Origin: an uncultured Bacilli bacterium
GTDB taxonomy: Bacteria > Bacillota_I > Bacilli_A > RF39 > UBA660
Direction: 5' to 3'
Assembly (NCBI GenBank): GCA_947628325.1
Contig: CANQZL010000001.1
Span: 1 to 41,340, forward strand
DNA: 41,340 nt
Shown here: in pieces, positions 1 to 41,340 of the stretch
Numbering within the stretch: position 1 is the first letter of the stretch
Layout of the letters: the number at the start of each line of letters is the position of its first letter
Program-made: the position numbers and the translations under genes
The notes under the pieces: model-generated
Database searches by the model: none
What the model saw: the letters and a program-made list of their open reading frames with translations, nothing else
Told to the model about the DNA's origin: nothing

Positions 1-296
1 TCAAGATTAATTCGACGAGGATGTGCATTAATTCTTTGAATTTCTTTTAATATATCTTTTCTTGTATGAAGAAAAAGATCATTAGAATTTAAACTATCAT
101 ACCAACCTTGAATTTGAAGATAATTATCAGCATATAAATTTAAAGTATTAGTAGAAGCATCATAATTAACAACTTTTATATCTGTATTAGGATTTTTCAT
201 CTTAATAATTGTTAAGCATTTATCAATATCTTTTTCTAAAATCCCTACTATACTTGTTATTTTTAAATTATTTAATTCATCATTTAAATTTCCCAT
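1..296 (-). CDS. hypothetical protein (N-terminal 98 codons; 3' end outside window)
   Basis: Hand translation of the minus strand from ATG at 296 (MGNLNDELNNLKITSIVGILEKDIDK...) is stop-free to position 1. It lies about 60 nt downstream of dxs on the same strand. It is absent from the ORF track because it has no stop in the window. Confidence 0.45.
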   Translation of the reverse strand, partial: MGNLNDELNNLKITSIVGILEKDIDKCLTIIKMKNPNTDIKVVNYDASTNTLNLYADNYLQIQGWYDSLNSNDLFLHTRKDILKEIQRINAHPRRINL

Positions 297-357
297 AAAC
301 CCAGCCCTTTTATAAAAATTTAAATTATTATACATCAAATCAAAATAAAATAAAAGT

Positions 358-2202
358 TTATTTATTTAATAATATATCTATTTCTTTTTTTATAGATTCA
401 TTATCTAAATGTTCTTGTTTATATAGTTCTTCTATTGTACCTTGTTCAATAAATTTATTATTAAAACCTAATATTTTAATATTTCCTTTATAGTTTAAAT
501 TATTTAAAGCAAGTAATATATTATGACCTAATCCTCCATTAATTAAATTATCTTCAATAGTTAATATATTTTCATTTTTATTTACTATATCATTTAATAT
601 TTCTATATCTAAAGGTTTAATAAAGAGAGCATTAATTAAAGAAATATTTAGTTTATATTGTTGAATAATTTGATAGGCTTTTTGCACCATTTTACCAGTA
701 GCTATAATAGTTAACTTATTTCCCTTACAAAGATATTCCCATTTACCAAGGCTTATTTTTTTTAATGGTTCTAAGCTTATATAGTCTCCTCCACGAGGAT
801 ATCTAATGGCAATAGGAAATTTTTGCTTAACACTCCACTTTAAAAGAGTCTCTAATTCTTTAATACATTTAGGTGAAACAATTGTCATATTAGGAATAAT
901 AGATAAATAAGATAAATCAAGTATTCCTTGATGAGTTTCTCCATCAGAGCCAACTAATCCAGCTCGATCTATAGCAAATATAACAGGTGAATTTTGCATA
1001 CATACATCATGAACTAATTGATCAAAACCTCTTTGTAAAAAGGTTGAATATACAGCAAAAACAGGTTTTAATCCCGAAACAGACATCCCAGCTGCTAATG
1101 TAACAGCATGTTCTTCTGCTATACCAACATCAAAATAACGATTAGGATATTTGTTTGCAAATTCTTTTAAACCAACACCTTCACGCATGGCCGCTGTAAG
1201 TGCTACAACATTTTTATTAGTATCAGCTATTTTAACTAAAGCTTTACCTAGTTCTTTAGAATAACTATTACTATTACTAGATTTAATACCTACTTCTTTA
1301 TCAAAAGCACTAACCCCATGATATAATTCTGGAGTTTCTTCAGCAAACTTGTAGCCTTTTCCTTTCTTAGTAACTACATGTATAATAACAGGATCATTTA
1401 ACTTTTTAGCTCTTCTTAATACCTTTTCTATTTCTGCAATATTATGTCCATCAATAGGACCTATATAAGTTAATCCCATATCTTCAAAATATTTAGATGG
1501 AACTAAAGTCTTTCTAATACCATCTTTTAGACGAGATAGTACTTTAAAAGAAACATCGCCAAATTTTGTATCATCTAAACAATACTTTATCTTATTTTTA
1601 AGTTTAATATATTTTTCATTTAAACTAAGTCTACTTAAGTAACTGGAAATTCCTCCAACATTACTAGAAATACTCATTCCATTATCATTAAGAATAATAA
1701 TCAATTTTGTTTTTTTAAAACCTAAGTCATTTATTGCTTCTAATGACATTCCTCCAGATATAGAGCCATCTCCAACAACTGCTACTATATTGTAATCTTC
1801 ATTATGAAGATCTCTTGCTCTTGCCATACCAACAGCAGCACTAATAGAAGTACTACTATGACCTGTTTCAAAATAATCATATGGACTTTCTTTTTTATAA
1901 GGAAAACCTCTTAATCCTTTATATTTTCTTAATTTATCAAATTTATCTTTACGACCTGTTAGTATCTTATATACATAACTTTGATGACCCACGTCAAAAA
2001 TAATTTTATCGTATTCAAAATTAAAGACATCACAAAGACTAATAGTAAGTTCTACAACCCCTAAATTAGATGCTAAATGCCCACCATTTTTAGATACTTT
2101 TTCTACTAAAAATTCTCTAATTTCATTAGCTAATTCTTTTTTTTCATATAAATTTAACTCTTTAACATCATTAATATTGTTTATTCTGTCTAGTTGTTTC
2201 AT
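358..2202 (-). CDS. dxs: 1-deoxy-D-xylulose-5-phosphate synthase
   Basis: 614 aa. Motifs GGHLASNLGVVELT, DVGHQSY and the ThDP-binding GDGSISGG...NDNGMSIS, plus a transketolase-like C-terminal half. GGAGG RBS upstream of ATG 2202. Confidence 0.95.
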   Translation of the reverse strand: MKQLDRINNINDVKELNLYEKKELANEIREFLVEKVSKNGGHLASNLGVVELTISLCDVFNFEYDKIIFDVGHQSYVYKILTGRKDKFDKLRKYKGLRGFPYKKESPYDYFETGHSSTSISAAVGMARARDLHNEDYNIVAVVGDGSISGGMSLEAINDLGFKKTKLIIILNDNGMSISSNVGGISSYLSRLSLNEKYIKLKNKIKYCLDDTKFGDVSFKVLSRLKDGIRKTLVPSKYFEDMGLTYIGPIDGHNIAEIEKVLRRAKKLNDPVIIHVVTKKGKGYKFAEETPELYHGVSAFDKEVGIKSSNSNSYSKELGKALVKIADTNKNVVALTAAMREGVGLKEFANKYPNRYFDVGIAEEHAVTLAAGMSVSGLKPVFAVYSTFLQRGFDQLVHDVCMQNSPVIFAIDRAGLVGSDGETHQGILDLSYLSIIPNMTIVSPKCIKELETLLKWSVKQKFPIAIRYPRGGDYISLEPLKKISLGKWEYLCKGNKLTIIATGKMVQKAYQIIQQYKLNISLINALFIKPLDIEILNDIVNKNENILTIEDNLINGGLGHNILLALNNLNYKGNIKILGFNNKFIEQGTIEELYKQEHLDNESIKKEIDILLNK

Positions 2203-2323
2203 AACTACCTCCAGAAACTATTTATAATTATCTTTTTGTTCAGTTATTTAATTTAACATAAATATCCCTTAAACAACATAAAGATTATAACATCTTTACA
2301 AAAAAGTGTATATATAATTATAA

Positions 2324-2353
2324 ATCCAAAAGAAAAAGATTATTCTCATAATC

Positions 2354-2355
<2 letters not shown>
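2324..2355 (-). terminator. rho-independent terminator of purA
   Basis: 8-bp stem AAGATTAT/ATAATCTT (2336-2343 / 2348-2355) with a 4-nt loop, followed on the minus strand by TTTCTTTT. The stem overlaps the purA stop codon. Confidence 0.6.
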
Positions 2356-3661
<1,306 letters not shown>

Positions 3662-3673
3662 TTATTACATTTA

Positions 3674-4621
3674 TTATTGTTCTTTTTTCCATCTTAGAAC
3701 AAGAGGATTCGTATCATCTAATTTTTTAATAACCATTTCTAGTATTTTTCCTAATAATACTGTGTCTTCATTAGTATTAGTATCATTTTGCAGCGTATAA
3801 TAAACTTCTCTTAAAATTCTTTCATAAAGAGGCTGTTTTAATTCCTGTTCATTTAAATATCTAATAAGTAATTTATAATTCTTTTCATTAAAGATATCAT
3901 TTAATGTATTATAGCCTAAACTAAATAACACATCTTTTTGAGCATTAATTACATCATATCCAGCAATATTTTTAATTTTTTCAAGATAAGTATTTAAGCC
4001 TTCAATTACTCCTAAGATACCTTCTGTTTGAGTACTTGTAAGCATTAAATTATCTTCTTTAATATCACCTTTATCACAAGCAACTTTAATAGCAGCCATA
4101 GGATTAGTTCCTTTAAAAAACTTTAAGTCAGCTTTAGTAATAGAATTATCTATGATAGCAAACCATTCTACTAGATAATCTGAATTATGTAAAAATAATT
4201 CTCTAAAAGCATTAATTTTATTTCTATTTATATCTATCGGAGTTAAATAAGTATTTTTTTGTTTCTTATAATCAAAAGTTCCATTTAAAAAAGTAATATT
4301 AGATAGTTCTATTTTAGAAGTTAAATTTCTTTCCAATATTTTCATATATGGAGTTAAAATTTCAGGATTTGGTAAATTAGTAGAAATATTTATGATAGTT
4401 TTTTGTGAATTAAATTTTCTTCTTAATGCTCCTAATTGCATCATCAATATCTTGGCTTTTTCATCATCTAATCCTTTTAAATTAGCAGCATCAATCATTA
4501 TAACAATAACTTTTTCTCTTTGTGAATAACCAAATATATCTGGTCCATAGTAGGCATCTTTTTTACGATTATTTAAAAATCTTTCTTTTCTAAAATTAGA
4601 ATTCCAAGTATTACTTATCAT
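3674..4621 (-). CDS. hypothetical protein, co-transcribed upstream of purA
   Basis: 315-aa ORF with a GGAGTG RBS and a 12-nt gap to purA. No motif recognised. Confidence 0.7.
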   Translation of the reverse strand: MISNTWNSNFRKERFLNNRKKDAYYGPDIFGYSQREKVIVIMIDAANLKGLDDEKAKILMMQLGALRRKFNSQKTIINISTNLPNPEILTPYMKILERNLTSKIELSNITFLNGTFDYKKQKNTYLTPIDINRNKINAFRELFLHNSDYLVEWFAIIDNSITKADLKFFKGTNPMAAIKVACDKGDIKEDNLMLTSTQTEGILGVIEGLNTYLEKIKNIAGYDVINAQKDVLFSLGYNTLNDIFNEKNYKLLIRYLNEQELKQPLYERILREVYYTLQNDTNTNEDTVLLGKILEMVIKKLDDTNPLVLRWKKEQ

Positions 4622-4646
4622 ACCATCACTCCATAAATTTATTTTT

Positions 4647-4674
4647 ATTATAAGTAAAAAAATATATTAGTCAA
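4647..4674 (-). promoter_or_regulatory. sigma-A type promoter for the 3674-4621/purA operon
   Basis: Minus strand reads TTGACT (plus 4669-4674), a 16-nt spacer, then TATAAT (plus 4647-4652). Confidence 0.55.
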
Positions 4675-4703
4675 TAAAAAATAATGCTAATTTTAAGCAT
4701 TAT
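4675..4703 (-). terminator. rho-independent terminator of the dehydrogenase gene
   Basis: Stem ATAATGCT/AGCATTAT (4681-4688 / 4696-4703) followed on the minus strand by a T-run (plus A-run 4675-4680). It overlaps the stop codon. Confidence 0.6.
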
Positions 4704-5725
4704 TTATTAGGATCTATTAATATTTTAATAGCTGCATCTACTCCAGAAGTTAATCTTTCATAGGCTTCTTGTACACCATCTAAAGAAACAATCTCATCAA
4801 CAAATCTTAACATATCTATTTTTCTTTCAGACATTAGTTTAATACATTGGGCAAATTCTTCTTTAGTATAAGCAATTGCTCCTAGAACTTTTAATTCACT
4901 CATTACTAATACAATAGAAGGTATTGTAATTGTATCCATTGATACTCCAACCATTACAACTGTTCCATTAGGTCTTGCCATTGTTAAGGCCGTTGATACT
5001 GCTGCAGAATTACCTGAGCAATCAAATACAACATCATAACCATAAGGACAATTTTTTCTGACCTCTTGAGTAAAATTTTCACTCTTTGCATCAAACCATT
5101 CATCAGCACATTTTAAAGAAACACTTTTTGCACCACGTTCTTTATTAGTTTCACTAACTGCTACATAAGAAGCCCCATTCATTTTAGCAAACATTGCACA
5201 AATATCACCTATAATACCAGCACCTATTACTAAAACTTTATCTCCTATTTTTATATTAGCAAGATTAACAGCATGTAATCCTACTGCGGTAGGTTCCACC
5301 ATTGCAACTTCAGAATCTGTAATATTACTAGGTACTTTAAAAACTAAATCACTTCTTAAAGCAGTTTTTTCAGCATATGCACCAGGATTAGTTAAAGAAA
5401 GACCAACAGCTTTATTCCATGTTTCTGGACAATATTGTGGATTACCACTTAAACAAGCTGGGCAATGCCCACAAGGTGAAATAGGTAATGCCGTTACTCG
5501 ATCTCCAACTTTTAAATCTTTTCTATTACCAGGGTTAGTAACAACACCACAAAACTCATGTCCCATAACAAGACCTTTTGGATTACCTAAGTCCCAATAG
5601 TGAATATCTGAACCACAAATACCTGTTTTTTTAACATCTATTAAAACTGAACCATCTTTTGCATTAGGTTCTTCCATTTTTGATACTTCAAATTTTTTTA
5701 CATCTTTTAGAACAACACATTTCAC
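4700..5725 (-). CDS. zinc-dependent alcohol/polyol dehydrogenase (MDR family)
   Basis: Motifs GICGSDIHYW, GHEFCGVV, the structural-Zn Cys cluster CGHCPACLSG...C, and the Rossmann motif VIGAGIIG. GTG start with an AGGAG RBS 8 nt upstream. Confidence 0.85.
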   Translation of the reverse strand: MKCVVLKDVKKFEVSKMEEPNAKDGSVLIDVKKTGICGSDIHYWDLGNPKGLVMGHEFCGVVTNPGNRKDLKVGDRVTALPISPCGHCPACLSGNPQYCPETWNKAVGLSLTNPGAYAEKTALRSDLVFKVPSNITDSEVAMVEPTAVGLHAVNLANIKIGDKVLVIGAGIIGDICAMFAKMNGASYVAVSETNKERGAKSVSLKCADEWFDAKSENFTQEVRKNCPYGYDVVFDCSGNSAAVSTALTMARPNGTVVMVGVSMDTITIPSIVLVMSELKVLGAIAYTKEEFAQCIKLMSERKIDMLRFVDEIVSLDGVQEAYERLTSGVDAAIKILIDPNK

Positions 5726-5785
5726 AAAACCAACTCCTATTCTAAAAACATTATAGCATTATCTTTAATTTAGCTTAACAAAATA

Positions 5786-5814
5786 TTTATATTTTACAAA
5801 AAAAAGTGTATAAT
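5786..5814 (+). promoter_or_regulatory. putative promoter of tRNA-Thr
   Basis: TTTATA (5786-5791), a 17-nt spacer, then TATAAT (5809-5814), 8 nt before the tRNA 5' end. Confidence 0.4.
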
Positions 5815-5822
5815 TAGCTTAT

Positions 5823-5897
5823 GCCGACTTAGCACAGTGGTAGTGCAACGCCCTCGTAACGCGTAGGTCGCAAGTTCGAATCCTGCAGTCGGCACCA
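5823..5897 (+). tRNA. tRNA-Thr (anticodon CGT)
   Basis: Hand-folded cloverleaf: acceptor GCCGACT/AGTCGGC, D arm GCAC-AGTGGTA-GTGC, anticodon loop CTCGTAA, T loop TTCGAAT, encoded CCA end. There is one mismatch each in the anticodon and T stems. Confidence 0.85.
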
Positions 5898-6062
5898 GAT
5901 TGATAGAAAACTCGGAAAATTCGAGTGAAAATAAAATACATAGAAAACGTCTCGATAAAAGTACGTTTTAATGTTATGATGAATATGTCAAGGAAACTTG
6001 CATAAAATAAAAAAGGAATACCTAATTTTATAGAGTTAGGTACTATTTCAAAATTTAGGTCT

Positions 6063-6096
6063 AGTACCGACTTATATAGTTGGTACTGTTTTTATT
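6063..6096 (+). terminator. rho-independent terminator in the tRNA-Thr downstream spacer
   Basis: 9-bp stem AGTACCGAC/GTTGGTACT (one G-U pair), 7-nt loop, then GTTTTTATT. Confidence 0.5.
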
Positions 6097-6431
6097 AATA
6101 TTTACCTTATCCTACTTTAAAAAGTGAAGGAGAATACTATCTAAACTAACTAAGTATTCTTAAAATGGTTATATCAAACGAATACTCTTATACAATACTT
6201 TTATACTGAATTTTGATAATTAAGAAAACACACTTGCATATTGATAAGTTAATATTTGAAAGGAATAATTAGAAAAAAGAAATTGTATGTCTTCTAGCAC
6301 CATCCTAATTAAAATATTCATCAAGATTTGAATATATTTCATAAACATACATAAACAAATAAAGGGAAAATAATATAGTAAAAATATTGCTTTTATAAAA
6401 ATATTACCCTTTTTATTTTTTTGATGAAAAC

Positions 6432-6460
6432 TTGTCAAAAATTAATTTATGTGCTAATAT
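6432..6460 (+). promoter_or_regulatory. sigma-A promoter (extended -10) for ORF 6515-7345
   Basis: TTGTCA (6432-6437), a 17-nt spacer, then TAATAT (6455-6460) with TG at -15/-14. Confidence 0.55.
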
Positions 6461-6514
6461 ACTTTCGCTACAGAGAACTTTCAAAATATATTTAAAATAA
6501 AAGGGGATGAAAAA

Positions 6515-7345
6515 ATGGCTAAAGATAAAATTTACTCTTTAAATGATATTTATATAGGAGAAATTCGTTATCCTATTTCTAGCATTGCTTTACCTATTGA
6601 TAAGAGTAAAATACTAGCAAATGGAGCATTAAAAATAACTTCTAAACATGATAATGTACCATTAAACATTGATGAAGAATCTTTTGTTATATTGTCTATT
6701 TTTTATTGTTATAATAGAAACTTTATTTGTTTACATGATGGACAAGTATATTCTTCAAAAAAAGATAATAATGCTCCAAGATTAGAAAACATTATCCCTA
6801 TAACAGAGTTTTTACCTAAATTAAGAGGATTTATTCCTAAACGAGTAACATTAAGTTCTCTTTTATCAATATTTAATAATCTTTTTAAACCTGATTATTT
6901 ATCTAATAATAGAGTCGCTAAAATGAATAGTGATATAAAATATAAAAAATCTGATTTTTTTACTGGAATTCTTACCCTTTTTACAGGAGAATTATTTGAA
7001 AATGAACCTAAAAATTATAAATTATATAATCTACCCAATAGAATAATATTAGATAATAATTCAAAATTTTTAGAAGAAATAAGTATTCCTATGTCCTTAG
7101 ATGAAATAATTGGTGATTATGAATACCGAAGATATAAATGTCTATTCTTAAGTCCTAATGGAAGAATATATTATTGCTTAAATGATTTTAATTTTTATGA
7201 TGGACTAAGAGAATCTCAAGATTATGCTGGATTAAGACCTAAAGTATCTTTCGTTGAAGACATTGAACCACTATGTAAAAAAGATTTATCTAAAGAAATA
7301 ACAATAAGACAAGCTTTAAATCTTAGCAAAAGATTAAATAAATAA
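6515..7345 (+). CDS. hypothetical protein
   Basis: 276-aa ORF with an AAGGGGA RBS, its own promoter and its own terminator. No recognisable motif. Confidence 0.7.
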   Translation: MAKDKIYSLNDIYIGEIRYPISSIALPIDKSKILANGALKITSKHDNVPLNIDEESFVILSIFYCYNRNFICLHDGQVYSSKKDNNAPRLENIIPITEFLPKLRGFIPKRVTLSSLLSIFNNLFKPDYLSNNRVAKMNSDIKYKKSDFFTGILTLFTGELFENEPKNYKLYNLPNRIILDNNSKFLEEISIPMSLDEIIGDYEYRRYKCLFLSPNGRIYYCLNDFNFYDGLRESQDYAGLRPKVSFVEDIEPLCKKDLSKEITIRQALNLSKRLNK

Positions 7346-7347
7346 CA

Positions 7348-7375
7348 AAAATCTCAAGAAATTGAGATTTTTTTA
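7348..7375. terminator. bidirectional rho-independent terminator (ORF 6515-7345 and deoD)
   Basis: Stem ATCTCAA/TTGAGAT (7351-7357 / 7362-7368) with loop GAAA. An A-run lies 5' and a T-run 3', so it can work on both strands. Confidence 0.7.
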
Positions 7376-7439
7376 AAGGAAATAAACTAATTTAACAAAA
7401 TAATATAAGTAGAGAGAAAGAATAGATAATTAATATAAA

Positions 7440-8150
7440 CTATAACTTGATACAACTTTCTAAAGCCAGTTTAATCATATCATCTAACCCTTTTTCTCTC
7501 TGTTCACTAGATATTTCAGTTTTAGTTACAAAACTATCTGATATTGTCAAAATACATGCCGCCTTTTTATTTAATAATTTAGCATTTTGAAATAAAGCAA
7601 AAGTTTCCATTTCAACAGCTAAACAATTATATTGTTTAACAAGTTCTGGATAATTGTTATCTTCTTTATAAAAAGCATCACTACAATGAACTCTACCAGT
7701 TTTATAATTATTACCTAATTCTATTGCCGTCTTTTTAATAGTATCAAATAATTCTTTAGAAGCACTAGCAATATTATCTGAATTGTTAGATTGTTCTTTA
7801 GCATATGAAGATTCTGAATAACAATCTTCTACTAGCAATAAATCCATGACATTAATAGTATCACTATAAGCACCAGCTGTTCCAATACGAATTATGTAAT
7901 CAACATCATAAAATTTAAATAATTCATAAGAATAAATTCCCATACTAGGCATTCCCATTCCTGATGCAAAAACCGTTATCTCCTTATCTTTATAAGTACC
8001 TGTAAAGGCTAAAATATTTCTTACACCATTAACATGTTTAACATTTTCCAAATAATTATCAGCAATGTATTTGGCTCTTAGTGGATCTCCTGGCATTAAA
8101 ACTACTTTAGCAATATCTTCTTTTTTACTTTCAATATGTGGCGTAGCCAT
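7440..8150 (-). CDS. deoD: purine nucleoside phosphorylase, DeoD type
   Basis: 236 aa. Motifs MATPHIESKKEDIAKVVLMPGDPLRAKYIA, GMGMPSMGIYSYEL and AVEMET. GGAGTG RBS. Confidence 0.93.
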   Translation of the reverse strand: MATPHIESKKEDIAKVVLMPGDPLRAKYIADNYLENVKHVNGVRNILAFTGTYKDKEITVFASGMGMPSMGIYSYELFKFYDVDYIIRIGTAGAYSDTINVMDLLLVEDCYSESSYAKEQSNNSDNIASASKELFDTIKKTAIELGNNYKTGRVHCSDAFYKEDNNYPELVKQYNCLAVEMETFALFQNAKLLNKKAACILTISDSFVTKTEISSEQREKGLDDMIKLALESCIKL

Positions 8151-8296
8151 ATCATCACTCCATTCTAAATTAATTATATCATATTCTTATAAATAAAAAT
8201 TTATTTTTAAAAAAATATAAAAATTAAACAAATTGACTACCAAAATGATTAAATATTTGTTATAATTTTTTATATATAGACTAAGGAGCAGTTATT

Positions 8297-9580
8297 ATGG
8301 ATAAAAACTTATCAAATGAACAATTTTATATCGTATCCCTTGATAATGGCATCCGTAGGGAAGAGCCAGTTACTATTGAAGTATTCAATAGTTTTAAAGA
8401 TGGTTCAAAATTAGTTCAATTGAATCATACTGTTTTTGGTTTACTAAATACAAATAGTATTAATCCAGAAACTATGTATATAGATGATTATGCCGTAATA
8501 AAAGCTGATATAGCTGAATTATTTGATATTAATCACGAAGAAACTAAAAGGATTGTTACTGAAGATAGAAATATAGGTACATTTACAACTCTAAATTATA
8601 GTAAAAACATTGAAACCCGTATTTCTGGCACAGCAATTTTAAATAATGTAATTAAAGCTATTAATGAAGGACATATCACAGGAGATAAAGCAGTATGGGT
8701 TGATAGAGTTTTGCAATCTCCATCAGGTATCAATGGTAATCGTATTAAAGATGCTAGTCAAATTGCCGATATAATTGACTTAGGTTTATATACATTAATA
8801 GAAATTATCGAACTACAAAGTGGAGTTAAATTAGATAAGCCTTATGAAGTAGCTCTTAAGAAAAACTATTTACGTATGATTTTATTTGATTTAATAATTG
8901 GTAAAAAATATCGTGGTTTTGATTACTTTTTAATAAGTAAAATGACCGAAGAAGGAAAACCAATGTGGACTGATGCTTACTTTGCTCCAATTTCAATATC
9001 TAATAATATTGATAAAGAAAACGTAGTAGCTGATAATGAATATGTTATAAATAATAAAATTATTGATAGAGATTCAATTTTATCTGTCTTATTTTCAAAA
9101 TATCATCATGAAATCAAAAAATTAACAGAAGCTATAAATGATGCTAAAAAATTATATTCTGATGCCATAAGTAGAATAATTTATAATAATACAGATATTC
9201 AAAAAGCTAATACACTAGAAACAATGGTTTTAAAAAATTTAGATAAAATTTCTAAAATGGAAAAAGAGTATGAAGCAAAACTAGATAAAGATAAGAAAAC
9301 AAATAAAGTTGAAAAAACGATGGCTACACAAAGTTTAAATGTTAGAGTTACTGCAAAATTAGATTTAATTCAAAAAAAATATCCTATTAATCCTAAAGAT
9401 CATAAAGATCTAATTGATTCCAATAAAAAGGGTGCTAAAAAAGAAGATATAAAACTGATTGTCGAAGATGATAAAGCCAATAAAGGATTTATTGGAATTG
9501 CAGTATTAATTGCTATAGTAACATTTATATGTGGCATAGGAATAGGCGTTGCCTTTGTTTTAACACATCTTGGGAACTAA
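8297..9580 (+). CDS. hypothetical C-terminally membrane-anchored protein
   Basis: 427 aa with an AAGGAG RBS, a central coiled-coil and Lys-rich part, and a C-terminal TM helix (FIGIAVLIAIVTFICGIGIGVAFVL). The mid-region NYLRMILFDLIIGKKYRGFDYFLIS...YFAPISIS loosely recalls the HipA_C core but lacks the catalytic residues (speculative). Confidence 0.7.
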   Translation: MDKNLSNEQFYIVSLDNGIRREEPVTIEVFNSFKDGSKLVQLNHTVFGLLNTNSINPETMYIDDYAVIKADIAELFDINHEETKRIVTEDRNIGTFTTLNYSKNIETRISGTAILNNVIKAINEGHITGDKAVWVDRVLQSPSGINGNRIKDASQIADIIDLGLYTLIEIIELQSGVKLDKPYEVALKKNYLRMILFDLIIGKKYRGFDYFLISKMTEEGKPMWTDAYFAPISISNNIDKENVVADNEYVINNKIIDRDSILSVLFSKYHHEIKKLTEAINDAKKLYSDAISRIIYNNTDIQKANTLETMVLKNLDKISKMEKEYEAKLDKDKKTNKVEKTMATQSLNVRVTAKLDLIQKKYPINPKDHKDLIDSNKKGAKKEDIKLIVEDDKANKGFIGIAVLIAIVTFICGIGIGVAFVLTHLGN

Positions 9581-9633
9581 TAAATAGTTTCCTTTTTATT
9601 GCAATAAAAATTAATTCATTATAAAATATATCT

Positions 9634-10158
9634 ATGCAAAGGGTGGTTTGCGTGTTGAATAAAAAAATAAATATCATAGAAAAAATCACACTCATAATTA
9701 TAATTATTATACTTGTTATTTCAAATATTTATTTTATATATAAAAGTTATCAAACAAGTAAACAATCAATAATAAATGAGGAAAATATTTATGAAAAAAT
9801 AGATGATAAATATGATAAAAATAAAAAATATTATAAAACAATAAATTATAAAACTTTTATACATTATTTTGAAGGCTCAAATCTTAAGACAATTGCCGTA
9901 ATTGATAATTCATCCAATACTTATGAAAAATTTCTTGAAACAATTAATAAAATTTCTTTTTATAAAAGAACAAATATTTATTTATTAGAAACTAGTAAAT
10001 TAAGTAAGAAAAATGAAATATCATTTTACGAAATAGATGAGAGATTATCAACATTAAAAAGTGATTATCTAATTACAGTTAAAGAAGAAAAAATTTTATC
10101 ATTAACATCATTCGATAATATTAACTTAAATTTAATTGAAGAAGGAATAGGTGAATAA
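9634..10158 (+). CDS. hypothetical N-terminally anchored protein
   Basis: ORF with one N-terminal TM helix. The GTG at 9652 has the better RBS (AAGGGTGG), so the true start may be 9652. Confidence 0.65.
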   Translation: MQRVVCVLNKKINIIEKITLIIIIIILVISNIYFIYKSYQTSKQSIINEENIYEKIDDKYDKNKKYYKTINYKTFIHYFEGSNLKTIAVIDNSSNTYEKFLETINKISFYKRTNIYLLETSKLSKKNEISFYEIDERLSTLKSDYLITVKEEKILSLTSFDNINLNLIEEGIGE

Positions 10159-10160
10159 AA

Positions 10161-10610
10161 ATGGGGAAAGTATATGATCAAGTATGTATGTTTAAAGCTA
10201 AATATCCTGGGACTATTACTTGGTGGCGTTTAAGAAAACATGCTAAAGTAGTAGAAGATCATTTAAATCCAGGAGAAGAACCTATCTATACTTTTGCTGG
10301 TCAAAAAAATGATGACATGCTAGATATTTTTTCGACTTCTGTTTTTTGCCTTACTAATAAAAGAATTCTAATTGGACAAGATCATATATTATATGGTTAT
10401 TCATTAAATACAATTACTCCAGACTTATTTAATGATATGCAAGTATTTAGAGGTCTAATATTTGGTAAAATTACAATAGATACAGTAAAAGAAACTGTTG
10501 TAATAACCAATCTAGATAAAAAATGTCTTACAGAAGTTGAAACAGCCATTTCTAGTTTTATGATGGAAGAGAAGAAAAAATATGGTTATAAAAATATAAA
10601 ACCAGAATAA
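10161..10610 (+). CDS. bacterial PH-domain (YokE-like) protein
   Basis: 149 aa. The pattern ...LTNKRILIGQ...GYSLNTITPDLFNDMQVFRGLIFGKITIDT..VVITNLDK.. matches the bPH fold signature by eye. Confidence 0.5.
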   Translation: MGKVYDQVCMFKAKYPGTITWWRLRKHAKVVEDHLNPGEEPIYTFAGQKNDDMLDIFSTSVFCLTNKRILIGQDHILYGYSLNTITPDLFNDMQVFRGLIFGKITIDTVKETVVITNLDKKCLTEVETAISSFMMEEKKKYGYKNIKPE

Positions 10611-10628
10611 TAAAATAAGAGGTAGTAT

Positions 10629-11771
10629 ATGAGAAAGAAGTATAAAATAAAAAAAAGTGCTATTATTTTCATTATTCTTATACTTATTTTACTAACTGCT
10701 ATAATAGCATTTATATTATCTTTATTTAAATCAAAATCTTATAGCTTAGAATATAATATTGATAATTTTGATATTAGTGAAAACTTTGATGATAAAGAAA
10801 GTTTCTATTACTATGAAATAAAATATGATAATACAAAATATAGTTTTATATATCAAACAGACTATCAAAAAGAAAAAAAATTAATAAATAATATAAATCA
10901 TTATCAATATGAAGACTATCAATGTCTTACAATTAATAGTGAAACTATTTCATCAGTACCACTATGTTCTTATAAACAAGAACAAGTGTCTTTTAACATA
11001 ATACCTTTAGAATTTCAAAAAAAGGTTCCTAATAACTTTGAAAAAATAGAAGACAAAGATACTAATTATAAAAACTATATAATTCATAATTCTTCTAATA
11101 ATGTATTAATTTGGTCTTATAAAGGATTTAATTATATTAATAATGATGACGTATCATTTATTAAAGTATTTGATAAAGACATATATGATATACCATTAGC
11201 TACTAAAATAAATAATTATATTATGATACCAGATTATACTCAACAATATAATTTTAAAAGTGTATATATAATTAACTTAGAAAATAAAAAAATAGATAAA
11301 TGGGAATTAGATTATGAAATATCATATGATAGCTATGTTCTAGGAACAAATGACAAGTCTATATTTATTGTTGATAAAAAAGCTTCTATTGAATATGAAT
11401 TAGTTCCACATCGTAAAAAAATGCGTAAAATAGCTAAAAATGATGAAAATGGAATTATTTATGTAAATGGTGAAGAAAAAAGCATTACCTTAAATAAACT
11501 TATTACTTCAGAAGAATCTTTTATATACAAAAATCTTTACCATTATAGTCTTGAAAATAACACCTTATACTTAACGTATTTAGATAAAGAAGATAAAATT
11601 AAAATATCTAATAATAAAGTAAAAGACATTGTTTATGTAAATAAAGATAATGTTTATTACTTAGTAGAAGATACATTATATAAATATAATATTCAAAATG
11701 GGGAAATTAAACTTATAACTTATAGTGAATGGAATTTTAATTATAAAAATTTAATATTTATTAATGACTAA
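10629..11771 (+). CDS. hypothetical N-terminally anchored extracytoplasmic protein
   Basis: 380 aa with an AAGAGG RBS and a signal-anchor helix (SAIIFIILILILLTAIIAFILSLF). Confidence 0.7.
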   Translation: MRKKYKIKKSAIIFIILILILLTAIIAFILSLFKSKSYSLEYNIDNFDISENFDDKESFYYYEIKYDNTKYSFIYQTDYQKEKKLINNINHYQYEDYQCLTINSETISSVPLCSYKQEQVSFNIIPLEFQKKVPNNFEKIEDKDTNYKNYIIHNSSNNVLIWSYKGFNYINNDDVSFIKVFDKDIYDIPLATKINNYIMIPDYTQQYNFKSVYIINLENKKIDKWELDYEISYDSYVLGTNDKSIFIVDKKASIEYELVPHRKKMRKIAKNDENGIIYVNGEEKSITLNKLITSEESFIYKNLYHYSLENNTLYLTYLDKEDKIKISNNKVKDIVYVNKDNVYYLVEDTLYKYNIQNGEIKLITYSEWNFNYKNLIFIND

Positions 11772-11809
11772 TTTTAAAAATAGGCATATCTTATATTAGG
11801 AGTGATTTT

Positions 11810-12259
11810 ATGTACGATAAATACCTAATACAAAAAGGTGATGATATATCTTCAATAGCTAGAAAATTTCATACAAAAGAAAGTATTATCTTAGATTTAA
11901 ATAATATTCCATTTCCCGATATGATAAGAGAGGGAAGAGAGATAATAGTACCTGTAAATAAAGAAGCTTATTTTGAATACTATACTATAAAAAAAGGAGA
12001 TACCTTATATGGTATAGCTCGAAAATATAATATAAATCCTGACTTATTAGCTATTTTAAATGGACTAAATAGTCAAGATTATATTTACCCTGATCAAGAA
12101 ATACTAATCCCCAAAAGTAACTATAGTTATTATGTAACAAAGGATGGAGATACTATAGATATAGTTGCTAATAAATTTAATGTAGATAATCGTGAACTAC
12201 TATCTACAAATGAGACAATATATCTTTTACCAGGTCAATTATTAGTAAAAAAAAATTAA
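11810..12259 (+). CDS. LysM-repeat peptidoglycan-binding protein
   Basis: Three LysM repeats (YLIQKGDDISSIARKF..., YTIKKGDTLYGIARKYNINPDLLAILNGL..., YVTKDGDTIDIVANKFNVDNRELL...). AGGAG RBS. Confidence 0.85.
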   Translation: MYDKYLIQKGDDISSIARKFHTKESIILDLNNIPFPDMIREGREIIVPVNKEAYFEYYTIKKGDTLYGIARKYNINPDLLAILNGLNSQDYIYPDQEILIPKSNYSYYVTKDGDTIDIVANKFNVDNRELLSTNETIYLLPGQLLVKKN

Positions 12260-12264
12260 AATAA

Positions 12265-12296
12265 AAATATGAGCAATCATATTTTTTCTTTTTTAT
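12265..12296 (+). terminator. rho-independent terminator after the LysM gene
   Basis: Stem AAATATGA/TCATATTT (12265-12272 / 12277-12284) with loop GCAA, then TTTTCTTTTTT. Confidence 0.6.
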
Positions 12297-12341
12297 AAAT
12301 TATTATGTTATAATTAAATAAGAATAGGAGGGATATATAAA

Positions 12342-13958
12342 ATGATTATTAAAAACCCATATGGTTTTATTTCAAAACATTATAAAATAATTAATCTTCT
12401 CTTATTAGTACCAATGTTATATTTACTATTAAAATTTGGAGATATAGCAACATTTTTCAAAGATTATATTAGAGCAAGTTATTCTACTCCAGAAACTAAT
12501 TATGCTGATAAATATGTAACATTATTAACAACTGTAGTAATATTGTTTATGTTTATTATAAATCTCTTCTTATATATAATTTTACTAACTAAAAAAAGAA
12601 AAAATATCTACTTTTTATTAAATGTAGGATATAGCATAGTCCTTTTAATTTCAGCCCTATTATCTCATACAACTATGGTAGGAATGGAATCAGGAAGTGT
12701 AGATCAAACATTTATAAATTTTGTTAGAGATTTTGCTAACATTAGTAGATTTCCTATGTACATTCTCTTAATTATTGGAGCATCAGAAGGAGTAGGATTT
12801 AATTTTAAAACTTTAAAGTTTGATAATAATGCCGATTTACAAATTCATGAAGATGATGAAGAAGAAATTGAAATACGTCTTAGTAACGAAAATAATAATA
12901 ACTTTAAAAAGAATTTTATCCATATGATAAGAGAACTTAAGTATTATATTCTTGAAAATAAATTTGTCTTTCTCTGTTTTACAGGACTATTTATTATTGT
13001 TATAGGAGTATCTTTATTCCTTAATTTCCAAGTATATAATAAAAGCTATACTGTTAAACAAGCATTTAGTTTAGATAATTTTACTTTATCAGTCAAAGAA
13101 AGTTATATTACTAAAGTAGATTTTAGAGGACTAGAAATTAATAGTGATAAATACTTTTTAGCATTAAAATTAGGAATTCAAAATAATGGACAACCATCTA
13201 AAATAGATAAATCAAATTTTAGAATATATATTGGTGATGAAGTTTTATATCCTAGTTACGATAGAAGTTCAAGATTTATTGATATTGGAAAACCTTATCA
13301 AGGTCAAGATATCCCACATAATGATGAAAACAATCCTGCTGAAGATTATGTTTTTGTTTATGAACTAACAGAAAAACAAGTTAAAGGAAGCTATCAATTA
13401 AGAATATTAAATACTTTAACAAAGCAAGAAGATAAACTAATAGGTAGATATAAAACAGTTAACATAAGACCACAGACAATTTTAAAAAACGAAGACATAG
13501 GTACTGTTGGTATTGGTAAAGAAATATCATTAGAAAATACACTTCTTAATGAAACAAGTTATAAGCTAAATGATTTTGAAATAGTAACAAGCTATCCTTA
13601 TACATCAAGACTTTGTGATATGAACAAAAATTGTACTAATGTTAATGATGTTATAGTACCACATGGAGGCAGTGTTCTAGTAGTCTTATCAGATGATATT
13701 AAATGGGATGAAACGACTTCGTATTATAAAAATAGCAATAAAGACTTCTATACAGATTTTGTATATATTCAATATGAATATAGTTATGACACAACTTCAG
13801 AGCCAAAATTATATCAAGCTAAAATGAAAAATGTTACCCCATCAACTGTTACTGATAAAAAAATATATGAAGTACCAAATAGTGTATTTTATTCAAATAA
13901 GTATAATATGATAATAAGAGTAAGGAATAAAATTGCTACTATTTCTTTAAAAGAATAA
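12342..13958 (+). CDS. polytopic membrane protein with extracellular beta-sandwich-like C-terminal region
   Basis: 538 aa with an AGGAGG RBS, 4-5 N-terminal TM helices plus one more at about residue 205. The downstream segment (YFLALKLGIQNNGQPSKIDKSNFRIYIGDEVLYP) resembles the DUF4352-type pattern (low certainty). Confidence 0.7.
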   Translation: MIIKNPYGFISKHYKIINLLLLVPMLYLLLKFGDIATFFKDYIRASYSTPETNYADKYVTLLTTVVILFMFIINLFLYIILLTKKRKNIYFLLNVGYSIVLLISALLSHTTMVGMESGSVDQTFINFVRDFANISRFPMYILLIIGASEGVGFNFKTLKFDNNADLQIHEDDEEEIEIRLSNENNNNFKKNFIHMIRELKYYILENKFVFLCFTGLFIIVIGVSLFLNFQVYNKSYTVKQAFSLDNFTLSVKESYITKVDFRGLEINSDKYFLALKLGIQNNGQPSKIDKSNFRIYIGDEVLYPSYDRSSRFIDIGKPYQGQDIPHNDENNPAEDYVFVYELTEKQVKGSYQLRILNTLTKQEDKLIGRYKTVNIRPQTILKNEDIGTVGIGKEISLENTLLNETSYKLNDFEIVTSYPYTSRLCDMNKNCTNVNDVIVPHGGSVLVVLSDDIKWDETTSYYKNSNKDFYTDFVYIQYEYSYDTTSEPKLYQAKMKNVTPSTVTDKKIYEVPNSVFYSNKYNMIIRVRNKIATISLKE

Positions 13959-13963
13959 AATCA

Positions 13964-13992
13964 TTGACTTTTATAACTTCATGATATAAAAT
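13964..13992 (+). promoter_or_regulatory. putative promoter of tRNA-Cys
   Basis: TTGACT (13964-13969), a 17-nt spacer, then TAAAAT (13987-13992). It is followed by a perfect 9-bp GNRA hairpin, AGACATATC-GAAA-GATATGTCT (13995-14016), in the leader. Confidence 0.5.
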
Positions 13993-14021
13993 TAAGACAT
14001 ATCGAAAGATATGTCTAAAAT

Positions 14022-14095
14022 GGGGCTTTAGCCAAGCGGTAAGGCAAGGGACTGCAACTCCCTGAGCACCAGTTCGAATCTGGTAGGCCCCTCCA
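14022..14095 (+). tRNA. tRNA-Cys (anticodon GCA)
   Basis: Hand-folded: acceptor GGGGCTT/AGGCCCC, anticodon stem AGGGA/TCCCT with loop CTGCAAC, T arm ACCAG-TTCGAAT-CTGGT, discriminator U73 (typical of tRNA-Cys), encoded CCA. Confidence 0.9.
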
Positions 14096-14106
14096 AATTA
14101 TCTATT

Positions 14107-14131
14107 AAGTCCAGTATTTTAGGACTTTTTT
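14107..14131 (+). terminator. rho-independent terminator after tRNA-Cys
   Basis: Stem AAGTCC/GGACTT (14107-14112 / 14122-14127) followed by a T-run. Confidence 0.6.
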
Positions 14132-14149
14132 AATTTCAAAAATACTTCT

Positions 14150-14172
14150 AAACACACTTTCAAACACACTTT
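14150..14172. repeat. tandem direct repeat AAACACACTTT x2, adjacent to the int stop codon
   Basis: Copies at 14150-14160 and 14162-14172 are identical 11-mers separated by one C. Located in the attL-proximal arm. Confidence 0.6.
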
Positions 14173-14173
14173 T

Positions 14174-15271
14174 TTATAAATTATTTAACATATTAGTCAT
14201 TTGTTCTAACTCGCTTTTATACATATGAGTATACGTATTTAACGTAATAGATATATTTGAATGACCTAAATATTTTGACACTAATGCAATACTTGCTCCT
14301 TTATTAATTAACAGACTAGCACAACTATGTCTAAAATCATGAATTCTTATTTGTTTTACTCCTGCTAGACGACAATATTTATCTTTTCTTATTTGTATTG
14401 TATTTTCCGATAATGGTCTAGTATTTCCGAATATAAACCACTCATCAGAATAATCAACATAATGTTGAGCATTTTCTTTTAATGTTTTTAAGTCCTTTGT
14501 AAGGTTTTTTGTTAAAGGTATAACTCTTATACTATTTTTAGTCTTAGGGCTGGAAATTGTCCATTTCTCGCCTTTTATTTTAGTGGTTAATGTTTTAGTT
14601 ATATTTACGATTCCTTTTTTAAAATCTATATCGTTCCACGTTAAAGCGATACATTCTCCTTTTCTTAAACCTAAGAAATATAACATTTCAAAAAAAGTAT
14701 GCCAATCTAAATCATCGATTACTTTATCAAATTGTAAATATTCTTCATAAGTAAAAAATTGCATTTCTTTTTTTTGCTTTCCAACATCTTTAAAATTCTC
14801 TATAAATTTTATTAATGAATCACTAGTATTGTAATATATATTAGCATATCTTATTAATCTTTTAAATAAACCTAATATTTTATTTTTATATATAACACCT
14901 ACTGGTGTTTCTTTTAACTCGATAAGCCATCTACGATATACATTTAAATCTATAGCATTTACTTTATATTTTCCTAAAGGTTTTATATGTCTGTAGAAGT
15001 TAACATCTTTTATTATTGTTTGTTTCTTCACTAATGTTTTCTGAACTTCTAAGAAATCATAAAAAACTTGCTCTAATGTTATATTACTGGTATTTGCTTT
15101 ATTATCGGATATCTTAATACGATATCTTGCCTCTTCTTCGTCTGCCTCTTTTTTTGTTTTAAATTTAGGAGAAGTATAATCGTGCGAAATACCATAAATA
15201 TCTTTATATTTTATTCTAAAGAAATATTGTCTACCATCTTTAGTAGGCTTTTTTGATTTATATACTGCCAT
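14174..15271 (-). CDS. phage integrase, tyrosine recombinase
   Basis: Catalytic signature GLRKGE (Arg), HDFRHSCAS (H-x-x-R-H), LGHSNISITLNTYTH (His, Tyr), plus an N-terminal arm-binding-type domain. The ATG at 15271 has an AAGGAG RBS; the track start at 15280 is an upstream GTG. Confidence 0.92.
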   Translation of the reverse strand: MAVYKSKKPTKDGRQYFFRIKYKDIYGISHDYTSPKFKTKKEADEEEARYRIKISDNKANTSNITLEQVFYDFLEVQKTLVKKQTIIKDVNFYRHIKPLGKYKVNAIDLNVYRRWLIELKETPVGVIYKNKILGLFKRLIRYANIYYNTSDSLIKFIENFKDVGKQKKEMQFFTYEEYLQFDKVIDDLDWHTFFEMLYFLGLRKGECIALTWNDIDFKKGIVNITKTLTTKIKGEKWTISSPKTKNSIRVIPLTKNLTKDLKTLKENAQHYVDYSDEWFIFGNTRPLSENTIQIRKDKYCRLAGVKQIRIHDFRHSCASLLINKGASIALVSKYLGHSNISITLNTYTHMYKSELEQMTNMLNNL

Positions 15272-15382
15272 ATTAATCACTCCTTATTTCTATTGAATAG
15301 GAAGTAAATCTATGATAAAATAAATACATAGAAAAACTCCTATTGCGTATTGGTTTTTTTCTATAGGGCTTTATGCCTTTTT

Positions 15383-15411
15383 GACTACTGTTCCAGCAGT
15401 AGTCTTTTTTT
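15383..15411 (+). terminator. intrinsic terminator oriented on the plus strand between two minus-strand genes
   Basis: Stem GACTACTG/CAGTAGTC (15383-15390 / 15397-15404) with loop TTCCAG, followed by T7 on the plus strand only. On the minus strand the hairpin is followed by AAAAAGG. Confidence 0.55.
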
Positions 15412-15413
15412 AT

Positions 15414-16082
15414 TCACTGTTTGTATTTGTTGCATTGTTCTATTTTTTTATCTATCATATCTTTAAAATCTAATTTATATTTAACGGCTTTTTTATAGTA
15501 TTTTATTGCTGAATCATAATCTTTTATTTTTGTGTAATTTTCAGCTAATTGAAAATATATATTATATCTATGATCTTTTAATTTTTCTTTAGCCGAATCG
15601 TAATAGTTACCACCGCTTTCATCATAAAAGCCTTGATTAATTAATAACTTAGTGTAATATATAGAAGATTTTGCAAAACAATTATAATTCCATGAACACC
15701 ATTTAGCAATTTGATTAGTAATCTTAGGTTTTTTAGGTGTTCCTAATAGAGCTAGACAAGTTGAAAACCATAAATATCTATCTGGTATTAAATCCCATGA
15801 TGGCTCATCAAATTGTGACAGTGTATTAAGTGAAATATAAACACCATTTGAATTTTTAGTTTTATTATATAAATCTGTATATTTATCAAGTTGTTTTAAA
15901 TATTTATTATAGATATCATTAAGTCTAGGATATGTTTTTTTCAATTTATGCAAAATAGCAATAATAGAAACATATCCATCTACATCGTTATTTTTACTTA
16001 CTGTATCTATTAAGTTATAAATATATTCATCGATTACTTCTTTTTCAGTATATTCCATCTTTTCTTTATTAAAAAACATCAT
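15414..16082 (-). CDS. TPR-like cytoplasmic protein, lysogeny-module cargo
   Basis: 222 aa with no signal peptide and a C-terminal TPR-like motif (LAENYTKIKDYDSAIKYYKKAVKY). Its start overlaps the repressor stop (TAATG at 16080-16084), implying translational coupling. Confidence 0.75.
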   Translation of the reverse strand: MMFFNKEKMEYTEKEVIDEYIYNLIDTVSKNNDVDGYVSIIAILHKLKKTYPRLNDIYNKYLKQLDKYTDLYNKTKNSNGVYISLNTLSQFDEPSWDLIPDRYLWFSTCLALLGTPKKPKITNQIAKWCSWNYNCFAKSSIYYTKLLINQGFYDESGGNYYDSAKEKLKDHRYNIYFQLAENYTKIKDYDSAIKYYKKAVKYKLDFKDMIDKKIEQCNKYKQ

Positions 16083-16729
16083 TATAATTTCGTCCTCTTT
16101 TCTACAGCAATACCTACAACTCTTATAGGTAATTGCTCAACTTGTTCTTTTGAAAACATCATAATATCATAAGCTGTATTATATGGTTGTAAAACGATAC
16201 CATTATCATTAACTAATAATTTTTTAAATGTTGATTCTGTTCCATTAATCATAATGGCCACGTCTTTACCATTATACATTTCCTTATCATCGTTTTGTTC
16301 AAAGATAACTATATCGTTTTCACTATACTTTGGAAACATTGAATCTCCACTAATTTTTAGTCCATAAAACTTTTTCCCACCTTTGGTCCATTCTTTAGGA
16401 ATATCTATATATTCAATAATATCCGATTGACTTTCTATTGGGATTCCAGCTCTAATAGTTCCGTAGACTGGAATTTTTGCAATATCTGAATTTATATCTA
16501 CCAAAGTACCGTTATCAAATATTATTGGTGGAAAAAAATCATTAATTGAAATTTTAAAATATTCTGCCAACTTAAATAATACATCTTGATTAGCTTCTAA
16601 AATTCCACTTTCATATCGTGAAACTGTTTGGGATGTTGTGTTAAGGTATTCTCCTAATTCTTGTTGTGTGATATTTTTACTTGTTCTATAGAACTTTATT
16701 TTTTCTCCAACATACTTCGAAACATTCAT
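16082..16729 (-). CDS. CI/LexA-like phage repressor (XRE HTH + S24 peptidase)
   Basis: N-terminal HTH (ITQQELGEYLNTTSQTVSRYESG). C-terminal S24 Ser/Lys dyad (ISGDSMFP ... TFKKL). AAGGAGGG RBS. Confidence 0.9.
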   Translation of the reverse strand: MNVSKYVGEKIKFYRTSKNITQQELGEYLNTTSQTVSRYESGILEANQDVLFKLAEYFKISINDFFPPIIFDNGTLVDINSDIAKIPVYGTIRAGIPIESQSDIIEYIDIPKEWTKGGKKFYGLKISGDSMFPKYSENDIVIFEQNDDKEMYNGKDVAIMINGTESTFKKLLVNDNGIVLQPYNTAYDIMMFSKEQVEQLPIRVVGIAVEKRTKL

Positions 16730-16754
16730 ATTTTCCCTCCTTCTTTATGTAAAT

Positions 16755-16783
16755 ATTATAACATTGATTTACGAAAATGGAAC
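16755..16783 (-). promoter_or_regulatory. putative repressor maintenance promoter with operator O2
   Basis: Minus-strand extended -10 TGtTATAAT (plus ATTATA 16755-16760). The -35 region is weak and overlaps TTACGAAAATGGAAC (16769-16783). Confidence 0.4.
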
Positions 16784-16811
16784 AAAAAGTTAATAAATTG
16801 TTAAAAAAGTA

Positions 16812-16840
16812 TTGACATTGTACGATAATCGTACTAAAAT
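16812..16840 (+). promoter_or_regulatory. early rightward promoter with embedded palindromic operator O1
   Basis: TTGACA (16812-16817), a 17-nt spacer, then TAAAAT (16835-16840). Nearly the whole spacer is the perfect palindrome GTACGATAATCGTAC (16820-16834). Confidence 0.7.
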
Positions 16841-16873
16841 GAAATCGTCAATAGGACAGAAGGAGGTAAAAAT

Positions 16874-17095
16874 ATGCAGACCAAATTAATACTTTTGATG
16901 AAAGAAAAACAAATCACAAATAAAGCTATGGCAGAAAAAATCGGCATAACTGAGAAACAATTTGGATTAAAACTAAGAGGGAAGTCTGATTTTAAAAGTA
17001 CAGAAATGTTTAAAATATCAAGAATATTAAAAAAACCAATTAATGAGATTTTTTTACCATCAATGTACGAAAATGGTACACTAGATGATAGCTAA
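16874..17095 (+). CDS. Cro-like XRE-family HTH regulator
   Basis: 73 aa, divergent from the repressor, with a GAAGGAGG RBS and the HTH ITNKAMAEKIGITEKQFGLKLRG. Confidence 0.8.
   Translation: MQTKLILLMKEKQITNKAMAEKIGITEKQFGLKLRGKSDFKSTEMFKISRILKKPINEIFLPSMYENGTLDDS
17065..17079. promoter_or_regulatory. third operator-like site O3 (GTACGAAAATGGTAC) inside the 3' end of the cro-like gene
   Basis: It has the same GTAC-N7-GTAC architecture as O1 and matches O2 at 13 of 15 positions. Confidence 0.45.
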
Positions 17096-17120
17096 GGAAG
17101 AAATAAATAGGAGGTAATTT

Positions 17121-17381
17121 ATGGAAAAAGTTGTTAAATTTAATGATATTAAAAATTTAGTAATACATGATACTGGAGATAATTCAGATTTCAAGCTTAT
17201 CTTAGATAATATGTCTTTAGATTGTGAAGGTTTACAGGGATATGATATAAGTAGACGAGCAGGTGGAACTAGCACAATAACACTTTATTACAGAGTAGAA
17301 ATTGATGTAGATGTTAAGAAAATAGATATAAATCATCATATAAATAAAAAAGCTAAGGCAATGCCAAAGCTTAAGGAATAA
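17121..17381 (+). CDS. hypothetical early protein
   Basis: 86 aa with a TAGGAGG RBS. Confidence 0.7.
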   Translation: MEKVVKFNDIKNLVIHDTGDNSDFKLILDNMSLDCEGLQGYDISRRAGGTSTITLYYRVEIDVDVKKIDINHHINKKAKAMPKLKE

Positions 17382-17454
17382 ATTAGGATAAGAATATGTG
17401 TTATCTAATTATTTAGATGAAATTATTATTGAAATTAAGTTATAGGAGAGATAT

Positions 17455-17568
17455 ATGAAAAATAAAAATGAAAAAAAATTAATTAGCAGATTTAAAGAAA
17501 CACAAATTGTACAAAAAAATGGAAAAATAGTTGCAACAATAAAAAAAAGAAGAAAAGCTAGTGCTTAA
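17455..17568 (+). CDS. possible small basic protein (37 aa)
   Basis: Found by hand: ATG 17455 preceded by TAGGAGAG. Translation MKNKNEKKLISRFKETQIVQKNGKIVATIKKRRKASA. Below the track size cutoff. Confidence 0.35.
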   Translation: MKNKNEKKLISRFKETQIVQKNGKIVATIKKRRKASA

Positions 17569-17593
17569 TCTTAAAAAATTAAGGAAAAATCCT

Positions 17594-17797
17594 ATGATAA
17601 CTAATTATTTAAAAGAATACTTTAAAGAAAATAATATAAGTCAATATGAAATAGAGAGAAGAACAAAAATAGCAAGAAGTAAAATTAACTTATCTTTAAA
17701 TGGTAAGAGGAAATTAACTGCTGATGAGTTAATGAAAATTGCAATAGCATTTGATTTAGATTTAAACAAAATAAAAGGAATCATTCAAACAAAATGA
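17594..17797 (+). CDS. XRE-family HTH protein
   Basis: HTH ISQYEIERRTKIARSKINLSLNG. The ATG at 17594 (MITNYLKEY...) has an AAGGAAA RBS; the track start at 17561 is an upstream GTG. Confidence 0.75.
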   Translation: MITNYLKEYFKENNISQYEIERRTKIARSKINLSLNGKRKLTADELMKIAIAFDLDLNKIKGIIQTK

Positions 17798-17818
17798 TTT
17801 CCTATAAGCTCATTACGA

Positions 17819-17850
17819 AGACTAAATTGTGCTAGTCCACAATTTAATCT
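17819..17850. other. 13-bp stem hairpin / inverted repeat in a 315-bp non-coding gap
   Basis: AGACTAAATTGTG (17819-17831), loop CTAGTC, CACAATTTAATCT (17838-17850), with one mismatch. Flanked by direct TACGAA hexamers (17814-17819 and 17850-17855). Confidence 0.6.
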
Positions 17851-18111
17851 ACGAATTTAATATCTGAATTTATTGCAGATGTTGTTCCATTACCAGACAT
17901 TTTTCGCCTATTTTAATGTCGGTTTGTTCTCACTGAACTGGTTTTATAAGGAAAACAGGAAACTCATACCCCAATTTTTTACAAGATTGGTAATTGGTTT
18001 TGGATTTTAGCATTTCTAACATTTACTAGTATGTTAGTTGCAATAACTTAACACTTACGAGTTTACTCTCTATATTAAGAAATCAAACTATTTAGGAAGG
18101 AGGGAAAAGAA

Positions 18112-18258
18112 ATGGAAGAAAAAAAAGATGATCTTACTTTAAATGTAAATTTAAATTTAACTATTTCAATTAAAGAGTTCTCAGAAATTCTTAAAGTAAT
18201 ATCTAATAACAAAGAAAAAATTCTAGAATTACTTAACAAATACATAGAAAAAAATTAA
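18112..18258 (+). CDS. small hypothetical protein (48 aa)
   Basis: Found by hand: ATG 18112 after the strong RBS AGGAAGGAGGG. Translation MEEKKDDLTLNVNLNLTISIKEFSEILKVISNNKEKILELLNKYIEKN. Confidence 0.55.
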   Translation: MEEKKDDLTLNVNLNLTISIKEFSEILKVISNNKEKILELLNKYIEKN

Positions 18259-18330
18259 TAATGCAAAGTGCTGGAACACTTTAATAGCTATAGAAATTTT
18301 ATTATAAAGACAAAGCAATAGGAGGGACTT

Positions 18331-18534
18331 ATGAAAAATAGGGAAGAAATACTGAATCAAGATTATTTAACAGCTAATGATTTGAGGCAGTTGATTCCAA
18401 CTATGGGATTAGGGAATTGTTTAAATATTATTGATGAAGTAAGGGCCGAAATGGAAAAAAAAGGGTATTTTGTACCAAAGACAAAGCCTAGGATTGCTTT
18501 AACTAAAATGGTTAAGAAAAAATTAGGCTTATAA
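18331..18534 (+). CDS. small DNA-binding-like protein (DUF3173/excisionase-like pattern)
   Basis: 67 aa with a TAGGAGGG RBS. The pattern LTANDLRQLIP...IIDEVRAEMEKKGYFVPKTKPRIALTKMVKKKLGL resembles DUF3173-type proteins of integrative elements (by eye only). Confidence 0.4.
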   Translation: MKNREEILNQDYLTANDLRQLIPTMGLGNCLNIIDEVRAEMEKKGYFVPKTKPRIALTKMVKKKLGL

Positions 18535-18550
18535 GAAGGTGGTGATTATT

Positions 18551-18679
18551 ATGAAAAAACAAAAAAAACCCAAAAGCACTAATGAACTAAAAGTTATAGT
18601 TCACAATAAACCAACACCAGAAGAAGCGGCAGAAAAAATAAAAAAAATATGCAAAAAAATAGAAGAAATATATTCATGA
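18551..18679 (+). CDS. small hypothetical protein (42 aa)
   Basis: Found by hand: ATG 18551 after AAGGTGGTG. Translation MKKQKKPKSTNELKVIVHNKPTPEEAAEKIKKICKKIEEIYS. Confidence 0.45.
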   Translation: MKKQKKPKSTNELKVIVHNKPTPEEAAEKIKKICKKIEEIYS

Positions 18680-18695
18680 TAGGAGGAATACTTTT

Positions 18696-18863
18696 ATGCA
18701 AATAACAAAAATTAAAGAAACAACTATGAATTTATTATCAGTAGTTGTCTTATACTCATTAATTATTTTTGGAGTTGTTTTAATAAATGCCAGATTAGGG
18801 CAAATTAATGAACAAAAAAGTGCTGATGTACCCGAAATACAACCAGCACAAATCAATCATTAA
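18696..18863 (+). CDS. small single-pass membrane protein (55 aa)
   Basis: Found by hand: ATG 18696 after TAGGAGGA. One TM helix (MNLLSVVVLYSLIIFGVVLI). The antisense track ORF 18674-18856 is its shadow. Confidence 0.55.
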   Translation: MQITKIKETTMNLLSVVVLYSLIIFGVVLINARLGQINEQKSADVPEIQPAQINH

Positions 18864-18906
18864 TTTAAAAAAATTAACAATATAATTGTACAAAAAATTA
18901 ATGATT
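18855..18906. repeat. nested inverted repeat upstream of the replication-associated genes
   Basis: Perfect 10-bp arms AATCATTAAT (18855-18864) and ATTAATGATT (18897-18906) enclose an inner ACAAT-ATA-ATTGT palindrome. Confidence 0.6.
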
Positions 18907-18926
18907 TTGTCAAATCGAGGAAAGAA

Positions 18927-19529
18927 ATGAAATTAACAAATAAAAATAGTTTCATTTTATATGCTGATCAATATGCTTCCGTTAAAAAACTTTCTGTTGA
19001 ACAGAGAGGAGAATTACTCACTTCATTATACGAGTATAGTATCTTCGGCAAAATATTAGAAACAGATGATCTTGCGTTAGATTTGGTTTTTACGATGTTT
19101 AAAGAAACTTTGGACAGAGACAAAGAAAAATACATCGCTAAATGTGAGGCAAATAAACGTAATGGTTCTTTAGGTGGAAGGCCGCCTAAAATTTCTGTTG
19201 ACTTAAAACCGAATGGTTTTTTTGAAAACCGAGATAAACCCAAAAAAGCCGATAGTGATAGTGATAATGATAGTGATAGTGATAATGATAGTGATAGTGA
19301 TAGTAATAAAAAAGAAAATATAAAAAAGAAAAAATTTATTAAACCATCTTTTGAAGAAATTAAAAATTATTGCCTTGAAAGGCAAAACAATATAGACGTA
19401 CGTGTTTTTTTAGATTATTACGAGTCCAATGGTTGGAAAGTTGGCAAAAATCCTATGAAAGATTGGAAAGCCACCATTAGAAATTGGGAGAGGAATGATC
19501 GAAAGAAAAAAAATAATTCATTTTTTTAA
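18927..19529 (+). CDS. DUF6291-like phage protein with acidic D/S/N repeat linker and conserved C-terminal WK-rich domain
   Basis: The N-terminus NSFILYADQY...LSVEQRGELLTSLYEY...NKRNGSLGGRPPK matches the DUF6291 pattern. The C-terminus PSFEEIKNYCLERQNNIDVRVFLDYYESNGWKVGKNPMKDWKATIRNWE is typical of phage replication-module proteins. Confidence 0.6.
   Translation: MKLTNKNSFILYADQYASVKKLSVEQRGELLTSLYEYSIFGKILETDDLALDLVFTMFKETLDRDKEKYIAKCEANKRNGSLGGRPPKISVDLKPNGFFENRDKPKKADSDSDNDSDSDNDSDSDSNKKENIKKKKFIKPSFEEIKNYCLERQNNIDVRVFLDYYESNGWKVGKNPMKDWKATIRNWERNDRKKKNNSFF
19251..19307 (+). repeat. in-frame tandem repeat (GATAGT/GATAAT units) encoding DSDSDNDSDSDNDSDSDSN
   Basis: The 18-nt unit GATAGTGATAGTGATAAT occurs twice, followed by a 21-nt variant, inside CDS 18927-19529. 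Confidence 0.85.
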
Positions 19530-19538
19530 GAGGTGAAA

Positions 19539-20102
19539 ATGACAAGAGAAGAAGTTAAAAATTTATTAAATAAAATCAAAATTTATCGTTCTTATTTCGG
19601 TTTTGAATTTGCAGATAGCAAAGAAAGAAAAGATATGTTTATCGATGAATGGTTTAATAAATTAGCTCCTTACGACGCAGAAGATATTGACAAGAATCTA
19701 GAAAAATTTTTAATGGATGAAGAAAACATTGGAAAGAATCCCGACGTGTATCAGCTTATAAAAAGAACTTTAAAAAGTAAAGATAAAAAAATAAAAGGAA
19801 GAATTTATTCTAGATGTATGTTTTGCGGGAAAGAGATTGATTATGTTTATGACAAACATGAAAAAAGATGTCGCTCTGTAAAATATATATCGCGAATGTG
19901 TAGTAAATATTTAGATAAAAAAGTAGATGAAGAAGAACTTTATCAAATGGAAGAAAGGACCTTTAAGAAGAGATATATCTTAACACTTGAAAAATTATTA
20001 CCAAATGTAAAAGAATATAGCCCTTTAGAGGCAAGGTGTATAGAAAATGTTATAGAAACTTATTACGGTAGAGAACCAAGATATTCTTTGAAGGAGATTT
20101 AA
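19539..20102 (+). CDS. G39P-like helicase-loader family protein with C-terminal Cys/His cluster
   Basis: The N-terminus MTREEVKNLLNKIKIYRSYF...FIDEWFNKLAPYDAEDIDKNLEKFL follows the SPP1 G39P-family pattern. CMFCGKEI...HEKRC is zinc-ribbon-like. The ATG at 19539 has an AAGAGG RBS. Confidence 0.5.
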   Translation: MTREEVKNLLNKIKIYRSYFGFEFADSKERKDMFIDEWFNKLAPYDAEDIDKNLEKFLMDEENIGKNPDVYQLIKRTLKSKDKKIKGRIYSRCMFCGKEIDYVYDKHEKRCRSVKYISRMCSKYLDKKVDEEELYQMEERTFKKRYILTLEKLLPNVKEYSPLEARCIENVIETYYGREPRYSLKEI

Positions 20103-20285
20103 ATGGAGAAGAAAAAATTTAAAGAAATATTAAAAAAAGAAAAACCAGAAAATATAATTTCAGATTATATGAAATGCAATATTTATTTAACTGATAAACA
20201 GTTAAAAACAGTAATCGATGAAAAGAATAAAGACGCGAAAAACGAAGGCCATGGAGCTGTATGTTTTGATTATAGGAAGGGATAA
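20103..20285 (+). CDS. hypothetical protein
   Basis: 60 aa. GAAGGAG RBS and a TAAATG junction with the upstream gene. Confidence 0.65.
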   Translation: MEKKKFKEILKKEKPENIISDYMKCNIYLTDKQLKTVIDEKNKDAKNEGHGAVCFDYRKG

Positions 20286-20288
20286 AAT

Positions 20289-20840
20289 ATGATAATAGTA
20301 AGTAAAAAGAAATACGATAATGACATCGCTGATAAAAACGCAGAAATTCAAGGATTAAAAAATAAAATTACAAAAGCAGATAATGAAAGAAAAATATTAG
20401 ATGGACAAATTAGTGATTTAAATAAGAAACTCATATCAAGTGAATATAATCTAACTCAATCTAAAGAAACCAATAAAGGATTAAAAGCGAATATAGAAGC
20501 TTTAAATGCTGCAATTAAAAAATTACAAACAAATGCTAAAATATCCAAATCATTATCAGCTAAACATGCAAAAGATAAGAAGAGATTTATTGATAATTTA
20601 ATTAAAGAAAAAAGAGAATTATTAACAAAAAATGATAATTTAAATAAAAAAATAGTAGATTTAGAAGCTAAGAATATAGAAGCAGAAAAACTTAAACAAG
20701 ATGCTATTAATAAAACATTAGAGTTATCTAAAGAATTGGATAAAATCAAAAATAAACCAACAGCAGTAGATGCTAAATTATATTCAGAAACTAAAAAAGA
20801 AACTTCCAAATATATAGGTTCTTCTAAAAGGAAGAAATAA
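20289..20840 (+). CDS. coiled-coil hypothetical protein
   Basis: 183 aa with a heptad-rich K/E/L/N composition. AGGAAGGG RBS. Confidence 0.7.
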   Translation: MIIVSKKKYDNDIADKNAEIQGLKNKITKADNERKILDGQISDLNKKLISSEYNLTQSKETNKGLKANIEALNAAIKKLQTNAKISKSLSAKHAKDKKRFIDNLIKEKRELLTKNDNLNKKIVDLEAKNIEAEKLKQDAINKTLELSKELDKIKNKPTAVDAKLYSETKKETSKYIGSSKRKK

Positions 20841-20841
20841 A

Positions 20842-21090
20842 ATGGGAAAAATTTTTAAGATAAGAAATTTTGATGATCAGATACTAAGAAAATGTGGATA
20901 TAAAAGAAATCAAAATGGTTATTCAAAACAATTAAAAAATAGAAAATTTCTTTTTTTAGATATTCAGTATATAGATGGCATTGTAATGAAAACAAAGATG
21001 GAAAACAATCAATTTATATTTATTGCAGCTAATGAAAGAGACGTAAAAGATTTAATAAAATATAAACTTGTAAGAGAAATAAAAAAATAG
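20842..21090 (+). CDS. hypothetical protein
   Basis: 82 aa with an AAAGGAAG RBS. Confidence 0.65.
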   Translation: MGKIFKIRNFDDQILRKCGYKRNQNGYSKQLKNRKFLFLDIQYIDGIVMKTKMENNQFIFIAANERDVKDLIKYKLVREIKK

Positions 21091-21132
21091 TCTAAAAATT
21101 ATAAAAACTATTTTATAAAAAAAATATCAAAT

Positions 21133-21155
21133 AAGCCTAGAAAAACACTAGGCTT
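21133..21155. other. 8-bp GC-containing hairpin bounding the recombinase cassette
   Basis: AAGCCTAG-AAAAACA-CTAGGCTT. The T-rich tail is present only on the minus strand (ATTTGATATTTTTTTT). Confidence 0.55.
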
Positions 21156-21222
21156 AATGATAATTAACATAATGCAACAAAAGTATAAGGTAATGTTGCA
21201 ATCAAAAAGAAAGAAGAATTAT

Positions 21223-22080
21223 ATGAAAGTAGATGAATTTAAAGACAATATAAATAAATTTTTATTAGATTTACAAGATGATGAATTATCTATTCAATCG
21301 ATAAATATTTATAAACATTGTCTTAATCAATTTTTGAATTACCTAGAAGAAAAAAAATTATCTACTTTCAATAAATCTAATCTTATTAATTATCGAGAAT
21401 TTTTAATAAGTAAGTATAAAATATCTACGACAAATATGTATATTGTTATTATTAATAAATATTTAATTTATTTAAAAAAAGATGATCTTAAAGTAAAACA
21501 ATTAAAACAACAAAGAAAACAATCTGTAGAAAATATTCCAGACAGTAAAGATTACAAAAGAATGCTTAGAATTGCTAAAAATAAAAATTATTTAGATGTT
21601 TATTATATAATGTTAATTTTCGGTTATTCTGGAATAAGAGTATCAGAGTTATCTTATGTAACAGTTGAATCGTTGAAAAAATCAAAAAGTGAAAAATGTA
21701 TTTTAATTTTTAGTAAAGGTAAGTATAAAGAAATTATTATACCAAAGTGGTTAAGACGTGAATTATTAAATTATGCTAAATCAATAGGCATCACATCTGG
21801 GTATATCTTTCATCAAAAGAATAATGTTAAAAAGCCATTACATCGTTCAACCATTTGGCGAAAAATTCAGAAAATATGTGGATTAGCAAGAATAGACAAG
21901 AGAAAAGGACATCCACATGCATTAAGGCATTTATTTGGAAAGAATTATTTAAAATATGTTAACAATGATTATCAACAAGTAGCTGATGCAATGGGTCACA
22001 ATAGCACAAAGACATCAGAAATTTATACACAATTGTCTAGAGAAGAAAAAGCAGAAAAAATAGATAAATTTAAATACTAA
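21223..22080 (+). CDS. second tyrosine recombinase (XerC/D-like, no arm-binding domain)
   Basis: Catalytic residues SGIRVSEL (Arg), HPHALRHLFG (H-x-x-R-H) and MGHNSTKTSEIYTQL (His, Tyr). The likely start is ATG 21223 (MKVDEFKDNINKF); the track start at 21157 is less likely. Confidence 0.85.
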   Translation: MKVDEFKDNINKFLLDLQDDELSIQSINIYKHCLNQFLNYLEEKKLSTFNKSNLINYREFLISKYKISTTNMYIVIINKYLIYLKKDDLKVKQLKQQRKQSVENIPDSKDYKRMLRIAKNKNYLDVYYIMLIFGYSGIRVSELSYVTVESLKKSKSEKCILIFSKGKYKEIIIPKWLRRELLNYAKSIGITSGYIFHQKNNVKKPLHRSTIWRKIQKICGLARIDKRKGHPHALRHLFGKNYLKYVNNDYQQVADAMGHNSTKTSEIYTQLSREEKAEKIDKFKY

Positions 22081-22092
22081 GGAGATGAGATT

Positions 22093-22233
22093 ATGGATGT
22101 AGGGACTTTTTTAACAATTGTAATTGTTATATCAGCAGTTCTTTATATTTTTAACAGAGTCATGTATTACTTTGAATACGTGAAACCAAAACACGCTAAA
22201 AAAGAGGATTATTATGAAAATAGAAAAGACTAA
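22093..22233 (+). CDS. 46-aa single-pass membrane peptide
   Basis: Found by hand: ATG 22093 after AAGGAG, 12 nt downstream of the recombinase stop. Translation MDVGTFLTIVIVISAVLYIFNRVMYYFEYVKPKHAKKEDYYENRKD. Confidence 0.55.
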   Translation: MDVGTFLTIVIVISAVLYIFNRVMYYFEYVKPKHAKKEDYYENRKD

Positions 22234-22281
22234 TTTTAATATATCAGATTTTATAAAAAATGATTATAAGGAGGAAAAAAC

Positions 22282-22899
22282 ATGGGTAAAATTATAGCAG
22301 GTGATGGCGTAGGGGATATATTTCAAAAAATGAGTGAAGGTAATCCAATGGCATTAACGACTTGTTTTGAAATAATGAAATCCCAAAATATTGATTATGC
22401 GAATTTCTTTCCTTTATTTACATCATTAGATATGATGGGATTGTATGGTGACAAATTATATAAGTTGTGGAATCAATGTTGTAGTAGAAACATAAAAGAA
22501 GTATTGGATGTTATAGAGTATTTCTTATGTGGAGAAATTTCAAAATCAGATATAGAGTATAAAATTAATACTGGTGAAAGTTTTAAAGATTTAATAGAGG
22601 AAGCGAATAATAAAAGTATAGAATATAGCATTAGTATTGTTGGTGAATTAATAGTCATGGATAAAAAGAAACAAACTGTTAGATCGGTTGAAGTACCAAT
22701 CATTCAAAGACTTTTTAATGGAAAACAACAACTTATTTCTTTTTTAGAAAATAAAATAAAAGAACGTATGGATACTATTAAAATTAATAAAGTAGAACAT
22801 ATAGAAGAAATTGATAGTGCTTTAACGCGAAGATTAGCTGAATTAACTGCCTATCAAGAAGTATTAAATTTTGTTAATAAGAGTGATAAAGATGAGTGA
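22282..22899 (+). CDS. hypothetical protein
   Basis: 205 aa with a TAAGGAGG RBS. Confidence 0.75.
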   Translation: MGKIIAGDGVGDIFQKMSEGNPMALTTCFEIMKSQNIDYANFFPLFTSLDMMGLYGDKLYKLWNQCCSRNIKEVLDVIEYFLCGEISKSDIEYKINTGESFKDLIEEANNKSIEYSISIVGELIVMDKKKQTVRSVEVPIIQRLFNGKQQLISFLENKIKERMDTIKINKVEHIEEIDSALTRRLAELTAYQEVLNFVNKSDKDE

Positions 22900-23233
22900 A
22901 AAAGAATTAAATGAAATTATTGATATAATTGCTAGGATAGATGTTAATAATGAAACTGAAGCAATAGCAAAAGAAGAATTAATGAGTTATGCTGAACAAT
23001 TACAACAAGAAAATAAAGAATTAAAAAAATTTTTATGCAAAAGAAATGATTGTGCAGGTCGTTTAAAAAAAAATAATAAACTAACTGATAGCGAAGTTTT
23101 AGTTGAATTTGATAAGTGGCTCGAAAGTCAAAAGAAAGAATTGGATATAGTAAATCCATTTGATAGATGTAAATTATTAACTATTTGCAAACATTTAAAT
23201 AAGTTGCAAGAATTGAAAGGAACTAAGAAATAA
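22892..23233 (+). CDS. hypothetical protein
   Basis: The likely start is ATG 22892 (MSEKELNEIID), overlapping the upstream stop by 8 nt. The track start at 22871 is a TTG. Confidence 0.65.
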   Translation: MSEKELNEIIDIIARIDVNNETEAIAKEELMSYAEQLQQENKELKKFLCKRNDCAGRLKKNNKLTDSEVLVEFDKWLESQKKELDIVNPFDRCKLLTICKHLNKLQELKGTKK

Positions 23234-23511
23234 TGACAATAAAAGATTTATCAGAGCTTTTAAATTATGTAATGAAAAATAATTCTTGGGAAAAAAGTAG
23301 TACTCTTATGAAAGGTCGTAAAGCACCAAAATATCTCGATTTTAAAATATGGTTTACATTAGATACACGAGATGGAATAATCTTTTATTTTAAAACAAGA
23401 CATGCTGGACGTGATAAATCTTTTAGAGTTGAAGATAAAAAAGATTTAAAAAAAGTTTATGAATGGCTTGATGAAATAATTATAAAAGAATGGAATGATA
23501 ATAATGAATAA
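23233..23511 (+). CDS. hypothetical protein
   Basis: 92 aa with a TAATG overlap with the upstream gene. Confidence 0.65.
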   Translation: MTIKDLSELLNYVMKNNSWEKSSTLMKGRKAPKYLDFKIWFTLDTRDGIIFYFKTRHAGRDKSFRVEDKKDLKKVYEWLDEIIIKEWNDNNE

Positions 23512-23749
23512 AGACATTAAACTCGAAGATTTAAATTATGGGAAAACACAAGATGATGACGAGTTTGTTGTTTACCATGAACTCGGGAGGAAATCTGTAA
23601 GAAAAGAAATAACTTTTGTTAAAAATAAAAATGTAGTAGAATTATTACCTAAAATAGATGGTAATCATCATTATTTTACTAGACTTACTATGGAAGAATT
23701 ACAAGCAATACATAATAAATGTAAAGAATTAGGAATGTTAGATGAGTGA
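23495..23749 (+). CDS. hypothetical protein
   Basis: 84 aa; an alternative start is ATG 23504. Confidence 0.6.
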   Translation: MIIMNKDIKLEDLNYGKTQDDDEFVVYHELGRKSVRKEITFVKNKNVVELLPKIDGNHHYFTRLTMEELQAIHNKCKELGMLDE

Positions 23750-24053
23750 AAAATTAAGAAAAAAATTAGCTATTGATGAATATTTACAACTAATAAAAGA
23801 AGATAAAAATTTAAATATGGCTTACACTTCATTATCACAATATATGAACTCATTAGAACACCAATTAGAAGAAAAAGACAAAGTTATTGATGAAATAGAA
23901 AAAAGGTGTAACCAAGAAATAAGTTCAGCTATGATTCAATATGAAAGACATAAAAGAAATGACACGTGGCAATACATAATTGCACATAAAAGGATTTTAG
24001 AAATATTAGAAAAAATCGAAATAAAAAATAAAAATTACAAAAATGACAATTAA
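23742..24053 (+). CDS. hypothetical coiled-coil protein
   Basis: 103 aa, overlapping the upstream gene by 8 nt. Confidence 0.65.
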   Translation: MSEKLRKKLAIDEYLQLIKEDKNLNMAYTSLSQYMNSLEHQLEEKDKVIDEIEKRCNQEISSAMIQYERHKRNDTWQYIIAHKRILEILEKIEIKNKNYKNDN

Positions 24054-24072
24054 AAAAATAAAAGGTGGTTAT

Positions 24073-24630
24073 ATGGAAGAAAACAAAAAAGAATTTATTG
24101 AACTATTAAAATCGGTAGACAGAGTAGGTATTAATGACTTAATAAAATATTTAGAAAATGAAACAGATTTCTTTATTTCTCCAGCAAGTTCAAAATATCA
24201 TTTATCTTTTCCAGGAGGGTTATTACAGCATAGCCTGAATGTTTATAAAATATTAAAAGAAGAATTAAAAAATACTAAATATGGCGATAATACGATTAAA
24301 TTAGTCTCTTTACTACATGATGTTTGTAAAGCAAATTATTATAAATTAGATTATAAAAATGCCAAAATAAACAACGAATGGAAACAAGTAGAGTATTATA
24401 CAGTTGATGATCAATTGCCTTTAGGACACGGGGAAAAATCAGTTATGATTGTATCAGATTTTATTTATTTAACACGTGAAGAAAAGTTGGCCATACGTTG
24501 GCATATGGGAGCTTTTGAAAGTAAAGAAAATTATTCATATATTAATAAAGTATTTAGAGATAGTGAATTAGCTTTTTATTTGCATATAGCTGATCTAAAA
24601 GCTACATATATAATCGAAAAAGAATCTTAG
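24073..24630 (+). CDS. HD-domain phosphohydrolase
   Basis: Motifs LLQHSLNV, LLHDVCK, GHGEKSV and IRWHMG (HD superfamily metal ligands). The ATG at 24073 has an AAAGGTGG RBS. Confidence 0.75.
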   Translation: MEENKKEFIELLKSVDRVGINDLIKYLENETDFFISPASSKYHLSFPGGLLQHSLNVYKILKEELKNTKYGDNTIKLVSLLHDVCKANYYKLDYKNAKINNEWKQVEYYTVDDQLPLGHGEKSVMIVSDFIYLTREEKLAIRWHMGAFESKENYSYINKVFRDSELAFYLHIADLKATYIIEKES

Positions 24631-24644
24631 AAAAGAGGTAGAAA

Positions 24645-25109
24645 ATGAGCATAATAGAGCAATTCTTTGAAAGAGTCAAAAGTTTAAAAATACAGAAAGA
24701 CGAGAAATTAAGAGAGTATATTGAATCTGCAATGGTCATATCAGACACATATAGCAATGAATTTTCAGTCGTTAAATCTAAAAGTAAACCATTAGGCTTA
24801 GATGATTTATTGGCTGCTAATGAAGGACTATACAATCAATATGACAAATTAAATAAAGAATATAATGCAGAAAGAATTAAATGTATAAATAAAATAAAAG
24901 AAATAAATGATCATATATATGAGCTAATATTAATATACTCATTCATCGACTATAGTAATGACAAAGATGTTATTTATGCTCTTAATAGATATCACAAAAT
25001 CTATTATGCTGAATCGTATTTTCGAAAATTAAAAAGTAAAGCAATAAAAAAGTTAGAAAAATTGTTAAATGAAAAAAGGAACAAAGAAGAACAAAAAGGA
25101 ACAAAATGA
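24645..25109 (+). CDS. putative late-gene transcriptional regulator (ArpU / sigma region-4-like), called by position
   Basis: 154 aa and the last gene before the packaging module. The C-terminal basic helix region is ...YAESYFRKLKSKAIKKLEKLL. The function is inferred from synteny only. Confidence 0.4.
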   Translation: MSIIEQFFERVKSLKIQKDEKLREYIESAMVISDTYSNEFSVVKSKSKPLGLDDLLAANEGLYNQYDKLNKEYNAERIKCINKIKEINDHIYELILIYSFIDYSNDKDVIYALNRYHKIYYAESYFRKLKSKAIKKLEKLLNEKRNKEEQKGTK

Positions 25110-25124
25110 TACAAAACAGAACAA
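25079..25124. repeat. five GAACAA-type motifs phased at exactly 10 bp
   Basis: GAACAA at 25079, 25089, 25099 and 25119, with a degenerate ATACAA at 25109. The array straddles the stop codon of CDS 24645-25109. Confidence 0.7.
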
Positions 25125-25148
25125 GCAAAGTATGATATAGTGTAAAAT

Positions 25149-25192
25149 GTAAGAAGTTGTAACGATAACCTCCTTACGTTACATTATCTTAC
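25149..25192 (+). other. two-tier hairpin presenting CCUCC in its 12-nt loop
   Basis: Outer stem GTAAGA/TCTTAC (25149-25154 / 25187-25192). Inner stem TGTAACG/CGTTACA (25158-25164 / 25177-25183). Loop ATAACCTCCTTA. Confidence 0.6.
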
Positions 25193-25220
25193 GCGACGTT
25201 TATGTCAAAACTTCCTTTCG

Positions 25221-25248
25221 AAAGAGAACTAGTTTCTCTTTTTTGTTT
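25221..25248 (+). terminator. rho-independent terminator ending the early/middle transcription unit
   Basis: Stem AAAGAGAA/TTCTCTTT with loop CTAGT, then TTTTGTTT. Confidence 0.7.
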
Positions 25249-25414
25249 ATAAAAATTTAGATAGTATTATTCCACGTACAAGTAGGGAAAACGGTAATGA
25301 ATACTGGGTAAATGACGATTTACTTTCAATGCATTGAATAAACAGCTATTTAAGATTAGGAGATTATATAAAGTAATTAAATAATCTTGAATTAGTTATC
25401 GTCCTATTTGTACC

Positions 25415-25423
25415 TGGTATAAT
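25415..25423 (+). promoter_or_regulatory. extended -10 element upstream of terS (candidate late promoter)
   Basis: TGgTATAAT at 25415-25423. There is no good -35, which fits an activator-dependent promoter. Confidence 0.35.
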
Positions 25424-25458
25424 ACTATCTAATAAAATGGTGGTGAAGAAATGAAAAT

Positions 25459-25959
25459 ATGGCAAAGAATCAAATCTGGTTAACAGAAGAATCTCTTCTT
25501 CTAATTGAAGGATGGGCAAGAGATGGACTGACCGATACAGAGATATCCAAAAAGATGAGAATCTCAAGAAACACACTTTATAAATGGATAAAATTATATC
25601 CAGAAATAAAAGAAGCGATAAAAAAAGGCAAAGTAATAGCCGACTACAAAGTAGAAGATTCATTGTTTAAAAAGACACAAGGATATACAGTACAAGTCAA
25701 AAAAAATTTCAAGCTAAAAAATGTTAAATATGGAAAAAATGGTAAAAAGATAAGTGAAACAGAAGAGTTAGTGGCTGTGTATGATGAGCTTCATATTCCT
25801 GCCGATACAGGAGCTATAATATACTGGTTAAAATGTAGAAAAGCTGATAAGTGGAATGAAATAATAAGTAAAAATTCAGCTGCTAATGATATAGAAGATT
25901 TAACACCACTAGCAAAAATGTTAGGATTCGATAGCGATGAAACTAACACAGACAATTAA
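25459..25959 (+). CDS. terS: terminase small subunit
   Basis: 166 aa with an N-terminal HTH (LTDTEISKKMRISRNTLYKWIK), immediately upstream of and overlapping terL. Confidence 0.8.
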   Translation: MAKNQIWLTEESLLLIEGWARDGLTDTEISKKMRISRNTLYKWIKLYPEIKEAIKKGKVIADYKVEDSLFKKTQGYTVQVKKNFKLKNVKYGKNGKKISETEELVAVYDELHIPADTGAIIYWLKCRKADKWNEIISKNSAANDIEDLTPLAKMLGFDSDETNTDN

Positions 25960-27298
25960 TTGGCTACCATTTAGTAATAAACATGTTAACTATATATTAG
26001 CTTGTAAAAATAATAAAGCCAATGTTGCAGAAGGAGCTGTTAGAGCAGCGAAAACTATCTGTAATTGTATTGCATTTTCTTTATGTTTAGAATATTCAAA
26101 AGACAAATTTCACTTAGCTAGTGGTTCAACATTGGCCAATGCTAAATTAAATATTGGAGATTGTAACGGATATGGACTTGAACATCTTTTTAGAGGAAGA
26201 TGTCATTGGGGGAAATACAAAGAGAATGATGCATTGTTTGTAAATACTAAAACTGGAGAAAAAATAATAATATTTGCTGGTGGAGGTCAAGCTGATAGTT
26301 ACAAAAAAATATTAGGTAACTCTTATGGCTTATGGATAGCTACAGAAATAAATGAACACTATGATAGTGAAGATTCGAAAGAATCATTTATAAAAGTAGC
26401 ATTTGCTCGACAATTAGCTTCTTATAATCCCAAATGGTTCTGGGATTTAAATCCATCAAATCCAAATTCATCTATATATACTGAATACATTGATTCATGG
26501 AAAATAAAAGGATTAATAGGTGGTTATAATTATCAGCATTTTAATATTTATGATAATGCAGCTATAACAGAAGAAAGAAAAAAAGAAATTATTAGTCAGT
26601 ATGACATTAATAGTATTTGGTATCAAAGAGATATTCTAGGATTAAGAGTAGTCGCTGAAGGGAGAATATATCAAGAATTTAAAAAATACCATGTTATTAA
26701 AATGCCTGAATGGAATGAAATTGATGAGAACGGAAACTATACTCATTCGTTAAGAAAAGCATTAAAGTTCATTACGATAGGTATTGATTTTGGTGGTAAT
26801 GGTTCTGCACATTCATTTAATGCTACAGGCTTTTGTGAAGGCTTTAAAAAATTTATTACAATTAAGCAAAAAAGAATAAATAAAAGAATTGACGATATTA
26901 AATTAACACAAGAATTTATTAAATTCATTAAAGAGTTAAAAGAAGAATATCCAAACGTTAATATTGTTGATATCAGATGTGATTCTGCTGAGCAAACTCT
27001 GATTGCAGGATTTGAAAAAGCATTAATTGAGAATAATTTAGGAATACCAATCAATAATGCAATAAAAGGTTTAATTTTAAATAGAATTAGATTTTATTGT
27101 AAAATGTTCAGTACAAATAAATATTATATTCTTGAATGTTGTGAAGATTTAATAAATGCTTTTAATACAGCTATATACAATCCGAAGAATAAAAAAGAAG
27201 ATGAGAGATTAGATGATGGAACGCAAGATATAGATAGTCTAGATGCTCAAGAATATTCAACAGAGCCTTACATGACAATACTAATTCAAACAGGTTAA
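25937..27298 (+). CDS. terL: terminase large subunit
   Basis: 453 aa. Deviant Walker A AEGAVRAAKT, Walker B-like LWIATEINE, and a C-terminal nuclease-type acidic residue pattern. Synteny with terS and portal. Confidence 0.88.
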   Translation: MKLTQTINWLPFSNKHVNYILACKNNKANVAEGAVRAAKTICNCIAFSLCLEYSKDKFHLASGSTLANAKLNIGDCNGYGLEHLFRGRCHWGKYKENDALFVNTKTGEKIIIFAGGGQADSYKKILGNSYGLWIATEINEHYDSEDSKESFIKVAFARQLASYNPKWFWDLNPSNPNSSIYTEYIDSWKIKGLIGGYNYQHFNIYDNAAITEERKKEIISQYDINSIWYQRDILGLRVVAEGRIYQEFKKYHVIKMPEWNEIDENGNYTHSLRKALKFITIGIDFGGNGSAHSFNATGFCEGFKKFITIKQKRINKRIDDIKLTQEFIKFIKELKEEYPNVNIVDIRCDSAEQTLIAGFEKALIENNLGIPINNAIKGLILNRIRFYCKMFSTNKYYILECCEDLINAFNTAIYNPKNKKEDERLDDGTQDIDSLDAQEYSTEPYMTILIQTG

Positions 27299-27309
27299 GA
27301 GGTGATTAT

Positions 27310-28698
27310 ATGGAACAAGTAGTGAAAGATTTCTTAAGAGAAATCGGATATAGCGAAAATATAATTGATAATGAACAAGAAAAACGTGTCTCAAACTGGC
27401 TGAGATGGTATAAAGGTAAACCAAAAGAATATAAATATAAAATTTATAATGGTAAAAAATTTGTAAGTAGAACATTAAAATCATTAGAAATTATTCCACA
27501 AAGCTGTAGTGATTTAAGTGATTTCTTTTTTAATGAAAAATTAGAAATCACAATAGATAATAAACAAGTTGATGAAAAGATAAAAGATTGTTTGAAACAA
27601 AACAATTTTTTAAGTAATTCAAATAAATTAATGCAGCTTGTAAAAGCACTTGGTACTGGAGCATATGTTCCATACTTAAAGGACAATGTTTTAAAAATTA
27701 ATTACATCAAAGCTCCAAATATAATAATATTGGACGGTACACAAGAGAATGTCAATAGTGTTCTTTTTTGGACGATATCTAAAAAGCTAGATAAAGAAGA
27801 ATTAATTATTAATGCTCATTTGTTAAAAGATGAAGGATATGTAATTTATAATAGAAAATATGAGAAAGATAAAAATGGCGATTTTAAAAAGGTAACTTTA
27901 CCAGATGATTTAGAATATATTGAAACAAAATCATTCTTACCTAAATTTTCTATATTATTTACAACAGAAGTTAATAATCACGATATTAATAGTCCGTATG
28001 GCATAAGTTGTTATGCAAACGCATTAGATATAGTTCTGTCACTTGATAGAGCATATGATAGTTTCGATAATGAAATATGCTTAGGTAAAAAGAGAGTATA
28101 TGTTCCAGCAAATAGACTCCAATTTAATATTAGTGAATCTGGAGAGACAGTTCCAGTATTTGATGAAAATGATGTAACTTTTTATACATATCCAGGAAAA
28201 GATAACGATAAATTAGAGGAGAGTGATTTTAAATTAAGAATTGAAGAAATAACATCAGCTATTCAAGCACAGTTAAATTTGTATACATCAAAAATCGGAT
28301 TAGGTAATAATTTTTATAAATTTAAAGATGGACAAGTTTATGTTAATACGGATAATGTTATTTCAACAAATAGTGATTTGTTTAGAAAGATAAGAAAACA
28401 AGAGAATATAATAACTCAAGCTATAACAGATTTAATATATGCTATAGCTGAATTAATAGGGGTTAAAGAAAAATTTAGTATATCAATTTTTTACGATGAT
28501 TCGATTATTGAAGATACAGAGAAAATAAAAAAACAAGCTTTATCAGAATATAACGCAAAATTAATTAGCAAACCTCAATATTTCAGAAATGTTTATAAGT
28601 TAAAAGATAAGGAAGCAATTAAATTTGTTGACAAAATGAATAAAGAGATTGTCGATAAAACAATAACAGATGGTACTGAATTTGAATTAACGGAGTGA
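27310..28698 (+). CDS. portal protein (SPP1 gp6-like)
   Basis: 462 aa, located between terL and the MuF gene. AAGAGGTG RBS. Confidence 0.85.
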   Translation: MEQVVKDFLREIGYSENIIDNEQEKRVSNWLRWYKGKPKEYKYKIYNGKKFVSRTLKSLEIIPQSCSDLSDFFFNEKLEITIDNKQVDEKIKDCLKQNNFLSNSNKLMQLVKALGTGAYVPYLKDNVLKINYIKAPNIIILDGTQENVNSVLFWTISKKLDKEELIINAHLLKDEGYVIYNRKYEKDKNGDFKKVTLPDDLEYIETKSFLPKFSILFTTEVNNHDINSPYGISCYANALDIVLSLDRAYDSFDNEICLGKKRVYVPANRLQFNISESGETVPVFDENDVTFYTYPGKDNDKLEESDFKLRIEEITSAIQAQLNLYTSKIGLGNNFYKFKDGQVYVNTDNVISTNSDLFRKIRKQENIITQAITDLIYAIAELIGVKEKFSISIFYDDSIIEDTEKIKKQALSEYNAKLISKPQYFRNVYKLKDKEAIKFVDKMNKEIVDKTITDGTEFELTE

Positions 28699-28702
28699 AA
28701 AA

Positions 28703-30319
28703 ATGAATGAAGAATATATAAAAGATGCTATTGAAAAAATAGTCGAGATATATTCTGATATTGAAAATGACTTACTAATAGAAATAGCGAGTCATTTTTC
28801 TTTGAATGAAGAATTTATTAATAGTGATTTCTGGCGATTAAAAAAATTAGATGAGATGAGTTTGTTAAATAATAAAACTATGAATATATTATCTGATTTA
28901 ACAAATAGATCTCCTAAAGAACTGAAAAAAGCAATAAATAATCTAGGATATAAGATGCTTAATTACGATTATTTAAAAGATGAATATGAAAATAATCATT
29001 TGCAAATCAATCCAGATATATTAATAAAAAATAGAACTATTCAAAATATAATAAAAACAGCTTATGATGAAACAAATGATAGTTTAATAAGAATATCAAA
29101 TAAAATAAGTGAATCTGTTAGAGCTTCCTATTTAGAAGTGTTGGAAGGATCTTATTTGAAAATATCTATGGGAACACATTCTTATCAAGAAGCGATAAGG
29201 AGTTCAATTAATGATTTATCAAATGAAGGAATTATTACATTAACTTTAAATACGACTGATGAAAGAGGAAGAGTTACAGGAATTAGAAATTATGATGTTG
29301 AAGGTACAGTAAGAAGAGATTTACTAACAAGTGTTAGAAAATTAAATAATGATATAAGTAATGATGTGGCCAATGAATTAAATTGTGAATACCTTTATTT
29401 ATCGGAACATTTAAGATGTAGGCCAACACATTTTGACTGGCAAGGAACAATAATAAAAAAAGAAGATCTAGAGAAAGTTACTGGGTATGGTACAGGAGGA
29501 GGTTTGGGTGGACCAAATTGCTCTCATTATTTTGAACCATACTTCGGAGATGCTAGAGGAAGCGATTTAAAGAGCATTTCTAAAGCAAATGCTGAAAAAG
29601 AATATTATTTATCTCAACATCAAAGATATCTCGAGCGAGGTGTCAGAAAATGGCTTAGAAAAGCAAATATGTATAAAGCAGCAGATGATGATGAATATTT
29701 TAAAAAATGTAATAAAAAAGTAAAAGAATGGCGTTTAAGAACGAAAGAATTTACTGAAAAATATAATCTTAAACGTGATTTTACTAGGGAATATGTTAAT
29801 GATAAAAGTATTGAAAATTTGTCTATTAATCACAATACAAAAGATAATAAAGAAGTATTAAAAGAATATTTGGGAAATACTCCTAAAAAAGATTTTGTTA
29901 AAACAATTAAGCAATACGAAAATGAAATAGTTGACCAATCTATTGAAAACGCTATAATAATAGAGGAAAACGGAGATGTTTATAGATTTGTTGGTTCAAG
30001 AGATTATGTAAATATTACTGGTAATTTTAAAAACGCTATAATTACTCATAACCATATAGGTTTAGATGATGAGTTGGGTGGTTCTTTTGGCAAAGACGAT
30101 TTTAATTTATTAGTAAGACATCAAAACATAAGAGAACTTAGGGAAGTTGATGAGAAATATCTTTACACTATGAAAGCGTTATCCAAGATAAAAGAAAGTG
30201 ATTATGATGACGCATATAGAAATGTTAGATTAATCGATGATGATGATTATAAACATCTAGTTATGAAAGTTTTAAATGATAAGGGTTTGATTAAGTATGA
30301 AAGAACAATTAGAAAATGA
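28703..30319 (+). CDS. head morphogenesis protein (MuF / SPP1 gp7 family) with an extra ~150-aa C-terminal domain
   Basis: The MuF core runs to about residue 370 (RCRPTHFDWQGT..., GGPNCSHYFEPY). The C-terminal extension contains IITHNHIGLDDELGGSFGKDDF. Confidence 0.8.
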   Translation: MNEEYIKDAIEKIVEIYSDIENDLLIEIASHFSLNEEFINSDFWRLKKLDEMSLLNNKTMNILSDLTNRSPKELKKAINNLGYKMLNYDYLKDEYENNHLQINPDILIKNRTIQNIIKTAYDETNDSLIRISNKISESVRASYLEVLEGSYLKISMGTHSYQEAIRSSINDLSNEGIITLTLNTTDERGRVTGIRNYDVEGTVRRDLLTSVRKLNNDISNDVANELNCEYLYLSEHLRCRPTHFDWQGTIIKKEDLEKVTGYGTGGGLGGPNCSHYFEPYFGDARGSDLKSISKANAEKEYYLSQHQRYLERGVRKWLRKANMYKAADDDEYFKKCNKKVKEWRLRTKEFTEKYNLKRDFTREYVNDKSIENLSINHNTKDNKEVLKEYLGNTPKKDFVKTIKQYENEIVDQSIENAIIIEENGDVYRFVGSRDYVNITGNFKNAIITHNHIGLDDELGGSFGKDDFNLLVRHQNIRELREVDEKYLYTMKALSKIKESDYDDAYRNVRLIDDDDYKHLVMKVLNDKGLIKYERTIRK

Positions 30320-30488
30320 ATTAAAAATATGGGAAGAAGAATATTTAAAAGCTAAAGAAAAATTAGAAAAAGAGCATCCGTATATAGTCAATCAATTAAA
30401 TGATCATCATCCAGTTAATGAATTAAACAAAAAATATTTTGAAAAGAAAAGAAAAATAATAGAAAAATATAAAGCACCCGAAAAATAG
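30297..30488 (+). CDS. small helical protein (63 aa)
   Basis: It overlaps the MuF 3' end by 23 nt and has a K/E-rich coding-like composition. Without it, a 195-nt gap would remain. Confidence 0.5.
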   Translation: MKEQLENELKIWEEEYLKAKEKLEKEHPYIVNQLNDHHPVNELNKKYFEKKRKIIEKYKAPEK

Positions 30489-30513
30489 AGTGCTTTTATT
30501 ATGGAGTAAAAAA

Positions 30514-30846
30514 ATGAAATTTAAGATAAATGATGTAGAGTATGAAATAATTGAAGTTAATCAAAATGAATTTATAAAGACAAAAGAAGAAGCACAAGAT
30601 GAAAATTATTTTCTATGGGGGCAAACAAGATTTGATACATTTAAAGTTTTGATATATAAAGATTTACCCATAGGACAAAAAAGGAAAACTTTAATGCATG
30701 AATTAATGCATATATATCTAAAAAGTTATATTACAAATGAGAACTTAGAAAATATAACCGAAGAAATAATGTGTGATATATCAGCAAATTCACACGATAT
30801 TATTAACAAAATAGTTATAGAATATTTTAAAAACACTACTTCATAG
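30514..30846 (+). CDS. ImmA/IrrE-like (M78, DUF955-type) zinc metallopeptidase
   Basis: The motif WGQTRFDTFKVLIYKDLPIGQKRKTLMHELMHIYL carries HEXXH in the context typical of the family. The ATG at 30514 has a GGAG RBS; the track start at 30490 is a GTG. Confidence 0.6.
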   Translation: MKFKINDVEYEIIEVNQNEFIKTKEEAQDENYFLWGQTRFDTFKVLIYKDLPIGQKRKTLMHELMHIYLKSYITNENLENITEEIMCDISANSHDIINKIVIEYFKNTTS

Positions 30847-30850
30847 GTAG

Positions 30851-30896
30851 TGTGAAATCTATTATTCAGGAATACGAGGGCTGGATAGATTTCACA
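30851..30896 (+). other. perfect 12-bp stem hairpin with 22-nt loop
   Basis: TGTGAAATCTAT (30851-30862) pairs with ATAGATTTCACA (30885-30896). It starts 5 nt after the peptidase stop. Confidence 0.7.
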
Positions 30897-30915
30897 GTGC
30901 TTATAAAATAGCACT

Positions 30916-30943
30916 AAAGTCGATATTTATATCGGCTTTTATT
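30916..30943 (+). terminator. rho-independent terminator after the packaging/MuF block
   Basis: Stem AAAGTCGATA/TATCGGCTTT (one G-U pair) with a 4-nt loop, then a T-rich tail TTTTATT. Confidence 0.5.
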
Positions 30944-31024
30944 ATGCCTTTTACTTAGTTAGGTTGAAAACTAAGGTGTGGGAATTACTTTGTTACCCAA
31001 ATAAAAAAATAGAGGAGAAAATTT

Positions 31025-31561
31025 ATGGAAGACGAAAAAAAACCAGTTACTCAGCCTGAAGAAAAAACTGAGGTGCCTGTTACTCAAACAGATGAAAAAA
31101 CTGAGGGGAAGACTTTTACTCAAGAAGAAGTAAATGCTATGGTTATAAAAGCTGAAAATAAAATCAATAAAAAATATGAAAATATTGATTTAGAAGCTTA
31201 TAACAAGTGGCAAGAGAGTCAAAAAACAGAAGCTGAAAAGCAGACAGAGTTAACTCAGAAATTAACAAATACTAATAACGAAAATATCTCATTAAAGCAA
31301 GAAAACCAAGTTTTAAAAACTGGTGTAAATGTTGATGATGTTGATTATGTAGTTTTTAAAGTATCAAAAATGGAAGGTGAATTCGAGGATAACCTAAAGG
31401 AATTTTTAGAGAAAAATCCTAAATATCTTGAAAATAACAAAAAACAAGCAAATACATCTACTACTACTGGATTCGACCAGAATAGTACGAGTAATCCAGT
31501 AAGTGATGAAAAAGCATATAAAGATAAAAAATATGCCAAGAATCCATATTATAAAAAATAA
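31025..31561 (+). CDS. capsid scaffolding protein (DUF4355-like)
   Basis: 178 aa, acidic and Gln-rich with coiled-coil character, directly upstream of the major capsid gene. AGAGGAG RBS. Confidence 0.75.
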   Translation: MEDEKKPVTQPEEKTEVPVTQTDEKTEGKTFTQEEVNAMVIKAENKINKKYENIDLEAYNKWQESQKTEAEKQTELTQKLTNTNNENISLKQENQVLKTGVNVDDVDYVVFKVSKMEGEFEDNLKEFLEKNPKYLENNKKQANTSTTTGFDQNSTSNPVSDEKAYKDKKYAKNPYYKK

Positions 31562-31572
31562 AAGAAAGAAGG

Positions 31573-32433
31573 ATGATAAAAGTGAAATATGGTGACGATT
31601 TTGTAGATGAACAATATTCAGATATATTAGAGCCTAATCTATATACTGATAATGTAATGATTCCAGACGTTACGTACAATGCCCAATATGAAGGCGATGT
31701 ACACTCTGGTTTAGTTCATATATATAAAGAGAAGAAATCTGGCAGAAAGGATCCTAAAACTCCAGCATCAGATTTTGAAGATGAAAAAACAGAAAATGAT
31801 TTAATTGATTTGAGATTAAATAATACTTATCAAAAATCTAAAAAGATTTATCAAGTTACTGCAAATTCATGCTCTTACGATAAAGCTGAAGTAAATTTAA
31901 GTAATTGTGTAAATGAAAATAAAGAAGATAGACAAGCTTCTGCATTAGCATGTTTGATTAATGAAGGAACAAAAGTTACTGTTGAAGCAAAAACTATAAC
32001 TGAAAAAGTAATTGAAATTAGAAAGAGCATCAGAAAAAAACATGCTTATCCTGATATTGTTTTTGCGTCAGTTGATGCATTTGCTCAAATGCTTAAAGAG
32101 GCAGGTAATAAATATACTCCAACGACAAATGATATGATAATAACATCTGGCCGTGTAGGTGTTTATTTAGGTATGACTTGGTTTGAAGTTGATGCATTTG
32201 AAGGAACTGCTAAATATTATGACTTCTCTGGAGCATTAAAAGAAATTAATCTAGATGATGTTGAATTAGTCGTATATGATCATAGTACCTTACATTTAGC
32301 TGATAATTTAAGCATGATGAGATTAAAAGATTCTGAGCACTTCACAGGTGTAAAAGCTCAAAATGAAATTAATACAGGCTTTAGAGTTACTAATAAAGAT
32401 AAAGTAGCTTATACTACATCAATTCCCAGCTGA
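31573..32433 (+). CDS. major capsid protein
   Basis: 286 aa, called from its position after the scaffold and before the connector genes. The start is ambiguous (ATG 31573 or GTG 31582). Confidence 0.75.
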   Translation: MIKVKYGDDFVDEQYSDILEPNLYTDNVMIPDVTYNAQYEGDVHSGLVHIYKEKKSGRKDPKTPASDFEDEKTENDLIDLRLNNTYQKSKKIYQVTANSCSYDKAEVNLSNCVNENKEDRQASALACLINEGTKVTVEAKTITEKVIEIRKSIRKKHAYPDIVFASVDAFAQMLKEAGNKYTPTTNDMIITSGRVGVYLGMTWFEVDAFEGTAKYYDFSGALKEINLDDVELVVYDHSTLHLADNLSMMRLKDSEHFTGVKAQNEINTGFRVTNKDKVAYTTSIPS

Positions 32434-32470
32434 GCCCTCAAAAAAAGTAACTGTTAAGTTACCAGAGGGC
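32425..32470 (+). promoter_or_regulatory. candidate +1 recoding signal: CCC_AGC_TGA plus downstream stem-loop
   Basis: Pro codon CCC (32425-32427) is followed by A, allowing a CCC to CCA slip. The two-tier stem GCCCTC...GAGGGC (32434-32439 / 32465-32470) encloses GTAACT-GTTA-AGTTAC (32447-32462). Confidence 0.5.
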
Positions 32471-32497
32471 AATGTTTATAATAAATTAGCATCAGAT

Positions 32498-32809
32498 TTG
32501 CAAGAAATTGAATTATCTGATAATAAACTTACAGGGACATTAAAATATGTAGAAAATTATGACGGTTTCTCTGAAGGAGCAGAAGGTAACTTCCTAGCTA
32601 TAGAAGTTGAAGAAGCTAAAAATGGTGACACTATACAATTTGAATTATCAGATTCTCAAATTAAGGGGAATGGTTTTTTAAATTCAGAAGATCCATTATT
32701 AGTATGTAAAATTCATTCAAATTCTCAAACTATAACTTTGACTAATGGTTCAACAAAGGTAGTCTTAGATTTGACTGGATTAACATTAGGTCAAAAATCA
32801 GGAGAATAA
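32498..32809 (+). CDS. capsid-associated beta-rich (Ig-like/decoration-type) domain; probably translated as a capsid extension, not independently
   Basis: The track ORF starts at a TTG with no RBS, yet the frame is open from 32408 with no ATG or GTG. It contains the LTGTLKYVENYDGFSEGAEGNFLAIEV motif seen in phage surface domains. Confidence 0.6.
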   Translation: MQEIELSDNKLTGTLKYVENYDGFSEGAEGNFLAIEVEEAKNGDTIQFELSDSQIKGNGFLNSEDPLLVCKIHSNSQTITLTNGSTKVVLDLTGLTLGQKSGE

Positions 32810-32810
32810 T

Positions 32811-33221
32811 TTGAATAGTTATATTGATTTTGATTATTATTCTAATTTTTATGATAAGCCAAAAGTTAGTAAGGAAGATTTTAACCAACTTGCTTTAGAC
32901 GCAACTAATAATATAAGAAGTCGTATTATGAATAAAAGTATAGTTAATTACGAAAAAATAGTTAAAGATACTACTTGTTTAATAGTCGATGTTTTATCCG
33001 ATATTAGTCAGTTGAAAGCAAGGAAAGAAAAACTCGCTTTAGGGAATGAAAAGATTTTATCATCTGAAAAAGTAGGAGACTATAGTAGAACTTTTTCAAG
33101 TGTATCAATCAACGAATTAAACGAATTAATTTCGTCAAAAGAAAAAGAAATCGATGATTTAATTACCAAAAATTTATTATTTACGGGTTTACTTTATACA
33201 GGAGTATATGTTATCGGATGA
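32811..33221 (+). CDS. head-tail connector protein (gp6/gp15-like)
   Basis: 136 aa. TTG start with an AGGAG RBS 7 nt upstream. The N-terminus YIDFDYYSNFY...FNQLALDATNNIRSRI is typical of head-tail connector proteins. Confidence 0.6.
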   Translation: MNSYIDFDYYSNFYDKPKVSKEDFNQLALDATNNIRSRIMNKSIVNYEKIVKDTTCLIVDVLSDISQLKARKEKLALGNEKILSSEKVGDYSRTFSSVSINELNELISSKEKEIDDLITKNLLFTGLLYTGVYVIG

Positions 33222-33603
33222 TTTGTTAAAAGATATTTCAGTTGTCAATGAAATATTAATAGATAATATGTTAGAAGGATATAAAGTTACTCATGTTAAA
33301 GGTTTTTGGTCATCTTCTGAAGGAATTAGTATTCAAGATACTAATATAGTTAAAAATGATGGCTTAAAAGTCATCATTTTTACTTCCGAAGAAGGATATA
33401 TTTCTCCTAAAGAATTTCAAGAGAACCATGAAAATAATAAATGGACGTTAAAAAATGATGATTATCTTGTAAAAGGTAAGATAAATAGTATTAATTCAAT
33501 TACTGAATTAAAAGATAAATACGAATATATGAAAATAACAAACGTTTCTTTAAAAGATTATGGTTCATTAGATATGCAGCATTTTGAAATAACAGGTGAG
33601 TAA
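33208..33603 (+). CDS. head-tail joining protein (head closure, by position)
   Basis: 131 aa, called by synteny. Confidence 0.5.
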   Translation: MLSDDLLKDISVVNEILIDNMLEGYKVTHVKGFWSSSEGISIQDTNIVKNDGLKVIIFTSEEGYISPKEFQENHENNKWTLKNDDYLVKGKINSINSITELKDKYEYMKITNVSLKDYGSLDMQHFEITGE

Positions 33604-34043
33604 TGGATTATGAAATTGAAATTTTCTTACCTGATGAAAAAGAGCTTTTAGCTAAACGTGGCTTAAATGAAAATGGGAGAATGCAAAGAGTCATTGATAC
33701 AAGTTTTATTCACTATATGCGTCTAAAAATGCAGTCACAAAGTGGCATGATGATTGCTCAAACAAAAAATCCAAAAGGTGGATTAGTAACTGTAGAATCT
33801 CCATATGCTCATTACATGAATGAGGGAATAAAATATGTTGATCCTAAAACGAAAAAAGGAGCTTTTCATGATCCAATTAGTGGCAGGTTTTGGAGTAGGC
33901 CAAGAGTAAAAAAAATACCTTCAACTGACTTGTTAAATTATAGTGATGGGCCAGAGCGAGGTTCTCATTTTGTTCAAAGAACAATAAGTGAAAATTTTGA
34001 CGATATAGTAAGAGAAGCACAGAAGGAGATTGGTAGAACATGA
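33603..34043 (+). CDS. head-tail joining / tail-completion module protein (HK97 gp10-like, by position)
   Basis: 146 aa with an ATG overlapping the upstream stop. Confidence 0.5.
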   Translation: MDYEIEIFLPDEKELLAKRGLNENGRMQRVIDTSFIHYMRLKMQSQSGMMIAQTKNPKGGLVTVESPYAHYMNEGIKYVDPKTKKGAFHDPISGRFWSRPRVKKIPSTDLLNYSDGPERGSHFVQRTISENFDDIVREAQKEIGRT

Positions 34044-34462
34044 TTGATAAAATTAGGAATTATATATCAAAGTGTCCATATTTAAATGATTTTAATAATA
34101 TAAATATTAACTATTTGATAGATAAAGTTAAATCATATTCAATTAATGAAGCAGCTGGATATAATCCGCACATTAATACTTATATTAATGGGGATAAAGA
34201 AATGCAATTTAAATTTAGTTTTGATGCTAAATTTCATTGGAATAAAGAGATTGCAAATAATTTAGACAATTCTTTATTTTTTGAAAATTTCAGAAATTGG
34301 TTAGAAAGAAATGATGAAGAAGGCATATATCCTATTGTTTCAAATGGAATTGTACCTTTATCGATTTCAGCAATAACTGATGGTTATATTTTTGCAACAA
34401 ATTCAGATGAAGCAATCTATAGAATAGATTGTGTTTTTAATTATATAAAAGAAAAGAGGTAG
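34040..34462 (+). CDS. tail completion protein (by position)
   Basis: 140 aa with an ATGA overlap with the upstream gene. Confidence 0.5.
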   Translation: MIDKIRNYISKCPYLNDFNNININYLIDKVKSYSINEAAGYNPHINTYINGDKEMQFKFSFDAKFHWNKEIANNLDNSLFFENFRNWLERNDEEGIYPIVSNGIVPLSISAITDGYIFATNSDEAIYRIDCVFNYIKEKR

Positions 34463-34466
34463 AAGA

Positions 34467-35057
34467 ATGGCAGAAAAACAAAAAAGATTAGCTAAAAGAA
34501 CAGAGATAGCAACATTTTTAAACATAACACCTACTGAAGAAACAGAAGATTTTGAACTCGCTGGTTATTATCAAACAACAGGAGAATATTCTTATGATGC
34601 TTCAGAAACAGATGAAACTTATATAGTCGATGATAATCCTACGACAGTAGTAGAGAAATATAAAGTTTCAATGGATAATGAACAAAAATGTTATATAGGA
34701 GATCCCGTTTATGATTTTATAAATAACTTGAGAAGGAAAAGAGCAATTGGCTCAGAGGCAGAGACTACTACTTTATGCGTTGAAAAATATGATGTAAACG
34801 AAGAAGGAGAATTCTATGCCGAAAAATCTAAATGCTCTATAAGTATTAGTAAATTTGGTGGCGATGGTGGACAAACTCCTATGATTGGTTACAAAATTAA
34901 TTTAAATGGAGATCCTATCTATGGTCGAGTAAAAATCGAAAATGGGAAAGTTACATTTAAAGAAGATTCTATGGCAATATCTTTAAAAGGGGTTAATCAA
35001 ATGCCTATTTCAGAGATTCCACAAGATGATTCAACAGGAGACGACGAATTTGAATAG
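34467..35057 (+). CDS. major tail protein
   Basis: 196 aa, immediately before the chaperone pair and the tape measure gene. AAGAGG RBS. Confidence 0.7.
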   Translation: MAEKQKRLAKRTEIATFLNITPTEETEDFELAGYYQTTGEYSYDASETDETYIVDDNPTTVVEKYKVSMDNEQKCYIGDPVYDFINNLRRKRAIGSEAETTTLCVEKYDVNEEGEFYAEKSKCSISISKFGGDGGQTPMIGYKINLNGDPIYGRVKIENGKVTFKEDSMAISLKGVNQMPISEIPQDDSTGDDEFE

Positions 35058-35070
35058 TCGTCTCTTTTTT
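35038..35070 (+). terminator. rho-independent terminator/attenuator after the major tail gene
   Basis: Stem GAGACGA/TCGTCTC (35038-35044 / 35058-35064) followed by T6. The loop contains the stop codon. Confidence 0.65.
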
Positions 35071-35093
35071 ATTATTTAGAAAGGATAAATTAT

Positions 35094-35591
35094 ATGGAAG
35101 AATATATAAAGTTAAAAAAAAGAAATACATTAAGAGTTGGCATTATGGATGAAGAAGGTAATGTCAAATTAGATCATAACGGGAAAGAAGTTTATATTGA
35201 ATTCGATTTAGAAGATATAAATCTCCCAGATAACTACAGTAAATGCGATGCATTAATAAAAAAATCTTCAAATACGTTAAAAATGAAAACTATAGCAATT
35301 AATAAAAGAGAAGATGTTAAAGGAAAAGGAATAATGTCCAAAAATGAAGAAGACATTCAGAAGGCTTTAAAAGATTATTATAAATCTGTAGAAACTGCTA
35401 TGGATATGTTTTTAGGTTTAGGTGCAACAAGAAAAATTTTTGGAAACAGACGTTATTTGACTATGTGGGATGATTTAAATGAATATTTGCAACCAATATT
35501 ACCAAAATTACAAATCAATTTTGAAAGTATTAGTGAGCAAATAAAAAAGAAATATGCCTCAAAGGAAGATAATGTATTAAGAAATGAATAG
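35094..35591 (+). CDS. tail assembly chaperone (gpG-like)
   Basis: 165 aa, the first of two ORFs before the tape measure gene. Confidence 0.6.
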   Translation: MEEYIKLKKRNTLRVGIMDEEGNVKLDHNGKEVYIEFDLEDINLPDNYSKCDALIKKSSNTLKMKTIAINKREDVKGKGIMSKNEEDIQKALKDYYKSVETAMDMFLGLGATRKIFGNRRYLTMWDDLNEYLQPILPKLQINFESISEQIKKKYASKEDNVLRNE

Positions 35592-36150
35592 TTATCCAGA
35601 GTTTATTGAATTAAAATCTAAAACAAGATATAAGATAAACACTAGTTATAAGAATGCTTTAAAATGTGATGATGTATATAAAGATGATAGCATTGGTGAA
35701 TATGAAAAAAATCTTGCAATCATTTATATTTTATTGGGAGAAGAAGCATTAAAAGATAGGAAAAATTATCCAGAAATAATTGAATTAATTTCAAAATATT
35801 TAAATCGTGGAAATGAAGTTACGAGAGATGATTTTTCTATTCCATCAATGGATTTTGTACAAGACGACGGATATATTAATGCGTCTTTTATGTCAGATTA
35901 TGGTATAGATTTGAAACAAACTGATATGCATTGGTATAAATTTTTTGATTACTTGCAAGGTTTAACAGAAAATAGTGTTTTAAATCGTGTTCGCTCTATT
36001 AGAGAAGAACCATTATCAGGCAAAAAAGGTAAAGAACTTTCTAGATGGACAGAATTAAAAAAACAAGTTGAATTAAAGATGAAAAAAACTAAAGAAGAAA
36101 GAGAACTAGATAAATTTTGGGAGGAGGAATTTAACTTTAAAAAGAGGTGA
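35584..36150 (+). CDS. tail assembly chaperone partner (gpT-like position), own ATG
   Basis: 188 aa. It overlaps the upstream ORF by 8 nt and is in the +1 frame relative to it. Confidence 0.55.
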   Translation: MNSYPEFIELKSKTRYKINTSYKNALKCDDVYKDDSIGEYEKNLAIIYILLGEEALKDRKNYPEIIELISKYLNRGNEVTRDDFSIPSMDFVQDDGYINASFMSDYGIDLKQTDMHWYKFFDYLQGLTENSVLNRVRSIREEPLSGKKGKELSRWTELKKQVELKMKKTKEERELDKFWEEEFNFKKR

Positions 36151-36157
36151 TACTTAA

Positions 36158-38476
36158 GTGGATGGTTACCTAAGAATTAAAACAAAATTAGATTCAACTG
36201 AATTAACAAAAAAATTAAATGAAGCAAAAAAAGAATTATCAAAATTCAAAAGCGACGCAGAAAAGTTAAATAATAAAAAGCTCTCAATAGAAGCAAAATT
36301 AAATTTAGATGATGCTGAATATAGACAAAAATTAAAAGAAATAAACCAAAAGAAAGAAATTGAAATAAAAACAAAGTCTATTAATGGTCGAATTGATGAT
36401 TCAACTTTATCTAAAATAAATTCTAAATACGATTTACAAATTAGTTCTTTAGGCAGCAAAATGGAAATGTCCATAATGAAAGCTGATGATGAATTAAAAA
36501 GAATAGAAGATCAAATTAGTAAAAATAATGAAAAACAAAAAGCACTAAATTCTTCTATTGATGAAATGAATAAAAAATTAGCTAATAGTAAAGGCAATAA
36601 AGAACTAACAGAGAATATAAACAATTTAGGTTCTTCAATATCACAAACTATAAAAAAAGTGGCCAAGTTAACCTTAACATTATTTGGTATTAGAAGTGCT
36701 TATAATGCTATAAGAAGTGCAGCTAGTATATTATCACAATATAATTCACAAATTGGTATCGATTTAGAATATATAAAATTTGCATTAGCTTCAACACTTC
36801 AATCTATTCTCGAACGACTGATTAGTTTAGTCTATAAATTTTTATCATACGTAAATTATTTATCTAAATCATGGTTTGGAATAAATTTGTTTGCAAATGC
36901 AACAGTAGATAATTTTAATAAATTAGATAAATCAGCTAAAAATACGAAGAAAACATTGAGTACTTTTGGCTTTGATGAATTAAATATACTTCAAGATAAC
37001 AGTTCAACTTCTGGAGAAAGTGAAATAAAAACTCCAAGTTTTGATTTGTCAAAGGGAGTAGAAGAAATAGAGCCTCCAGAATGGTTAAAAGGAATCGAAA
37101 ATATCGGCAAATGGATAATTGATCATCATAAGGAAATTATTACGGCCATTGCTTTAGTAGGTGCTGCTTTATTAGGAATTAAATTAGTTAATTGGATTTC
37201 CGATTCAAAAAAAGTTAAAAATGGTACAGTTGACTTAACAAATGGTTTTAATAGCTTTTTCTCAGCTCTAGGTAAAGGATTAGAATCATTAGCAATTCTA
37301 GCTGGTGTAGCATTAGTTATTCATGAAATATGTGATTTAATAGAAGTTTTTTCTAATAGTGGGTTATCCTTAGGAGAAGTTGCTGGTTTATTAGGAATCG
37401 TTTTAGGTGAGTTAGCAGTTGCTTTTGTTGCACTTGCAGCTTCAACAAAATTAATGGATTGGACATCAATTGCTGGGGCAGCTGTAATTCTAGGAGGAAT
37501 GGCAGTTGTCTTACATGAAGTCACAGATTTAATAAAAACTATGGCCAATGGTGAAATTAAGGTAAATGATGTTACAGAACTAATGGTTGATATTTTAGGG
37601 GTTTTATTAGCATTAATTGGATCATTAACTTTAGCAGCTCAACTTATGCAATCTCCTATGGCCATGGCTGGTTTAGCTGTTTTGGTTGCTGGTATTAGTG
37701 CTACTTTATTAGTTTTAGCAGCAACTTTACCGACAATATTAGATGCGTGTGGTAAATTCATTAATAATGTAGCTCCAACAATTCAAAAATTGTTAACAGC
37801 AATAGGTAAAATAATTGAAAATATAATTGAACAGTTAGGCAAAACATTACCACCAATTATAGAATCTACTGGGCAATTATTTACTTCTATTTTTAATGGT
37901 ATATCAAAAGTCATAGAAACTGTAGGTAATAGCCTAGTAAAAATATTAAATTCTATAGGAAATTTAGTTGATAATGTTTTAGGATCAACGCTTAATTTTA
38001 TTAGAGAATTAGGTCCTGCGACAGAAGTATTTGTCGATTCGGCGATTCGTTCTGTTACAAAACTTATTAACTTTATGATTAGTGGAATAGAATATTTGGT
38101 AAATTTATTAGTCATTGATGGTATAAATTCAATCATTAATGCTGTTAATTCGATAGGAACGTATGTTGGTTTTACGATTCCAAATGTTAAAGAATTTACC
38201 ATTAGAAGATTCACTCCAACGTATATGGCTGGTGGGGGTATCATAAATTTGCCTGGTAAGGGTGTACCATTAGCTTCTGATGTCAGAGGTGGCGAGGCAG
38301 GAGCTGAAGGTGTATTGCCGTTAGAAGATTATTCGACTATGGAAAGATTAGGAGAAGAAATAGGAAAACATGTAACTATTGATTTAAATCTCACAAACGA
38401 GATGGATGGACGAATTTTAAATAGAATATTAGAAAAAATAAAAGCAAATAATAGATTTGCTAGAAATGGAGCTTGA
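36158..38476 (+). CDS. tail tape measure protein
   Basis: 772 aa with an N-terminal coiled coil and a long Gly/Ala/Leu-rich hydrophobic central region. GTG start with an AAGAGGTG RBS. Confidence 0.88.
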   Translation: MDGYLRIKTKLDSTELTKKLNEAKKELSKFKSDAEKLNNKKLSIEAKLNLDDAEYRQKLKEINQKKEIEIKTKSINGRIDDSTLSKINSKYDLQISSLGSKMEMSIMKADDELKRIEDQISKNNEKQKALNSSIDEMNKKLANSKGNKELTENINNLGSSISQTIKKVAKLTLTLFGIRSAYNAIRSAASILSQYNSQIGIDLEYIKFALASTLQSILERLISLVYKFLSYVNYLSKSWFGINLFANATVDNFNKLDKSAKNTKKTLSTFGFDELNILQDNSSTSGESEIKTPSFDLSKGVEEIEPPEWLKGIENIGKWIIDHHKEIITAIALVGAALLGIKLVNWISDSKKVKNGTVDLTNGFNSFFSALGKGLESLAILAGVALVIHEICDLIEVFSNSGLSLGEVAGLLGIVLGELAVAFVALAASTKLMDWTSIAGAAVILGGMAVVLHEVTDLIKTMANGEIKVNDVTELMVDILGVLLALIGSLTLAAQLMQSPMAMAGLAVLVAGISATLLVLAATLPTILDACGKFINNVAPTIQKLLTAIGKIIENIIEQLGKTLPPIIESTGQLFTSIFNGISKVIETVGNSLVKILNSIGNLVDNVLGSTLNFIRELGPATEVFVDSAIRSVTKLINFMISGIEYLVNLLVIDGINSIINAVNSIGTYVGFTIPNVKEFTIRRFTPTYMAGGGIINLPGKGVPLASDVRGGEAGAEGVLPLEDYSTMERLGEEIGKHVTIDLNLTNEMDGRILNRILEKIKANNRFARNGA

Positions 38477-38477
38477 T

Positions 38478-38840
38478 ATGGAAAAAAACTTATATTTATT
38501 ACCGAGAGTTCTTAAAATAGCACATACTATTGAGCCAACATGGGCGAAAGATGCTGGTCGTAACTCAAATAGTGGAAAGTTTTCAGGCACATTTGTTGGG
38601 TGGTTCGATACTATAAAAGTCAATGTTGGAAGAACAAATCAAAGAGAACTAACAGCAATTAGAAATGAAATAGAAAAACCTATAATAGAAAACGTCATAT
38701 TTACGGATTCTAAAACTGGTAAAGAAAAAAAAGCTGATTTCTATGGAACAGCTATCACTGGAGAAACAGATAATATAAGAGGCATATATAAGCCTTTTTC
38801 TTTTTCCTTAAAAGCTGTGGAAGGAAGAAGTGATATGTGA
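38478..38840 (+). CDS. small tail component (distal-tail position)
   Basis: 120 aa counted from ATG 38478, which lies 1 nt after the TMP stop. The track start at 38457 overlaps the TMP gene. Confidence 0.55.
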   Translation: MEKNLYLLPRVLKIAHTIEPTWAKDAGRNSNSGKFSGTFVGWFDTIKVNVGRTNQRELTAIRNEIEKPIIENVIFTDSKTGKEKKADFYGTAITGETDNIRGIYKPFSFSLKAVEGRSDM

Positions 38841-41340
38841 TGTCTCAATACAATACTTTAATGCAAAAAGCTGGTAAAAGAATTAATCAAAAAATCTATT
38901 ATTTTTTAGGCGAAAAAAAGGTGGAGCTAACTAAAGATCAAATAAAGAGAGCAAAACCTTTTTTTTCAGTTTCTTTAACTGGTACAACATTAAAATGTCT
39001 AGAATTTGAAATATCAGATATACTATCGGTTGAATTTGTTTATTTCGAAAATACGGTTTCATATGGTGAACAGAGTGCAACAAAAAATTACGGAAGATAT
39101 AAAATAATTAAAAAAGAATATAATGCAGATTTAAAGACTTATACATATACTGCATGTAGTAATTTTATTAATGCAATGATTGATTATGAACCTATAAAAA
39201 TCGAATATCCTACCACTATCTTAAATTTTTTCAAACAGCTTTGTATAGAGTGTGGTTATGAAACAAATATAGCATCTCTTCCTAATGGAGATAAAATATT
39301 AAATAATGATATCTATGAAAATATTGGATTTACATATAGAGATGTTTATGATGATATTGGCCAAGCAACAGCTTCTCTTTTTAATGAAAATAATAATGTT
39401 GTAGAAAGATGTTTAATTGGTAAAGAAGAAGTAATACTTGATGATGACATATTGAAAAATCAAAATATAACATTAGGTGAACATTTTGGCCCTATCAATT
39501 CAATAATTTTAAGTAGAAGTGGTGATAGTGATAAGATCTATAAACGAGATGAATCTTTAACAAGTTGGAATGAATTTGAAATTAAAGATAATCAGTTGAT
39601 GAATGATAACAATCGAGATGAATTTCTCGAAGAATTATACAATGCTCTTTATGGTATTGAATTTGATTTGTATGATTTGGAATTAGTTGGCTTCGGTGGG
39701 TTTGAACCTTTACAAAAAATAAAAATTGTCACAGACGGCAAAGAATTTTCGTCTTATATTTTTAGTAACGAAGAAGAATATACTCAAGGATATAAAGAAG
39801 TTATATATAATGAGTTGCCTAGTGAAAGTAATACAGATTATTCAGCTGCTGATAAAACTGATAAAAAAGTAAACCAAGCATATATAATTGTTAAAAAACA
39901 AGAAAAGAAAATTGAAGCATTAACTAGTGAAGTTACTGAGACTTCAGAAAAAGTAACTAAAGTAGAACAAAGCTTCGAAGGATTAAAAAGTAGTGTAACT
40001 AACGTTGAAAAAGGATTGGCCGATACAAACACTAATTTGCAAAATACTGATAAAAAAGTTAAAGGACTAGAAGATAACTTAAACGGGTTAAGTACTAATT
40101 TTAATAATTTTAAAGATAATGAATATCTAAAATCAATTAAAAATTTACAGGACCAAATTGATGGAGCTATTCAGTTCTGGAAAGGTAATGTAGTACCAAC
40201 ATTGAACAATTATCCTGCTTCTGATTGGGAAACTACTCAAGATAGAGATAATCATTTGGGTGATATTTATTATCACTATAGCGTAGATGAAAAAGGTAAT
40301 ACAATTGCTTTAAATGGCTATAGATTTGATAATGTTGATGGCAAATACCAATGGATATTACTATCTGATACTGAGTTAGCAGCTGTTCAAAAGTTAGCCG
40401 ATGAAGCATTGAATAAAGCCACCGAAAATGAAAAAAATATCGGCGTATTAAATCAAAAGACTTCCGAATTAAGTCAAAGTGATGAAGAGATAAAAGCAAG
40501 TGTTGAGTTACTTGACAATCAGTATAAAAAAGATATGACACTTGAGAATACAGTTTATGGTAATCCTGCTTACATTGAAAATGCAAGTGATAACGCATTA
40601 GTTGAAAATGTGATTTATGGAGCTAGTAAACAAGATATAAGTGAGCAAAAAGACGGAGATAACATATTTGATTTTACTCCTTTTTTTAAAAACAAAGGAG
40701 AATACAAACTATATAGTCGTGTTGCCATTTTAGAAGACAGCATCGAAATAACAGCTGCCACTGGTGAGCAGACAACTTTAGCACCACCATACAACGAGCA
40801 AAATACAACACCTGAAAACGTTGAACTTTTTAAAAAATTAAGATTTAAAGTAGAAGAGAATACAGATTATACTTTTTCTTATGACAATCAAAACGAAATA
40901 ATGACACAGTGCTACACTTTTTGGTATGACAAAGATTTTAATTTTTTATCTTATACTTCATCAAAGCCTGATAAAAATTCTCGTCACATTCATAAGACAA
41001 CTTCACCTGCATTAGCAAAATATGTTTGTTTTAGATGGGATAATGAAGCTAAAGATAGTACAAGTATTTTAAAAATAACAAATATTGCTTTTAAAAAAGG
41101 TAGTGATAGTACATATAGTGAATTTGTAGCAAATAAGCCTAGTCCAGAATATCCTAGTGAGATTAATAATGTTGAAGGTATTGAAAATATATTAGATATA
41201 CCTAATACAGAAGAAAAAACAAAACAAGCAATAACATTTAGTTACGATAAAAATACTCAAATTTTAAAATTAAATGGAACTGGAAATACTACGAGTGCAT
41301 TTAACATAATAACTTTAGAAGATTTTAAACTTGATGAAGA
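38840..41340 (+). CDS. tail-tip / host-recognition structural protein (Tal-like N-terminus, coiled coil, C-terminal beta-rich part), 3' truncated
   Basis: Hand translation from ATG 38840 (a TGATG overlap). MSQYNTLMQKAGKRINQKIYYFLG... was stop-free in every segment checked, to the window end. It is absent from the track because it has no stop. Two antisense track ORFs are its shadows. Confidence 0.8.
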   Translation, partial: MSQYNTLMQKAGKRINQKIYYFLGEKKVELTKDQIKRAKPFFSVSLTGTTLKCLEFEISDILSVEFVYFENTVSYGEQSATKNYGRYKIIKKEYNADLKTYTYTACSNFINAMIDYEPIKIEYPTTILNFFKQLCIECGYETNIASLPNGDKILNNDIYENIGFTYRDVYDDIGQATASLFNENNNVVERCLIGKEEVILDDDILKNQNITLGEHFGPINSIILSRSGDSDKIYKRDESLTSWNEFEIKDNQLMNDNNRDEFLEELYNALYGIEFDLYDLELVGFGGFEPLQKIKIVTDGKEFSSYIFSNEEEYTQGYKEVIYNELPSESNTDYSAADKTDKKVNQAYIIVKKQEKKIEALTSEVTETSEKVTKVEQSFEGLKSSVTNVEKGLADTNTNLQNTDKKVKGLEDNLNGLSTNFNNFKDNEYLKSIKNLQDQIDGAIQFWKGNVVPTLNNYPASDWETTQDRDNHLGDIYYHYSVDEKGNTIALNGYRFDNVDGKYQWILLSDTELAAVQKLADEALNKATENEKNIGVLNQKTSELSQSDEEIKASVELLDNQYKKDMTLENTVYGNPAYIENASDNALVENVIYGASKQDISEQKDGDNIFDFTPFFKNKGEYKLYSRVAILEDSIEITAATGEQTTLAPPYNEQNTTPENVELFKKLRFKVEENTDYTFSYDNQNEIMTQCYTFWYDKDFNFLSYTSSKPDKNSRHIHKTTSPALAKYVCFRWDNEAKDSTSILKITNIAFKKGSDSTYSEFVANKPSPEYPSEINNVEGIENILDIPNTEEKTKQAITFSYDKNTQILKLNGTGNTTSAFNIITLEDFKLDE

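Follow-up and report, generated by a model that had tools for sequence, protein, structure and literature searches.

Cargo fused to the MuF or portal proteins of phages is thought to be injected together with the phage DNA, and most such C-terminal extensions are unannotated. MuF polymorphic toxins with small downstream ORFs are known from temperate phages (Zhang et al., 2012; Jamet et al., 2017, PMC5576092), and about 75% of the toxin domains of MuF proteins have homologues among other families of polymorphic toxins (Jamet et al., PMC5576092). Injected effectors fused to MuF and portal proteins, as well as RadC domains in polyvalent proteins, have also been described (PMC5512222). Iyer et al. 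(2017, PMC5512222) argued that nucleic acids or nucleotides are the likely targets of the RadC-type JAB domains of polyvalent proteins, and LfgB/YfjY, a RadC paralogue of the RadC-type JAB group from an E. coli prophage, degrades MqsA and casein in vitro (PMC10846083).

The window, i.e., the whole 41,340-nt stretch of DNA that was analysed, contains a prophage, as indicated by genes for an integrase (PF00589; 14174-15280, minus strand) and for a repressor with HTH_3 and Peptidase_S24 domains (16082-16729, minus strand) upstream of the head genes and by host-type genes farther out. The carrier is probably a temperate siphophage of low-GC gut Bacilli. Its head module is ordered TerL (25937-27298), SPP1-type portal (PF05133; 27310-28698), MuF (28703-30319, plus strand; 538 aa), scaffold and capsid, with the portal gene directly before the MuF gene. 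A 63-aa ORF (30297-30488, plus strand) and a gene for a minimal HEXXH metallopeptidase of 110 aa, probably of the M78 (ImmA/IrrE) clan (30514..30846, plus strand), follow the MuF gene. A sequence-only reading of this DNA had described the 538-aa MuF protein with an extra C-terminal domain, the overlapping 63-aa ORF and the 110-aa HEXXH peptidase, all of which were borne out by the domain searches and ORF calls, and both of the sequence strings that it quoted (IITHNHIGLDDELGGSFGKDDF and KRKTLMHELMHIYL) are present. The MuF of the window is recorded on at least 10 contigs, and the trio of 538, 63 and 110 aa was found at all three of the places shown; given this recurrence and the invariance or near-invariance of the H-x-H...S...D residues across a family of hundreds of clusters, a chance arrangement is ruled out. 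In the INPHARED phage set, megablast and tblastn gave no match to the region or to the peptidase.

The MuF protein comprises a core of the Phage_min_cap2 type (residues 1-351; 28703..29755, plus strand), which matches PF06152 with 214.5 bits against a cut-off of 26.3 (E 2.8e-63) and phrog_581, "minor head protein" (E 1.2e-70), a linker outside both PF06152 and the JAB-like profile (residues 352-390; 29756..29872, plus strand) and a C-terminal domain of ~148 aa (residues 391-538; 29873..30319, plus strand), which is predicted from its conserved residues and AF2 model to be a JAB/MPN-like metallohydrolase. About 185 of the 538 residues lie beyond the end of PF06152. Like the MuF polymorphic toxins (PMC5576092), the protein has an N-terminal MuF region, a variable C-terminal extension and an adjoining small ORF, and it is encoded in a Firmicutes-type prophage. 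Orthologous cores also bear known toxin domains in the same slot: the alignments of sister MuF proteins to the window protein end at about residue 360-368, and behind cores that are 54-60% identical to that of the window are found CdiA_C (PF18451), ADPrib_exo_Tox (PF03496, twice), a HEMGH zincin and JAB-like tails. In five of six cases, the tail on an orthologous core is followed by an ORF of 62-80 aa within 4-35 nt of overlap, while the nearest ORF downstream of the CdiA_C tail begins 140 nt away. Unlike the catalogued MuF toxin domains, the window's C-terminal domain lies outside that catalogue and has no Pfam model, and a toxin role for it is a prediction. Judged by its sequence, the locus has the polymorphic-effector architecture already known for MuF proteins, and its putative effector is an unannotated JAB-like domain. 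The earlier comparison to a MuF toxin with a downstream immunity gene has strong backing from both the tail swaps (CdiA_C, ART and zincin) and the presence of a small ORF at 13 of 13 loci with the JAB-like domain.

We hold with moderate confidence that the locus is a MuF polymorphic effector cassette, in which a JAB-like hydrolase would be injected, the 63-aa protein would serve as its inhibitor and the M78 gene is a separate entity. The MuF core would function as a portal-associated minor head protein that exits the capsid with the DNA and carries a swappable C-terminal effector; the JAB-like domain would be packaged with MuF and become active in the newly infected cell. It is improbable that the extension is instead a conserved assembly or maturation module of gp7 (e.g., a protease for the processing of MuF, scaffold or portal), with the small ORF encoding a chaperone. 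Such a role would be in keeping with the high frequency of the domain on three MuF Pfam families and on portals, with its not being seen on other toxin-delivery scaffolds, with the presence of a scaffold in a phage in which no prohead protease could be recognised from the ORF list and Pfam, and with the position of the small ORF directly upstream of the scaffold gene. However, CdiA_C, ART or zincin tails take the place of the domain in sister phages whose portal, MuF core, scaffold and capsid are homologous, some short MuF proteins have no tail at all, and the domain can stand as a separate gene. Because sister phages swap the tail or go without it, the domain is not required to build this type of head, and the idea that the extension is simply a conserved structural part of gp7 is unlikely to hold.

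The sequence-only reading regarded the arrangement as unusual, but the domain is far from rare. Word-indexed protein searches found one relative of the tail with the sequence and nine with a profile, and the family itself was revealed by an exhaustive profile HMM search, in which it comprised 722 clusters at 50% identity. In 142 of the top 150 hits, the domain ends at most 15 aa from the C-terminus. Among 73 long representatives, the carriers were Phage_Mu_F (31), Phage_min_cap2 (22) and VG15 (7) proteins, and no N-terminal domain other than those of the MuF type was found. The domain also occurs in a portal+NUDIX fusion, in a polyvalent protein with four copies of it after MuF+DRAT and as a separate gene after MuF. 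In the family alignments, E415, H449, N450, H451, F462 and Y532 are conserved at 96-100% and S461 and D465/D466 at 87-99%, which gives a near-invariant signature of E...HNH(P)...SF..DD. Of these, E415, H449, H451, S461 and D465/D466 are putative catalytic residues, among which Glu415 would act as general base, and the metal ligands are predicted to be His449, His451 and Asp466. What is new is the delimitation of a very widespread, unannotated family with a clear catalytic-type signature, a confident model and an obligately linked small partner gene.

Unlike typical MuF toxin domains, the JAB-like domain was, in the top 150 hits, confined to MuF, portal and polyvalent proteins of phages, with no carrier of non-MuF polymorphic-toxin delivery systems among them. 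This restriction, together with the tandem copies, speaks against an effector reading, and tandem copies in particular are odd for a classic toxin.

The fold of the domain can be assigned best, though remotely, to the JAB/MPN-like (RadC-related) metal-dependent hydrolases, so that the loose likeness to JAB/MPN proposed by the sequence-only reading stands together with its remark on the non-canonical spacing. The HMM and structure searches that it called for gave a split outcome: the extension is a discrete, enzyme-like domain with an AF2 model of pLDDT 92.6, whose strands and helices follow the order expected of a JAB core, but residues 391-538 had no match in Pfam, NCBIfam, PADLOC or PDB sequences, and a PDB sequence search with the tail profile returned chance-level matches only. 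In BFVD, the Foldseek neighbours of the domain were MuF fusions first and then, as weak matches, viral proteins annotated as DUB (E 9e-4), cytidine deaminase (3.9e-3), RadC (6e-3), MPN (1e-2) and JAB (3e-2). Against the PDB, Foldseek gave no match at E<=1e-3, and of the matches with consistent TM-scores the best were deaminase-fold proteins (cytidine and blasticidin deaminases; TM 0.33-0.40, not significant). A first AF2 model, built from a two-sequence alignment, gave no useful Foldseek result, with the AF2198 JAB structure at E 1.6. Sequence models of JAB, RadC and Prok-JAB did not match the window domain or 35 family members at E<=10, hhalign against E. coli RadC paralogues reached a probability of 16.7% over 27 columns, and the matches of PF04002 (Pfam RadC) were local and confined to two tandem relatives, P0188 with 28.8 bits against a cut-off of 22.1 and P0178 with 20.6 bits.

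The domain resembles the RadC-type JAB domains (PMC5512222), including that of LfgB/YfjY (PMC10846083), in its HNHP-centred motif with a Glu upstream and Ser/Asp downstream, and in that it is found in prophages and, beside ART domains, in giant multi-domain proteins of phages. It differs from RadC (PSG-x3-PS-x2-D) by a loop of 7-9 residues between HNH and Ser followed by S-x4-D, by an extra C-terminal helix-helix-strand unit that bears the conserved H518 and Y532, and by the lack of a PF04002 match in the window domain itself. The family spacing of HNH-x7-9-S-x4-D, compared to the canonical HxH-x7-S-x2-D, places the departure in the distance from Ser to Asp.

The JAB-like domain would most likely be a protease that acts on a host or competitor protein. 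Less likely, although it deserves serious consideration, is a RadC-like activity on nucleic acids or nucleotides (a nuclease or a hydrolase of nucleotide signals), with the rest of the cassette working as proposed above. This possibility draws on the view of RadC-type JAB domains in polyvalent proteins held by Iyer et al. (PMC5512222), on the deaminases that are the best, though not significant, fold neighbours in the PDB and on the viral deaminase at 3.9e-3 in BFVD, on the one carrier that also has a NUDIX domain and on the joint travel of MuF/gp7 with DNA. However, proteolysis was observed in the single biochemical study that concerns a RadC-type JAB protein (PMC10846083), the constellation of E, HxH, S and D is that of the JAMM peptidases, and no nucleic-acid-binding domain is fused to the window protein.

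The 63-aa ORF, which encodes a charged, probably helical protein, shares 23 nt with the end of the MuF gene, read in the +1 frame, and is the proposed cognate partner (immunity protein or inhibitor) of the JAB-like domain. An overlapping ORF of 55-90 aa lies 3' of the domain at all 13 distinct loci, be the domain borne by MuF, by portal or encoded as a stand-alone gene, while 11 MuF loci that lack the domain have no such small ORF. Of the two downstream ORFs for which co-conservation had been suggested as a check, the small one was present at every locus and the peptidase gene at 2 of 13. The 63-aa ORF is homologous to the small ORF of locus L111 (z 6.9, 0 of 2000 shuffles; z 4.2 when the overlapped first 8 residues are left out) and was independently predicted by gene callers on public contigs. 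Its match to the profile of the small-ORF family is at E 0.038 only, and leave-one-out profile searches established homology for no more than about 7 of the 12 small ORFs tested (E<0.01), with the small ORF of L118 undetected.

It is hardly credible that the 63-aa ORF is no real gene and that its frame is open by chance in a sequence that is AT-rich and Lys/Glu-rich. It is true that the leave-one-out profile has no significant match to it unless its nearest relative is included, that BLASTP with composition correction found nothing for it against L001, and that it has no match in Pfam, PHROG or PADLOC. Against this explanation stand the ORFs of similar size in the same overlapping position at 13 of 13 loci of very different GC and carriers, the mutual detection of 7 of the 13 small ORFs at E<0.01, the independent gene-caller predictions and the match to L111 that persists without the overlapped residues. 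DUF987, encoded by the small gene that follows RadC paralogues in E. coli, was considered as a relative of the 63-aa ORF and dropped on inspection of composition and sequence pattern. For a +1 frameshift fusion of MuF with the 63-aa ORF, nothing speaks beyond the shared frame.

In the effector cassette that we favour, the 63-aa gene is probably translationally coupled to MuF, and its product would bind and silence the JAB-like domain in the producing cell. Given the late-operon position of the gene, an immunity protein encoded there is not obviously protective for lysogens. A more specific proposal, which we regard as unlikely but worth stating, is that the domain represents a large, hitherto unrecognised class of virion-delivered isopeptidases or proteases directed against host immunity (a CBASS or Bil ubiquitin-like conjugate, an antitoxin or a repressor), with the 60-aa partner acting as an inhibitor before packaging. 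If this is true, the system would be one of anti-defence and not an interbacterial toxin, with entry together with the DNA on MuF or portal carriers, and the partner, which evolves fast, would be dedicated to inhibition ahead of packaging. As a putative pair of enzyme and inhibitor, the two proteins would be tractable for the study of toxicity or anti-defence.

The peptidase ORF was called at 30490-30846 (118 aa from GTG), but translation almost certainly begins at the ATG at 30514, which gives 110 aa, because a GGAG lies ~6 nt upstream of this ATG and all homologues begin with MKFKIN. Its HEXXH motif is HELMH. PF06114 gives 20.8-21.0 bits on the window peptidase against a cut-off of 22 and matches 25 of 28 members of its family (best E 8e-9), which comprises 101 clusters and has an invariant C-terminal motif of its own, CDISANSHDIIHKIVEDYF; PADLOC had no match to the window peptidase. 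Like ImmA/IrrE (M78) and CapP, to which a family member matches at 1.5e-6, the peptidase has its HEXXH in an M78-profile context, and like the minimal zincin selecase MJ1213, to which it aligns weakly over the full length (E 0.12), it is ~110 aa long. It is much shorter than ImmA, IrrE and CapP and has its own C-terminal motif. Also unlike ImmA/IrrE, the family has no neighbouring HTH/XRE repressor gene: in a Pfam scan of 99 immediate same-strand neighbours at ~50 loci, no HTH family was present among the 25 listed of 33 neighbour families. The earlier observations that the peptidase has no adjacent XRE substrate and that the S24 repressor lies far away (16082-16729) therefore apply as made, the former for the family as well.

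As a combination of three genes, the earlier reading fared less well. The peptidase is missing at 11 of 13 distinct JAB-like loci, and an 86% identical copy lies behind a zincin-tailed MuF and small ORF at locus L121. In the window it lies between the 63-aa ORF and the scaffold gene, and across ~50 loci its immediate neighbours are heterogeneous (portal, YopX, HNH, TerS and methylases), with members of the family also found before TerL, in the gaps between TerL and portal and between portal and short MuF, and in early regions. The identity of 86% between the peptidases of the window and L121, compared to only 54% between their MuF cores, suggests independent mobility. From these comparisons, the peptidase gene stands outside the unit of MuF and 63-aa ORF and is best described as an accessory gene of its own that is horizontally mobile; the M78-clan zincin would happen to occupy the same variable slot of the MuF-scaffold region and have its own, separate target.

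Releasing peptidases occur in other polymorphic toxin systems, and by analogy the three genes might form one unit, with the M78 peptidase serving to free or activate the MuF tail or to break down the 63-aa inhibitor. The genes do indeed lie side by side in one orientation, both in the window and on each shown contig with this MuF, the peptidase of L121 likewise lies directly behind a MuF tail and small ORF, and at least 6 other loci have the peptidase family beside MuF or portal genes. We nevertheless consider a single unit very improbable, as the peptidase is absent from most JAB-like loci, occurs beside tail-less short MuF genes and also in early or terminase-proximal positions, has heterogeneous neighbours and is far more similar between the two phages than their MuF cores are. 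Orphan M78-clan zincins of ~110 aa thus appear to roam independently around gut-phage packaging modules, with no repressor partner. This point and the JAB-like domain family both extend current understanding and overturn none of it.

A promoter scan around the cassette gave nothing above the shuffled expectation. Between the peptidase and scaffold genes, RNA folding predicts two strong hairpins (30847..30950, plus strand; -37.4 kcal/mol, z -5.76), and none of 200 shuffles folds as well; Rfam had no family at threshold for them. The second hairpin is terminator-like, with GTCGATAT-TTAT-ATATCGGC followed by a T-rich run, and a comparable hairpin plus TTTTATTATG lies ahead of the scaffold gene at loci L120 and L122.

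The window contained a prophage of low GC (~26%), with an integrase (14174-15280) and an HTH_3+Peptidase_S24 repressor (16082-16729) on the minus strand. Its head module encoded TerL (25937-27298), an SPP1-type portal (27310-28698), the 538-aa MuF protein (28703-30319, plus strand), a 63-aa ORF (30297-30488, plus strand) that overlapped the MuF stop by 23 nt, a 110-aa HEXXH peptidase (30514-30846, plus strand), a 178-aa scaffold-like protein (31025-31561) and the capsid protein (31573-32433). The ATG at 30514 is most likely the start of the peptidase ORF, hence its 110 aa, given the upstream GGAG and the MKFKIN at the N-terminus of all homologues. PF06152 (Phage_min_cap2) covered only residues 1-351 of the MuF protein (214.5 bits), so the extension beyond the MuF core is real. 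This MuF protein was recorded on at least 10 public contigs, and the 538/63/110-aa trio was found in 3 of the 3 places shown among them. All the elements observed in the sequence-only reading were borne out. Just beyond the integrase end of the prophage were large ORFs of 538 aa (12342-13958, plus strand) and 427 aa (8297-9580, plus strand) that had no match in Pfam. A gene at 15414-16082 (minus strand) encodes 222 aa with a TPR repeat at the C-terminus; it has the same orientation as the S24 repressor gene, shares one base of its start with the stop of that gene and may belong to the lysogeny switch.

A genome scan identified five prophages from MAGs (labelled Bacilli or Clostridia in four cases and Muribaculaceae in one) with MuF cores 54-60% identical to that of the window over residues ~3-365 and with homologous scaffold and capsid genes downstream. 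Their MuF tails were a JAB-like domain 32% identical to that of the window (L118), a CdiA_C toxin (L119; PF18451), an ADP-ribosyltransferase (L120 and L122; PF03496) and a zincin with HEMGH...FAECFA (L121). A sixth MuF match, L123, was cut at the contig end and had a further tail of no assigned type. An ORF of 62-80 aa followed 4 of the 5 sister tails and shared 4 to 41 nt with the MuF gene, while the nearest ORF to the CdiA_C tail began 140 nt downstream. This tail swapping, the defining behavior of polymorphic toxin/effector loci as described for MuF (PMC5576092), rules out the extension being a fixed structural part of gp7, the finding that would have undone the earlier proposal, and shows the JAB-like domain to occupy a slot that recognized toxins fill elsewhere. 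The locus has the known architecture of MuF polymorphic effectors (PMC5576092), and its putative effector is of an unannotated, JAB-like family that has a small partner of its own.

Residues ~391-538 had no match in Pfam, NCBIfam, PADLOC or PDB sequences, and a word-indexed search returned one homologue of 139 aa. When 1.84 billion cluster representatives were searched exhaustively with a profile, 722 proteins passed E<=1e-3, of which 164 also passed E<=1e-10. Of the 150 best hits, 142 had no more than 15 residues between the end of the domain and the C-terminus. Among 73 representatives of 300-700 aa, the N-terminal domains were Phage_Mu_F (31), Phage_min_cap2 (22) and VG15 (7). The domain was also found as a stand-alone gene directly 3' of MuF and in a portal+NUDIX fusion (P0107). 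At L112 (2022-4626) and L113, a partner ORF of 79 aa overlaps the end of such an 814-aa fusion (portal PF06381, NUDIX and JAB-like domain), and a separate short MuF comes next; portals as well as MuF proteins thus carry the domain. Giant polyvalent proteins, seen as proteins and not as loci, carried 3-5 tandem, more RadC-like copies (P0188, P0186 and P0178): P0188 combined MuF, a DRAT-type ADP-ribosyltransferase and four copies, and P0186 three copies and DnaJ. A distant version (E ~1e-11) occurred in a 248-aa protein on some 30 large viral contigs (L023-L054 of IMG/VR, many ~60-120 kb), where no small same-strand ORF of the partner family was found downstream; L023 had none listed.

In 13 of 13 distinct loci inspected, the JAB-like gene was overlapped at its 3' end by an ORF of 55-90 aa, whether the locus held a MuF fusion, a stand-alone gene, a degraded prophage or the portal+NUDIX fusion. 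A matching small ORF was found in 0 of 11 MuF loci without the JAB-like domain, with a search profile built from the same partner ORFs. In leave-one-out profile searches of 12 ORFs, seven were mutually detectable at E<0.01. The 63-aa ORF of the window matched the partner family only at E 0.038 and was clearly related to the L111 ORF, which accompanies the closest relative of its JAB-like domain (z 6.9, 0/2000 shuffles; z 4.2 when the first eight, overlapped residues were left out). The L118 ORF, outside the leave-one-out set, was not detected by the family profile. The partner, given its constant overlap and the limited mutual detection of its sequences, is thus invariant in position but fast-evolving in sequence, the latter being typical of immunity proteins. 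A loose parallel is found in the CP4 prophages of E. coli K-12, where the genes of the RadC-like JAB paralogues YkfG, YeeS and LfgB/YfjY are each directly followed by a DUF987 gene of ~70 aa (L115 6027-6733, L116 4309-5039 and L117 6387-7078); the sequences of DUF987 and the window partner look unrelated. A 9-bp stem-loop (30471-30496) spans the stop of the 63-aa ORF to just upstream of the peptidase start; a scanner called it terminator-like on the minus strand, and TTATTAT follows it on the plus strand.

In 113 aligned domains, E415, H449, N450, H451, F462, D466 and Y532 were 96-100% conserved, S461 89%, D465 87% and P452, which is Ile in the window, 80%. These residues would form a JAMM-type constellation (Glu, HxH, Ser and Asp) with non-canonical spacing. 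The AlphaFold2 model built from a 35-sequence alignment (pLDDT 92.6, pTM 0.87) comprised a helix, a strand from the Glu, a hairpin, a strand to HNH, a helix from SF..DD and a further hairpin, a predicted order that is that of the JAB core. Foldseek gave no PDB match at E<=1e-3; of the weaker matches with consistent TM-scores, the best were to cytidine and blasticidin deaminases (TM 0.33-0.40), whose fold is considered to be shared with JAB (Iyer et al., PMC5512222). Among predicted viral structures, the top hits were "minor capsid protein" fusions (E 2e-11 downwards), followed by weaker hits to a deubiquitination hydrolase (9e-4), a deaminase (4e-3), RadC (6e-3 and 7e-3), an MPN protein (1e-2) and a JAB protein (3e-2). 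Pfam RadC (PF04002; cut-off 22.1 bits) scored 28.8 bits on one P0188 repeat and 20.6 bits on P0178, while hhalign aligned the G...V...HNHP segment with four E. coli RadC paralogues at a probability of only 16.7%. The loose JAB/MPN resemblance noted earlier stays the best, if remote, assignment for the domain. Metal-dependent hydrolysis is its very probable activity, and it is probably a divergent relative of JAB/RadC, though only a candidate member of that group.

With regard to packaging, activity, substrate and inhibition, we infer that the hydrolase would enter the capsid on MuF, leave it with the DNA, still on MuF, and act early in the infected cell, while the co-translated small protein would prevent its activity in the producer. 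Protease activity is favored, given the JAMM-like site and the reported degradation of MqsA and casein by LfgB, a RadC paralogue from a prophage (PMC10846083); a nucleic acid or nucleotide substrate, as proposed for RadC by Iyer et al. (PMC5512222), is a serious alternative. The tandem copies of the domain speak against a classic interbacterial toxin, as does the finding that, among the 150 best hits, it was not seen on other toxin-delivery scaffolds. For these two reasons we lean towards a phage-specific role, possibly in anti-defence.

The peptidase was one of a tight family (101 clusters, 104-115 aa) with an invariant HEL.H and a C-terminal CDISANSHDIIHKIVEDYF motif. The window protein fell just below the PF06114 cut-off, which 25 of 28 relatives passed; one relative matched CapP, and the nearest solved sequence was the 110-residue minimal zincin MJ1213 (E 0.12, non-significant). 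The genes of the peptidase family lay between the portal and a short MuF in four loci (L002, L003, L006 and L065); their other sites were upstream of TerS or TerL, between TerL and the portal, or within the early genes. The 99 immediate neighbors encoded portals, YopX, HNH endonucleases, MuF, small and large terminases and DNA methylases by Pfam, and no HTH family was among the 25 neighbor families listed, in agreement with the suggestion that this peptidase lacks an adjoining repressor partner. The L121 copy (4979-5311), 3' of the zincin-tailed MuF, was 86% identical (95/110 residues) to that of the window (30514-30846), while the adjoining MuF cores were only 54% identical and their tails differed, which suggests recent horizontal transfer of the peptidase gene. 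Together with its varied sites and its absence from 11 of the 13 JAB-like loci, this copy shows the orphan M78-clan zincin to be an independent, mobile accessory gene adjoining the MuF cassette, separate from it. The single combination of extension, mini-ORF and peptidase first envisaged accordingly does not stand.

Two very stable hairpins were predicted 3' of the peptidase gene (30847-30950; -37.4 kcal/mol, z -5.76). They had no match to an Rfam family, and the second resembles an intrinsic terminator. A similar hairpin with TTTTATTATG precedes the scaffold gene in the peptidase-less L120 and L122.

Follow-up and report, generated by a model that had tools for sequence, protein, structure and literature searches.

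The systems closest to the locus described here are phage structural genes that are extended by a +1 shift at a CCC codon. In Bacillus phage SPP1 the major tail protein is made in two forms, gp17.1 and gp17.1*, by an experimentally established +1 frameshift at CCC.UAA (PMC6316719), in a ratio of about 3:1 and with an FN3-type extension on the longer form (PMC6316719; PMC8718954). The tsh genes of the Listeria phages PSA, A118 and A500 shift at CCC_UGA (PMC5009743), and the PSA cps gene has a +1 shift at ACA_CCC_(UCC_GAA) and a pseudoknot 3' of it (Zimmer et al. 2003, summarised in PMC5009743). Ig-like domains in general are joined to phage structural proteins by -1 or +1 frameshifting or in-frame (Fraser et al. 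2006, as discussed in PMC5009743); examples include T3 10B, Lactobacillus phage A2 and phi29 gp8 BIG2.

The window analysed here, a 41,340-nucleotide stretch of 26.4% G+C from an uncultured Bacilli bacterium, carries a prophage whose major capsid gene likely yields a second, longer protein by a +1 slip at a rare proline codon, with a surface domain added in consequence. This is a new and well-supported example of what is already known from SPP1 and PSA, and it involves no new mechanism. In the proposed scheme the majority of ribosomes would read ATT CCC AGC TGA through to release and give the 283-aa (32 kDa) capsid protein. A fraction would slip +1 with peptidyl-tRNA-Pro on the rare CCC (32425-32427), the slipped tRNA re-pairing on the overlapping CCA (32426-32428), and would then decode GCT GAG CCC TCA and onward to 32806, giving a 408-aa (45.5 kDa) capsid protein with a C-terminal beta-sandwich of ~125 aa. 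A GC-rich hairpin would probably serve as 3' stimulator, substituting for the stop that stands directly after CCC in most relatives. As a minor component of the shell, the long form would assemble together with the short one and expose its domain, most plausibly a putative weak adhesion module, on the capsid surface.

As far as PSA cps is described in the summary cited above, the two loci have in common a major capsid gene, a +1 shift on a rare CCC near its 3' end, a sense codon after the CCC, RNA structure just downstream and a low G+C host; the PSA product is a C-terminally extended minor capsid species, and the predicted product of the window is likewise. The likeness to PSA drawn in the first-pass annotation is therefore apt. 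The differences, within the same description, are that PSA has a pseudoknot whereas in the window a hairpin alone is supported, that the window has a stop one codon past CCC, unlike PSA cps, and that no phage-database match links the domain or the capsid to those of PSA. The PSA case was proven by protein sequencing, whereas in the window we infer from sequence that shifting takes place, how efficient it is, what the hairpin contributes and what the domain does. In comparison with SPP1, 26 relatives of the window's module have precisely the SPP1-type CCC_UAA or CCC_UAG, and several of them are on major tail proteins; as in SPP1 the rare CCC would slip to the overlapping CCU, and a polymeric virion protein would be extended by a beta-sandwich of the non-essential type. 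Unlike SPP1, the window has CCC_AGC_UGA with no shifty stop, and a core group of junctions has an added conserved GC-rich hairpin; we know of no such hairpin reported for SPP1. The domain family also differs from the SPP1 extension, since it has no FN3 match in Pfam and reaches FN3 structures in Foldseek only at E ~0.03.

The zero-frame gene (31582-32433; this and all other features are on the + strand) encodes an HK97-fold major capsid protein, as judged by profile, fold and head-module context. Its product of 283 aa (32.0 kDa) matches the phrog_267 major head protein profile (E 1.7e-9), an AF2 model of the fusion resembles capsid structures with the HK97 fold (8e16_A at E 1.4e-9, T7 3j7w and phi29 gp8), and of 205 Foldseek matches at E <= 1e-3 the best 50 are nearly all phage capsid chains. 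Genes for a portal, a MuF-like protein and a scaffold lie upstream, and a head-tail adaptor gene lies downstream. The start is more likely GTG 31582, which is preceded by the SD AAGGA and is called as the start in near-identical contigs, than the ATG 31573 of the mechanical ORF list; the 3' end reads ...ACA TCA ATT CCC AGC TGA, with the stop at 32431-32433. Elsewhere in this capsid family, some members have domains fused in-frame at the C-terminus (Pfam hits PF18316, PF12733 or PF09479), and further members have no added domain, the adaptor gene coming directly next. These domain-bearing and domain-free relatives indicate that the capsid C-terminus tolerates appended domains.

The domain that follows the capsid gene belongs to a family with at least 691 members, every one of which is called as a small orphan ORF and none of which has a Pfam annotation of the domain. 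For annotation this means at least 691 unannotated proteins with arbitrary starts, and in the relatives examined such ORFs encode the C-terminal halves of proteins of the capsid and tail tube. The genome collection contributes 29 loci, all from rabbit-gut ('Lapin') MAGs, and metagenome assemblies in ENA and Logan supply further relatives, among them a sample from the human gut (Hadza). Among 27 distinct +1 junctions (29 genome loci), 25 have the sequence A(C/T)N CCC TAA/TAG and the domain in the +1 frame, the relative L047 supplies a 26th CCC-TAA/TAG junction, and three distinct +1 junctions are CCC-AGY; these are not counts of independent events, because the compared sequences are phylogenetically related. 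Sequence conservation begins abruptly at the first A of the A(C/T)N CCC TAA/TAG motif, and after the stop the third-position entropy is 0.96 vs 0.63 at position 1 and 0.48 at position 2, a pattern which indicates that the region after the zero-frame stop is coding in +1. The upstream genes fall into 15 BLASTP-unrelated clusters, comprising major head proteins of at least six PHROG families (phrog_422, 544, 267, 1328, 909 and 10) and major tail proteins of at least three (phrog_3099/820, 88 and 158, with L008, L015 and L034 included), and because they are so diverse the shared CCC-stop is a property of the appended module and not of capsid ancestry. In the phage GenBank collection positions 31000-33300 have no DNA match and the domain no tblastn match, the sole match to the capsid being a PinkBerry-associated phage at 30% identity, while protein-pattern scans of IMG/VR and JGI metagenomes give no relative and two DNA patterns for the junction or hairpin find nothing in IMG/VR.

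The +1 frame opens after TAG 32405-32407 and is open across the last 26 nt of the capsid gene (32408-32433). The extension proper, 126 aa after the shared proline, is assigned from family membership, the AF2 model and dN/dS to 32426-32809, including its stop at 32807-32809. From 32408 onward no ATG, GTG or TTG occurs in this frame before the TTG at 32498-32500, the sole in-frame start candidate, and a crude scan finds no SD-like motif in the 20 nt before it (ataataaattagcatcagat); the same scan finds one before 19 of 27 other + strand prophage genes. The first-pass annotation had described this open frame, the 26-nt overlap, the lack of a start before TTG 32498 and the lack of an SD, and all of its coordinates are confirmed; the co-occurrence of overlap and missing start is moreover conserved in relatives, across the 26 CCC-TAA/TAG and three CCC-AGY junctions.

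It is nevertheless conceivable, although rather improbable, that the ORF is an ordinary small gene read from TTG 32498, with a free 103-aa (11 kDa) decoration or accessory protein as its product and the upstream open frame incidental. TTG is a legal start and is found in both the window lineage and the lineage of L040, and an open stretch of 30 codons has a chance of ~0.07 in DNA of 26% G+C (an estimate from base composition), so that it is not decisive alone. The comparison of these two lineages also gives the 24 codons that lie between the slip and the TTG a dN/dS of ~1.4 (dS low, dN high) vs 0.16 after it. This high value fits a constraint on RNA structure, and also a relaxed protein constraint if the stretch were untranslated in this lineage; the value of 0.16 for the ORF body, at dS ~0.7, indicates purifying selection there. 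Against a separate gene stand the absence of an SD-like motif and the identity of the TTG itself, which encodes the conserved Leu of a DLQ motif and is TTA or CTA in other members. AF2 models the domain as a beta-sandwich, almost entirely beta, with pLDDT 90 overall and 92-95 at residues 11-30, upstream of the TTG. In the 133-aa read the TTG falls at residue 31, past the first strands and inside the helix of the modelled fold, and a start there would cut off the first strands of a confident fold. The protein alignment with L048, whose domain is only 38% identical, also starts at the slip site, and thus conservation and the confidently modelled fold both begin at the slip site, not at the TTG; the earlier suggestion that the translation before the TTG reads as continuous protein is borne out by the structure prediction, which places those residues inside the modelled fold. 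Across the family the start position is unconserved, the starts given by gene callers are scattered, and five loci have zero in-frame starts across the first 27 codons. A conserved start codon accompanied by a ribosome-binding site, the ordinary ATG plus RBS arrangement that the first-pass annotation had set against its own reading, is missing from every relative, and an own start and ribosome-binding site kept among homologues, as for a free Hoc/Soc/gpD-like decoration protein, is not what is found. A separate gene would also leave the invariant CCC and the hairpin unexplained.

Extension of the capsid protein by a +1 shift accounts for the CCC directly. The proposed shift site, CCC_A at 32425-32428, is drawn from sequence, codon rarity and conservation: CCC is the sole codon within the overlap able to re-pair in +1, it makes up 6% of Pro codons (7 of 6010 codons), and it is invariant at the shift position in 25 of 25 aligned junctions and in the 29 distinct +1 junctions overall. 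The sequence ATT CCC AGC TGA and the rarity and invariance of its CCC support the slip from CCC (32425) to CCA (32426) as first put forward. Virion species of 32.0 and 45.5 kDa are predicted, with the junction ...VAYTTSIP-AEPSKK... in the longer and VAYTTSIPAEPSK as the predicted trans-frame junction peptide. The tRNAs within the window are tRNA-Thr and tRNA-Cys only, and a phage-encoded tRNA-Pro is absent from it.

After the CCC come the A-site codon AGC, a rare Ser codon (5.7% of Ser codons), and the zero-frame stop TGA (together 32428-32433). A stop directly 3' of CCC, which characterises the SPP1/tsh subtype, is present in 26 related junctions as TAA or TAG and is lacking in the window; L040-43 have AGT TGA after the CCC, and L048 has AGC GAC TGA. 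Judged on its sequence the window junction is of the rarer type (CCC, sense codon AGC/AGT, stop) and fits the PSA cps subtype. CCC_AGC/AGT is found identically in 8 contigs from different samples, which represent two lineages with domains 81% identical, and L048 has CCC AGC GAC TGA again on an unrelated capsid. Since a sense codon follows CCC in the window, pausing must have another source than the stop, and an explanation by a hungry codon is disfavoured because the sister lineage has the common AGT, though AGC is rare.

The candidate for this role is a two-tier GC-rich hairpin at 32434-32470, beginning 6 nt after the CCC (GCCCTC-A7-GTAACT-GTTA-AGTTAC-CA-GAGGGC), which the first-pass annotation had described and which stands up to folding. 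It is the MFE structure; for its 86-nt context the folding energy is -17.2 kcal/mol (z = -2.6), a value reached by 1 of 200 dinucleotide shuffles, and the 42-nt core folds at -15.2 kcal/mol vs -4.8 +/- 2.8 for 300 synonymous recodings, zero of which are as stable (z -3.7). When conservation is judged in this way, by folding each sequence against its own synonymous recodings, the equivalent hairpin is more stable in 25 of 25 core +1 junctions (mean z -3.6), and the most stable ones are in the two CCC_AGY lineages (-15.2 and -17.0 vs -9 to -13 kcal/mol elsewhere). Compensatory changes convert UA to GC in the outer stem of 4 sequences and GGTA/TACC to GGTT/AACC in L040, and the inner stem was rebuilt by compensatory changes between the window and L040 lineages. 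Covariation in fixed register is modest, and RNAalifold on the codon-register alignment gives no consensus fold because the outer stem is shifted by one alignment column in about half of the sequences. The hairpin is conserved to a degree that protein coding does not require, and it probably acts as a 3' stimulator. Where the domain is joined in-frame (L012) or by -1 (L014, L032) the hairpin is lacking; among +1 junctions there is no notable hairpin in L048 (CCC_AGC) nor in the distant CCC_TAG members L047 and L035, and it is therefore no general requirement. A pseudoknot between the A-rich internal loop and a downstream GUUUU is not supported, as this pairing occurs in 78% of relatives, no better than slid controls, and in the window amounts to 3 A-U pairs only. 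A search of 31000-33500 for intrinsic terminators gave none, which rules the hairpin out as a terminator, and Rfam gives nothing meaningful at 32300-32700.

The departure of the window from the common CCC-stop junction could also be read as decay: an ancestral CCC_TAG would have mutated to CCC_AGC_TGA, leaving a relic whose domain is expressed little or not at all. The junction does differ from the L015/L003 type (CCC TAG [TC]GA GCC CTC) in only three bases, those after CCC, and dN is raised just past it. This reading is very unlikely, however, given the purifying selection on the domain body (0.16 at dS ~0.7), a frame that is intact in both lineages in 8 of 8 contigs read from different samples, a hairpin that is the strongest in the family with its inner stem rebuilt by compensatory changes, and the retention of CCC_AGC in the very divergent L048.

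Comparably slight is the chance that the capsid and domain form a single in-frame fusion obscured by an assembly or sequencing error, or that termination at the TGA is followed by reinitiation. In-frame joining does exist, in L012 and for the other beta-sandwich domains fused to this capsid family, and the conserved TTG 6 nt past the upstream stop in L005 and L049 might allow reinitiation within that distant subgroup. An error would have to recur, however, as the same junction is in independent assemblies of several samples, the site is no long homopolymer, and all 29 distinct +1 junctions would need the identical +1 correction at CCC; and for reinitiation the nearest start is 65 nt past the stop behind a stable hairpin, with many relatives lacking any start. 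Stop-codon readthrough is ruled out because the domain is in +1 and not in frame, and an alternative code with TGA as Trp, which would add 8 codons to the capsid gene (to TAA 32455), is rejected since TGG is at a normal 0.93% of codons, ORFs read with table 11 reach full length when compared with Pfam profiles, and one or more TGA stops share bases with the ATG of the following gene (ATGA).

For the added domain, a Pfam search gives nothing above noise and no Ig-like or FN3 family, PHROGs gives phrog_31690 only (function unknown), and significant matches in BFVD are 3 uncharacterised phage proteins only. Its best PDB matches in Foldseek are FN3, Fc-receptor and monobody chains, all weak (E 0.02-0.2, TM 0.3-0.4). 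The first-pass annotation had placed the domain in the pattern of Ig-like domains appended to phage structural proteins; it is modelled as a beta-sandwich, and the label 'Ig-like' is loose because the FN3 and Ig structural matches are weak and no Pfam Ig family is matched. Its function may be adhesion. In its mixed modes of joining, and in its presence on both capsids and tail tubes, the domain matches the 'indifference' that the cited discussion describes for Ig-like domains. Unlike the classical cases, it lies outside all Pfam Ig-like families, and in its +1 cases the site ACN CCC TAR, in the core group together with the hairpin, travels with the domain across unrelated recipient genes. To our knowledge, a shift signal that travels with its domain is undescribed for the classical Ig-like cases.

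We give about even weight to the proposal of a portable recoding cassette, in which the domain is combined with its site (ACN CCC TAR or CCC AGC) and, within the core group, with the hairpin as well, and which would pass intact between unrelated genes for capsids and tail tubes in rabbit-gut phages, with CCC_AGY a second, stop-independent +1 site kept over deep divergence. If the cassette travels as a unit, the recoding signal would arrive ready-made with the domain and would not have evolved in place after an out-of-frame insertion. For phage ecology, the findings as a whole suggest a surface domain that is widespread among gut phages and exchangeable.

The domain is attached by +1 in most cases, by -1 at an A9 run in L014 and L032, and in-frame in L012. 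There is thus a natural series on one homologous domain, which runs from CCC-stop with a hairpin, through CCC-sense with a stronger hairpin and CCC-sense without one, to -1 at an A9 run and in-frame fusion, and which could separate the part of each element in +1 shifting in low-G+C Firmicutes-type hosts. Transcriptional slippage is irrelevant at the A7 run of the window (32440-32446) because the run lies past the capsid stop, and it is possible in the A9/A10 variants L014, L032 and L012.

The major capsid gene of the prophage ends ...ACA TCA ATT CCC AGC TGA (stop at 32431-33) and most likely starts at GTG 31582 to give 283 aa; this start is preferred because AAGGA lies upstream at normal spacing and near-identical contigs carry the same call, and ATG 31573 is disfavoured because its A directly abuts AGG, leaving no spacer. 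The +1 frame is open from 32408 to 32809, shares 26 nt with the end of the capsid gene, and contains no ATG, GTG or TTG ahead of TTG 32498, which is preceded by no SD-like motif, as against 19 of the 27 other prophage genes that carry one. A hairpin at 32434-32470 of the forward strand, 6 nt downstream of the CCC, is the minimum free energy fold. Renewed reading of the sequence bears out every feature that the first-pass annotation described. CCC accounts for only 7 of 6010 codons (6% of those for proline) and AGC for 5.7% of serine codons. With the ORF left uncounted, the capsid-adaptor gap is 377 nt, wider than any other between neighbouring genes of the series examined; the other intergenic gaps from the terminase gene onwards range from −23 to +178 nt.

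In the proposed mechanism a P-site tRNA-Pro on the rare CCC (32425-27) would slip onto the overlapping CCA (32426-28), a codon that a UGG anticodon reads by standard Watson-Crick pairing, while the hairpin at the mRNA entrance would slow the ribosome. Decoding would then go on GCT GAG CCC... to yield a protein of 408 aa that reads ...TTSIP-AEPSKK... across the junction, and this product would be a minority capsid subunit displaying the appended domain. This class of mechanism is already well known, and the capsid and its domain are probably a further member of it; what is notable is comparative, namely a single unannotated domain family joined to numerous capsid and tail-tube genes that are unrelated to one another.

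The 133-aa translation from 32408 matches no Pfam family and only one PHROG, of unknown function. Close homologues number 25, and a profile search raises the count to at least 691; all of the 120 homologues listed are called as unnamed stand-alone ORFs of 69-209 aa. The gene-caller starts of homologues are scattered, and their similarity reaches far beyond the window TTG on the 5' side (...HPSPAxKTVTVxLPxGxVYGKNVxDLQ...). The AF2 model of the domain is compact and almost entirely beta (pLDDT 90), and residues 11-30, encoded upstream of the TTG, lie inside the fold, supplying its first strands and a short helix at pLDDT 92-95, in keeping with the earlier suggestion that this stretch is continuous protein. 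In the PDB the model has weak matches only, to FN3, Ig or monobody chains, with E no better than 0.02 and TM 0.3-0.4, and its significant BFVD matches are only three uncharacterised phage proteins. The predicted fusion is modelled as an HK97-fold body with a separately folded C-terminal domain. The domain is likely a module that is dispensable and weakly adhesive, by analogy with the long tail protein gp17.1* of Bacillus phage SPP1 and with the Ig-like domains of phages. Independent initiation at TTG 32498 is improbable; it is kept alive by the 24 codons from slip site to TTG, where comparison of the window with its sister lineage (L040) gives dN 0.40 and dS 0.29, as against a dN/dS of 0.16 in the domain body.

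Relatives were drawn from 29 loci of a genome collection, all in rabbit-gut MAGs of Bacilli or Clostridia, and additionally from metagenome contigs. Of 27 distinct +1 junctions, 25 have an upstream gene ending A(C/T)N CCC TAA or TAG, with the CCC overlapping CCT and the domain in the +1 frame; a distant locus, L047, provides a 26th CCC-stop junction. Column entropy is zero at the CCC, and conservation sets in abruptly at the A three bases 5' of it. Downstream of the stop, variation at third positions of the +1 frame is roughly double that at second positions (entropy 0.96 vs 0.48), which, as read from the alignment, is a signature of coding in that frame. The +1 frame opens just 1-3 codons ahead of the CCC in several relatives, no start codon is conserved across them, and five loci lack any within the first 27 codons. 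The overlap and missing start claimed for the window are kept among related phages, with the CCC invariant in the +1 junctions aligned. The upstream genes are mutually unrelated, falling into 15 BLASTP clusters that include major head proteins (six PHROG families) and major tail proteins (three). The shift site, together with the hairpin in the core group, apparently travels with the domain, to judge from sequence comparison.

The junction of the window, ATT CCC AGC TGA, recurs identically in 4 further contigs, and the sister lineage (4 contigs; domain 81% and capsid 92% identical to the window) has ATT CCC AGT TGA. The distance from CCC to hairpin is the same as in CCC-stop members, the sole difference being the three bases after CCC. 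An unrelated capsid at L048, whose domain is only 38% identical and whose protein similarity begins at the slip site, ends TCT CCC AGC GAC TGA with the domain in +1; AGY after CCC is therefore a maintained alternative rather than a one-off lesion. The likeness to Listeria phage PSA noted at first pass is upheld, since the arrangement described for PSA cps is the same: a sense codon comes after ACA_CCC, and a pseudoknot lies on the 3' side (PMC5009743). The counterparts of the CCC-stop members are SPP1 gp17.1* (CCCUAA, with a long-to-short ratio of ~1:3; PMC6316719) and the tsh genes of Listeria phages (CCC_UGA; PMC5009743). One relative, L016 (CANQTE010000004.1), has two copies of the cassette of CCC_TAG, hairpin and domain, at 84 and 2512, mirroring PSA, whose cps and tsh are both shifted; one copy follows a phrog_88 major tail protein and the other a gene ~2.4 kb upstream, probably a capsid gene. 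Elsewhere, a phrog_158-like major tail protein ending ACA CCC TAA precedes two tandem domain copies in a single +1 ORF (L034, 1872..2669).

When amino acids were held fixed, codons resampled from family usage and the native 42 nt folded, the native fold outdid 98% or more of the recodings in 25 of 25 core junctions (mean z −3.6; window −3.7). The hairpin is made of locally rare codons (CCC, GAG, GGC). Its outer stem GCCCTC/GAGGGC becomes GCCCG/CGGGC in four sequences and GCCCC/GGGGC in one with pairing kept, and the inner stem GGTA/TACC becomes GGTT/AACC in L040 via a synonymous Val change and a Leu-to-Gln change. The low dS and such stem-rebuilding amino-acid changes would fit an overlapping RNA constraint; the same 24 codons would also fit weaker protein constraint in the window lineage. 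Hairpin stability is highest in the two core-group CCC_AGY lineages (−15.2 and −17.0 kcal/mol). Together with the lack of excess structure in −1 and in-frame variants, this pattern would fit a +1 stimulator mattering most when the A site holds no stop codon. Against a stimulator, however, no such hairpin is found in L048 or in the distant CCC_TAG members L047 and L035, and fixed-register covariation statistics are modest. A pseudoknot at the hairpin is unsupported.

Within the family, joining is solved in a natural series of ways: CCC-stop, CCC-AGY, −1 shift at an A-run, and in-frame fusion. In L014 (2481-2498) and L032 (2478-2495) the domain lies in the −1 frame, opening within an A9 run (GTT AAA AAA AAA GCG GAG TAA), and in L012 (~2470-2500) it is in frame via an A10 run, the other two frames stopping at once. 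At these three loci −1 slippage, by the ribosome or in transcription, is a candidate mechanism; the GC-rich hairpin is absent from them, and the −1 and in-frame variants have no excess structure (z −0.7 to +0.9). A distant subgroup of ~36% identity (L005, 2983-3003; L049, 1489-1503) has an upstream gene of ~650 aa ending ACA AAC CCT TAA, the domain in the −1 frame and a conserved TTG 6 nt past the stop; the route to the domain might be either reinitiation or a −1 slip at C_CCU_UAA. Some close relatives of the window's capsid (65-74% identity) lack the ORF, the adaptor gene being directly next, and others of that identity carry different in-frame C-terminal domains (PF18316, PF12733 or PF09479). 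The C-terminus of this capsid family therefore accepts accessory surface domains.

The window, of 26.4% G+C, contains a prophage integrated beside tRNA-Cys (14022..14095), which directly adjoins a minus-strand tyrosine integrase (14174..15280; PF00589). The prophage probably has its left attachment site at this pair (14022..15280), with host DNA probably lying on the left of it. The head module is of SPP1 type: portal, MuF-like minor capsid protein 2, scaffold, capsid and adaptor. The MuF-like protein (28703..30319) matches PF06152 over residues 1-351, and its C-terminal ~190 aa have no Pfam match; counterparts in related phages (L001, L044, L045, L046) have toxin-type domains at that place (CdiA_C, Ntox50, ADPrib_exo_Tox), which points to toxins as a variable cargo of this head protein. 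At 35094..36150, two overlapping genes of 165 and 188 aa, the latter matching Phage_Gp15, occupy the place of tail assembly chaperones ahead of a 772-aa gene of tape-measure size.
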